64,000 nucleotides of DNA from Hamiltosporidium tvaerminnensis FI-OER-3-3 (lineage: Eukaryota > Fungi > Microsporidia), in assembly GCA_022605425.2 (NCBI GenBank), contig CM061247.1:310001-374000 (forward strand), given 5' to 3'. Every line of letters starts with the position of its first letter. The stretch's first letter is position 1. Shown here in pieces: positions 1-64,000 of the stretch. A program made the position numbers and the translations under genes. The notes under the pieces were generated by a model, which was not told where the DNA came from, did no database searches, and saw only the letters and a list, made by a program, of their open reading frames with translations.

Positions 1-496
1 AAGAAATATCTTAATTGTAAATAAATATGTTTAATACAATATTTAATTATTAAAATTCTATTTAAAGTTGTAAAATTTTTGTAAAATCAACTTTTATATT
101 CAAATAGAAAATTTTATACCTGGTTTGACTGGAAAATAAGATTTAATAATAATTGGGAAAATTAAAAGCTTGCAAATATTATTTATATGAATTAAAACAA
201 ACCTAATTTTTAAAAAATATGGACTTAGTAATTAAAGAAAGGAAATTTTCAAAAAATATTTTAAAAGCTCAAATGAATTTACTAGAAAACAGAAATTTAA
301 AAATATGTTTTGAAGTATAAATAATCTCTTTATAAATATTTTTGTTTATACTGATAATTTAAAACATATATCTGTATTTTTAGAAATTAGAAGCTCTAGT
401 ATTTTAATAAATCACATTCAACAAATTTATGAGAAATAAAGAAAAAAAATAATCAAGATTACTTCGTTGAAAATTCCATAAAAAACAACAATGATT

Positions 497-1120
497 TTAT
501 TCAACGTATCTCGCGAGAATCTTTTCGAAATCAGGAGGAAATTCATGTTCTCCATCAAATTTTATAAATTTCACATTTACTTTTAAACATTTCAATGCCA
601 TATAAGACATCCATCCTGCAATAAATGGAACCACTGTATCTTTTTTTCCATGAGTCAATAAAATATTTTGTCGGTGCGTATTCCTGTGTTTGACTCGTGG
701 CAAATATCCGCTCATTGCTATTATTACTCTAAATTTGTAATTACAATTTAAAGCAATATATAGAGACATAGTAGCACCTTGTGAATACCCACATAGTATC
801 ACTTTCTCAGAATCAAATTTATAATACTCAATAAGTTTTAATATTTTATCCATGGACTCGTCCAAACCTTGCGTATCTTCTTTAGCGAATATACTTCTAT
901 TTCTAATATTAAACCAACTATTTACCGATTTATTGTCATACAAACCAACTTTTAATGGAAAAGCTGTTGGAATTATTATCATTACGTTTTTATGTGATTC
1001 AGAAAATTTAATAAATCTATTCGACATATCTTTACCATTGCTGTTTATTCCGTGTAAAAATATCATTAAATAGTCTGTGGCCATAGAATTTAGAATAATC
1101 AAAGAATCAAATATTTTCAT
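497..1120 (-). CDS. Phospholipase/carboxylesterase (acyl-protein thioesterase APT1/LYPLA-like alpha/beta hydrolase)
   Basis: IFLHG, SWFNI, nucleophile elbow GYSQG, AMSGYLP, HGKKDTVVP (Asp) and FDGEH (His): the complete Abhydrolase_2 motif set. Confidence 0.9.
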   Translation of the reverse strand: MKIFDSLIILNSMATDYLMIFLHGINSNGKDMSNRFIKFSESHKNVMIIIPTAFPLKVGLYDNKSVNSWFNIRNRSIFAKEDTQGLDESMDKILKLIEYYKFDSEKVILCGYSQGATMSLYIALNCNYKFRVIIAMSGYLPRVKHRNTHRQNILLTHGKKDTVVPFIAGWMSYMALKCLKVNVKFIKFDGEHEFPPDFEKILARYVE

Positions 1121-1310
1121 AATTATGGATACAAAAAATTAATTACTTAATTTACTCAAAAAAATAAAATTTATAATCTTTTTTGTTAAATTGTAAAATT
1201 GTTGGTACTGAAAACAACAAATTGTATTTGAAAAAAGACCAAGAATATTAAAACCTAGTTTATTCATTTTCCCCAAAATAAATTGTTATTTCTAATAAAA
1301 TAGTAATAAT

Positions 1311-1500
1311 TAACTAACTATCTATTCGGCGCTACAAGCCTGAACAAGATAGACCTTTTAACGATCCTTCGGAATTAATCAAGCATCATAAAACCTTTTT
1401 ATTAAAACAAAATCTTTATATAGAATATCTTATGGTCTAAATACATTCCATTGCCATTTGACTATGAAGCGTCTTAAAATGCTAATAAACTCTTACAGAA
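1311..1500 (-). mobile_element. Decayed 3' end of an RTE-type LINE
   Basis: Minus strand ends ...ggcttgtagcgccgaatagatagttagtta, an RTE-like stop/3'UTR with a short-repeat tail. The inner boundary is uncertain. Confidence 0.35.
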
Positions 1501-2121
1501 TTTCACTTAATCTTTTAACTTAAACGATATTAAACAAAAGATAAAATATAATCAACGAAGATACAGAGGAGTCTTTTTAGAACTATAAGGCCTTGAAAAC
1601 TTCTAATGTTATAAGACAGCTTTCATACAATTTTAAAACTATTTTTATCTACTATACTCTAGAAAAAGAAATTTGACTAGTGAAGAATATTTTAATGAAT
1701 CTTATTTACTTAAATGGCAATCTTAGCGAATAATTAAATTTAAAGAGTGGAAAGCCCGAATAAAACCTTTGATATGCTCTATGGTTTTTTTGTTGAATTA
1801 TGAGCCTTATAAAGAAACGAATCCTTTTAGTATAAACCAATCTCACATTGATTTTATCGTTAATGATATTTCATCTTTCACGGAAGCATTTAAAAATCAA
1901 ACAAATATCTCAAGTTCTCTTAAAATCAAATATAGAGTAATTCTAGAGTTATTGCAAATATATTAAAAAAATATATTTTACGAAGTAAAGTGGTTTACTA
2001 AAAGCCAAAAAATAGATATTTAAGTTTTGTGTAGAACAATCTTTGGTTGTGTAGTGTGTTTGATCTTCATAGTGCTATAATACAATATTACATTTAGATA
2101 ATTATTATATTTCATGTCTTC

Positions 2122-2842
2122 TTCGTATAGGGAGAATTACCACATAAAAAACTATTTGCTCGGCAGTAAATAGTTGAAATTAATGTGTGAAAAACTTTTT
2201 TTCTTTGTGGGAATAAACCATATGGCACCTTCGGTTGTTCCATACGTTTTTGTATGACGAGGAGGTCGACGAAATGGCGAAACCTTTTCTATAAATCTAT
2301 TTTGTGGTTTTATATGCAATCAGATTACAGACCGCAGCTGAACTTGTAGATAATTGTTCTGTAAACGTATCGAAAACTACCCTTCTCACACCGTGTAAAA
2401 AATCTAGCGCCCAGGAGATACAAAAATCAAACCCTTAAAGGTCAGAAAGACCAAAAAGCAGGTTATAACTGTTGTTATGGCATTAAATTGTATCGCTGAA
2501 CCCATTTAAGTCGCCAATATATATCTTAGCTTGAGTTTATGAGGTTCGGAAAGTGTAGAGTGACTAGTGATGCTACATATTATTGAGGGAGCCCAGGGTG
2601 AGTTTCGACCTATGATCGCACTTCATGCAAAAAATATTAGCGAACTCCAGGCAAGTCCCTCGCTTATTAAATAGGTTATACACACCCTTTATAAAAGGTT
2701 TTGTGATGTAGGTATAGTAGGGGATACTGATGGAGTATTGAGGGAAGGTGTTATTTATTTTAACATAGAATTGCATTGAGGTCATAAAAATGATACAACA
2801 CTTGCTAATTTTCTCAACAAGACGTGATATTGTGAATAAAAA
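2122..2842 (+). repeat. Family A non-coding retroposed repeat, copy 1
   Basis: Colinear with the reverse complement of 8045-8775 and with 30630-31340. Flanked by imperfect direct repeats atatttcatgtcttc (2107-2121) and atatttcatctcctc (2843-2857), 13/15 identical. Strand assignment is provisional. Confidence 0.85.
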
Positions 2843-4016
2843 ATATTTCATCTCCTCGAAAAGTATATATTTGATACATAAGTGGATAATCGATAATTAT
2901 GATTATTCAAATGGTAATAAAAAGCACACGGAATTCAAAAAAGCGTTAAGGTTTAAAATTAGAGACTCGATATAGATATTTAAACATAAATCAACGGGAT
3001 AACGTAAATAGAGCAGAAATCTTCTATCTTACATAAATTGACGTTTTATACTTTCAATTGAATCTAATCTTATGAAAAAACCGCTTTTTCTTTTTCATAT
3101 TGTATTACCTGGAAAAATAACTTTAAGAACAAAATACATAAGAATATTTTCTAATAATTTTTTTTAGACGTACTTATCAGATCGAGAAATTGTTTTAATG
3201 TAGTACAAAAAAGAATCAAATTGTTTAATTAGTAAGTAAATCAGTATTTAATTTCTTAGTGAATATAAAAAACTTACAGAAGGTTCTGAAAATAACTAAT
3301 ATTGGAAAAAAACACTCATAAAAAGCATATATAGCATCAAAAATTACATACAATTCATATGACTTTTTACGCAGATCCAAAGAAAATTTTTTTAGGCAAA
3401 CTAAAATATTTAAGAAATATAAAATTCAAATATTAGTACTAATGTCTAAATAATATTTTATTAAAAATATTTCAATTCCAAATATTTATTTTCTATTGGA
3501 ATATTCTTTGGACCAAATGTATATTTAATTAAACAAAAATGAAAATTAAATAATTCACACAAAAATTTAAAGATATTTGTATTACTAAGTTAAAATATAA
3601 TATATCATATAAAACGTCATATCTATCAAAGGTAATACAATGATCAATAGATTGTTTATAAATAATAATAAGAACCTGATATAGTAATTTTATTGAATTA
3701 ATAATATTATTTATATTTTAATATAAAAATAAGAGAAACAATCAGATTTAAATATTTTTTGTATTGAGTGTGTAGTTTAATTTCCTTTAAAAGTAGATAT
3801 TAAACATAAAAAAATTATTTTAAAATAGCAGACTTTTTACTTTCATTTTATAAAAAGATAAGATTAAACACGAAAAATATATTTTTAAAAATCTGTTTTT
3901 TTTTTATTTTCATTTTCTTTAAAAGTAGAAATTAAAGATGAAAAATATATTTTTAATTTTTTTTTTTAAATCAGAAATTTTTATTTAAATATTTTCCAAA
4001 TCTGAAGGGCATAAAA

Positions 4017-5738
4017 ATGGTAATAAACACGGAAGAGCAAGATTGGAAAAAAATTCAAACAAAAACATTTACGAAATGGATAAATACCAAATTAAACGAA
4101 GGTTCATATCCAACAGTAACAAATCTTTTTGAAAATATACGAGACGGTACTGTATTGGCACATCTTCTTTTTATTTTAACTGAAGAAAAATTTATTTATA
4201 ATAAACGACCAATTACCAGATTTCAAAAGGTAGAAAATATTCAACAAGTTTTGAATTTTATTAAACAAAAAAATATTACTTTAATAAATATTGGATCTCC
4301 AGATATTGTTGATGGAAATGAAAAACTTATTTTGGGATTAATTTGGACAATTATTTTGAGATTCGTTGTTACTGAAGGAGTACAAAGCGATTCTTCTGCT
4401 AAAAGTGCTTTGCTTTCTTGGTGTAGAGCATGTACAGCTTCTTATAAAAATGTTGATATTGTAGATTTTTCTAAAAGTTGGCAAGATGGTCTTGGATTTA
4501 ATGCTATAATTCATAAATTTACACCCGAATTAATTGGTGATTACAATCAGTTATCTAAAAAAAATAAAATTGAAAATTTAAGGAAGGCATTTGACACGGC
4601 AGAAAATAAATTAGGAATTCCAAAACTTTTTGATCCAGAAGATATAGCACATTCTATTAAACCAGATGAAAAGAGTATCTTCACTTATGTTTCACAATAT
4701 TATAAAAAATTCAGTGAAATGGAAAAAATGGATTCTGCCAAAAAAAGACTTTCGGATTTCTTAAGTATTGTCAATAATAGTATTAAAATAAAAAATGAAT
4801 ATGAAATGGAAGCAAAAAAATTTATTGAATTGAAAAATGAATTTGAAAATAATTATTCTGAAATAGAAAATCTAATAGAAACATTAAATATCAAACTTGG
4901 AGTTCGAAGAACTCTTTCTAATGAAATGAATCATAAATATTTACTTTTAAATTCTTTATTGGGAAATATTAATACAATAAATAATTTTTATAAAATAAAA
5001 AAATATGAACCGAGAGATGAATACAAATTAGATTTTTTACAGAAAAATATTTTAAATCCAACTTATAAATCTTATAAAAGCTACTCTTCATTAATGAAGG
5101 AATTTGAAATATTAGATAATCAAAATATGGAATATATTAAAACTCTTCCTTCTAAGTTTAGATCAGAAGAGGATATAGAAAGTCAGCTGAAGGCTGTAAA
5201 GAATTCTCTTGAAGAAATCGATAGCATTTTAAAACAAACGTTTAATAACAAATCTATTGACAATATTTCTTTAAATGAATTCGAAACCAAAAAATCTCTC
5301 GAATTTTCGAAGCAAATATTTTTAGAAAAATATGAAATTTTAAAAATAATTTCTATAAAAAGAACAGAACGTACCAATTTACTGAATGAAGCTACAATGA
5401 TGTTTAAAAAAATTGATAGACAAAAAACAGGTAAAATAAATATTATCGATTTTCATCATTGTGCCAAAGTATTGGGATTAATTACAGAAGACAAGGATAT
5501 TTGCTTAGAAAAAGATACGCTTTTAACTTTAGAAGAATTTTTAAAATGTATAACATTTCTTTACGACCAAACATTTTCATTGGACAGAATAACTAAAAAT
5601 ATTAAAATTAAAAATAATCAAGATTTTTATTCTCCTGAAAATAAAATTGAAAATATTCATATTGACGAGTTAAAAGAAATGATTGATTTTAATCTTAGTC
5701 TTGAAAATGGAGATATTAGAAAAGTATTGGAGAGATAA
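4017..5738 (+). CDS. Alpha-actinin-like actin cross-linker (tandem CH domains, short helical rod, EF-hand-like region)
   Basis: CH1 IQTKTFTKWIN...DIVDGNEKLILGLIWTIILRF, CH2 LLSWC...DFSKSWQDGLGFNAIIH...KPDEKSIFTYV, and EF-hand-like FKKIDRQKTGKINIIDF. GGG motif just upstream of the ATG. Confidence 0.9.
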   Translation: MVINTEEQDWKKIQTKTFTKWINTKLNEGSYPTVTNLFENIRDGTVLAHLLFILTEEKFIYNKRPITRFQKVENIQQVLNFIKQKNITLINIGSPDIVDGNEKLILGLIWTIILRFVVTEGVQSDSSAKSALLSWCRACTASYKNVDIVDFSKSWQDGLGFNAIIHKFTPELIGDYNQLSKKNKIENLRKAFDTAENKLGIPKLFDPEDIAHSIKPDEKSIFTYVSQYYKKFSEMEKMDSAKKRLSDFLSIVNNSIKIKNEYEMEAKKFIELKNEFENNYSEIENLIETLNIKLGVRRTLSNEMNHKYLLLNSLLGNINTINNFYKIKKYEPRDEYKLDFLQKNILNPTYKSYKSYSSLMKEFEILDNQNMEYIKTLPSKFRSEEDIESQLKAVKNSLEEIDSILKQTFNNKSIDNISLNEFETKKSLEFSKQIFLEKYEILKIISIKRTERTNLLNEATMMFKKIDRQKTGKINIIDFHHCAKVLGLITEDKDICLEKDTLLTLEEFLKCITFLYDQTFSLDRITKNIKIKNNQDFYSPENKIENIHIDELKEMIDFNLSLENGDIRKVLER

Positions 5739-5879
5739 ATTGGTAAATAAAAAATATTAGGAGTAAAATTTTTATAATCCAAATTTTTATATGATTTGGT
5801 ATTTATCACTTACAAACTGATTTTTTTAATAATATTTTTTTCTTTTACAAATTGTTGATTTCGCTGGGTTTAAAATTTA

Positions 5880-6370
5880 TTAATTTACAATTTTTTTTTT
5901 AATAATATTTTTAGTTAAGGGATTTTTGTTTCTGTTAAGCTCAATAGATCTATTAATTTACATTTTTTTTTTAATAATATTTTTAGTTAAGGGATTTTTG
6001 TTTTATTTTAAGCTTAATAGATCTATTAATTTACAATTTTTTTTTTAATAATATTTTTTTATTAATAATTTTATTAAATAAAAATAAATTTATTTTTAAA
6101 ATTAAACTATAAAAAATATATCATAAATGTAAAAATATTTAATTATCTAATTCATTTAAACTTTGGTATTTTATTTTGTTACAAGTTGACTTATCCTTAT
6201 TTAAATATATTGAGTATAAAATTTTAATATAATTTAATAAAATAATCAGTAAAACAGTTAACTGTTTTAGTGTTTTATTTTGTTACAAGTTGACTTATCC
6301 TTTATTTAAATATATTGAGTATAAAATTTTAATATAATTTAATAAAATAATCAGTAAAACAGTTAACTAT
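5880..6370. repeat. Local tandem duplications downstream of the actinin gene
   Basis: ~75-bp unit (attaatttaca-T-run-aataatatttttagttaagggatttttg) repeated 2-3 times, then a ~105-bp unit (ttttattttgttacaagttgac...aaacagttaact) twice. Confidence 0.8.
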
Positions 6371-6942
6371 CATTTAGTGTTTTAATCTGTAATCCTTTAT
6401 TTTATTTTTTTAATAAAAATATTTTTTAAAAAATATATAAATTAGCATAAATCTTATTTGATCCTGAAATTTTTCAGAGAAACAATATCGAAATGGAAAA
6501 TTGATATTTCAGTAGGTTCTATAAGAATCATAAGGAAGCAATGTAACATATTAATTATAAAAGAGATAAATTTCACTTCTTATTTTGTGTTGTGTAAGGA
6601 ACCAGTGTGCCCAAATTTTAAGTAAAATATGTGGCAGTATATTTGAAAAAAAACTTTTATTTATTGACGATTCTTAACTTCTAATAGGGTTTTTTCGTAA
6701 ATTTATTCTCTTCAAAAGGTAAATTTAAAAATTTTTAAAGGTTTTTAAATAAATGATAAACATGCTAAATCAGTCATAAATAATACGTGTTGTGAAGATA
6801 CTGCTACTATTCTAGAAAAAATGGAGTTAATAAGCTCTTGTAAGAACATATGATAGAAAAGCAAACCTGGCACAAGGTTAATTCATGGAAATAAAAGAGA
6901 AACCAATACTAAGGCAAAGGAATTTGACTCACTAAATTAAAT

Positions 6943-7186
6943 GGAGATTCCCTACCATGCCGGGAGCAGAATTGACTTGGAATATTCTCTGCTTGTCGTA
7001 AGAGGCGACTAAAAGGGACTGATCCTTTATGTTGGGGTTGGGCGTAGGGAGAACAACCCACCCTTTAAAACTACCTTGTTACGAAACCCGATATGTAAAC
7101 AAGCCCACTGGAAAAAGACGGGTGGGCGGTATTACTAAGGAAGGCCAAGGCTCGCACAGAGCTGTAGTGCCAAGGATGAATGAATG
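6943..7186 (+). mobile_element. Family B: ~240-bp non-autonomous RTE-derived SINE-like element, copy 1
   Basis: RTE-type 5' motifs ctgcttgtcgtaagaggcgactaaaaggg and ggggttgggcgtaggg...acaaccc are fused to an RTE-type 3' end gaaggccaaggctc...ctgtagtgcc with a (TGAA)n tail. TSD aaattaaat at 6934-6942 and 7187-7195. Confidence 0.85.
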
Positions 7187-8044
7187 AAATTAAATCGAGA
7201 AAACCTATTTTATGCTTTAAGTTAATGTCTGATATACTTAATGAACATCAAGTAATAGTGGTTCGACTTGAACAAACTGAATTTTTTGAGTTTGCTGTTG
7301 AGGCGTGTAGTGTTGCTTAAAAACAAAATATACCTAAAATTAGAATATAAATAGCGAGATGTCGCTTAAATCAGAATTTTAGAATGAAATTCTTAGTGAG
7401 TAACACAGAAACGAACATATGCCTCTGTAAAGCCTAGCGTGTCTGTAAGCAAATAGAAATATCCCACAAAGAGCAGCAATAGTAAGCGTGAAATATAAAT
7501 AAATCACATTTTTGATTTATGTAAGGCTATCTTCAAATATAATAAAGGTTAAAGAAGGTATTTTACAAGAAAACCTAGAAGCGTTCTTAGCAAATAGATA
7601 TGAAAAATTAGAAACTGGAAATTAATTCAAATTTATATAAGGCCCTAGATAATAATTTTTTATGTACTGATGATTTCTATGAATGGCATAAGAAAATTAA
7701 CTTAAAATGGAATTCGACTCGGTCATTTGTTTCATCCAGGATAGAAATCTAGTTGAGATAATGAAGGAAACTATCTGCATTTAAAAACCTTAGAAAATAG
7801 ATATGGGTTTATGGGAACTTTTTTAAAAAATACTCGAGTATGAATGTACTAAGCCCTATAGCGAGATGGTTTTGTGTTAAAATATACTTCTTTTAAATAA
7901 GTCGGAGTCGAGATCTAAACATCGAATCAAGAATCACTTCGTTTTTGAAAATCTTTGAAATGAATATGGCAAAGTATGAGTAGACATCAGAATAAAATCA
8001 TAGATAATTCTGAATAATATAGACCTGATAATTTATTTTAGATA

Positions 8045-8775
8045 CTTTATTTAAAAATATCACATCTTTTTACAATAGTGGCAAGTGTTATATTTGTTTT
8101 CATGACATTAACGCAGTTCTAGGTTTAACATAAATGACTGCTACCCCAACACTCCATCGGTAACCCCTGCGATACCTACGTCCCAAAGCCTTTCATCTAC
8201 CAGGTGTGTAGAACCTAATTAATAGGCGAGGTAGTTGCCCGGAGTTCGTTAATGTCCGTTGCATGGAGTGTGATCGAAGGCCGAAGCCCACCCTGGGCTC
8301 CCCCAAGACTATGCAGCATTCCCACTTACTCTACACTTTCTGAACCCAATAAACTTCTAGCTAAGATATATTTCAGAGATTTACATGGGGTCCACCTAGA
8401 CAGTGCAATGTCATACCAACAGGTATAACCTGCTCCTTAGCTCTCCCGGCTTTTAATGGGTTTTATTTTTATATCTCCCAAGCGCTAAGTCTTCTAACCC
8501 GAGTGAGCAAGGCTAGGTTTCCATGCTTTTACATGGCGATTACCTACATGTTCAGCTGCGGTCTGCAATCTGGTTACATAAAAAACTACAAATAAATTCG
8601 TAGAAAAAGTTTCACCATTTCTTAGACCTCTCCTCCTCATAACAACTCCCATGGAACAACCGAAGATGTAGTGTGGTTGTATTCCCACCAAAAATCCAAA
8701 CAATGATCTCACACCAGTTTCACACACTCATTGCCAAGCAGAAAGTTTTTTATGTGGTTATCCTCCCTCCACCTC
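8045..8775 (-). repeat. Family A non-coding retroposed repeat, copy 2 (perfect TSD)
   Basis: Perfect 12-bp TSD ttattttagata at 8033-8044 and 8776-8787, splitting the R4 relic. GC-richer than its surroundings and has no long ORF. Confidence 0.9.
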
Positions 8776-9379
8776 TTATTTTAGATATATAATCAAATAA
8801 AATTATATTTAATGAGGTCAAAATTATCTATAAAGACGCATTTCAGTATTTAGAAGCTAAAAAGAACTAAGGAAGTTTAACATAATTATCAAATCTTTAA
8901 ATCATATTTGTTTAGTAGTGAGAAATAATCTCTTATGTGCTAACCTGGGATGGTATTGTGACAAATAACTAAAATTAAATTAAAGAATCCAATACAATAA
9001 TAATTTGAACTTAAATCTAACAAAAGAAGCTCAAGAAAACAGTTAAAATGATTTTCTTGATATTTTAAGAGGAGTTGATTGAATAAAATATGCCAATCTA
9101 AACAGGAGCAAAGTATCATTGCTTGTCATACGAAGAGCCAATATACTCATACAACACATTTACGCATTAAAAATATATGGCACAAAGGGAAAAAATTGTT
9201 GAACAAAATGGCAGCAAAATTTGGACTAAAAATTTTGATAACACAACAGCAGAATAAGATCCGATAAAAAACTTAAAAAACGAGTCTGACATTGAAATAA
9301 GGATATAATGGGTAAAGAAGTGTAGTAATTCACGTAACAACAACACATCCTAAGCATTATAAAGTAACTTCGTACTAAG

Positions 9380-9540
9380 ATCTTTACGTTTACCTATCAA
9401 AATATTATTTTATAAGTTTTTTACTTCTGTATACAATTTCCTTACGTTTACCTATCAAAATATTCTTTTATAGAACTTTTAAAAACATTCTTACTTCGTT
9501 ATAGAATTTCTGTATGTTTATCCAACAAAATATTATTTTT
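9380..9540. repeat. Degenerate ~60-bp triplication upstream of Rab6
   Basis: ttacgtttacctatcaaaatatt at ~9384 and ~9442, with a diverged third copy at ~9513. Confidence 0.65.
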
Positions 9541-9645
9541 GTTCATAAAATGTAACATCCTTATTTACTTACAAATTATTATTTAACACTACGTTGATTT
9601 CATATAAAATTTTTTATTTAAAAAAAAAATTATTTTATTTGAGGG

Positions 9646-10248
9646 ATGCGTTCGAAATATAAAATAGTATTTTTAGGAACTCAAAGTGTAGGTAAAACAA
9701 CACTTATATCACAATTTGTACACCGACATGCCGATGAAAAGTACCATCCAACAATAGGTATAGACTTTTTAAGTACAAAAATAGATATAAACGGTAAAGA
9801 AGTAAAACTACAACTATGGGATACAGCAGGACAAGAAAGATTTAATTCTATAATACCGAACTATACCCGTGATTCATTTATAGCCATTGTTGTTTTTGAT
9901 TTAAGTAACCAAAAAAGTTTTGAGCAGATTGATCACTGGATAAATGATTTAGTAAGAATTCATGATACCAATAATTGTGTAAAAGTTATTATTGCAGGAA
10001 ATAAAAAAGATTTAATCAGTGAAGAACAAAGACTTTCTTTTTCCTCTTTAGGAAATCAAAAAGCACAAGAACACAAAGGTAAATATGTTGAAACTTCTGC
10101 TATGAAATATGAAGATATTTATGAACTTGTTAAAACTGTCAATGATTATATATTTGAAGATATACAAAGAAGTGATAGTGTGATTGATTTAAATAAAGAA
10201 AGTGAAGTTATAAATTTAGAAGCAACTAGAAAAGGAAGATGTTGTTAA
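9646..10248 (+). CDS. RAB6: Rab6/Ypt6 small GTPase
   Basis: YKIVFLG...GKTT, effector TIGIDFLS (Rab6 signature), LQLWDTAGQERF, NKKD, ETSA and a C-terminal CC prenylation motif. Confidence 0.88.
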   Translation: MRSKYKIVFLGTQSVGKTTLISQFVHRHADEKYHPTIGIDFLSTKIDINGKEVKLQLWDTAGQERFNSIIPNYTRDSFIAIVVFDLSNQKSFEQIDHWINDLVRIHDTNNCVKVIIAGNKKDLISEEQRLSFSSLGNQKAQEHKGKYVETSAMKYEDIYELVKTVNDYIFEDIQRSDSVIDLNKESEVINLEATRKGRCC

Positions 10249-10575
10249 TAAAAGGGTTTTATACTTTAGTAATTGAGGGGTGTTATATGTAATGTTCTTT
10301 TTAAAGGGTCTAATATGCAATACTTATTAATAAAGGGGTGTTATATGATTTAGTAATAAAGGGGTCTAATATGTAGGATTTAATTAAGGGGTCTAATATG
10401 CAATACTTAATAATAAAGGGGTGTTATATAATTTAGTAATAGAGGGTCTAATATCCAATACTTATTTATAAAGGGTCTCTTATATAATTTAGTAATAGAG
10501 GGTCTAATATCCAATACTTAATAATGAGGTGTCTCTTATATAATTTAGTAATAAAGAGTGGTGTTTTATAATTCT
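10245..10575. repeat. Minisatellite with ~28-30-bp degenerate units immediately 3' of Rab6
   Basis: About 11 variants of taataaaggggtctaatatgcaatact / ggggtgttatataatttag. Confidence 0.8.
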
Positions 10576-11063
10576 ATTGAAATAAGATTTTTATAAAGGA
10601 AATTCTAATAAAAAGATTTTTAAAAAAATATTAAAAAATGAGGAATTTTTACTGAGAAATGCAATTTTTTTAATTCTAATTATCCGTCTATGAAATAAAT
10701 TGAAATTTTCGCGAAATATATTTATTTTCTAACATAAAATATAAGGAAAACAAAATTATAACTTTATATTAATTTTAGAATCTTTAGTTAATTTAATTAT
10801 ATATTGCATCGTTTCCTTAAATATATAATAAAATAATAAATTATATATTGCATCGGTTCCTTAAATTTATAATAAAATAATAAATTATATACTTCACCTT
10901 TTTCTTAAATTTATAATAAATTTATACTTTACATTACCTTAAATTTATAATAAATTAATAAATTATATTTCTTTTAAGAAGATAATATTATAATAAGTTG
11001 AAATTTTACAAAAGTCAAATATTCTTTAACTTTTGTTATCTAAAATTCCAATAAAAAATTACA

Positions 11064-11190
11064 ATTTTTTTAATTTTTTTTAATTTTTTTAATTTTTTTT
11101 AATTTTTTTTAATTTTTTTTAATTTTTTTTATATTTTTTTAATTTTTTTTAATTTTTTTTAATTTTTTTAATTTTTTTTAATTATTTTTA
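11064..11190. repeat. (AATTTTTTTT)n low-complexity array
   Basis: About 12 units of aa followed by 7-8 t. Confidence 0.9.
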
Positions 11191-11340
11191 TAGACTTAAA
11201 GAGTAGATTACTGATAAACAGTATAATGTTCTTATAATTGGAAAAATAAAACAGTTTAAATATGAAACATTTAGATAAACAAAGTTTCACTACTCTTCAC
11301 TTTTATCAACCAAACAATAAAAAATATATCCCTCAATTGA

Positions 11341-12978
11341 ATGTTTATCTTTAAAAAAGTAATAAACACAAAGAATATTTTTACAACAAAAAAAGAGAAA
11401 ATACACTCAACCAATAAATATGATATTTACCATTCCACTATAAATAATCAAGAATGTTCAATATTTGAATATAAAAAAGAAAAAAATTATAAAAATAAAA
11501 TTCAAGAAAATGGAAAAGCATGTAAAAAACAGAATAAAGAATTTATTGATAAAATAAAAAAAGCAAGTGATTTACTTAAAAATATAAAGCATATAAATAT
11601 TATTGATGTGATTAAAGTAAGTGAAAGTAAAGAAAATATAATTTTATATTCAAAAAAAGTTATTCCGTTTCTATTTATTTATACAAATGAATTAAATGAG
11701 TTTAATAATTATGTTTTGTATAAAATAGGGCTTGTACTTGATTTTTTACATGAGAAATGTAAAATATCACATAATAATATAATTATAGAAAGTCTTTATG
11801 TTGATTTCAATGGAAATATAATTTTAGGCGATTTTGAAGAATTTAGTGGTGCAGAAATATGTTCTATGAATGACGATTATATGTTTAAAGAATTGGTATA
11901 TAAAATTAAAAAATCTGAAAATATTAAAAATAACGAATTTTCTATAAAAGGATATTTAAATATTAATGAAGAAAGATTTGATAAAAATTTTTATAAAAAA
12001 TTTGAAATGAATTTTATTAAATTAAATATTTTAAAAGAATTTGAGAAATATGAGTTTATTGATTGGATAATACAAAATATTAATGAGTTGATAGAAATAT
12101 ATAAAAAGATAATAATTAATTTTTTTGTAAATGAGTTATTTAAAGAATATAAAGTAGAATATAAAATGAGGGTAATTAAATTTGTATTTGAATTAAAAAT
12201 TATAGAATATGAAGAATATATTGAACAAATATTTTCTGTATTAGATAGTAATATAAGATTATTTATATTAAAAAATGTGGATGGAAGACAAATAAAGAAT
12301 TGGACTTCGAATACAATTAATAATATTTCTTTAGGGATTAAATGTAACGATAATAATTTAAGAAGGGAAAGTATAAATTTTATTGGGAAAATTCTTTATA
12401 ATTTAAATGATAAAAATATTAAAGTTGTTTTAAAAGCTATGTCATGTGTAACAGATAAAGAAATAATGAAATATATTCTTCAGTTTTTAAATGAAAATAT
12501 AGATATTTTGAAGAGTAGAAATGAAGATATTTTGAAAGATATTTATAAACTTGTAATGACGTATATTTCATGTGAAGAAGTAAGAAAAGAACTTTTAGTA
12601 ACAATTGAAATTTATTTTAAATATTTCAAACTTCGTAAAATTTATATTGAACTTTTGCCAATAATATGTACAATGTTGGGTGATGAAGCCATTCAAGATT
12701 CGGTATTTGATTTGATAGAAAATATATTAAAATTTATGAAAGAAAATAAAAAAGAATTATTGGTTAAAAATTGGAATGTAAAATCTATAAAAGGCTTCTT
12801 TGGGTTTATGAAAGGTAATAAAGAGGAAAAATCTTCTAAAAATTTAACTGTAATAAATAAAAAAGTTATTGATGAGGGAATATTAGAAAAGAAAGTTGCA
12901 AATATCTCATTTCAAGATAAAGAAAAATATAATGAAGAAGATGAGGATATATCAAATGAATGGAATGAAGAATGGTGA
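11341..12978 (+). CDS. SCY1-like (SCYL1/Cex1-type) pseudokinase with HEAT-like repeats
   Basis: Degenerate kinase motifs KHINIIDV, FLHEKCKISHNNI..ESLYVD..G.IILGDF, followed by a helical region and an acidic tail ending EWNEEW. Confidence 0.7.
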   Translation: MFIFKKVINTKNIFTTKKEKIHSTNKYDIYHSTINNQECSIFEYKKEKNYKNKIQENGKACKKQNKEFIDKIKKASDLLKNIKHINIIDVIKVSESKENIILYSKKVIPFLFIYTNELNEFNNYVLYKIGLVLDFLHEKCKISHNNIIIESLYVDFNGNIILGDFEEFSGAEICSMNDDYMFKELVYKIKKSENIKNNEFSIKGYLNINEERFDKNFYKKFEMNFIKLNILKEFEKYEFIDWIIQNINELIEIYKKIIINFFVNELFKEYKVEYKMRVIKFVFELKIIEYEEYIEQIFSVLDSNIRLFILKNVDGRQIKNWTSNTINNISLGIKCNDNNLRRESINFIGKILYNLNDKNIKVVLKAMSCVTDKEIMKYILQFLNENIDILKSRNEDILKDIYKLVMTYISCEEVRKELLVTIEIYFKYFKLRKIYIELLPIICTMLGDEAIQDSVFDLIENILKFMKENKKELLVKNWNVKSIKGFFGFMKGNKEEKSSKNLTVINKKVIDEGILEKKVANISFQDKEKYNEEDEDISNEWNEEW

Positions 12979-15361
12979 TTCTTTACAAATGTTTTTTCAA
13001 ATAGATATTATATACGTATTGGACAAATATTTTTGTTTTAGGAAATCAAGATATAGTTTTCACAAAATATTTCACATTAAATTAAATTTATAAATAAATT
13101 TTTTATTTTTAATCTAAACTTTTTGTCAAATTTTTTAGATCACTCTTAGCAAATCATAAAAATATTCAATGATGGACAATTTTTATTGGTAGTTGGATCT
13201 AAAACATTTTAATATTCTTTTTTTTATTTAACTCATTCTTTAAGAAGATTTTTTTTTCTAATTTCGCGCAAATACATTGAATTAATAAGTTTGGTATTTT
13301 TTTGATTATCATTTTCTTCTTGGGAACATTTTTTTTAACGATTACATAGATCGCATGTGAATATTACCACTTTACACAAAACAATAGCTGTCCCTCTCTT
13401 ATTTTGTCTTGCCTCCAATCTAATTATGAATGAAAAAATGATTTCTACTATCTTTCTCTGCCATATGACTGCATATATGTCTCTATTCTTACTGGTATTA
13501 AGAGCTTTTTGAATTAAAATACATGATATTTTATGATGAATCCATGCCAATTTATAGATATGAAATTCACTCGATATTAAACTTGGCTGTTCAGCTTAAA
13601 AAATTGTATTTTCATTATTTTGTTTAAACGATTTGAAACGATATTGCAACGTAATTATATTTTTAATTAAAATATTATATTAAACTTAGAATTAAACACA
13701 AATAAATTCCTTTGGTATTTCTATTTTAAATTCGTTTTTTCAAGTAACTACTTGTTTAAAAAATACTCGGACCTAAGAATTTCTTAAACAGAAGGACTAG
13801 ACATTGTTTTAAAGACTAAAATTTTTATTTTTAAGTGATCTGGATAGAAATAACGATTTAATCAATTCTAAAATCTAGTATGGTGTGTTTAATGTTTTTT
13901 AAAATCTAAAATCTTTTTAAATTTCTAGATTTCTATTATATTGCTATTTTTATTTTACGAAACAAAATTAATTTTTATATAAAATAGCATGTTTTTGTCA
14001 AGTTGCATCTGTTTGTATTTTTATACCATTTAAAATGCGATATTACCTATAAATATATTATTTATGATTTAACTTTAACTTTTAAATTCGTAACTTAAAT
14101 ATTTACAAAGGTTTCTATCGGGATTTTCATTTATATCTAAGTTTAAGGCGAAATAAATATTTTTATTGGTGCAAGATGCGAGTTATTAATATTCCTCGAG
14201 TTATTAATACTCCTCGTTTTTCAGGTGTGTCTTTTTAGGCTGATATTTCTTTGTCATTCTAGATATTTTAAAATTTCAAAAAAATAATTGCTTCACAATT
14301 AGATAACTTCTATGTTTATACTGTAATTTCACTTTTTATTCATTTGGATATTTTTTTCTAAATTAATTCAATAGTCCATAAAAATAATCCTAAAAAAAAA
14401 TTAAATATATGATTTACTATATTTAAACATTAGTTTAATACTGTTGGGTTTATATAATTTAAAGTTTTCAGGCCTATTTTGTTATTTTGTGGAGTAAGAT
14501 GATTCATTAAAAGCTAATTTAGTTCACGATAATGATACATTAATATAAATATTACAAAAGTACATAAGCACATATACCTTTATAGTAGTCTAATTTGATA
14601 AAAAAAGTATCAGAAGTACAAGTTTTGGCATATAAAATTTCAAGGCTAAAAATACATAAGCTTTGGTTAAATTTATTACTAGTTAACCATTATATTTAAA
14701 AAATGAAAAACGGTATCTAAGAAAAGCGATTCATGGTAAATAAATCTAAAACCAACGATTAAAAAAACAAAGACTAGGCTTATATCATTATAATTCTAGT
14801 ATAAACATAAACTGGATTAAAAGTAGAAGCAATTGGTTTTATAAATATGCGTTTCGGGTATTGTTGTTCAATATATCTTAAAATAAAAATCCAAAGCCTC
14901 GAGATAAGCTCATATTTTGCCATATCAAAAGACCTAAGATATTTCATAGTTCGAATAAGATGTATTAAAACTATTGCCCGTCAGCCGGAATATTACTTGG
15001 TTTTGACCCTTCACGATTTTTCTTATTATAAGTATTTTTTTTAGATAATTTACTAAAAATATAAATAAAATTACAACCATAGATAATTTTATTATGAATT
15101 CGTATAATAAAATTCCATATTTTAACATTTTTCCAATCCTTAAATCATATTTTCTGTTATTTTATACTAAAAAAAACGAACTAAAACAACAAAAAATATT
15201 GAGCGTAATTTTTTAATAAATAATTATTTGTTGAGATTTATTACAAATGATTTATTGACATTTTGGGTTGAATTTAGAATAAGAAATTACCAAAAATGAT
15301 TTCAAAAAATGCTTATTCTTTACTTACTTATTTCATTCAAATTTTACCTCTCGATGTAGAG

Positions 15362-16136
15362 CCCCGGTCTCTAAACTTTTTAGCTCTCGGGCCACATTAA
15401 CTTCTAAAAAAATTCCCGCAGGCCAAAAACTCACATCTTTTTATGCTATCATACTGAAAAATATCTCTGCTATTTTAATTATTCTTATTTTTAATTCAGA
15501 TATTTAAAGTTTCATATAGATGTTCATAAAAATAAACATGTATATTAACGCTATTCTCTATAAAAATAGGCAAATAAATTACTGAAACTTCATAAGAGCC
15601 TTCTAGTCACGCAATTCAATCATTTTCATGAATTTTCTCGAGGTTTTATTTCCACTTCTAGCTTGATTTATTTGTGCGAAGAAACATTTTCTAAAGTGAA
15701 ATATACAAAAATCCATTTACAAATCTAAATTTAAGACAATCACTCGAAGTCGTTTCTGGTAAATTCTACTAGTAAATTTAACCCAAAATATAACAAATTA
15801 TCACTGAAAAATCTCAACTACATCAATCTCATCAATAATATATTATGTAATATACTTTTTGTTATTTCGTTTTGATTTTTTAGAGTATAAAATAGTATAA
15901 AAATAATTGCTGGTTTAAAAAAAATGATGAAAACTTTATGAATCTTCTTTGTATCACAAATTCATGCCTAAATTATCTATAATTGCAATACTTTTTGTAT
16001 GATTTATCTATATTTTTATATTTTATTTCCTTATTTAAAAGAAAAATCAATTAATAAATAAAATTGAGGCGGGCCAGAAAAATATAACCGCGGGCCGGAT
16101 GAAAAGTGTCCACAGGCCGTAGTTTGAATATCCCCG
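15362..16136. mobile_element. hAT (Charlie/SPIN-like) non-autonomous MITE
   Basis: Degenerate TIRs ccccggtctctaaact / agtttgaatatccccg and subterminal (gc)gggcc repeats at both ends. 8-bp TSD atgtagag (15354-15361) / atgcagag (16137-16144). Confidence 0.65.
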
Positions 16137-16271
16137 ATGCAGAGGATGAACAAATATAGGTTTCTGATTGATTCTGTTGTTTTTTGTAACTCTTGATTTT
16201 AAAGGAACGGCTTATATATTCAGTGTAGTTTAAATCTCACTAAAATGTCAACAATTATTTTCAAACGATTC

Positions 16272-16320
16272 TGCCCACTCGTTGCCAAGCAGATGGTTTT
16301 TAATGTGGTTATCCTTCCTT
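16272..16320 (-). repeat. Family A terminal fragment
   Basis: ctcgttgccaagcagatggtttttaatgtggttatcc matches 8727-8763. Confidence 0.7.
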
Positions 16321-17793
16321 TAGTTATCTGTTAATTTAGATTTATAAATATTTTATTGTGAATTTCTTTTAGAGAATGATTTTTCCACATCTAAGTTGTC
16401 TCAAAAGCGAAAATAGTACTTCGAGCAATTTAATGAACGTTATTGATTTGCGTAGGGAAATGACTCTTATAAAATTCCTGCAATCACTTTGAATATTTTC
16501 TTTTTAAAATATTTTTATGATACATTTTTATTTTTTTAAAATCCATGTGAAATTTCCATCACATCACCAAAATATTATCAATAAACATTGACTGTATACT
16601 TTTCATCACTTTAATATCAAATACAAGAAGGTTTGACTCTCAAGACTTTTTATATAAATCAATACAGCCTGCGAGCTTAAAATTTTGACGAGTTTTGATA
16701 CAAAGAACGAAGAAACCGGAGAAAAGCTATAAAATCTAGATTGATTAATTTATTATATAAAAATGATAAAATTTCAAATAAAGCTTAACCATGGTGTTTT
16801 AATTAGAAAGTTTGTAATTCAACATTAGTTGCAAAGACTTTTTATTATAAAAAATTCTTGATTGAGATATAAATATTTCAAAGTTTTTTTCAAGGAGAAT
16901 TAAACCAAATATTTAATCCTCTTTTAAAATAAGATATTACTCTTGAGTTTCTTCATATTTTTTGATACTTTCAAATTCGTCTGCTTCACAAAAATATTTT
17001 ATCGTAAATTATCTAAATAGCTATAAAATACTACACGAAAAAAGATCGTTACCGATTTTACGAAAGGTTCTTGGGTTTCCAATAAATACTTGATACTATG
17101 AAAACAATAGTGCCTTTATTCTTGTTATATACTTAAACTATTAAAGATATTCATATATGATAATAATTTATAATTTTGATAAGTTAAAAATCTTTTAAAC
17201 AAACTTTTTTATAGTTTTCAGTAGGTTTCTCGAGCTCTTTAATACATTTATGTCATTTTGTAAGTTTTTTTGGTAGATAACCTTTATATTTAGGAAAAGG
17301 CTTGATAACGATATGTATCTCTAACCTGTATTCATATAAAAGAATATTAATTTATCCGAAGAGAATATATAAAAACCACAACTACCTTATTCACATTATA
17401 TTAATAAATTTTATAACGCCTTAACATAATAACTCATATTTAGTGTATAAACATCGTCTTAGAATCTATATAATTTTATTGAGCGAAAAAGTATCATATC
17501 TCGATAAAATTATGGAAATTATATTTTCTATAAGTCCCAATCGGAATATTTCTTCAAACACGAAATATATTTTAAAAACTAACTATCTATAATTTAAATG
17601 CTATATTTGCTGCATTACTTACAAGATAATTATAACGAGGATTATATAAAAGATTAAATTATTTTCTCTAGGTTTATAGCATGAGTCTATCAGAATAATT
17701 TTGGATGTTTTTAGAATTTTATATATAATTTTTAACAATTTTTATTCAATAAAAAAGAGTATAAAATATTAAAAATTAAGAGGAAAAAATCAT

Positions 17794-19116
17794 TTATAAA
17801 AAACGAAATATTCCGTTATTGTCAGATTCATTCGTATAATCTAACCAGTTTGGAATATCAGTAAACCGATTTAATGCAAACAACGGAACCAAGGAATCAT
17901 AATCTTCCTGATTATTAAGATAATCTCTATATAATGATATTTGTCTTTTGTTATAACATAGAATATTGAAAACTTCACTTACCGGAGGCAATCCATCTGC
18001 GATTAGATTCGAAGGAAAACTCTTTGAAGCATTAAAAAACAATTTATAATTTCTTTCTGATTTAGTTTTGAAATGTAACGAACAAAGTTTATATTTTACC
18101 GGATAATTATTAGATAGAAATGTGTATGTAGTTTGATGTTCTATATAACTTTCAAAATAAGGACCTGTACAATATGAACATTCTTTTACCGACATAATAT
18201 GGTTTCTAAGATTCGAATCTATGTATTTATAAATTGGCAAATTGCTTATAAACATTCTTCTTGAGCAAATTTCTTTCAACGAAAAAAAATTGTTTTTCTT
18301 GATTGTTTTTACAGGTGTTTTTTCTGTAAAGTCACACCATGAACAATCTAATTCAGATAAATTTGGTAATTGTAAAATTTCTATCGGTATATATTTAATA
18401 TAATTTCTTGAAATATTTAAATATCTTAATGAAACCAATCTTCCGATTGTTTCTGGTAATTCAAAAAATTTGTTACAATCTAAATGTAATGTTTCCAATT
18501 TTTTTAGAGCTACAATTGTATTTGGTAGTGAACTTAATTCATTTTGTGATAAGTTCAATTCTCTTAAATTAACTAAATGCCCTATCTCATCTGGTAATTT
18601 ATTTATTTTATTTCTTGCTAAAATCAATATTTGTAAATTATGTAATTTTCCTATCGCAGAAGGAATCGTTTCTAAATAATTGCAACAAACTTGAAAAATT
18701 TTTATATTTTCTAAGTATTGAATTTCATCAGACAATTCAATGAGAAATCTTCGACATAAATAAATCTGTTGACCAATATTTTTTTTATCAGAAACAATAT
18801 GTTTAACGTAACAATTTTTTCTCAACGCATCTCTATAAGTTGACTCAAAACTCTCAAATAAATTTTCTCCACAAACCTTCTCATAATCTAAAAATGATTT
18901 ACGAGGAGACACATTTAAATTATTTTGAATTATCTTGTTTACCTTTGCCATTTTAGATGCAAAGTTTAATTTCGGATATGGATTATATTCTATAGTTTGC
19001 AAGTCATATGGAAACAAATGATCATCTATATTGTAAAAACGCAGTATATCGGGTGTATGAGAATTGGATTTGCCCAAACATATTTTCTTTAGGTGGTTAC
19101 TCTGTGAATTTCCCAT
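17794..19116 (-). CDS. Leucine-rich repeat protein with an N-myristoylation-like start and a Cys-containing C-terminal region
   Basis: About 6 LxxLxLxxNxLxxLP repeats. N-terminus MGNSQS. C-terminal SLKEICSRR and CSYC...LCSLH, an LRRC58-like arrangement. Confidence 0.85.
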   Translation of the reverse strand: MGNSQSNHLKKICLGKSNSHTPDILRFYNIDDHLFPYDLQTIEYNPYPKLNFASKMAKVNKIIQNNLNVSPRKSFLDYEKVCGENLFESFESTYRDALRKNCYVKHIVSDKKNIGQQIYLCRRFLIELSDEIQYLENIKIFQVCCNYLETIPSAIGKLHNLQILILARNKINKLPDEIGHLVNLRELNLSQNELSSLPNTIVALKKLETLHLDCNKFFELPETIGRLVSLRYLNISRNYIKYIPIEILQLPNLSELDCSWCDFTEKTPVKTIKKNNFFSLKEICSRRMFISNLPIYKYIDSNLRNHIMSVKECSYCTGPYFESYIEHQTTYTFLSNNYPVKYKLCSLHFKTKSERNYKLFFNASKSFPSNLIADGLPPVSEVFNILCYNKRQISLYRDYLNNQEDYDSLVPLFALNRFTDIPNWLDYTNESDNNGIFRFL

Positions 19117-19790
19117 TCTACTGAAATAAAAGATTTTAATATATTCTAATGAGTTTTAGATTAGATAATACATCACGTTTTGATTGGTTTTTATAAAAAT
19201 CTTACGTTAAGAGCACAAGTTTAAACCACAAAAAAACAATTTGATAATATTAATTTACGGTTTGAATTTGAGCAAAAATTGTTTCATTAAAGATTTTAGA
19301 ATTCATATTTAAGTTATTTATCAAACATAATTCATGAAGTCAAATGTTTTTAAAAGAGATTAAACAATAGATTCATTTTCTTTGTATAAAGATTTTACTT
19401 GTGATGTCCTTTGCTTTATTATACGTCATTTCTTATTCACAATACATGGTTATTTAGTTTGATTGTCTTCTCTATTTTGAATCAATGCTTGAATTTTTAT
19501 AAGTCTATTCGCACTAAGGGTTTCATATCCAGCTGGGTTGGTTACTAAAAGTCAAATCAGATTTTGTATGTGTTTTTAATGGAATGAATTACAATCACGC
19601 TGGTATTTTTATAAAACCGCTGTATATCTTTGTTGCTCTTTTGAATTAGCACAGATTCAAACACAAATTACCAATAAAATTTATTTTTGAGTATTTCTTA
19701 AATGGAAACATCAAACGTAACTTTATTCATCAAAAATGAAATTTCAAATCGATTTTTAAATAATTTTTTTAAATTTTTCATTTGCTTCCC

Positions 19791-20573
19791 ATGGATAAAA
19801 AATATGAAACCGAGGACAAAGAAAATATTATTGAACACAACAAAATTCCTACGGGAAATCCATTTAGTCTTTTTAAAAATTATATCAATGAAAGTAAAGT
19901 AGCATTTGCTCCGATAACAAAAAATACCACAATAAAAATTGATGACGAGCAATTTTTTGAAATTCTCAAAAAGAAAAATATTGAATCAAAGCCAAATATT
20001 AAGGAAGAAGTTCATAAACCAATTCTAGACAATTTCAATATTATAATTGAAGAAAAAATGGACATAAAAATGATAAAATATTATAAATTTCCATTTTCTG
20101 ATCAAATTAAAGTTTCAGACACACAACTATTTGCACAACTTTATGCCGAATGGAAAATCGCTTTTAAAAATGTATTTTCTAACTACAGAAAGTATTCAAA
20201 TTCATTCGTTATGAAATTTGATTCCGAATTTTTAATATTTGACACATTTTTACAAACAACTTTGGGAATGAAAAAATATTTTATAAAAAATGATATAAAA
20301 TTTGAACAAATACAAAACCGTTTGAAAATATTATCTCCTACTGATATTCTACTTGTATATGATTTTATAATAAATATAGAAGTAAATCAACTTGATAATT
20401 TGCCATTTATTATCTCCAAACACGAATATTATAATTCTACTGTCTATGAAACGACTATAACCACACTCAAACCAATAAAAAAAGCCGAAAATATTTTTTT
20501 TACTTATAAAATCAATGGATATTTTCTATATGAAGATTTTAAAGAATATATAAATAAACAAATCAAATTTTAA
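19791..20573 (+). CDS. Probable DONSON-family replication protein (divergent)
   Basis: True start is likely the ATG at 19791, after CCC. Ordered motifs WKIAFKNVF..YR, TTLGMKKYF...DIKF, LPFIISKHEYYNS and YKINGYF recall DONSON blocks; this is recognition from memory, not a search. Confidence 0.55.
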   Translation: MDKKYETEDKENIIEHNKIPTGNPFSLFKNYINESKVAFAPITKNTTIKIDDEQFFEILKKKNIESKPNIKEEVHKPILDNFNIIIEEKMDIKMIKYYKFPFSDQIKVSDTQLFAQLYAEWKIAFKNVFSNYRKYSNSFVMKFDSEFLIFDTFLQTTLGMKKYFIKNDIKFEQIQNRLKILSPTDILLVYDFIINIEVNQLDNLPFIISKHEYYNSTVYETTITTLKPIKKAENIFFTYKINGYFLYEDFKEYINKQIKF

Positions 20574-20951
20574 AATAAAAAAACAACTTTTTTTGAATCA
20601 GAATTCGTTTTTTAAATTTTAAAATAAAAAAACCAACCTTTTTTTTTGATTCAGAATTCGTTTTTTAAATTTCAAAAATAGCAGTTTTCTAAATATTAAA
20701 AGCTTCAACTTAAAAATTAAATCTATAAAAATTTTTCTTCTATTGACTGGTCAGAAATAAAAAGTTTGTTTACTCTATTTTAATCCATGGATTTGGTTAA
20801 ATAAATTCTTTAATATTTTTTTTCGACAATAAGTAGTTTGTCTGAATAAAAAAAACTAAAATTTTTAAAAATATCGTTTTTCTATTGTCTTTAAATTTAA
20901 ACGCAAAAATATTTTACAGAACAAAAAAATGAATGAAAATTTTATTACATC

Positions 20952-21800
20952 TTAATAAGAATCAGAATCTTTAATTTGATTTTCATCAACACTTCTACCA
21001 AATTTGTATGGTGGCCATTCACTACAAGGATAAGTTTTTTCATAAAAAATACCATTTTGTTTTTCACCGCACAAAAATAAAAATTTAGGCTTTCCAAGTA
21101 CATCCTTAATATTTTTATATGCACCACGATCATAAGGATTGTCATTTATGTCCATTCCGTATTTTTTCAAATCTGAATATCTTAATTTCTCAATGTATGT
21201 AATATTTTTGGTTGCATTTCTAAATGTAAAAATGAAAAAGAAAGTCAAAAGAAATGAAAGTGAAAACGACAAAAGCAAAGAAAAAACCATTCCCGTATAA
21301 AATATTCCAAATTGAAATTTTTTTTCATTTATTTTTCGTACAAATATACACATCAAATAACCAAAAAGTAAAATATTTGAAGAAGCACCAAAAAATAAAA
21401 ATCGAATAAAATATCCTAAGTTGTCATGATTTACGCATGCACCGATCCATGGACAATGGTGATCCATTTTTTTTATACATTTTTGACATCTACTGCAATG
21501 ATGTGCCCTTTCTGGCTTAAAAAGATCACATCTTCTACAAAATTTTCCATTTCTTGTTATATCTCCACCAAGTAAATATAATTCAGATTCAGACATTTTT
21601 ATTACAAATCCTTTGTTTATATGCGCCAAACATAGATAGATATATATCATTGTACACGACACATTAAAAATTGTAATATATGTTATTTTTGCTTTGTTCC
21701 AATTATCGGGCAATAAATATATTACTTGTGTCAAAATATGTAAATAAAAACACAAAATAAATGTAGATGTTGATTTTATTCTGTCTTCTAGTGTTTTCAT
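20952..21800 (-). CDS. DHHC palmitoyltransferase (Pfa3/Pfa4-like)
   Basis: C..C...KPERAHHCSRCQKCIKKMDHHCPWIGACV...N, four TM segments, TYIE (TTxE-like) and NPYDRG..N motifs. Confidence 0.95.
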   Translation of the reverse strand: MKTLEDRIKSTSTFILCFYLHILTQVIYLLPDNWNKAKITYITIFNVSCTMIYIYLCLAHINKGFVIKMSESELYLLGGDITRNGKFCRRCDLFKPERAHHCSRCQKCIKKMDHHCPWIGACVNHDNLGYFIRFLFFGASSNILLFGYLMCIFVRKINEKKFQFGIFYTGMVFSLLLSFSLSFLLTFFFIFTFRNATKNITYIEKLRYSDLKKYGMDINDNPYDRGAYKNIKDVLGKPKFLFLCGEKQNGIFYEKTYPCSEWPPYKFGRSVDENQIKDSDSY

Positions 21801-22189
21801 GTTAATAAAACAAATGTTTTTTTTTAAAAAGGGAAATTTAAAATTAAAAACAAAAAAATATTATTTTCTTGGTAAATTAGTGAATATAAAATCGAAACTG
21901 TTTTTACAAGTTAATAAACTAAAATTATGTAGTATTTTCAATACAAATGCTCTTATATAAGAATTTATACTTTTAAATCGATAGTTTTAGACTTCTTGCG
22001 AAGAAAAAGTAAGAATTGCTGTAATTAAAGATAAGTACAGTATTTTTACCGAAATAAAATTAAAATTAACACGAACAAATCAGTTAAAAATAATACGTAT
22101 TGTTGAAATACTGTTACTTCTCTGGAATAATAACCGTAATAAATACTTGAAAATAATAAAATTCAGTAAAAGAAACCCGACAATAGTTT

Positions 22190-23500
22190 ATACCCTATAG
22201 GAATAACCAAATTAATATTAAGAGTAGGAAAATTAGCGGAAAAGAACAATTACAAGGACTGAATATTTTGCAATTAATCAATACGCGAATTTCCTATTGA
22301 CCACTATAAAAGTGTTCTGAATAAATCAGCTGGCTTATTCGAACTAGATGATATGGCGCGTGTTTTGTAGGTGAAAAAAACAAGTATACTTAAAACCGGG
22401 ATAGATGCAGCCAGAATGTATCTAGATTTTAACTTCTAAGAAGCATTCATAGTTACAAGTTATGAGCAAAAATTTGTTTTTGAAACTCTTAGATTGTCTG
22501 AAAAAATGGAAATATTTTCCGAAGAGTATCAATTCTAAGCATTAAGAATAATTGAAAAAAAAACCTTTTCAAATGTAAAATATGATCGAAAGAGGTCCCT
22601 ATATAACTCTAGAAAATCTCAACTCGAAAATTTAAAGGCGAAATAGAAAAACAGAACCACAATTTTAAATTACATAAACCTCGAAATATTTTTTTTAAAA
22701 TTATTAAAGGCATTAAGATGATCACAGAAAAGGATCCAAGCCATGCGATGAAATAGAGTTCTGCATGGTTAGATTGAAAAAATATTTTGGATTGCAAAAA
22801 AAAGCAAATATTTCCGATCTTCTGAAAAGTCGATAGAGCATTTAGCGACTCACTGTGAAAGAAATACTTGAACCGTACATACTAAATACAAATAAAGTTA
22901 TTAGATGTCTGGATTTACATTAGATAGGAACATCTGACATAACTCCATAAACAATAATAGAAGCATCTTTCATCATTGTTTTTGAAGTATGTTTTCAGAA
23001 ATGCGAGCGAGCACCAAAATATGAAAAGCTTATGGCAAATTCGTTCTATTGTCCTATAATTTTATTATGACTAGTGATCTAATAGGATAAAGCATGTTGA
23101 GTATTAAACTGTTTCATAAGATTCGTTTCAAATTCTCAAAAAAGAAATAGTAAGAGTGTAAGACGACTGTATGTAAAAATTTTGATTCTATTTTGAGATG
23201 TTATGTTAAAATAATATTACATGTAATAGCTAGGAAAGATAATATAACAAAATAACGGGAAACAAATCTTAGCAGCTCGGGATATCATAAAAATAGAGAG
23301 ATATACGGAGTATTTACTCAAAGAATCGACTGAAACCATTTGGTTTGATTTAGAAGAAAGTTGAGATTGGTATCGAATGCTGGTCATTGTAGAAACGCTT
23401 CATTCAAGACCATAGACAAAATATAGAGACATGAAAAACCTATAAAAGACACATATACATCAAGAATTAAGACGATGTTAGACAAGCGATTGCAAAAATT
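22190..23500 (+). pseudogene. Highly decayed RTE-like reverse transcriptase relic
   Basis: Traces of IPI..K..NY.G, a KTG..Q.C.L...FN-like segment (~22390) and a C-terminal RKLRL..GH-like segment (~23355), with many stops. Confidence 0.35.
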
Positions 23501-23687
23501 TTAAAATATTAAAATATGGATAGACAAACATAATTAACATAGTACCTTAGAATATAAAGTAAAATAAAATAATAAAAAACTTTCTAAATTATATTGGGAA
23601 AAAATAGCTTAAAACTAATCCGCAAGGATTAATTGGAATAAAATAATTAAAATTAAAAATGTTTTTATGTATTGTTTCTTAGTTTTA

Positions 23688-26600
23688 ATGGGTAGAAAGA
23701 AAAATGTTAGCAGCGAAATATCGAATAATACCAAAATAAAGGCTGCAAACGACGCTGATGAGGTGAAAAAGAGTGATAGTGAGATACAAAATGTAAGCTA
23801 CACCCACCGGCGATTCCCCTACCTTCCTCCTCCTACACAACAATAACACCTCCACCACCAAGCCAAACATGCAGTAAAATGCAAAATAGTGGGCTTGACA
23901 CCTTACCTTCGCCTAATGCACCAGTTACCTCTTCGGTTGAAGTCTCTGCGTGCGAGCCATCGTACGACATGACAAGCCCCTGTACTCTAGCTATTCCGGA
24001 AGGTAACAGGCTAATGGCATTGCGGACGATATTCGATTCCGTAACAGCCGACCCGAAGGATGGCCTCGAATTGTTTTTGCGTACAGACAAGGTTTGAAAG
24101 AATGCCAAGAAATGGCTGGACGAGCTTCACAGGTACTATAATGAGAAATTCGGCTGCACTGAAACTCTCGAAGTGTTAAAAAATTGGCACAAAGTGAGAT
24201 GGGAAGGATGTAAAATCGAAGAGAATGGAGAGCGACGTAGAATCGCCACTTGTCTCGCTGATACTGCACCTTGACCGACACCACGGAGTACATAAACCTG
24301 AGAGATAAATTCTTGAGTAAAATCAAAGAAATCTCTGAGAACGAAATTGGAAAGTGGTGGTCCGAACTAGAAAACATCCAAATGAATTGGTTGATGTAAG
24401 TTCTGGATCTCATAAATCGAGTAGTCGGTGAATATGCAGGGCTCATGTACCTGAGTCAATTACGGAAGCCGCGTATATCTGCAAGCTGCGCGGTATGCTT
24501 GACGAGGCAACACGTAAGAGAAGCCTAGATCCGCTTGGAAGGAAAACATGAAGTAAAATTTCTAGTTAGTACTTTCCAAGATCTCCTCGAAGCTCGTAAG
24601 CGGAAAGCTCTCCACTTCGGAAACGAAGAGCCTTAAGAAAATCATGCGAGAGTTTAATTTAAACTTGAGCAGCGTAACTGATCTTTCTGAGGCTTTAGTT
24701 AAGAAGAATGAGTCTTTGAATGTTTACGGAAAAAATTACGATGCATGAAGTGGAAGCAATTCCGAAAGAGAATCGTATGTTTGAGCTTTTCCGAGGTCGA
24801 TTTTATCGTGGGTTATCCGAGCGTGTGGAATCCGAGCATGTGGTTAGCCGTGATGAAATTGTGAGTTTTTGGTCTACAATGTGGAACAAAATGATGACAC
24901 GTCACGTACGATGATTATTTGATTCCATTTGTATCGATAATCATCCGACCACGTTTCCTTCACTTGATGAATTTGTGAATATCATTAATTGGCTCCCTAA
25001 TTGGAAGCTGCTGGAATTGATGGTATTTACAATTTTTTATTAAGAACTTACAACTCTTCACAAATATCTTTATGATATTGTGAAAGTTATATGTTTAGAA
25101 GGACACCTCAGCTGATTGGTTTTACTGCGGGCTTACGTATTTGATACCGAAAGGAATTCCACGAGAGGCTCTGACTACAGGCCAATCACTTGTATGTCCA
25201 ACCTCTATAAGTTAACGACAAAGTGTGTAACGAAAGTCGTTCAACTTGAAGTGGAAAGGCGAGGGTTGCTTGCAGAGAACCAACTAGGGGCGGTAAAGGT
25301 GTGCGGGGCGAGAGCAGGCTCTACTGAATATTGCCTTAAATAAAGAGTATGGAAATAATCTTAAGGCAACATGGATTGATGTTAAAAAGCTTATGATTCA
25401 ATAGATCATGCTTATTTAACTCAATGCATTGAAAACCTTAATTTACCTGATTGGATCCTGAAATTTATTAAGGTAATTATATCAAAATGGAAAATTGATA
25501 TATCAGTAGGGCCTGAAAAATCATGAGCAAGAGATTGATGAGGGATTCTACAAGGAGATAGTCTGTCACCTTTGTTATTTGTGTTGTGTATGGATCCATT
25601 AGCCGAAAGCTTAATGAAAAATACCAAAGTGACGTACAACAGATGCGAATCCCATTCTACTAATCATCTCTTGTTTATTGATGATCTTAAGCTCCTTGCA
25701 AAGACAGCTCCACATTGAGTGCTATGACGGCGAGGCAAAGGAATTTTTAGAGGTGATTGGCTTGAGATTAACGGAAGTCGCCACAAATGATACGTGTTGT
25801 GAAGATACTGCTACTCTTCTGAAGGTGTTAGTGTTTACAAATATTTAGGAATAATAGAAGATAGCAGAGGAATCCCAACACGTAGCTCATTTGAAGAAGT
25901 ACAGAGCAACTTATATCAAGAGTTGAAAGACTTTGTCACACTAGATTAAATGCAAAAATTTATTTTCTGCAATCAATCAACATGCGATATCGTTAATCAA
26001 CTACCACATGGAGTACTTCGACTTGAACCGGCTGACTTCTCTAAGTTAGATGATGCAGTGCGTGCGGTGTTGGTTAAAAATAAGATACATCTCCGCCCGG
26101 ATGTAAAGAGCGGTTGTATCTTCCTAGACAGAACTTGGAAGAGGCCTACATAGTGTTGAGTTGCGAAGCGAACATATGCTTCTGCAACTCTTGGATTGTC
26201 TGGAAAAAAGTAAAGAAATATCAACTAGACGAGCAGCAATCCTCAAGGTGGAGAATAATAATAAAACCCATCTTGGACTAATAAAAGGCTTCTTAAAAGT
26301 AAAGTACAGGTTGGTAGAAGAAGTCACTAAGAAAAGTTTAGAAGAAGCTCAACTTGCAAAACTATATAACGAAATAGAAAAACGAAAACTCCATTCAAAG
26401 TTATATAATGCAAGAAAAAATGAGCTTGTGAGTGTTAGTGACTCTTCAAGATGGCTAAAGAGAGGAAATATTAGGCCACGAAATGAAGCTGTGTTCTGCT
26501 ATATCCAGGATAGAAATGTATTCTGGGGAGCAGATGGTGTGTGTCAACATTGCGGGAAGTCTGGTAAGACTGTGGATCATCTAGCAACTAGATGTGAAAA

Positions 26601-27421
26601 AATGCTAGGCCATGATTACATTAGACGGCATAATGAAGTGGTTAGATGCCTACACCTACTTCTTCTAAATAGATATAAGTTTAAATCTTCAAAACGAATA
26701 AGGAGCCACTCAGTTCAAGAAATTCTTGATAATGAGTATGCAGAGATAAGAGTGGACACCAGAATTAAAACTGATGTTAAAATTCGGAATAACAGACCGG
26801 ACATATTTATTTTAGATAAGAAGAAGAATAAGATAACACTCATTGAAGTAGGAATCACTTCCCAAGATTCACTTCAAATAGTTGAAACTGAAAAACTTAG
26901 GAAGTATGACCTGCTAGCCAATGAGTTGGGTCTTATTTATAGGTGTAGTGTTGAGATAATCCCTTATGTGATGACCTGGGACGGTATTGTGACAAAATAC
27001 CATAAATCTCATCTTAAAAGACTAGAAATACCCATGAATGTAGAAGCATACATTCAGTCTATAGTACTTAAAAAGACAGTCGAAACTATTTCCTTTGATC
27101 GACGAAGAGGACTTGAGTCAGGACTAAATGCCGAAGAGAGCTGGGAGAGAGCGTCAATGGGTGTTATTATGAGATCAGAGATGCATGAGGAACCAATACC
27201 CCCTTTAAAAGAAGCGAAAACAGAGGAAGATGGTGCCAAAAATTTTAAACCAAAATATAAAGCCCCCTTTATTTTACAAGGAGGAACCACTTTAGAGGAA
27301 CCGACCAATAACATAAATGAAGAGTCGGATTTGGAAGAAGAGACAAAAGTGGTCAAAGAGGTAAAAGAAAACATGTAAAAATGGTAAAAAATATTTTAAC
27401 CCAGAATTTTATTAAATAATG
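23688..27421 (+). mobile_element. Full-length R4/Dong-type non-LTR retrotransposon (RT + CCHC + restriction-like endonuclease)
   Basis: RT motifs DYRPITCMSNLYK, AYDSIDH, GILQGDSLSPLLF, LFIDDLKL and YKYLG occur in shifting frames. 16-17-bp TSD ttgtttcttagtttta(a) at 23672-23688 and 27422-27438. Confidence 0.92.
26161..27378 (+). CDS. Intact C-terminal part of the retrotransposon ORF (zinc knuckle + PD-(D/E)xK RLE)
   Basis: CQHC...TVDHLATRC, RHNEV, RPDIFILD...LIEVGI and EKLRKY. Confidence 0.9.
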   Translation: MRSEHMLLQLLDCLEKSKEISTRRAAILKVENNNKTHLGLIKGFLKVKYRLVEEVTKKSLEEAQLAKLYNEIEKRKLHSKLYNARKNELVSVSDSSRWLKRGNIRPRNEAVFCYIQDRNVFWGADGVCQHCGKSGKTVDHLATRCEKMLGHDYIRRHNEVVRCLHLLLLNRYKFKSSKRIRSHSVQEILDNEYAEIRVDTRIKTDVKIRNNRPDIFILDKKKNKITLIEVGITSQDSLQIVETEKLRKYDLLANELGLIYRCSVEIIPYVMTWDGIVTKYHKSHLKRLEIPMNVEAYIQSIVLKKTVETISFDRRRGLESGLNAEESWERASMGVIMRSEMHEEPIPPLKEAKTEEDGAKNFKPKYKAPFILQGGTTLEEPTNNINEESDLEEETKVVKEVKENM

Positions 27422-28331
27422 TTGTTTCTTAGTTTTAAATATTATATAGACGAAATAAGTAAGATCATTCATCAAACTTTGGTGAAGGTAAATATTTTAT
27501 AGATATAGTTTTTGAAATATCAAGAATAATCAAATTTCTTTATTACAGGCATAAACTCAGCCGCAGACGGTAGATGATTTAAACACAGCCTTAAAAATAC
27601 CATCAAAAAAAGAAAGCTGATGAATTTACAAAACCTTCCCTGGAGTTAGATGAAAGGACACTAAGCTCATAATATGAGAAAAATCAGTATAAGAAAGACT
27701 AATAATAAAAAATCATAAAAATAATAACCGAAATCCTAAAATTTTCTTTCTTGAAATAAATATTTAAAAAATGAAATTCAAGATATGCTTGTTTCTGTCT
27801 AAGCTGCTTTATTTTTGCTTAATACAATAAATTGCGGTTTTGTTCTATAAAAAGACAGTTAATTGTCCAAAATTCCGATTTAAAAACTTAAAAGATTCAA
27901 TTAATTTTGAAAATCTTTTTTAGACAAAGATTTCGTTTTATACTTTTTAAAGATTTTTATCTTGAAAGGAGGAAAATAGCATTTTCTGTTAGATTATTCT
28001 TCTCGTTGATCATTATTAGAATAAAAATCATTCAAAATCAAAAATTCAAAAACTTTAATAGTTATGCAATCACAATTTCCGGAACTTTAAATTCAAGATT
28101 CGTAATTTTTACAAAACCTTCTCTTTTTCTGCCAATCATAGTTTATTTTGGGTTAAATTCTCTGATAAAATACAATTTTCCTATAAGAATAATTTATATA
28201 GAATAGCTTCATCAAAATCATTACGAATATCGAAATTCAAGATACTAAAGATTACCTAAAGACGGTGAAATTTGCAGCTTTTTTAAAAAAATATATACAC
28301 GGTTCTAAAAAAATATAATCAGTTAAAATTT

Positions 28332-28490
28332 CTTACTTACTTACTTACTTACATACTTACTTACATACTTACTTACTTACATACTTACTTACTTACTTAC
28401 ATACTTACTTACTTACATACTTACTTACTTACATACTTATTCCGGTTCTCTGTTATTCTTCGGTGTCGAATATGAATAAATGGAAGTTTA
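28332..28490 (-). repeat. (CTTA/CATA)n microsatellite forming the expanded (TAAG)n tail of a short family C retro-fragment
   Basis: ~108 bp of cttacttacatac. The adjacent ttattcttcggtgtcgaatatgaa resembles the reverse complement of 37306-37362. Confidence 0.65.
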
Positions 28491-29429
28491 TTTTTGTTTC
28501 ATTTAATCCGTCGTAACACAGGTGTATAGGGGATTGGCCATAGATCAAGCTTGGTTTATATTTCACCAAAATGCCAGCAATCATGAATTTCGATTTCAGA
28601 CACATATTACCAAGAATATTGTTTCGAATGTGGTATTATTCCTCTCACCACAGTACAACTTCTAATTGAATAAGAACATATTTTTTTCAATCAAAAAAGT
28701 ATCAGTTTCGTCGAATAAGTAAACTATTTAAGGAATTTATAAATATAATTTGTTTGCGATTTATGATCTACACATAATTTGTGCTTCTGCTGGTTGATTC
28801 TTTTAAATGTGCCTTTTTGCTTTCAAATCCAATTTCGGGCAAAGAATATCAATAAAGTTTAAATTTCGAAATGCAATAATATTTCGACGAAGAATCTGTA
28901 CATTTATATCTTTTAATATAGAAGACTAAAAATAATTTTTAATAATTAATTTTGAAGGATAAATCTGTTAAAACACATCTCATCATGATAACTTTTTAGC
29001 TAATACTTTGAAACATAAGTCTTTAAAATAAAAAAATATAGAAATTGTATTTCTTCAAATGAACATAAAAAGTATTTTCGTTTCATGTCAATTGGTTCAA
29101 AACATAACCGGGATAAACGAATCTGCGAAGCGAATTCATTATTTGCAAATGTAAGGTTTTATATTTTAACCTTAAAAATATATTTACAACATTTAAATAT
29201 TTATTTTGTATTTTTGTATTTTTGAATTTTCTTTGACAGTATAAACATTATTCGTCTTCATTATGTTGTATTACACAATTTTGGCTAAAATTTAGAAAAA
29301 AAATGTATTAGACGTAATTATCACTTATCATATTATTCATCTCACCTATTTAATTACAAATTTCACAATTACTATAAAGAATTCTTAAAGATAATATGTA
29401 TATACGAAATGACTTAACGAATGCCTAGG

Positions 29430-29920
29430 CAGAAAAGTTACTCTCTTTTTCTCCCTAACGCAGCGGATTCAAACAAAAAGTTTTTAAGTATGGTTCAAAA
29501 CACTCTTATTGCATGTTGCAAGCGCTATTCTCTAACCGAAGAATAGAGTTTTTTAAGGGACTTATGTTACATTGATGGCTAGGAAAATTAATGCACGATT
29601 CATTTCCGAATCCTATTTTGTAAGCCATCTTAGACTTCCATATTATTCTTATATTGTTATAAAAGGCTTCATTTTGTTTAAATTCCTAATCAAACCTAAT
29701 TGATTATCTTGCTTTCTTCCGTGTTATTCTCGTCTTCTAAAATTGTTCGATAAAATTTCGATATCTTAGGTTGGAAGAAGAAATTCGTTTGTATGAATTA
29801 TAAGATTTAATTTAAGTTCTAATAAATCGCAACTAGTTCGAATAGTGAAATTAAATTCTTTACTTTTTGAAGCAAGCATGAAGCATATATAAGTTTAATT
29901 GACAAGGGTTGTTGTTTATC
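29430..29920 (-). mobile_element. Possible decayed IS630/Tc1-like transposase relic
   Basis: Minus-strand traces RRREITRKKAR and IGFGNESCINF (DES-like). Heavily broken. Confidence 0.3.
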
Positions 29921-30629
29921 AGTCGCTGTGATGAAAAACCGCGAAATTTTATGAAAAAAACGAATCGAAATAAAACGAAGCGCCAAATTTTAAAGGTAGT
30001 GGACTGTAGGTTAGCTGTATTTGATATTTTAAATAATATGTTTTATATAAAGAATCCAACATGTTATCATTGATATATTTTTTTAGAGGAAAATTTCCAA
30101 CAAGTTACGGCTATGCGTTTTTTTTAAAACAAAATGCATTCATAAGATTACTATTTCTCACTAGATCTCCTTGAAAAAAGTATATCAAGAAATTTGATAT
30201 TTATAGAAAATTCGATAAATTAATTATCCTCAAAGAATTTAAAAACCGAAATAAAGAATCCCGAAAGGTGTTAAATTGTCTAAAATATGATTACATGGGC
30301 TGCTATGCTTTAAAATTTCCAATGAATAACTAGTTTAAATTCCATTGAATTTGAATATATAATACCTATTTTCTGAACATTTGAAATCGAGTTTTGACAA
30401 ATTTTCGTTTTTTCTGTTCGAAACCACATTTCACTTTGAGAAAGATTTTAAGCTATTATATCTTAAAATACCTTTGTAAGTATATTATGATTCATAAGCA
30501 CTAAAATTATAGTTTTATATTTTACATGCAACGATGAATTTTATATGCACAAAAATTTTACAAAGTTGAGTTTGTTCATCCGAAAATTTATCAAGGTTTT
30601 TATTTATTTATATCAATTTCCATTTGTTT

Positions 30630-31340
30630 TGAGGGAGGAATATAAACAGATATAAAGCTATCCGCACACTAATGAAAAGACAAAATTGAAATATAAGATG
30701 ATTGTTTGAGTTTTTTGTGGGAAAAAAACCACACTAGATTTTCGGCTGGTCCATAAGATTTGTATGAGAAAAAGAAAATTTACATGTTGCAGAACCTTTT
30801 AAACAAACTTATATTTTGTTTTATGTAACAGAATATGACCGCGGCTAAACTTGTAGGTAATTTCGATTTAATTAAGAAAACCTAGCCTTGCTCATTCAGG
30901 AGATGAGAACTTGGCGCCCGGGAGATAGAAATAAACCATTTAAACCCAGAATCGCTAAATACCTGGTTATACTTATTAGTATGCCATTGAAATGTCTAGA
31001 TAAACTGCATTTAACCCGCCGAAATATATCTTAGGTCAAGGTCATTGCTTTCGTAAAGTGTAGAGTAAGTGGGAATGCTGCATAGTCTTGGGGGGGGGGG
31101 CCTGGAAAGGTTTCGGATTACGACCAAAAACCATGCAACGAGCATCAACGAACAGCGGGTAACTACCTCGCGAATTTATTAGGTTCTACACTTCTTTTAG
31201 ATAAAAGATTTGGAATATAGGTATCGTTTGACTAATTATGGGTTTAAGAATGCAGTTATTTATATATACTTAGAACTCCATTAATGTACAAAATTCATAT
31301 GTCACACTCACTTTTTTCTAAAACTTTGAAGGTTTTAAGT
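30630..31340 (+). repeat. Family A non-coding repeat, copy 3 (diverged)
   Basis: Shares aaacctagccttgctca, gaaatatatcttag, aaagtgtagagtaagtgggaatgctgcatagtcttggggg, aactacctcgc and ttaggttctacac in order with copy 2. Confidence 0.85.
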
Positions 31341-32298
31341 ATATACCAATTGCAGTAAAAACCAGATAATTCTTGTACATTTATACATCATTTCCAACGT
31401 CGTCTTATATATTCATTATAAATCACTATTTCTGACATTATATAACTTTAAAATCAATGATTACAACATTTGATATATACGGGTTCATACTGGACTGCTA
31501 AATGATCGATCTTTATATTTCATAACTTATTACATTAACGCCCTTGTTTTTAGTAAGGAACTAAAAAAGTAATTTTGCAGATATTGAAGAGAAATTCATA
31601 TTGTTTATATGTATAACTTAAAATAAAAGTATAAAAAGTTTATTTCATTTCTCAATAAATTTGTCTATCAAAGAAGATATTTGTATTTTAAATTTTTCAA
31701 AAATAGATTTCTCACATTGAGAACAAATAATGATTGATTTTTTCTACAAAATATTGTTTGACACGTTTTGGGTTGGTAAAAAAAATGTCGTAAGTTCAGA
31801 TATTTGGCTTGTATATGTTTCTATGGTTTTTGTTGTTCATGGACTTTTTGAAATTCTGCTGCAAGTTCTACTCCTAGCTAAAGCAAAAATTCTTGTTTCG
31901 ATATATATTTTTATGTTTTGCTTGTTCAAAATACAGGCCTATATACCAGCTTAATCAAAATATTGCAAAATACATAGAGTCGCTATCCGCAAGACTTAGA
32001 TTTTGTGGTATATCTCCTCGCGATTTGGGCAGCCAAATCCAAACCAAATTTAATATATTGTATGAGAGGGACTCAGGTAAATATTTATGATTACTTTCAA
32101 CCTTTATAATTTATATTTAAAAACAAAGTAAATGTGCCTTTTTAGATTTAATTTTTTAGCTTTAAAATAAATATTTTTTGTCTTGAATTTTTTTATGTAA
32201 TCTTTCAATATAGTTTTATTTTGCTTAAAAATACCTCGATTTTTTTGAAATTGTTGGTTCTAACCAATGTAATTATTTTTTTGGGTTGCATGCCTATA

Positions 32299-32540
32299 GA
32301 TTTTCCCCAGCAATCCGGGTGCAGAATTGGCTCGAAGTATTCCCTGCTTATCGTAAAAGGCGACTAAAAGGAAATAGTTCCCCAAATTAGGGATTGAGTG
32401 TAGGGCTAACAACCCACCCTCTAAACCAACTTGTTGAGAAACTTAAAAAAGCAAACGAACCTCTATTCGAAAAAGACTGGTGGGCAGCATTACTAAAGAG
32501 GCCAAGATCAGGGCAGAACTGTAGTGCCAAAGATGAATAA
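32299..32540 (+). mobile_element. Family B SINE-like element, copy 2
   Basis: Full-length colinear match to 6943-7186. Confidence 0.8.
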
Positions 32541-33899
32541 ATCGCTATGTATTTGCTCAAGAAGTAGCCTTCACCGAAAAATTCTACTCTAGATCTTGAT
32601 AGATCGTGAACCCAGATACAATATATTCAGAAAGTGATATCGAAAAAAATCTTTTCCTGTAATCTTATAGATATGAAAATGTATTTGCGATTATTCTGTT
32701 TTTTTAGACCAAAGCATGCCTAAATTAAATCGCAAAATTTCAAGTTTTCTGCATGTATTTTATAATTTTCGTTTGATTTTAGTCAGAAATAGTTTATGTT
32801 TATAGTAATATTAAAGCCAGGTTCTTAACATCTTTGGTAGGTATCAAGGAATTTATTCTAGATATAGACATTATAGCGAATTTGTGGTGGTAAGTATTAG
32901 TTTTACACATTATTTTAATTATCAAAAAAAATATATTGGAAAATTTTAGTAAAATTATTTTTACTGTAGTTTCTTAAAATATTAGCCTTTCGTGTTCCAT
33001 TCCACTAAGAAGAGACCTCAAAGTATTTAATTCACATTGCCTATTGCATAAAAACTGAAATGAATATATCAAATTTTTTTTGATATGAAGTTTAATCGGT
33101 TTCATAGAATCTCTTTTGTACTTATATTGCGCATGTTATTATATAGTTATTTAAATTTCAGGTAATTGCCAAAGAAACCAGGGAATTATCTTTACGTACT
33201 AAAATTTGATGTTTTGCACATCACATTGACCCTACTTCATCCTTTAAAATGTTATAAACCAGTGCTCATTACATGTACCACCATAGTTTATTCCATTACA
33301 AATAGATCTTTCAATAGCGATAGGCTATTCATTTTCTTATCGTTTTTTCAGCAATCGAGCCTTATCTGGTTTTTGTCTGTTTAGGATATATTTTCAAAAC
33401 TTTTCTCATAATCGTCCGTATCTAAACCTTTTAACACTTTTTCTAATAGAACATGGTCACTTACAACCAAAGGCTCTTCATTTGAGCGAAAATTGTTCAT
33501 CATCAAATTGCTAATACACTACTTCAGCTATCTTATTTAATCTGCTAGAAAGCTGTTTGGATTGTGTCAAAATTCTTCAGTGTAGAAAGAAATATATTAT
33601 CATCTGATGAAGGCTTATGGCTAAAAAATGATAATACAAAGTTTGAGTTACATTTATTTAGACGAAAACGCCATCTCATACTTAAAAATTTATTAGCTTT
33701 TATGAAATTTTAATTGGCAGAATTTTCTAACTAACTAACTAACCCCGCAAAAATTTATGCCAAATTTCAACAAATTGAATACAATATATTAAATACGCTT
33801 AAATGATAATTTATAATCAATTTCCGAACAAAATAATTCGTTGTTACCCGGTCATTTAACTGGTTGTGTATCTAGATACATCAAATATTATTCAAAATT

Positions 33900-34140
33900 C
33901 AATCATTCATTCTCGGAACTATAGCTCTGTACGAGTTTTTGCCTCCTTCAATAATACCGCCCACCGGTCTTTTTCCAGTGGATTTGCTTACTTTTTTGGG
34001 TTTCGTGACAAGGTGGTTTTATAAAGTGGGTTATTAGCCCTACGACCAACCCCAATATGGAGGACCGGTCCCTTTTAGTCGCCTCTTACGACAAGCAGAG
34101 AAAACTCCAAACCAATTCTGCTCCCGGCATAATGGGATAA
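33900..34140 (-). mobile_element. Family B SINE-like element, copy 3
   Basis: Reverse-complement match. TSD ttattcaaaatt (33888-33899) / ttatttaaaatt (34141-34152). Confidence 0.85.
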
Positions 34141-34800
34141 TTATTTAAAATTAACAAACTTAAATCAGAAGATAATAATTCAGCATTTATTGAAGATTGA
34201 TATTAGAAAAGGTCAGCATCAACCATTCAAACGTGCAAAAATATGAGATAATATACATATTTGGAATAGAAAAAAACAAAATCCAACCAAGGAACTGGTT
34301 ATGGTGTATTGGATGCTAAATGCAATTTACTAAGCCAAACCATTTCGTTGTTCCCTTTTATAATTTTTGAAAATAGGAAAATCAAAATTTCTTCAACGAA
34401 GGGCCGTATTTTTCTTTATATTTGTTGCCTTTATTTCTTTTTGTTCATCCCATTTGCTAATTTCAGAGTACTATTCTTTGTACATTATTGGTATATTCTT
34501 CGATTATAGTTTTTCGATTTCAATCCTCGCGTTTGCCTGTGTATACATCTTATTTTTAATTAGTGTGTAATGAAATGGAAGAGTTATGACTTTTTCTTGC
34601 CTTTTCGCACATTATACTTCAAATTGTATTATATTATTGAAAACAGATACAACACAGCAGCAATTGTTTAATAAGTAAAGTAGAAGAATTATATGAGTCG
34701 ATAAAAGAATTTTTATCTTATTAAACTTTTTTTGAGATACACAAAAAATTCAGGTGAATTAAAATATCACGCGAGTTAATTAAAAAAAATTAAAGGTTTC

Positions 34801-36348
34801 TTAAGAATAAATTATTATTTTATTGTCAAATGTAAAGTCTTCCTTTGAATTAAGCATTCCTCTCATTGTAATCCCAAATAGCATTTTATATTCGTTTTTA
34901 AAGCGCAAATTTATTTCAGCAAGCAATTTGCTTTCATCTTCGTCAGAATTATTGCAATTAGATTTAAGGTCTTGTGAAAACTTTTTATATCGCGATACAA
35001 GAAAATCTTTTTGTTTTAAGCAATTTTCAGATTCATATTGTTTGAAATCACTAAAAAATATATGAATTTCACAATTTTTCTTTGTTAAATATATTAAAGA
35101 GCATATATAATTAAGAAATATGAAATTTTCATTAATAAGTTTTCTAAAATCTGAAGAAACAAAATGAAGTTTCATAAATAAGTCTTCATCGATTTTAGAA
35201 ACTAAATTATCATTGCTCTCCTGAGCTTTCATTTTTTCAATATAGAATTGACAAAAAGCCTCAAAAGATTTTCTTACATCCAGTAAAATATAAATTCTAT
35301 TCCTATAATTATTAGAGTTCTTTGTATTTTTAATATTATTCCTTAAAAAAGAACCAAAATTTTTACCAATCTCCTCAGGATTAAATTCAGCATCAAGAAA
35401 TAAATGATTTTCAGTTGTTAAATTCCATGTTTCATCTACAAATTTCCTTTCATTTATGTATTCGTCTTCATCATAAGAAAGAATATATTTACTTAGAAAT
35501 GAATTAGAGGCAATGGTTTTTTCAAATATTAAATCAAAAACATGTTTAAAAAAATTTTCATCAAAAACAGTATTATTGCCTTCATAAAAAACATACTTGT
35601 CGGTTTTCTTAACATATTTAGATTTTAATTTATCAGTATCATTATCTTTGAAATATGACAACATATCCTGGTAATTCTCAAAATGCCTAAAAATTTTTTG
35701 AAGTATTAATTTCAAATCGTGCATCAAAATTGTCGATATAATTTTTATTTCACATGATTCTTCACTTCTCAAACTTAAAAAAAAGTAGTTGGTTAAACGA
35801 TTTTGTTCTAAATATCCTCTATAGTTTGGTAGATTATCTTCACAGTATTGAAATTTGGAATTCATGTTTTCTAAATCATTCTTGCTACTGACCTCATTTA
35901 TTAAGAATGAAAAAAATTGCAATCTTTTTTTATCCTTTTTATATCCACTCATAAAAATATTAATAATATGTTTTAAAAACACATTTATTCTTTTGAATAT
36001 AACTTCATTATATATTGTATCGATTGTAACACTTTGATTATTTGTTTTCAAAAAAATTTCGATTTCCTTTTCGAGTCTATCCCAGATCTGCTTTTTCATT
36101 ATATTTTTAGTGATGAATCTATTAAAACAAGACGAAAAATAATCATATAATTTAGCATACGATGCAGTATGAAATAATATTCGGTATATTTTAGATTCTT
36201 TGCAATTATATATCAAAAAATCATTAAAGTCAGGATCTGAGCAATCTCTATCATGGAGTAAAATATTTCTGCGATTTGAGCGTCTCGATCTTGGACCAAT
36301 TATGAATTTTTTATAAAATAGTGAAAATAATAGAAACCGTAAATCCAT
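34801..36348 (-). CDS. Lineage-specific hypothetical protein, possibly secreted
   Basis: 515-aa ORF with a hydrophobic N-terminus MDLRFLLFSLFY, then basic RSRRSNRR. TCC directly before the ATG. No recognised domain. Confidence 0.75.
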   Translation of the reverse strand: MDLRFLLFSLFYKKFIIGPRSRRSNRRNILLHDRDCSDPDFNDFLIYNCKESKIYRILFHTASYAKLYDYFSSCFNRFITKNIMKKQIWDRLEKEIEIFLKTNNQSVTIDTIYNEVIFKRINVFLKHIINIFMSGYKKDKKRLQFFSFLINEVSSKNDLENMNSKFQYCEDNLPNYRGYLEQNRLTNYFFLSLRSEESCEIKIISTILMHDLKLILQKIFRHFENYQDMLSYFKDNDTDKLKSKYVKKTDKYVFYEGNNTVFDENFFKHVFDLIFEKTIASNSFLSKYILSYDEDEYINERKFVDETWNLTTENHLFLDAEFNPEEIGKNFGSFLRNNIKNTKNSNNYRNRIYILLDVRKSFEAFCQFYIEKMKAQESNDNLVSKIDEDLFMKLHFVSSDFRKLINENFIFLNYICSLIYLTKKNCEIHIFFSDFKQYESENCLKQKDFLVSRYKKFSQDLKSNCNNSDEDESKLLAEINLRFKNEYKMLFGITMRGMLNSKEDFTFDNKIIIYS

Positions 36349-36653
36349 GGATTAATTAATTTCAGCATTTTTAAATATTTTTTTAATTAATGTGATTTTT
36401 CTTAAATTTTACTAATGTTTAATTAAATATTTGACTTTTTTTTTTATTTTTGATTTAATTTATCATTTATAGTAACGTATTTTTCTAATAAATTTAATTA
36501 ATACTATGGACATTTAAAATAATTTTTTTGATTGGTTTGAAATTTTAAAATTTTAGGAATAATTTTCTAAAAAAATCTAGTTACTTATTTTGTTTACCTA
36601 ATTATTGGAAGTTTTTATAACCTTTGCTTATTTATAATTCTATTAGATTTAAT

Positions 36654-36882
36654 CATTTCCCCATATTGCTGGGAGCTGAATCGGCTTGGAGTATTTTCTG
36701 CTTGTCGTAAGAGGCGAAAAAAAGGAACTAATCCTTCATTTTGGGGTTGGCTGTACGGCTAACAACCCACCTTTTAAAACAACCTTTTTACGGTACCAAA
36801 AACTGTAAACAAATTCATGAGAAAAAGACAGGTGGGCGGTATTACTAAAAGAGGCCAAATCCGTAGTGCCAAAGATGAATGA
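36654..36882 (+). mobile_element. Family B SINE-like element, copy 4
   Basis: Colinear match with a ~12-nt deletion near the 3' end. Short TSD atttaat at 36647-36653 and 36883-36889. Confidence 0.8.
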
Positions 36883-36963
36883 ATTTAATTTTGATCATAC
36901 TTAACAGCGGTTTTTCTTTAAAATATTTTAGTGATTTGAATATAGTAACACTCATAAACAGTC

Positions 36964-37065
36964 GGGGGAAGCATAACCATATTAAAAATCATCTGCTTGG
37001 CAAGGAGTTTGTTAAATTAGTGTGAAAATTATTTTTTAGATTTTGATGGGATATAACCACACTGG
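36964..37065 (+). repeat. Family A terminal fragment
   Basis: gggaagcataaccatattaaaaatcatctgcttggcaaggag...gggatataaccacact matches the family A terminus. Confidence 0.7.
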
Positions 37066-37305
37066 ATATGGAGATCAATTCTTCATAATCCGGAATACAA
37101 TATATTGAAGGAATAAAGTACTGTCTCAAAGATCAGTGACATAACTTGGAATTCGAACTCTGACTCATGAAGCATTAAAATAGAAAGCTTGATAGAGAAA
37201 TATATTAACATGTTAATTTTAAATAATTTCACACCTTAAATAGAATCTGTGGGGACAGTGAAAGCAAAAAGAAATGCCAGGACATTTTTCGGCGAATAAT
37301 ACATT

Positions 37306-37362
37306 AACGTTTCTCTGTTCATCCTCAACATCGAGAGATAAATGAGGACTAGAGCTATAATC
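37306..37362 (+). repeat. Family C short LINE-3'-end-like fragment
   Basis: gttcatcctcaacatcgagagataaatgaggactag. Related copies at 15320-15361 + 16145-16163, 28440-28490 and 59671-59720. Confidence 0.5.
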
Positions 37363-38162
37363 AAATACTCATAAATAAGAAACTTGTACTCCAAAAAAAT
37401 TATTTTCATATTCCATTTTGAATTATTTTATATTTTTAGGCCTTTTCTCTTCATATTTTCCTATATTTTATATCTTGTTTATTGCTATTACTCTTTTAGG
37501 CAATTTTTTGTATTCTTTCACAGCGAAAAAAATTGTCTAATAGTATGTGCCACACTGATTATAGAATATAAATCATATAGGATTCATAAGAGTATTACAA
37601 AAGTTCTGGATACTATAATGGTTTTCATGATTTATCATAATTGTTAAGTTTTTTTAAAAAATATTTCGATATTAGATTTTGTATAATTACTATTTTTGAT
37701 GTAAATATTTTTATATTAATTAAGTGGAATTTTTATTTTGTTTTTTCATATTTCAGTCGCTTTAAAAATATCAGATTCTTAGTTCATATTTAAAATAAGA
37801 TGTTAACATTTGATTTTGCCATTTTTTACGTTTTACTTAAGCATAAATCAAACTTTTATAAGCATTTACTATTGTCACAATAACAGTTGAAATTCTTGTT
37901 TTTTTATAGTTGAAGAGTATTTTTACTGTAAATACATTATTTTCATAAGTATAAAAAATTTATTCAACTAGAAGAATGTTTTTTTTCTCAAATATCTATT
38001 TATGCTGTTTTTGAATACTCCGGTTAGATTTTATGCGTTCGTTAAAAAATATTTTAAATTGTTTTTAAGGTAGGTTCATTTCCGTAATTTACGCCCTACT
38101 ACTTTATAAAGAAATTGGAAAGTATCAAAAAAATATTCCTATTTTTTGGCAACTTATTTGTA

Positions 38163-41083
38163 TATGTTAAAAAAACAGGCACTGAAAAACAAAAAAATAA
38201 TAAATTAAAAGGCCGCAGAGACGCTTATGAGCCGAAAAGGTAAAAATTTAGTGAAAGATAGTTATGAAAATTCTAGTGAATTTCCTGCCTTCCTCATCCT
38301 ATACACAAATAACACATCATCTATCAATCCAAACGTGCAAAAACACACAAGCTGTTAGATTGCCCTCATACCTTCGCTTTATACATGACCTTCTTCTAGG
38401 TTAATGTCTCTGCGCACGGGGATTGTACAAAATAGACATTTCCTTACTATAGATATTGCTGAAGGCAACCGGCTATGGCACTGCAGACAATTCTTGATTA
38501 TGTAGCAGACACCCCCAAAAATGAACTCGAATTGTTTTTTTTTGTAGCAGAGTCAAGGTTTGGGACGTTGTCACAAATTAGCTGAACAGGGTTGCAAGGT
38601 GCTACAATGAGAAATTCGGTCGAGTTATAAATTTCGATGTGTTTAAAAGCCAGAACAAATTTAGCGGAAAGAAAGTAGAGTTAGTAGAAAATCGAAAACG
38701 ACTTATAATCGCTTATTTTCTAATTTAATTATCTTCCTGGCCAAGATAAACCAGTAAATACACTGAGGAGATATGTTTTGAATAAAATTTAAGAAATTGA
38801 AAAGGAATTGATTTGAATTCGAAGAAACTCAACTAAATTGCATAACAGCACTGCTCTTGAATTTATTAATCGAATAGTCAGTATGTTTACCGAATCCCAT
38901 GTATCAAAGTCTATTACAGACACCAATCACGTCATAGAAGCTGCGCGGTTATGTTATGAATAATTCTTGTTTAATAAAGAGTCTAGATCCGCTTTAAAGA
39001 CAAATATAGACAGTTAAATTTCTGAGTGAGTAATTACTTAGAAACATCCTGAAACCCATAGGCAGAAAAACATTTTCTTTCATTCAAAAAAAATGTCTTA
39101 AGAAACCGGTTTGGAATTTAATTTGAATTTGAGTATAAAGAGGATTTTCTGCTGTTTTACTTAAGAAAAGGGGTTTTCGAAAGTTCACAGCAAAGGATCT
39201 TACGATAATGAAAGTATGAAGTCTTTCCGAAAGTATAATCATATGTTTAGACTTTCTAAGATAGCTTTTATCGGTGGCCATTCCCTAATATTGCATTTAA
39301 GAGTATGGCTAATCGTGTTGAAACCAAAGTTTATGATATTCAGTATTGAAAAAAGGATAGCATAATCAAATATCATGATTTTTTGATTCGGTGTGTATCG
39401 GATAATCATCCAAACGAGTTTTATTAGCTTTATGTATTTTTTGTAATCAAGTATCTACAATTTTTCTAATAAAAGTTATGACTCTCAACAAATATATTTA
39501 TGATATTATAAAAGTAAGATGCATAGAAGGTACATCCATAGCTGATTGGTTTTGGTGAGGCTTATATACTTGATCTCGTATGAACTTCACCAAGAGGCAC
39601 TGGCTTCAGGCCAGTCGCCTAAAAGCATATCCCTATATGTTAACGACGAGTTATAGAACAAAAGTCGTTCAACTTGGGGTGGAAAGACAGATTTTAGCAT
39701 TATAGTCTGTTAGAAACAATGAGAAATGAGCAAGGAACCAAAAAAAACCTTATTGAATAAAGTTCTTAATATAGAGTACATAAACATTTTTTTGACAACC
39801 TGGAATGATATTGAAACGCTTATGATATAATATATTACGCTGAGAATTCAATCTAACGAAAATCTGCATTACCTGATTGAATCTAGAATCTAGCAAGGTA
39901 AAAATATCAAAATCGAAAATTAATTTTTCATTATGATCAGAAAAAAGCATGAACAAAAAAATCGAGAGAGACATACTACCAGGAGATATCTTCTATCTTT
40001 TGCTTTTTATGTTGTGTATTGATTCTTTCCACCGAAGTTTCGATACAAATAATGGAGTTTGTTTCACACCAATCATCCCTTGTTCATTAATAGCATAGCT
40101 TCATTGCGCTGACAGTTAGAAATTAGTAGCTTTGACAGGTAGGTAAATTTTTGTAACTCTTCGATTTGGAAATAAAAAAAGAGTATTAACAGCAAATTAT
40201 ACGTGTTATCGTGTTACTACTACCCTTCCATAAGATGCTAGTGGTTATACATATTTGGAGGTAGTATGAGATAGCATTGGTAATCCAACACGTAGCTCAT
40301 TTAATAAACACTTAAAAATGTCAATAAGAGTTAAAAACTGTGTGGGACTTGATTCGAAGTAAAAAATTATTTGTTATAATTAATCAAAATGCGATATTTC
40401 TAATAAACTACTGTATAGGAATAGTATAACTTTGGTCAGGTGATTTTTCAAAATTAGATGATGTAGAGCGTGCGGTATTCGTATAATCAGAGCGAGTTTT
40501 CGTTTAGGATGCAATGAGTGATTTTACTTTTCTAGATTTTAATTTATCAAAAGTTTTCATGGTTCTGAACTAAAAAATAACCTATGCTTTTACAACTCGT
40601 GGGAGTCATTGAAAAAGGTAAAGAAACGCTAAAGCGGAGTGCAATATTTCTCAATATATAAAATACATATTGAACCTATTCTGCACCAATAATGGGTTTT
40701 CTAAAAATAAAATATAAGCTAGAAGAAGAATTCAGCAAAGATAACTCAGAAGAGGTTAAATATAGTAATTTATACAACGAAAACAATAAGGTAAATACAA
40801 GTGAAGTTATATGAATAAATATCGATGACTATGAGTATGTAATTTTTAGAGATGGCTAAATAAGGAATTCATCGAGTAAGCCGAAGAAACAATTTTTGCT
40901 ACATTTATAATATCAACGTATTTCTAGAATCAAAATGAATTTTAGTATGGTTTTGACCTTTTAAAACGGAGAACATATAGATATTCGATGTTAACAAATG
41001 CTAGAACATATAAAAGCCTCAAAATGAATTTATATATCTATATACATTCCTATATTTGTCATAAATATATATTCAAATGTATA
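38163..41083 (+). mobile_element. Older near-full-length decayed R4/Dong-type copy (continues 44172-44295 after the RTE insertion)
   Basis: Colinear with 23688-26700, e.g. tacaatgagaaattcgg, gataatcatcc, gctgattggttt, aaagtcgttcaactt and ccaacacgtagctcattt. Confidence 0.8.
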
Positions 41084-44000
41084 CTTACTTAATCCACAGC
41101 GCTTGTTCTTGAAGAGCCGGGTCTTCCTTACGATATTTCTTTATTCTTCCATATTTTGCACACAATTTCTCCATCGCCACCCATAGAGTCCCTTTAATCC
41201 TTCTCGACATTATTCAGCTATCTTTTCAGCGGTCTGCTCTTCTCTTACCTTCAGGTATGATTTTGTATATATTACTAAAAGCTTCTCTTTAGAAATTCTT
41301 ACTATGTGTCCGAGCTACCCGTGTTTTCTTTATTTTATTAGAGTGAAAATATTGGATTTTTACTATAGATTATAAATCTCTTGATTGGTTCTAATTCTCT
41401 GCAGTTATTTTCGAAAATTAGTCCATATATTCTTCTTAGTATCATTCTCATCCATCTATTTAAGCATGTTTAAATATATTTTAATCATCACTAATGTTTC
41501 GAAATATTACATTACAATAGGCCTAATAACAGTCTTATATAATTGTTTTTTTGTCGTCTGCTTCATCAGGTTAGACTTCAGTAAGCTTTGTGGCGAGAAA
41601 TAAGTTTTTTACTTGCCTTTATTATCTTCTTTGTTTTAAGTGAAATTTTATTATTCACTCAGAAATGTACCTAGGTATTTAAAACTTGATACATTTTCAA
41701 ATATAAAGGCATCTATTAAAAATTCTTCGAAATGGTCATGAGATTCAGATACTTTCTAAACTTCGTTATATTTTCAGTTCTCTTTAGTTCTGTTTTTTTT
41801 CTGATTCCGCCGCTAAAATTTTAAGAAAAATTTTAAATCCTCTGTTTTTTCCAACAATAGCCATGTCATCTGGAAATGGAACATATTGCGTTATTTCATT
41901 AAATATTTTGCCACCGGTATTTATACCTATCCAGCGGATTATTCCTTTTAGTTTTAGTTGAATAAAATAAAATGCAGGATAACGGGCCTTTTACTTTAAT
42001 CCTTTATTAATATCAAATCATTTCGATATATTACCCGTCAAATAGATTGTTCCTTTTGTATCATTGGGTGTCATTTTAATTAGTGGAATATTTTTTGATA
42101 GGATTTGTAAATTTTCGAGTGTCTTATATAGAAAATCCCGATCAATGCTATCATATGCTTTTTTGTAATCTTTTAAAAAATAATGCATCAAATATTGTAT
42201 TCATAACATTTTTAAATCATCATTCTTATCGTGAATATTTGTTCAGTTGTTGATGTACCTCTTCAAAATCCACATGGATAGTCACCAATAGTATTTTCTC
42301 ATAAGGCTATAATCTGCTAGAAATTATTCGTGTTAGAACTTCGTATCCAATGTATAGAAGAGAATTCCTCTATGGTTAATACACCGTGTTTTTAATCCAT
42401 TTTACAAATAGAGAGTAACAAGCCAAGATTAAATTCGCTGGATATTTTTTCTTGAGGGTAAATTATCTTGATTAAGATACGATGAGTATCTCTCGAAGAA
42501 TAGCCTCTAAATTTTAAGACCTCGCTGTGATCTTGTCTTCTCTAGACGCTCTATTAGTTTTTAGGCTCATGATGGCTTCGCTTATCTCAAGTAATGATGC
42601 TTCTGGGATATCGATTTATTACCATCCACTAATTCATCATTTATTTTTACGAAATAATCTATTATTCGATCTTCTGGATTATCCTGCATTAATGTGTTGC
42701 GATGGTTTCAAACTATTCGGCCTATCTATTTAAGACCTTCTTAGGATCGGTCAGCAAGCATTCGTTAAAATTTTCGGCCATGTGAAATCGAGCTTGAAAA
42801 CCTTTTTTCTCATTTCATATATTTCACGGATCTTTTTCTCCGCCATTTTTTCAATTTCGTTCAATTAAGCGTCTTCGCTAATCTTCTTCTTTTCTCTTAA
42901 AATATGCGGGGCTTGTTTTCTTTCCTGACTAAATTTTTGCATGGTTATCTCAGTTTTTTCATTTAGCATCTTTAACCTGGCCAAGTTTCTTAGGTTAATT
43001 AGCTTTTCACACTCTTGACTAAACCATGGGTCCTTTTTCTCAAGTTTCTTATAGCCTAAAACCTCCTCTGCCGTCTTTTGAATGCATTATTTTAAAAGAT
43101 TCCAAAACTTCTCTACTTTCTCTCATATTTAAAGTTTATCTTTGCACAAATTATTTTTCATTATATTAAGAAAATCTTCTCTGTATTTATATCATACAAT
43201 TTATCGCAGTCAAATCATTGAGACTTGGGATTTTTAATAATCTTCAGTATGACTATACACTGTCTATATTTCATCATTACCAAGAAATGATCGGCATCTA
43301 TATCGGCGCTTCGCGAGTTTTGCACATTCATTACACTTGAACCATATCTAGAATTTATGAGGAAATGATCAGTTTCGTTGGAAGTCGCTCTATCAGGTGC
43401 GCGCCGGGTGTATTTATGTATTTTCTTATCGGAGAAGAAGCTGCTGGACACATTCATACCTTTGCATACCTTTGAATCAATCATTCTTCTACTATTATTA
43501 TTAAATTCTAGATGAATACTATTTCTTCCGATTGTAGGTCGGTAGTGTATTTCTTTTCCTATTTTCGCATTAAAACCCCCAACAGCAATTTTAATATCAT
43601 AGTCTGGCGATTTATTATATGTATCTTTTAAAACAAGGTAGAATTTGTCCTTTTCCTTTTCGTTTGCATCTTCTATGGGAGCTTGCAGGCATGTTAACGT
43701 AGAGTTGAAAAATTGAACCTGTATGTTTGATGAGCATTGTCGTCCATTCATTGATTTGATTCTAAAATCCTATTCAACAAGTCATTTTAAACTGAAAAAG
43801 CTGTCCTAAAAGTATAGGTTGTATTCTCACCATAAATTACTGTGTATTCCTTAGTTTTTTAAACATCGGTTTCATTCCATCTTATTTTTTGTAGATCCAC
43901 AATGTTCATAATATATTTTCCAAATTCCGTGGTGATTGGCTAGTGCACGGCTCGGAAAAGGCGGCGCACATTCCAAGTTCCAATTTTATTTCTATGCTTG

Positions 44001-44171
44001 TTTTTGTTTTTACTTTTGTTGAGAAAATCAGTTTTGTTTATTATGTAGTTTCGTTTTGGTTTTGTGACAATATATTTTTGCAAGATAGGGTCGTTGGCTT
44101 ATGCTCACCTTTACTCCTTTTTCCGGGATTGGGACCGGCAGATAGCCGCAAGCCAAAGCTCTGGCTGAGTT
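41084..44171 (-). mobile_element. Full-length decayed RTE-clade LINE (APE endonuclease + RT)
   Basis: APE ORF 43215-43751 (GGFNAKIG, NETDHFLI, DADHFLV), RT DYKKAYDSIDR (~42140), FPDDMAI (~41870), SFKYLG (~41680) and a (TAAG) tail. TSD core attcaaatgtata at 41071-41083 and 44174-44186. Confidence 0.9.
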
Positions 44172-44172
44172 A
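44108..44172 (-). ncRNA. Twister ribozyme (with P3 insertion), probably inactivated, at the RTE 5' end
   Basis: Minus strand T|AACTCAGCC-[AGAGCTTTGGCTTGCGGCTATC]-TGCCGGTCCCAATCCCGGAAAAAGGAGTAAAGG, versus the eukaryotic twister pattern U|AACUCCGCC..UGCCGGUCCCAAGCCCGGRUAAAGGAGGAGGG. Confidence 0.75.
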
Positions 44173-44298
44173 AATTCAAATGTATAAAACAAAAATAAAG
44201 TACTCTTTTTGTTAAAGTCCGAGTAAATGTTTAGCAAATAATATCAAATATGAAAATAAAACCAATGTGTAAATTCGAAATTATCAATAAAATTTTCG

Positions 44299-47200
44299 CT
44301 AATAAATTTCCGAATTACTATGTTTTTTGGGTTTTATGCTTTTTTGGAACCTTTTTATCCCTACCGTTTCTTCTTCTAAATCCAATTCTTCACTTATGTT
44401 TATCATCGGTTCCCCATACATAGTTCTTCCTGTTATAACAAGGGGTATATTTTTAGTTTTTAAATGTTTAACACATTCTTCGTCATTGCTGGCTTGTTTT
44501 AGAGGAAGTGTTGGCTCCTCATGCATTTCGGCTCTCTTAAATACACCCACTGACGCATTTCCCCAGCTCTCTTTGGCCTTTAATTCCGATTCAACTTCAC
44601 TTCGTCAATCAGATAAAAAAAATTTTCGACTGATTTCTTTGTTCTATCGAGCTTATGTATGCCTTTATATTTTAAAGTATTTGCAGTCTGTTTGGGTCTA
44701 CTTATGGTATTGTGTCACACTACCCTTCCAAGTCATATCAGACAAAATATCTTAACACCGCACTTATAAATGAGCTCTAAATATTATCTAGCAAGTCATA
44801 CTTCAAAAGTTTTTTAGCTTATACTACCTTAAGTCAATTCTGGAAAGTAATTCCTACTTTAATAAGTGTTTGCTCATTCTTCTTCTTATCAAGAATAATT
44901 TATATGTCGTGTCTGAAATTCAAAATCTTGACATCGGTTTTTATTCTGGTATTATTTTTATTTCGCATGCTCGTTTAAGAATTTCGTATACTAAACGGCT
45001 CGAATACGTTTTGAAGATTTAAATTAAATTTTTTGGGAGAGGTAAGTGTAGGTATCGCACCACGTAATTATGCCGCCTGGCGTAGTCATGACCTAGAATT
45101 TTTTACCATTAAGTTGCTAGATGGTCTAGTGTATTCTATATTTTATTACAGTGTAGCACATACTATCTGCTCCCCCAGAATACATTTCTATCTTGGGTAT
45201 GGCAGGACACTTCTTGATCGAGCGCCCCCCAATTTTCCCTTACTTTGGCCACCCAGAAGAGTCACTAACACGCAAAAGCTCATTATTTCTTACATTATAT
45301 AACTTTGAGTGAAGTTTTCGTTTATCTATTTCGTAATATAGTTTTTCGAGTTGAGCTTCTTCAAAATTTTTCAAAGTTAATTCTTCTTAACCTATACTTT
45401 ACTTCTAAGGTGCCTTTTATTAGTGCAAGATGGGTTTTATTAGTATTTTTGACCTTTAGAATTGCTGCCCATCTACTTCATAGTTCTTTATTTCTTTCTA
45501 CACAGCCTAAGAGTTGGAAAAGCATATGTTTGTGTCGCAGCTCGACACCAAGTAAATCTCTTCCGATTTCTAACATGAAGTATAACTGCGCTTTATACCT
45601 TTCACTAAGATAGATTTTGCTCTTTAAAAAAAACTACAAGCACTGCTTCATCACACTTAGAGAAGTCAGACGATTCAGATCGAAGTTCTTTTATGTGATA
45701 GTTGATCAACGATTTTACATTTTGATTAATTGCAAAAAATAATTTTTTTGAATTATTTTGTGTGGCAAAGTCTTTTACCTCTTGATATCAGTTTAAAATG
45801 TACATCTTTGAGAGACTTTCTTTAGGAAATTTCTCTGCTATTCTCTCTATTCCAAGGTATTTATAAACACATATTCCTTCAAGGAAATTGCAGTGCCTTC
45901 ACAGCATGGATTATTCGTCGCTGACTTCTCTTTGTATAATTTACCCCTATATTGCGCATAAATTTCATCATATCTTCCGTCATCTATTACAAGACTCGTC
46001 TATCTTTGGCAAATAGCTTATGATCATCAATAAACAAGAAGTGATTAGTAAGTGAATTTTTCCTCTGTTTGTATTTTCACTTTTGTGTATTTCTCATTAA
46101 GCTTTCTGCTCAATAGATCCATACACAACACAAACAACGAGGGTGACATACTATCTCCTTGCAGAATCTCTCTATCAATCTTCTTGCTCAAGGTTTTTTC
46201 AGGCCTTACTGATATATAAATATTTAATTTTGATATAAATACCCTAATAAAGTTTAAGACCCAATCAGGGTAATCAAGGTTTTCGACATATTAAGTCAAA
46301 TAAGCTTGGTTTATTGAATCATAAGCTTTTTGACACTAGTTCATGTCGTCTTAAGATTGTTTCTGTGCTCTTTATTAATGGAAAAATTCAATAGAGCCTG
46401 TTCTTTCGCTCCTTGCACCTCTCATACCGCTTTTAACTGATTATTTGAAAGTAACTCACGTTTTTCAAACTCAGGCTCTACCACTTTAACAAAATATTTT
46501 TTGTCAGTTTGTACATGTTTAACATACAGGTTATTAGTCGGTAATCAGAACCAGTCCTTGGTGTACCTTTAAATATTAGATAGGTTAGTTCACAATAATA
46601 CCAGCCAGCTTGAGGCGTTTCTTCTAAACATATGACTTTCACATTATCGTAAAGATATTTAAAGATTCTAATTTTTTTATGTAAAGGTTATAAATACTAT
46701 CACTTTCAGCGGCTTTCCAGTTAGGCAGCTAACTAATGATAACTACATAGCCTTGATTTGGATTAAACGTGGGGTGCTGCATACTGCCAGAAAGGTATCA
46801 AATAGTCCTTATACGCAACCTTATTGTTTTTGTTCCACATTTTAGACCAAAATTATGAAATTTAATCACGACTAATCAAATGCTCGGATTCAACGCGCTC
46901 AGATAACCCACGATAGAATCGATCTCGCAATAACTCAAACATACGATTCCCTTTTCCTAATTGCTTTCTACTCTTATACATCGTAATTCTTTTCTCGTTA
47001 AATTCAAAGCCTCAGAAAGATTATTTGTTTTGCTTAAGTCCAATTAAACTCTTGCATAATTTTTCCGAAACTTTTTTTTGAGAAGAAGAGACTTTTTCCT
47101 GCCTAACAGTTTTTTCTAGAAGATCTATGAAACATAATATTTTAGAAATTTTACTTTCTATACTTTCCTTCCAAGTAAATCTAGGTTTAACCTTACTTGT

Positions 47201-48017
47201 CGACTCGTCATAGCAAACCTGGATCGACTGGATTATCCGAGCTGCATCACTAACATCCTTAGGCACATGACATTCAGCATACTCACCTGTGACCAATTTG
47301 TGAGGTCCAAAACTTTACTATTACCCTAGTCACTTTGAAGTTTTCTAGTTCGGACCACACCATCTTCGATTTCCTTCTCCGAGAGTTCCCTGATTTTACA
47401 CACAAACATTTTCTCAGATTAATATAAAGTATGATGTCAGTTAAGAAACATGGATCGAGAAGAAAAGTGGCGATTCTATGTCGCTGTGTATTCTCTTCTT
47501 GCCTTATTTCTTTTCTGCCGCAATTTGTGTTGATTTTTTTAACACATCGATATCAACAGTACGACCAATTCCTCATTATAGTACCTAAGAATTACAGATC
47601 AGCTATTTCTAGGCATTCTCTTAAACCCTTTTTGCACTGCTAGAATAGCTGATCCAGGCCATACCTGCTCTACGTCTGTGGCAGAGTCAAGTATTGAATG
47701 CAATACGATCAGTCGATTTCCTTTGGAATAATAGGTGCATTGAGGTTTTCCTCGTGTTGGCTGGTCTAAATGTAGACGAATCGGGACGAAAAGACGGAGG
47801 TGTGGAATTGAGCGAACGGACCGAAGTAGCCTAGAGAATATTGCTCGATGGGAAGTGAGTGTTGTTATGAATAGTCGGTTGTGGTGTAAGTCGCTCGGAT
47901 ATCGTAAAATATCTCTATCACCCGTTTTTATCTCTTTAAACTAATTTCCGAGTATTTAACAACCTTTATTTTATCATTTCTTATATTTTCGCTGTCTACT
48001 TTTTTCCTTCTACCCAT
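44299..48017 (-). mobile_element. Full-length decayed R4/Dong-type copy, reverse orientation
   Basis: Colinear reverse match to 23688-27421, from the 5' end atgggtagaaggaaaaa to the 3' end. ORF pieces MGVFKRAEMHEEP and VTGEYAECHVPKDV. Confidence 0.88.
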
Positions 48018-48299
48018 AGATTTAAAAACTTTAATGATATCACTTAAATAATAAAAAATGCTTATTATAATTGCAATGTAAACTCAATTGAATTAAATAC
48101 GTTGTATTGCGCCTCTAAAAACGGTTCTTGTGTGTCACAATCATTGTTTTTTACTTTAATCATGTTGTTCCTCAAAATAGCTATAACTTTAAAAACCGAA
48201 TTAGCGTAAAAAGATTTAAAAGGCGCTTTTTGTAGTTTTAGTATTTATATCGAAGGTTTTTTTATCAAAACTTGATTTCCATTTGACATATCTCTCTTG

Positions 48300-49916
48300 A
48301 GTCTATTTGAATTTTGCTTTCTAAATTATTTTTCTATAATTTTTTAAAAGCTTAGCAACATCCAAACGAATCTTACTATCGCTTCCGAAATCATCAGCTA
48401 TTATGGTGGTTTTAGTGGTTACCGTTTCAGTAAATTCTTCATGTACATCCGAGGTAATTTCTAGGATTAATTGTGTATCCCCTGCATTTTCTTCAAATAA
48501 AACTATATCGGGATCTATATCAATAACAGGCACCATCGTACTGGCTTCGTTTTCAACTATAATGCTTTCAGAAAGGGGATTGTTAAAACATAATTGTCCG
48601 AAGAAAAGCATAAATGGAGATTTGTTTGTTGCATTATGTATTATTCTGTTATAAGCATAAAAAACACTATTAAGATGCTAGATCTATCTTTTTCTACTTG
48701 TTTCGTGCAATTTCTCCGCTAGATAACTTTTAATGGCCTGATTTACATATTTTACTTGGCTTTGCGCCTTTATATTGCCTGGTCTTCCATATTTAATTTG
48801 GGTTAAATATCAGTTAAAAAGGCTTCGCTAGTGCATTTTTAATCTATCGGCCGTTATCAGATTGTATTGCAACCCGAACACCAAAGTTGTCAAATAAAAA
48901 ATTTAATGAATCCTAGTAATTCTGAAGTTTTATTAATCATCTTAAAGCTACCGAGATGTTTTGTGTAGGTGTCGATTACATTAAGAATCCAGCTATATTG
49001 ATCATTTTGATCACTGTATCCCCTTAGATCTACACAATCCATCATAAAAAGATCATATTTTTGGTAATATGATTTATATATATTGGCTGTATTGTTTTTA
49101 GAGAATTAAATCGAATACATGCTTCACAGTTTTTAACATACTCTTTTATGTATGCCTTAGGAGTCCATAGTATTTTTTTACAATCAAAGCCATCATTTTA
49201 TTTACTCCGATGTATGTAACAACATCCTTTGTTTGAATAATTTTTTTAATCACGACAGTTTCAAATCCAAAAACGGCTTTTAATTAGATGATCGCGTTTT
49301 TAAAACAAATATCATCTCCGAGCAAAGTAAAATGTTCTACCTCAACAATTTTCATCTTTTTTGGGATACTCAGCTGGATAAGAACCGGTTTTTAAATATG
49401 ATGTCAGAATTTCTTTTTCTTGCCTATTTTTACAACTTACAATCTTTGGCATTTTGGTTACATTATATTTTTTATATATATAAACTGAATACTTAGAAAA
49501 AAAAACAAATAATAAGAAACCATTAATCAAATGTATATACAATTTTATGTTGTTTAGTGTCTGTATCAAATTCTACAACGAAATTTTGCCTTACAAATAC
49601 TAACAAATGCAAATAACTGAAAAAAGCAAAAAAAAGACTTGAAAAGAAAAATATAAATTTTTGTGAATATTTTTTTCATTATTAACACATTCTATTGTTT
49701 ATACAAAATAAATCTTAAAGAACCTGGATAAGAAATATTGGTAAGGAAACTAAAATAAGAAGATGTATAGGAATATGGGAAATAAATTGGTTGGTTATAA
49801 GGGTATGGAATTGAAGAGCTATATGAAAAAAATAAAGGGTGCTATCAACATTAAAAATGTATAGGAAATAAATGGGGTTCTATTGGACATGGGGATGCGT
49901 TTATTTGCCCGTGACA
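48300..49916 (-). mobile_element. Decayed Ginger-like (retroviral-type integrase) DNA transposon
   Basis: Minus-strand VKNCEAC, DCVDLR..SDQND.YSWILNVIDTYTK, IQSDNGR and GRPGNIKAQSQV. No RT or LTR. Terminus TGTCACGGGCAA at 49905-49916. Confidence 0.7.
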
Positions 49917-50450
49917 ATATATACTGTCCTATGTCAAAGTGTGTTAACGTATCGTAGTAGATTAAGTGGTGTTAATAAATTTATATTAGACTAACGGGGT
50001 GTTAATATAGATTGTGCATATTAAAGCGTGTTAGTGCTAAAAAGGAAAAGGATAGACTGTTATTTGAGAGTCTAATGAAATAAGATTGTTAATAATGTGC
50101 AATTATTCTTAAAGAGGTGATTTACTTTTCCCACAAATTTCAACGGTTCTAACGATAAGCTATTTAAAAGTGTAAGTTTCTTTACGACTCACCTTTGAAA
50201 AGACAATGAAATGCAAAAAGTAAATGCTGCACAGTGCAAAATAGATTTGCGGAAGACGTGCTTTTCACATGAAAACTCTATGTAGCCACTTCATTCGTAT
50301 AAATCTTTTCTGATTCTTTCGTTTAGACACCAGGAATAAATAAGCATATTAATGTTCAAAAATACTCGAAAAAATAAATAAATAACAATTAGTTTAATAA
50401 AATAAAGTATTGTTTCTTTTTATTATACTTGAATCTACTTTCTTTTATTA

Positions 50451-50479
50451 TCGCAGCAACGCGCGGCGGATAAGCTAGT
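50451..50479 (+). mobile_element. Helitron 3' terminus
   Basis: cgcagcaacgcgcgg hairpin followed 8 nt later by CTAG|T (50475-50479). The 5' end was not identified. Confidence 0.55.
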
Positions 50480-50609
50480 AACATATAAAAATATGAGAAA
50501 ATATTACTAAAAGAAAAAAATTATAGAAAAAAAGTAATTATAACAAAAAGCATGTGCATTTAAAATATATGTCAAATATGTAAGTTTTTATTTATTAGAG
50601 CAGCTTCCT

Positions 50610-52611
50610 TTTTCTGGACATTTAAGTTAAAAACCTTTTTTTCTTTACGGAATTATCATTTGTCTTTTGTGTTGTCAAATTTGCAGTCAAATCGATTAAA
50701 ACATTGACCCCCTTGTCTTAGATGACATTCTTGCTCATTCTATTAATGAAATCTCGGACCAGGAGATTTCTTCGAAGCAAATAAACATTTCATTGCATAT
50801 TTTAAATTAGTTTCTTGAATATATAGATACAATATTCAATGTTTATGACCCAATTTATATATTAGCAACATTTTAAGAATTAATACCAGAATGTTTCTTT
50901 CACCAGTGCGACCGGTTTCAACATCTGGAACTCGAAATCTTACTTTATCACCTTTATTTGAAACAAGATATTTTGAACTAGAGACTTGAAGCATGTTTTC
51001 GCCTCTTTTGTTTACATTGCTTACTGAAATCTGCTGATTTTTAATATGTCAGATTTTCGTTTTTTCAAATCCGAATTCTCGGAAAACAAATCATAAGGTT
51101 CATTCAAATTTTTTTCATGATCAGATATTAGAGCATCAGATGGCACATAACATTTATTTCTCTTTCTATGTCATTGGAGTCGGAACTTGATTTAAACAAC
51201 TTAATTGAAGATTGATCATAAGAATCTAACATAAATACTTCTTCTTATTATGTTGACTTGTTGATATATCGAGATGATCATTTTATAGTGTAACCTCGTC
51301 TAAGTTTGTAGATTATATTTATCTTTTAATATTACTTCTAAGTCTTCTTCACAACTTTTATTAGGAAGAACTTCTGTTGGTAGAAATTTTTTTTGCCAAC
51401 TTTTAACTTTGTTGCAAACATTGCTTCACAATATGTACAGTTTATATCACTAGGAAAAGCTTTTTTTCATAATCCGAACAAAACGAAGCCTTCTGATCAT
51501 CTTCTGCTGTTACCGTCTTCCAGCCACAAACAAAGCAAATTCTTCCCATCTTCGTTCGCACTTTGCACAGAACCTTGACTTTGAGAGTGTCTAGGCTTTC
51601 AATGTACCATCATTGAATTGGTCTAAGTTCTACATATTCTTTATAGGTTTGATTACGAATTATCTGCCGTTATCACTTCTACTAAATACTAGGGGCACCA
51701 AAAATAGTAAAAAAACTCCAGAAGTACATTAGCTGATTCTTCTGCATTTTTGCTTTGAAGCAGTCGAAACCGAAAAAAATCGTTAAACTTTCTTGGTATA
51801 CCAGTATGAATTTATATGGATCATCAGATTGTGACTATATTTCAATTAAATCGACCTGAAATTTAGAATTTGTGTTTTTACTTTGTATAGATTTAAAAAC
51901 TAATTCTTTTTTTGGCACATTGTGTTTTTTTTCGCATGGCATACACAAATGTAGATAAGCTACTAACGTTTCTTTTGTAATATTTCTACTTTTAATTAAT
52001 CCTTTTTTCTATACGATTTCTACCACCGCACTCAATCACAGCATGTGCATCTTATAAAATATAAAATATATCTCCCCGATGCACATAAAACCTAATTTTC
52101 TTTTTACCTTTCTCTATAGGAATAATTGGTTTTTCCTTCCCACCTATATTTAATATGTCAAACTTGCGCAAACGCTGATAGCCTTTGGGTTTTTTTCCTG
52201 ATAAATTGCATTTAGATGTTTTAATCTTTTATATTAATTCAAAATATTGCATTTTTGTAAAGATTTGTGTATTTTGACCTTTGGATAGGCAAAATTCATC
52301 TAGCCGCTTATTGAAACAATCTTTGTTTCGCTTTGATTTGCTAAGATGTTTCCTGTATTTTATTCTTCTGAAAAACAACCTGGATCTATAAAGCAAGACT
52401 GGAAAAAACAATTAATTCGTTGAAATCTCAGACGGCACAAGCGTATTTCTAAAATAATTGCTTATTTACCAATGGAGATCATATCGGATGTAAATTGCTA
52501 AATTTCCAGAAATTTTCGAAGTGACTTGTGAAATTGTAGCCATATTTTGTTTACCTGGCACAGTAAAAAAATATTTAGTTGAGCAAAAAATTTCATCAAT
52601 TGCCCGTGAAA
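50610..52611 (-). mobile_element. Decayed Ginger2/TDD-like integrase transposon (KRBA2/SCAND3-type)
   Basis: Minus-strand GGRNR, FQVDLI, YKFILVYQ, IFGAPSI.SDNGR, KPRHSQSQGSV..AN, GDKVRFRVPDV and a GGQ/Cys-rich tail remnant. Terminus ttgcccgtga at 52600-52609. Confidence 0.8.
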
Positions 52612-53430
52612 TGTAAAAGGAACCGATTTAAATTTGAGTTTAGAAAATATTTGTGAAAATGATATTCTTGATACCTTTTTTTGACCTAAAGATGGTTTAT
52701 GTCTTTGTTCCTGAAACTTAATAAAATAATTGTTGTAAATAAAAATCTTAGTGCAATTTTATTGGAAAAGCAAATTTGTAACAATTTTTTTAATTATTTT
52801 ACTGGAATATGATCGTTTTGAACAAATTTGGACTTGAAATAATAGGATATTCAAATAGTAATTTTAAACAAAGTGAATTTATTTACGAAAGCCAATTGTA
52901 TATTGAAGAAAAAGATGAATTTTGTAAATCAGAAGAAAAATATGTAATAAATTTAGTTAAGCTTTAAATAAATTGATTCTACGTTTTTTTTATGGCTTTT
53001 GAATTAAAATAATTTATGAATCCATTAATTTCATAAAAATAGATTGATTCTAACTTGCTTGTTTATATTTTTAATTAAGAAGAGACATTTATAAATCTTT
53101 ATAAATCTAAGGAATTTTAAATTCCAATTGATATTTGATTAACTTAAATTAAATTTAGGATACATCAAAGAAATCTTAAAATCATAAATTTTATTGAAAA
53201 AATACAAAAGAAAATTAATTAAAATTCTTGCAGAGATAAAAAAAATGAATATCATAATTTGTATGTTTTTGGTTGAATTTACTATTTCATAATGTAGAAT
53301 TAGATTACTGTGAAAATTTTACATTTAAATTTTGATTTTTAGATATTTACAGAAACATTTATTTGTGTACTTGCTACTTAATATTTTTATAGTTTTTATT
53401 GAAAGAAATTCTTAATTATTTTTATACTAA

Positions 53431-53660
53431 CTGGGAGAGAACGTCTGGGTGTTATTATGCGGGCATGGGAATCACCCCCTTTAAGAAGAGAGGGGAAGAT
53501 GGTGCAAAATTTTAAACCAAAAATAAAGCACGCTTTATTTCCGGAGGAACACTTTGACCGACCATAACATAAATAGTCGGATTTGGAGAAGGACAAAGTG
53601 GTTAAGGGTATAGAAACATGTAAAATCGAAAATATTTTAACCCAGAATTTATTAACTAAA
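53431..53660 (+). mobile_element. 5'-truncated R4/Dong-type insertion (3' 230 bp)
   Basis: Matches 27140-27415. TSD tttatactaa at 53421-53430 and 53663-53672. Confidence 0.85.
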
Positions 53661-54080
53661 TATTTATACTAAAAAAGTAAAATTTTACAAGTTTTCAAGA
53701 AATTTAATTACAAAGAAAAGTCATAACTATCAAATTGATAAATTATTTTTTGAGAGATATATATTATATATCAATAAAATTCTAATTTCAAAATATTTTA
53801 AAATTAAATATTTTCTTAATATAATTAAGTGCATCTAATTCTTTTTTTGATGTACAATATGTATTAAGACTTAATGAGATAATGTATGTACTGAAATACT
53901 ATTATAGAATACTCTCATCTGGGTCTTAAAATAATACCTTATTTAAATATATCTTTTAAAATATTACCTAAAACACATTTTTTAATTTGCAAGTTTAATC
54001 TGTGTTTTAATGAAAAAATTAACTTTTGATTGATTTAATAAAAAAAATATTTTAATTTATCAAATATAAAATATAAATAC

Positions 54081-54719
54081 ATGAATACTTGGAATTTTAT
54101 GAATAGAACTAAATCTAAAAATATATTTGGGTCCTTTGGTGTATCTATGCTTGCTTTTCTTCTGGTTACATATGTTAGATCTGCTGAAAGAGAATCAAGA
54201 AGAGAAATAACACTATTATTTGATAGAAAGAATTTGCTATCAGCTAAGAATAAAACATTTGTTGCCAATCCTATACAAGATGCATATTGTTCGTCTAGAT
54301 CGAAAAGGTCAGGAAATTATAGAAGCGATGATTCTTCTTCTCGATATAGAACAGAATCTAGTGATGAAGATGTAGGAGTTAGACATCGTAGTACAAGCAG
54401 AGCATTACAAAGGTCCCATCATGAAGAATCTAAGCCAAATTCAAAAAACTCATATGATTTATTAGATGAAAGAATTTCTAGATCCGAGACAAGGATTGTA
54501 AATATAAAAAAAAGATTTGATAGAAGTTCTTCAAAATCTCTAAAGACTAAAGTAGAGGAACGCCTGGCTCATTTTCGGGAAGAACTTCATTGCTTAGAAC
54601 AAGAATATGAAGGGCGAAACTTAAAACCCGATGAAATTCGCCAATTAGAAGATACAATGGATGATATTGAAAAATCGCTGTTCAAATTAGAAGAGTCTGC
54701 TGATAAAAAAGGGTTATAA
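54081..54719 (+). CDS. Hypothetical protein with an N-terminal hydrophobic segment, Ser/Arg-rich middle and C-terminal coiled coil
   Basis: IFGSFGVSMLAFLLVTYV (signal or anchor), then SSRSKRSG..DSSSRY and a heptad-rich C-terminus. Confidence 0.75.
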   Translation: MNTWNFMNRTKSKNIFGSFGVSMLAFLLVTYVRSAERESRREITLLFDRKNLLSAKNKTFVANPIQDAYCSSRSKRSGNYRSDDSSSRYRTESSDEDVGVRHRSTSRALQRSHHEESKPNSKNSYDLLDERISRSETRIVNIKKRFDRSSSKSLKTKVEERLAHFREELHCLEQEYEGRNLKPDEIRQLEDTMDDIEKSLFKLEESADKKGL

Positions 54720-54989
54720 CCAGAATTATTTCTTCAATAAACTTCTTCCGATTTTTGTATTTATTTTACCGATAAATATTATTCTTTTAGGGTAATATTT
54801 TTTTTGTTGATTCTGATAAAATTGGAATAATAAAAGCGCACAGTAAAAAATGATAAAATATGGGCTGCAACCGACGTTTATTTGCAAAAAAAACCCGAAG
54901 CAAATGTATTAACAGCACCTACTTTGAAGTTATTACCCCTTTTCACTATTAAAAAATCAAAACATCTACATCCGATCTAAACATGCAAT

Positions 54990-56000
54990 GATACAGAGAG
55001 TATGGACTTGGCGCCTTATATTTGCCTAATACATCACTTTATTCTTCAGTTAAAGTCTCGGTGTGTGAGAAAATATAACGACATGGAGAAATACTTATAC
55101 CCTAGCTGTTCCCGAAGGCAACCGGTTCATGGAAGTGAGTACAATAGTCATCTCATTAACATTAACCTCAGAAGAATGGCTTCGAAAAATATTTTTTGCA
55201 TTGCAGACAAGTTTTGAAGGATTTCCTTAAAACGACTGGAAAAGGCTTTACGAATACCAGAATGAAAAATTCGGTTGGGCTACAAATCTCGATGCGTTAA
55301 ACAGTCCAGATAGAAATGCGAAATGAGACTAGGATCAGAAGAGGATGAAACGACCTGCAGAAACAGTGCTTGTCTCAATACTATGTTTCATGGGCGATAT
55401 ACTCGCGTGGATATTACTATGAGTAATGTTTTGCAATTTATAAAAGAACCATTGGATGAGAAAATTTTAGGAAATCTATGATCGTAACTCAAAAATCTTA
55501 AGGGAACTGGTTGATCCAAAGATCCTGGATTTCATTAATAAGCAACCCGCCAAACAGGCTGAATCATATGCACTTTGTTTATTTACCTTTACTACCATAT
55601 CTACAAGATGCAGGTATTATATGAAGAGTCAAAACCAAAAAGAGGTCTATCTCTGCTTGGAAGGTAAACAAAGGGTGCAATAATATCCCCAAGTTATTAT
55701 TTTTAAAGATCTCACTGAAACTGCCTATAAGCAAGTAAAACCACCTTTGGAAATTAAAATCCTTAAAAAACATTTGAGAGTGTTTTATGTTAACTTGAGC
55801 AGTATAAATAGACTTTTCGGTGCTTAATTGGAAATAATGAGTTTTGGGGTTTCTAAATGGAAAACCTACGATGATATAAATAGGAAGCAAGGTCGAACGA
55901 ACTTATGGTTAAAATGACAGTAAATTATTTTACTTGAGTTATCCTAGCATCATAAATATAAGCATATGGCTAGCCGTTATGAAATTGTGACCTTTTTGTT
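54990..56000 (+). mobile_element. Possible decayed Merlin/ISXO2-like transposase
   Basis: Cys-containing N-terminal trace, DETTCR..GR (~55345) and KGAIIS...KDL..Y (~55670), in Merlin-like order. Weak. Confidence 0.3.
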
Positions 56001-56184
56001 TATGGTGCAAACAAAAATGATGGTATAGCTAAGCATGATAATTATCAGATACCGTTTAATTTAGTTAATTCACAAGCCATGTTTCTTTTACATTAAACTT
56101 TTTAGATATCATTAATTGTCTATTCATTTAGAAAGCTCTGTAATTGATTGTATCTCAATTTTAACGTAAGAAACTTTACTTCTT

Positions 56185-57910
56185 CGGAAATATTTTTATG
56201 ATATTGTGAAAGTACTATGTTTAGAACGTATACCTCGGATGTATTGATTCTACTGCTGGCGTAAATATTTTAATTTAATAAGAATTACTACAAGGAGTCC
56301 CTAAATAAAGACAATTATTTGAATTTTTATCATCTGAAAGTAAACGACAAGCTATGTGGCAAAAATTGTTCTTCCAAGTGAAAAGAAAGTGTGATTTTAT
56401 AAATAATATTTAATACTCTCAGAAGCGTGCAGAATGCAAATTCAACTAATGTGATAAATTTCTTGAATATGAACATAGAAAAAATATTTACGCTACCAAA
56501 ATTAATTTCGAATGAGAATGGGCTAGTAGTCATGCGTTTTAAAGCAATCCATTATTTCTTGATTTATCTACTCTGAGATTGAAATTTATCAAGATACTAT
56601 ATCAAAAAAAGTCAATATTTACATAGAGCTTAAAAAATCATAAGTACGGGAAATATGAAAGTAATATTTACGGTAATATTTTGTAACGTTTTCTCAGTAG
56701 ACTAAGTATAGATCGGTTCGGCGCAAACTTATGAGAAGTTCATAACATTTACAATATAGACAAATGCTATTTTTATACTAATAATCATAGCTTGTTATTG
56801 CATGTTCTAAGTTATTTGGCTTAGACACGTTGAAAATTGAAATCTTTTCCAGGAAAGGTGAATTTTTAGAAATCATTGATTTATAATCAATGAACGCTTA
56901 TTTAATTACTATGATACATGGTGCGAAGATACTGCTACTTTTCTAGAAAATATTAGTGGTTATAAATATTTGAGAAAATTTGGAGATAGCAAAGAAAATC
57001 AAACACGTAGCTCATCTGAATAAATACAGACATGACTAATAACAAGAGTGCAGAACTTTGTTACACTAGACTAGATGCAACCAAATTATATTATGCAATA
57101 AATCAACATGCGAAATTGTCAATCATTTATCATATAGGAGTAGTAAAACATAAACGACCAGCTTCTCCGAGTTAGATGATACAGTTAGTGCTGTGTTAGT
57201 AAAGAATAAGGTAGATCTCAATGCAGGATTAAAGAGCGTCTATGTCTGTCGTTAATAGAACTTCGAAGGGGGTCTTAAAAATATTGAGTTCAGAGTGAAC
57301 ATATTCTTCTGCAACTCTGGTATGTCTGGGAATAATTAAAAAACAATAAAATCGAAAAGCATCAATCCTAAAGCAGAAAAACACAAATAAAACTAAGTTA
57401 GCACATAAAAAAGGCCTCTTAAAAATAAAATTGAAGTTTGAGGGAAAAGTTAGAAAAAAATATTAGGATGAGATTTAATTAGCAATTAATAGAATAAAAT
57501 AGAAAAGCGAAAAATTTAATTACATTATATTTTCGGGGAAAAAAAATCGAGGATGAATAGTATTTTTTCTGGAAGTCTAAAGTAAGCGAATATCAGGCAA
57601 CAAGACAAAGCACGTTTTTCTATACCAAAGATATCAATATATTCCTAGAATTAAAATAAATTTTAGCATGGTTTTGATCTTTGAACAAAAACATTTAGAT
57701 ATTCGATGTTTTAAAAATTCTTGAGCAAAAAAATCCTCAAAATGAATTTATCTATCTGTATACATTCATATACCCGTCATAAATATAAATTAAAATGTAT
57801 AAAACAAACAAAAGTACTCTTCTGGCTCAGATTTCATGAAAATCTTTTGTAAGTAATATCAAATATAAGAATAAGATCAATATGTAAATTCGAAATGATT
57901 GATAAAATAT
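56185..57910 (+). mobile_element. Decayed R4/Dong-type fragments, including the uninterrupted paralogue of the RTE insertion site
   Basis: tttatgatattgtgaaagt, gaagatactgctact and aatcaacatgcga match the young element. 57631-57910 matches 40910-41083 joined to 44187-44295. Confidence 0.75.
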
Positions 57911-58927
57911 ATTTACTAAATGGGTAATCTGATATTAAAACTTTCATCGAGACTAGTTTAATTTTATAAGCTCGCTTAAACGTTTTTAAATCGAAGACAA
58001 AAAAGGGAGTAATACTATCTCCCCAATTAGTAAAGACACCGTATTTGTGTATTATATAGATAACATGTTAAAGTATAAGCGGGATATATACGTAGGTAGA
58101 TACCATGAGATGTATTTTAATTCGCTATAAATATGAATAATGATTCTGACTAAATTTTATCAAAAGTGCACAAAAATCAGTCGAAACATGCTATTTTAAC
58201 GAGAAAGGAAATCGATAAAAGAAAAAAATCCAAATTAATTCGATTGAAAGAATCACTAGTTGCCCTACAGAATGTCGGATAAATATGCAATTTCAAAAAT
58301 ACTAACAACAAGAAAGAAACAATTCAATCAATAAGAACACCAAATATCGAACCTCGGAATTCAGATCATACAATACAAACAAAAAAAACATAAGAAAACG
58401 ATCAACTTTGTGCCGGATATGCGAAAAGATTGAAAAACGGTGGGAAGAAGAGAAATAACTAAGTAAAGAAGTCAAAAATACTTAAACTGGAGGTTAGATA
58501 AATTTAAAGTTTTAACATATGAGTTGATGAACCATTTAATAGATCAAATAATGAATAGAATCGATAATTAAAAAAACACTATATATTTGAAAGAATAACA
58601 ATTTTATTTGACCTTAAGTTTAAATTATCAATACAAGAATCAAGCCAATTTATATATGATTTTAATAGTTTAAATATCAAACCTAATCTATAATAAATAA
58701 TATATCTTTGGGTTTAAATTCCTCAAAATATATCTTTGTTTTACTAGTTTACCAAAGATTCTGTCTATGAGATCGGTAAGACAAATATTTAACGCTAAAA
58801 TTTATAAAAAAACATTTAAATTCAATCATAGGCCCTCTTAAACTTTAATTAATAAAACTTGAAACTTTGAAATTTTGTTGCAGTTTTATTAATACGTTTT
58901 ATCTTTAACACTTTGTTTTCTTTTTGT

Positions 58928-59548
58928 ATGATAATATTCAACTCTAAAGCAAAAGATTTTTTATGTATAATTTTACATGGATTAAACAGTTCTTCTTCAG
59001 AAATTTCATATTCATTTACTTCGATTGCTAAGAAGCTAGAATTCGTGAAATTCATATTTCTGGATTCTGATAGAAAAAAGGTAAGAATATATGGCAATGA
59101 AATAGTGAATGCTTGGTATAGTTTAAATTCTTATAGTATTTTTGATAGGTCTGATATCAATGGATTTCAAACTTCAAAAAATAGAATACTTTTTGAAATT
59201 AATTCACATAATTTTCATCCCTCAAAAGTCGTTCTCGTTGGTTTTTCACAGGGTGCTGCAATGGCTTCATACGTTGCTCTAAATACAGATTTTGTTTTTA
59301 AGAAAGTTATTATGCTCTCTGGTTATTTACCAATGAAATTAGAATATTCAAATACAACAAAACAAAATCTTATGATGATCCATGGTTTATTTGATGGACA
59401 GATTCCATATTTTATTGGAATTTATTCTCGTTTTATTTTGAGGTATTTTTACAAACAAAAAGTAGAATTTGTGACTTTTTTCGGAACGCACGTGATTCCT
59501 AAAAAAATAGAAAAAATATTTTTAGGAATTTTTAAACTGAAAGAATAA
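58928..59548 (+). CDS. Second phospholipase/carboxylesterase (APT1-like), paralogue of 497..1120
   Basis: IILHG, NAWY, GFSQG, LSGYLP, HGLFDGQIP and FFGTH. The first in-frame ATG is at 58928; the ORF track starts at TTG 58913. Confidence 0.88.
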   Translation: MIIFNSKAKDFLCIILHGLNSSSSEISYSFTSIAKKLEFVKFIFLDSDRKKVRIYGNEIVNAWYSLNSYSIFDRSDINGFQTSKNRILFEINSHNFHPSKVVLVGFSQGAAMASYVALNTDFVFKKVIMLSGYLPMKLEYSNTTKQNLMMIHGLFDGQIPYFIGIYSRFILRYFYKQKVEFVTFFGTHVIPKKIEKIFLGIFKLKE

Positions 59549-59895
59549 TCATTAATTAACTTATATTTTTGCTTTAAATCATCTAAACTCAAATCGAAAT
59601 GTTTGAAAACCCAATTTCTAAATAAAATAAAATAAAATAATAAAGATCAAATAAAGAAAATGAAATTAACCTTACTTACTTATTCCAAGTCCTCTTGCCC
59701 TCACGATCTCGAAAAAGAAAATAAATCAAGTATCTTCATATGAAAATTAAAAGTTGTATTTTTCTTATTTTATAAAATTTATTATTTCATTTTTATCCAT
59801 GCTATATTTCTTGTTGGAAATAAAAATACATTATTTTTGATTTTTTCGAAAATCTCTAAGAATTTTTTAATTTAAATTTCATTTTTTAAAATACC

Positions 59896-61215
59896 ATGCA
59901 TAAAAAGTTGTACGAAGCCATTCTTAAAATAAAAAAATTAGAAAAAGAATTAGCAGATAAAGAATTATTGATCGAAATATTATTAGCAGAATTAAAACGA
60001 GAAAGAGGAAGTAAATATTCAAATAAATCTATAGAAGATGATATTCCTGTTAAAAACTCATTTTTTAAAGATTCTATTATAGAAGATGAATCTCTCAAAT
60101 CTAATTTTGACAACAATCATCAAAATATAATTAAAAATTATTTACAAGAAACCGAAACATTCAAAACCAACGATGATGAAATAAAAAATCATAATTTTGA
60201 AGATAATGAATTATTCGATCTGAAAGATAATAATTTGCCATATAAAATATCTGTAGATGATATTTTAGAAATATTCTGTGAAAAAAAAGCTTCTCCGCCT
60301 CAGATAAAAACGAATATGTCATTTGAAGAATTCGTATATGTGTGTTCGAATCTACAAGTATCAGAACCTTTAGAAAAATATAAAGAAATATTTATTCCGA
60401 AACAGTTAATCGTTTTTGTAGAAAATAATTTGAAAGGAATCATAAAATATTTATTTTCAAATTTGGAAAAGTTGAAACCTAGAGATATATATTCGGTTGT
60501 TACTGTATTAAGTACAATAAAAAATGATGAGCTTAAGGAATCGATTTTACATGACATTATAATATTTATAAAAGAACCTGTTTTATATTTATTCTATTGC
60601 TATCCTTTTCTATTAGAATCAAATCCTAATTCCATTTTTATAAAAACGATTAAAAAAATATTATCATTTCAAGTGGCTGTTGATATCAAAATTTTTAAAA
60701 GCTATGAAAATATTTTGAAAATTCTAAATAAAATATCTGAAAATATAAATTTAAAACTTGAAATATTTTCGATCGAAAGCTATTGTATGGAACTTGTTAA
60801 AGAAGTACCGATATTCGAGAATGGTAATTTAAATAATGAGGCTCTATTAATTGGTGCATCGATTAAACTTATTTGTAATTTTATGGATTGGGATTGGACT
60901 TATAACCAGTTTATAGTTGAATTTTTATATCCTAAATTTATAAAAACCAACTCTCCTTCTATTATGTATTATATATGCTTAATAACTTTTAATTCCTATA
61001 AAGATTTTGGAAATCATAAAAGTATAAAAAGTATTTTTGATAAAATTCAAGAATATATTTCTAATGAAAATATAGAATTAAGTTTAGTCGCATATCTATT
61101 TATAAGACAAACAGATTCTAATATTTGTAAAGATTGGATAGAAACAAATCAAGAGCGTTTAAAAAAACACATTTCAGTCGATATTGATTTTATTAATAAA
61201 ACAATTGTTTTTTAA
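59896..61215 (+). CDS. Hypothetical protein with an N-terminal coiled coil and an ICE1-like C-terminal helical domain (tentative)
   Basis: 439-aa ORF. Coiled coil at residues 1-37. Motif LICNFMDWDWTYNQFIVEFLYP. The CDS itself is well supported, but the family assignment is tentative. Confidence 0.7.
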   Translation: MHKKLYEAILKIKKLEKELADKELLIEILLAELKRERGSKYSNKSIEDDIPVKNSFFKDSIIEDESLKSNFDNNHQNIIKNYLQETETFKTNDDEIKNHNFEDNELFDLKDNNLPYKISVDDILEIFCEKKASPPQIKTNMSFEEFVYVCSNLQVSEPLEKYKEIFIPKQLIVFVENNLKGIIKYLFSNLEKLKPRDIYSVVTVLSTIKNDELKESILHDIIIFIKEPVLYLFYCYPFLLESNPNSIFIKTIKKILSFQVAVDIKIFKSYENILKILNKISENINLKLEIFSIESYCMELVKEVPIFENGNLNNEALLIGASIKLICNFMDWDWTYNQFIVEFLYPKFIKTNSPSIMYYICLITFNSYKDFGNHKSIKSIFDKIQEYISNENIELSLVAYLFIRQTDSNICKDWIETNQERLKKHISVDIDFINKTIVF

Positions 61216-62049
61216 AAGATAAATTAAATATTTACAATATCGCGTATTTATTTTCTTGAAAAAAAATGTTTTATTTGCTTACTCGAAATATTAAAATTGT
61301 TTATTCTTATTCGCCTTTGTTTTAAAAACGCGATCAAAAATTTCCAAATGAAAATATTAAACGGTCTGATTTTTAAAATAATGTTTTCTTAATTAAAATA
61401 ATCATTTTTTTCATTGTATTTTTGCATTTAGCTGTATTTTATTTAAATCTTATTTAAGTACTAAATAGGGTTAAAGTAACTGTCTAAGTTATAACTTCAT
61501 AATTTTCTTTTTAAATTACTACTTAGATATATTTATAGTGCAATCGTATATTTATATTATTTCATCTCTGGATTATAAGTTCGATTGCAAATTTAAACTA
61601 AAATTATCCTTTAAATATATAAGTTAGGAAAAAAAATTGTAGTCTATATTGAGTAATTGCCTATATTCAATTTCGATTATCAAATCTGCTGGAATATTTT
61701 CGAAGAAATTCCTCTATGTTCTTAATATGTTCAAATATATTTTCTGAAAACCCATTATTGAAAATTTAAATGCTATTTTGTTATTTTCTTTGTATTTATT
61801 GTACCTCATAGACCTTTTTGTCATTTTCATCAAAGATCTTTAAACTTTAATTTTTTTTAGCGATCGTTATCTAAGTTTGTAGAAGTCAAAATAAAACGCT
61901 CAATATTTTAGATAGAAATTGACTTGGAACAGTCTTTTAGAAGCTACTAATTTTTAATGTGAATATTTCCTGAATGTGCCCTTCAGTTCTTTTTATATCA
62001 TACAGTGATGTTTTTTTGTTAAGTCAAATTGGTATTCGGCTATGACTTA

Positions 62050-62450
62050 ACTTATCTTGTCGAATGAATTATATTACTTTTAAAGTCTTTTTACAAAATA
62101 TTGTTTCGATTTATTACACTCTATGGATCGGACATCCAAGTTTATAAGATGATGCATCTTAAGGTGTTTACAATACCATCTCATGTTTTCACATAGGTGA
62201 TTATATTAATATAGGATTTATATCAAGAGTCGATTCCTTGAATAACAGAGTTTAATGGCTTATCTTATCATCTACAACAATTTAGAGCCATCTTTGCGAT
62301 GTATTTTTAAATTTATTAGGTGTACCATCACTAACCTATTTACTTGTAATCTTAATAAATTTATTGCAGTCATATTTTATCTCTTGGTGTCTTGGATGAA
62401 CAAATGGAAGCCTACATATTATGTCACTGACTAATGTTTTATGATTTTTT
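62050..62450 (-). mobile_element. Very decayed R4/Dong-type RLE-region fragment
   Basis: Reverse complement ataatcacctatgtgaaaacatgagatggtattgt matches ataatcccttatgtgatgacctgggacggtattgt (~26956). Confidence 0.5.
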
Positions 62451-62948
62451 AGGTCTGTTCTCTTTCACACAAACTCGTTTTTTGTGTCTAATATCAAATT
62501 TCGAAAATTCCTCTATTTTCGATTAAACCGAATACTTTTAAGTTCACGAGTCCTGGTACAATTTTAATTTCACTTCATTGACTTTTGAAACATCTTTTTA
62601 ATTTTAAATTTGTTTATTTTAAACTGATATATCTCGGATTTATGAGTGATTGGTCCGTATATTCATAGTTTAGATAGTATATGTATTTATTAAATTTGAA
62701 ATTAGATATTAAAATTTTAGAAATTGATTGAATATGAACTTTTCTATCGAGAAGAATATTTAGTAAATCAATCCATCATATGTAAATTACTACTTTAACA
62801 ATAATAACGATTTGAGAACAGATAATGGATCCTTAAATGAATAATCTTATACTACTTATACCTACTTGAACCATGACTTAAACACATTTAAAATATATAA
62901 AACAAGTTTCATATTTGAAATAAAACCAAATTCGGTTTCTTAAACTTC

Positions 62949-64000
62949 ATGATAAATATCAGTTCTGAAATACTCACTAATTCTACTTTTATAAAAGAAA
63001 TTCCGTATTCTCTAAATGAAAAAGCAAATTTTTTATCTAAATATACTATTTTAGCTAAATATATTTTTTATAAGACTACTGATACACATAATAGAATAAT
63101 TTCTACAAAAACACCAATTAAAAATATTTTCTTACTTTCTACTAAATCAAGATTAAACATAATATTTGTTTATAGATATTTTAGAAAAAGTATTTCTCGT
63201 ATATTCATTCTAGAAACTAAAAACTGCAAAAATTATTTTGAAAGTATAACCATATCCTTATTATTAGACATTCTTCAAATATTATACACAAAAGAACAAA
63301 ATATATGTCTCATTACAATAAAAAAGAAAATTATTAAATCTACGATCGACATTTTCGAAGTATATTATTTAAAAAAAAGTTCAAATGCAATATATTTGAA
63401 TAAAGAAGATAATATTTTAAAGGTCAGAAAAAAATTATCGACAATAAACTTCATTTTAAAAAGAAACAGGGAATTAGATTATGAATCTAATTTATATTTA
63501 TTAATGACTTTGAAATATTTATATTCTAAAAATCTATGCATTCCAAACAAAAAGTATAAACTACCTAAAAATATGTGTCAAAATCTTTTAACCGGTATTT
63601 TGATTTCGAAAATATTTAATATTTTTATAATCGATCAAATTCAAATCATCAATATATATTTTTGTTTAAAATTTTGTTTAGAAGAGAATATTTTAGAGAA
63701 GAATAAAGTAAAGAAAATATTTAATAATATTTTTGAGAAATTTAAAGAAAAAGATAATTATTGTAAAAATTTAACTGTAAAATCAACTAAAAGTAAAAAA
63801 CTTTTATTTTCAAAATTAAAATTGTTTAATAAATTACTTAATTTAAAGAAATTATTCAAAAAAATGAATTTTATTTACAAAATAACTGAAAATAATTCCT
63901 TTTACAGTAAAACCTCTAGATTGGATAATCTTAAAGGATATTTAAGTTCAAACAAATCTTTTATAAAAGAAATATCCACGGTGAGTCCTTTTGATCACAA
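62949..64000 (+). CDS. Hypothetical protein, at least 350 aa, truncated by the window end (absent from the ORF track)
   Basis: Manual translation from ATG 62949 (MINISSEILTNSTFIKEIP...) has no stop through ...EISTVSPFDH at 64000. Confidence 0.75.
   Translation, partial: MINISSEILTNSTFIKEIPYSLNEKANFLSKYTILAKYIFYKTTDTHNRIISTKTPIKNIFLLSTKSRLNIIFVYRYFRKSISRIFILETKNCKNYFESITISLLLDILQILYTKEQNICLITIKKKIIKSTIDIFEVYYLKKSSNAIYLNKEDNILKVRKKLSTINFILKRNRELDYESNLYLLMTLKYLYSKNLCIPNKKYKLPKNMCQNLLTGILISKIFNIFIIDQIQIINIYFCLKFCLEENILEKNKVKKIFNNIFEKFKEKDNYCKNLTVKSTKSKKLLFSKLKLFNKLLNLKKLFKKMNFIYKITENNSFYSKTSRLDNLKGYLSSNKSFIKEISTVSPFDH

Follow-up and report, generated by a model that had tools for sequence, protein, structure and literature searches.

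An RTE-like retrotransposon of Hamiltosporidium tvaerminnensis that begins with a probable relic of a twister ribozyme

An old and dead copy of an RTE-like non-LTR retrotransposon in the genome of the microsporidian Hamiltosporidium tvaerminnensis very probably carries the relic of a twister ribozyme as its head, and the RNA of the living element was probably freed by twister cleavage and copied to A1, its first base. The copy lies in a stretch of 64,000 nucleotides, hereafter the window (contig CM061247.1 of assembly GCA_022605425.2, strain FI-OER-3-3, positions 310,001 to 374,000 of the forward strand). An earlier reading of the window, made from the letters alone (the sequence-only reading), had proposed that a twister ribozyme defines the exact 5' end of this element. 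Elements of the RTE clade are about 3.2 kb long and have one ORF of about 1,000 aa, which encodes an AP-endonuclease followed by a reverse transcriptase and no further domains; their 3' UTR is very short and ends in short tandem repeats, and they have SINE-like derivatives with the same 3' tail.

In this paper we describe the motif, the junction positions and the duplications of the window copy, the ends that it shares with sister copies, the decay of the family and its intact relatives in environmental DNA. From homology and the positions of the junctions we infer that cleavage took place in H. tvaerminnensis.

Methods

The genome searched was the H. tvaerminnensis assembly of 21,638,905 bp (21.64 Mb) in 17 contigs. 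Twister heads were sought with the Rfam model RF03160 (twister-P1), which has a gathering score of 67.2 bits, and with a family covariance model, R1, built from 23 of the 31 matches to RF03160 in the genome. The conserved core of twister-P1 for which heads were tested consists of UAA in L1, GC in L2, GUCCCAAGC(C) in L4, UAAA, and the GAGGG of L1 that holds the catalytic G. The ancestral state was taken as the majority residue at each position of the 67-nt head only, from 24-47 copies.

Results

The minus strand of the window reads tatacatttgaattt | AACTCAGCC, followed by 22 nt (44162-44141) and then by TGCCGGTCCCAATCCCGG AAAAA GGAG TAAAG GTGA (Table 1). At its other end the element closes with ...GATTAAGTAAG, after which the duplicated 15-mer returns with one change (41083-41069), so that the duplications at 44172-44186 and 41069-41083 match at 14 of 15 positions. 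At an empty paralogous site the 15-mer of the 5' duplication is present once, and in an alignment with this paralogue the upstream flank (81%) ends at 57787 and the downstream flank (78%) starts from 57801. Because the two flank alignments overlap by exactly the 15-nt duplication, the element spans 44171..41084, or 3,088 bp; its start is fixed to within 1 nt (44170 is possible) since the base following the duplication is also A. The interrupted site, the flanking duplication and the uninterrupted paralogue described in the sequence-only reading were therefore all recovered to the base, and the empty-site alignment of both flanks supports its placing of the first base of the element at the AAC of 44171. 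The bond predicted to be cut joins 44172 (U) to 44171 (A), and the U|AA of the RF03160 model falls on 44172|44171.

The flanking DNA (40684-41083 and 44172-44294) has a paralogue about 13 kb away, at 57420-57908, with 78-81% identity. The insertion therefore hit one of the copies of a segment that had already been duplicated or repeated, and this segment may itself belong to a repeat family.

Table 1. Features of the window copy and its insertion site, in positions of the window
Feature	Position	Strand	Match
Whole element, 3,088-bp RTE-like non-LTR retrotransposon copy, ORF in many pieces	41084..44171	-	
5' target-site duplication copy, 15 bp, tatacatttgaattt on the minus strand	44172..44186	-	
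3' target-site duplication copy, tatacatttgaatat	41069..41083	-	
Empty (uninterrupted) paralogous target site, tatacattttaattt	57787..57801	-	
Putative decayed twister-P1-type ribozyme head, 67 nt	44105..44171	-	RF03160
Head, L1 AA	44171-44170	-	
Head, P2 5' strand CUCA	44169-44166	-	
Head, T2 GC	44165-44164	-	
Head, P3 hairpin	44163-44140	-	
Head, P4 plus L4	44139-44123	-	
Head, AAAAA	44122-44118	-	
Head, P2 3' strand GGAG	44117-44114	-	
Head, L1 3' strand UAAAG (ancestral GAGGG)	44113-44109	-	
Head, former P1 3' strand GUGA	44108-44105	-	
Conserved 5' untranslated stretch, common to long copies and ~195-bp minis	44030..44104	-	
Open piece with endonuclease-domain start, IGTWNVRRL motif	43940..44083	-	tblastn, L136 aa 61-114
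AP-type endonuclease remnant, longest open piece, 178 aa	43215..43751	-	tblastn, L136 aa 143-314, E 2e-21
Reverse-transcriptase remnant, broken frames	41787..42200	-	weak RVT_1; tblastn, L136 aa 632-906, E 1e-10
3' tail common to minis, GCUCU...AGAGC-type hairpin remnant and degenerate (TAG)n (AAGTAAG)	41084..41134	-	

A sensitive all-Rfam scan of 501 bases (43900-44400) matched RF03160 to 44105-44176 of the minus strand at 37.3 bits (E 1.3e-6), and the same head scores 58.6 bits with R1; in an all-Rfam scan of the window at gathering thresholds, nothing passed. The evidence supports the view that the first 67 nt of the element are the relic of a type-P1 twister self-cleaving ribozyme. The motif can be called a twister, as the sequence-only reading had it, on the strength of this match, of a family majority with a complete core and of intact relatives that pass the gathering score. 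Its 22-nt "insert" corresponds to the optional P3 hairpin.

The window head deviates from the family majority at 21 of 67 positions. Two of the substitutions (AAGC>AATC and GAGGG>TAAAG) had already been listed and are real, and comparison with the majority adds two more (P2 CUCC>CUCA and AUAAA>AAAAA). The copy departs from the conserved core, with AAUC for AAGC, AAAA for UAAA and UAAAG for GAGGG. Pairs are kept at 3/4 in P2, 3/3 in P4, 1/2 in T2 and 1/3 in T1, and the minimum-free-energy fold of the head is no better than those of shuffled sequences (z = -0.08). The catalytic G resides in the L1 strand (Liu et al. 2021, PMC8501958), which in the window copy reads UAAAG. Because the GAGGG of L1, one T2 pair and one P2 pair are lost, the window copy is not expected to cleave, and the earlier judgement that it is dead agrees with the extent of change in its head.

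The coding remnants behind the head follow the order endonuclease then RVT_1. The 178-aa endonuclease piece is 99% identical to an H. tvaerminnensis hypothetical protein with a UniRef name beginning "Endonuclease/exon...", and its Atlas neighbours carry Exo_endo_phos (score 0.97). Pfam gave no match on this piece, and two reverse-transcriptase pieces had weak, collinear RVT_1 matches (E 0.013-0.025; the one in the remnant at 41787..42200 covers profile positions 73-100 at E 0.024); because Pfam is absent or weak on the broken pieces, the domain assignments rest on other tools. In tblastn the element is collinear with intact environmental ORFs of 1,029-1,064 aa that carry Exo_endo_phos and RVT_1, and the Hamiltosporidium element, its ORF now broken, presumably also had a single one. 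Copies with defined ends are 3,044-3,108 bp long, (TAG)1-3 stands directly before the duplication, and a tail of about 55-70 nt is common to the minis described below. By its length, its domain order, the absence of extra domains, its (TAG)n end and its SINE-like offspring, the element fits the RTE clade. The endonuclease and reverse-transcriptase remnants bear out the earlier placing of the twister at the extreme 5' end of a non-LTR element, to which the label RTE is given by architecture.

In the window copy (41084-41092), and likewise at the 3' ends of L056, L049 and L074, the terminal (TAG)n/TAAG repeat seems to include the final in-frame stop. A 3' UTR may thus have been all but absent from the long copies, in which the frames are heavily broken; in the environmental relatives the stop is followed by about 120 nt.

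As the sequence-only reading had suggested, RF03160 was also run on the whole genome, where it gave 31 matches, all below the gathering score, with a best score of 43.9 bits and E down to 1.7e-7; the gathering score was reached by no copy in the assembly. A genome search with R1 found at least 56 heads at E<=0.01, all from model position 1, and this number is a lower bound because 150 of the 3,119 first-look candidates were scored. Since heads with common upstream flanks are segmental duplicates, the 56 heads collapse to 47 independent insertions.

Segmental duplicates that carry the element are found at C14:69798-69864, C14:1364551-1364617 and C16:995004-995070 (and C12:2634483), and further heads share flanks at C15:526059/558417, C3:454273/519306, C12:551299/505579, C3:1089563/1132780 and C5:700844/675757. 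Three copies, on two contigs, are identical across head and flank.

The first base at the predicted cleavage position is A in 45 of the 47 independent heads. Their starting triplets include AAC (28 heads), AAT (7) and AGC (4), and the 25 nt upstream are unrelated from locus to locus. About 20 heads have duplications of 9-17 nt that end 0-3 nt from the head start or 1-2 nt into the head (for example a perfect 14-mer at L045, 13-mers at L040, L043 and L056, and those of the long copies L031 and L049); this count is restricted to cases with plausible element lengths, and the automated tail and duplication finder, which was noisy where the tail motif had decayed, missed the window copy and mis-sized several others. 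A mapping of the 5' junctions of sister copies had been suggested as a check on the twister, and it finds that the sisters share a start position beside unrelated flanks and duplications. A ribozyme-type head at the extreme 5' end and a duplication abutting the cut site are the marks of a twister-headed RTE of the Perere-3 type, and the window copy, with its empty site as control, shows both of them, as do sister copies.

These junctions bear on the question of whether the 5' end could have been set by transcription initiation or by some other RNA processing, the twister-like sequence being a structured leader only. The cleaved head could serve in translation, as that of Perere-3 supports translation of a downstream reporter (Liu et al. 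2021, PMC8501958), and this, together with the indirect nature of the argument for cleavage in Hamiltosporidium, speaks for a leader. We nevertheless consider a leader role alone unlikely: in 45 of 47 insertions the element starts exactly at the known cut site, no conserved twister nucleotide is missing from the majority sequence or from the intact relatives, and the same head in S. mansoni cleaves both in vitro and in vivo. The upkeep of the core in master copies would also go unexplained, because there is no bond left to cut in an RNA with A1 as its first base. Processing by a twister is accordingly preferred below.

At position -1, T is present in 24 of 47 heads vs 37.5% T in the flanks (p = 0.04, a weak and uncorrected value), and this excess could come from a preferred target or from microhomology when the 5' end is joined. 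Flank positions -5 to -2 of the 47 heads have no clear complementarity to the UUGA that follows GAGGG. In a few minis, at C14:1286943-1287009 (L054), C8:783140 (L042) and C6:427053 (L038), the duplication and the head are separated by 1-3 additional bases or the first triplet is altered (GTC at L054). Such bases and triplets are compatible with untemplated additions or with imprecise 5' joining.

About half of the heads are on short elements of about 195 bp, here called minis. There are about 25 minis of 185-215 bp and about 13 long copies of 3.05-3.11 kb (the window copy, L031, L034, L036, L049, L056, L059, L062, L070, L074, L077, L078 and L080), both counts being approximate as other repeats in the flanks blur the classing by BLAST coverage. 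A mini consists of the first 135-150 nt of the long element, that is, the twister and the leader, followed directly by the final 55-70 nt, where a GCUCU-loop-AGAGC hairpin region is closed by (TAG)n. The minis have one deletion junction in common and different duplications, which indicates that a single deletion derivative was amplified in trans.

The family majority carries every conserved twister position of the Rfam consensus, so that the whole core is intact in the reconstructed head. Outside P3 it is identical to the Perere-3 twisters of S. mansoni, including P2 CUCC/GGAG, and matching entries in Liu et al. 2021 (PMC8501958) are Sma-1-73 (AUAAA) and Sma-1-102 (UUGA). P2 is variable in the Rfam consensus, yet it is identical in the Hamiltosporidium majority and in Perere-3, which suggests that the element lineage brought its head with it and that there was no second recruitment.

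It might be argued that the likeness to a twister is a chance similarity in AT-rich repeat DNA, since the matches in the genome are all below the gathering score and control genomes of the E. coli type also give sub-threshold matches at E<=10. Set against this are E-values of 1.3e-6 locally and 1.7e-7 genome-wide, an ancestral state, drawn from 24-47 copies, that fits all conserved positions, and homologous intact elements that pass the gathering score. Chance is scarcely credible as a source of the motif, and the complete majority core and the intact environmental heads refute it for practical purposes.

The 47 independent heads differ from the majority at 8-34 of 67 positions, and none at fewer than 8. 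Of 753 changes, 309 (41%) are C>T or G>A, and column conservation is 0.69 where the majority is G or C vs 0.78 where it is A or T. Because the G/C-majority columns are the less conserved and the changes follow this C>T/G>A pattern, the apparent conservation of the A-rich loops reflects mutation bias and not selection. Pairing across 23 heads is found in 75.8% of cells, vs 41-47% with slid partners. Covariation within the family heads does not exceed that of shuffled controls, which is uninformative because the copies decay neutrally; the support for the fold therefore comes from similarity to known twisters and to the environmental relatives.

The sequence-only reading had allowed that younger copies may be active. 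The retrotransposon family is extinct in the H. tvaerminnensis assembly, where all the heads scored have changes at 8 or more of 67 positions and an open frame was found in none of the long copies. A family still active in this genome, with a working ribozyme in its younger copies, is very improbable; the case for one is that 150 of 3,119 first-look candidates were scored, which makes the census incomplete. The best-scoring 47 independent heads all have at least 8 changes, the 41% share of C>T plus G>A among these changes is what neutral decay with an AT bias would leave, and all 29 genomic matches to the endonuclease piece (short fragments aside) have stops. In the long copies, which are 65-78% identical to one another, there is no ORF above 184 aa.

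Intact relatives of the element are found in environmental DNA. The exact 30-nt core, including P2, is present in at least 120 metagenome contigs, and in many of these AACTCCGCC, P3 and the core are directly followed by ORFs of 986-1,064 aa; the four ORFs scanned (1,057-1,064 aa) all contain Exo_endo_phos and RVT_1 only. On RF03160 the scores of the environmental heads range over 41-68 bits; of 16 heads, 3 pass the gathering score, whereas 13 contigs with a perfect 30-nt core (loci L088-L161) fall below it at 41-66 bits. The gathering score thus misses most of the intact heads because P1 is not formed and P3 is long. The P3 stems of the environmental families vary in sequence and keep their pairing.

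The head of L136 scores 68.1 bits, and its ORF is collinear in tblastn with the Hamiltosporidium copies, matching the window copy at E 2e-21 in the endonuclease half and at E 1e-10 in the polymerase half. This ORF has homologues of about 1,000 aa in mollusc, fish and amphioxus genomes and on contigs of about 3.3 kb, all of them listed without clade names. On a 93-kb JGI contig (L203) with a related degenerate LINE, a head was not detected, searches with filters off included.

Discussion

The findings are best accommodated by a living element that had no need of a precise promoter of its own and would have been transcribed within a longer read-through RNA. In this RNA the twister would fold (P2, P3, P4 and two pseudoknots) and cut between the flanking nucleotide and A1, thereby freeing an RNA that begins 5'-AAC, and target-primed reverse transcription would copy the freed RNA to its first base. 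Cleavage before A1 and copying to the first base would have the result that new copies start with AAC directly after the duplication. The 5' strand of P1 would be left behind at each jump and random target DNA would take its place. Because this strand is not heritable and the flanks have no clear complementarity, the ribozyme must have worked without P1, as a "truncated" twister, if the scheme is right. Function without P1 is permitted by the literature, and the Perere-3 twisters accept C, G, A or U as the nucleotide 5' of the cut (Liu et al. 2021, PMC8501958). The mini of about 195 bp would have been mobilised in trans by the machinery of the long element.

The Schistosoma precedent invoked in the sequence-only reading is real. 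The head of Perere-3, an element of the RTE clade in S. mansoni, is a T-variant twister that cleaves in vitro and in vivo, and its duplications lie beside the cut site (Liu et al. 2021, PMC8501958). As in Hamiltosporidium, the twister stands at the extreme 5' end of an element with an endonuclease and a reverse transcriptase, the duplications adjoin the cut site, target DNA supplies the 5' strand of P1, and the core outside P3 is the same, including P2 CUCC/GGAG and the UUGR after GAGGG. The two differ in that the host of the Hamiltosporidium element is a microsporidian and not an animal, in the sequence of P3, and in that about half of the Hamiltosporidium heads are on deletion derivatives of about 195 bp. 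Unlike Perere-3, the Hamiltosporidium copies are all decayed and are known as sequence alone, and we claim no activity for them. De la Peña et al. 2020 (PMC7761336) state, with reference to work "in preparation", that the RTE superfamily has, conserved at its 5' ends, twisters that are "truncated but catalytically competent". Their proposal likewise has a P1-less twister at the head of an RTE that processes its 5' end out of upstream transcripts, in a review that gives neither taxa nor data.

The HDV-like ribozymes of R2, L1Tc, baggins and some RTE elements follow a similar logic: a LINE that lacks a promoter is transcribed together with the DNA before it, a ribozyme at its 5' end removes the upstream RNA, and the whole ribozyme remains on the element RNA. 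Their class and fold are unrelated to those of twisters, and they cleave right at their first nucleotide with no upstream sequence required, whereas a twister normally has an upstream P1 strand, which would be dispensable in the Hamiltosporidium element. The hammerhead-bearing satellite or SINE elements of schistosomes (PMC6765202) resemble the minis as short, non-autonomous elements with a ribozyme instead of a polymerase III-type head; the Hamiltosporidium mini differs in that it carries a twister and is a plain internal-deletion derivative of its own LINE.

The arrangement is thus already known, having been published for S. mansoni and asserted for the RTE superfamily, and its occurrence in a microsporidian is the addition. 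The case is less new than the sequence-only reading implied, because de la Peña et al. 2020 (PMC7761336) already assert twisters across RTE elements. In full-text literature searches no paper was found that links a twister, or any self-cleaving ribozyme, to a microsporidian retroelement, and a survey of microsporidian transposons that covers Hamiltosporidium mentions neither RTE nor SINE.

We lean slightly towards a lineage of twister-headed RTE elements that is old and widespread, that reached a microsporidian, perhaps horizontally from an animal host, and that there gave rise to a SINE analogue of about 195 bp with a ribozyme head and no promoter. The near identity of the head, base for base, in hosts that are very distant argues for shared descent with the element and not for repeated recruitment. 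If our interpretation is correct, microsporidia would gain their first described retroelement system with a self-cleaving ribozyme, and the mini would be a non-autonomous element with a 5' end that depends on a ribozyme and not on a polymerase III head. The partnership of twister and RTE, to our knowledge the only biological role so far proposed for eukaryotic twisters, would then extend from a flatworm to a microsporidian. The Hamiltosporidium case opens no new mechanism. It indicates that the Rfam gathering score overlooks most P1-less heads, including intact ones, and that an AAC start with an abutting duplication is a simple rule for full-length copies. The family also annotates about 50 H. 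tvaerminnensis repeats, among them a mini that standard classifiers would leave as "unknown".

Two of the environmental contigs have further features. Contig L113 has a 5S rRNA gene (100.6 bits) and a sub-threshold match to the histone 3' stem-loop, at 1483-1603 and 1092-1136, about 0.7-1.2 kb from a twister-headed element, and the two signals mark it as eukaryotic nuclear DNA. In positions 1-80 of L152 two partial twister cores stand in tandem, a core-like stretch lying directly upstream of the matched core.
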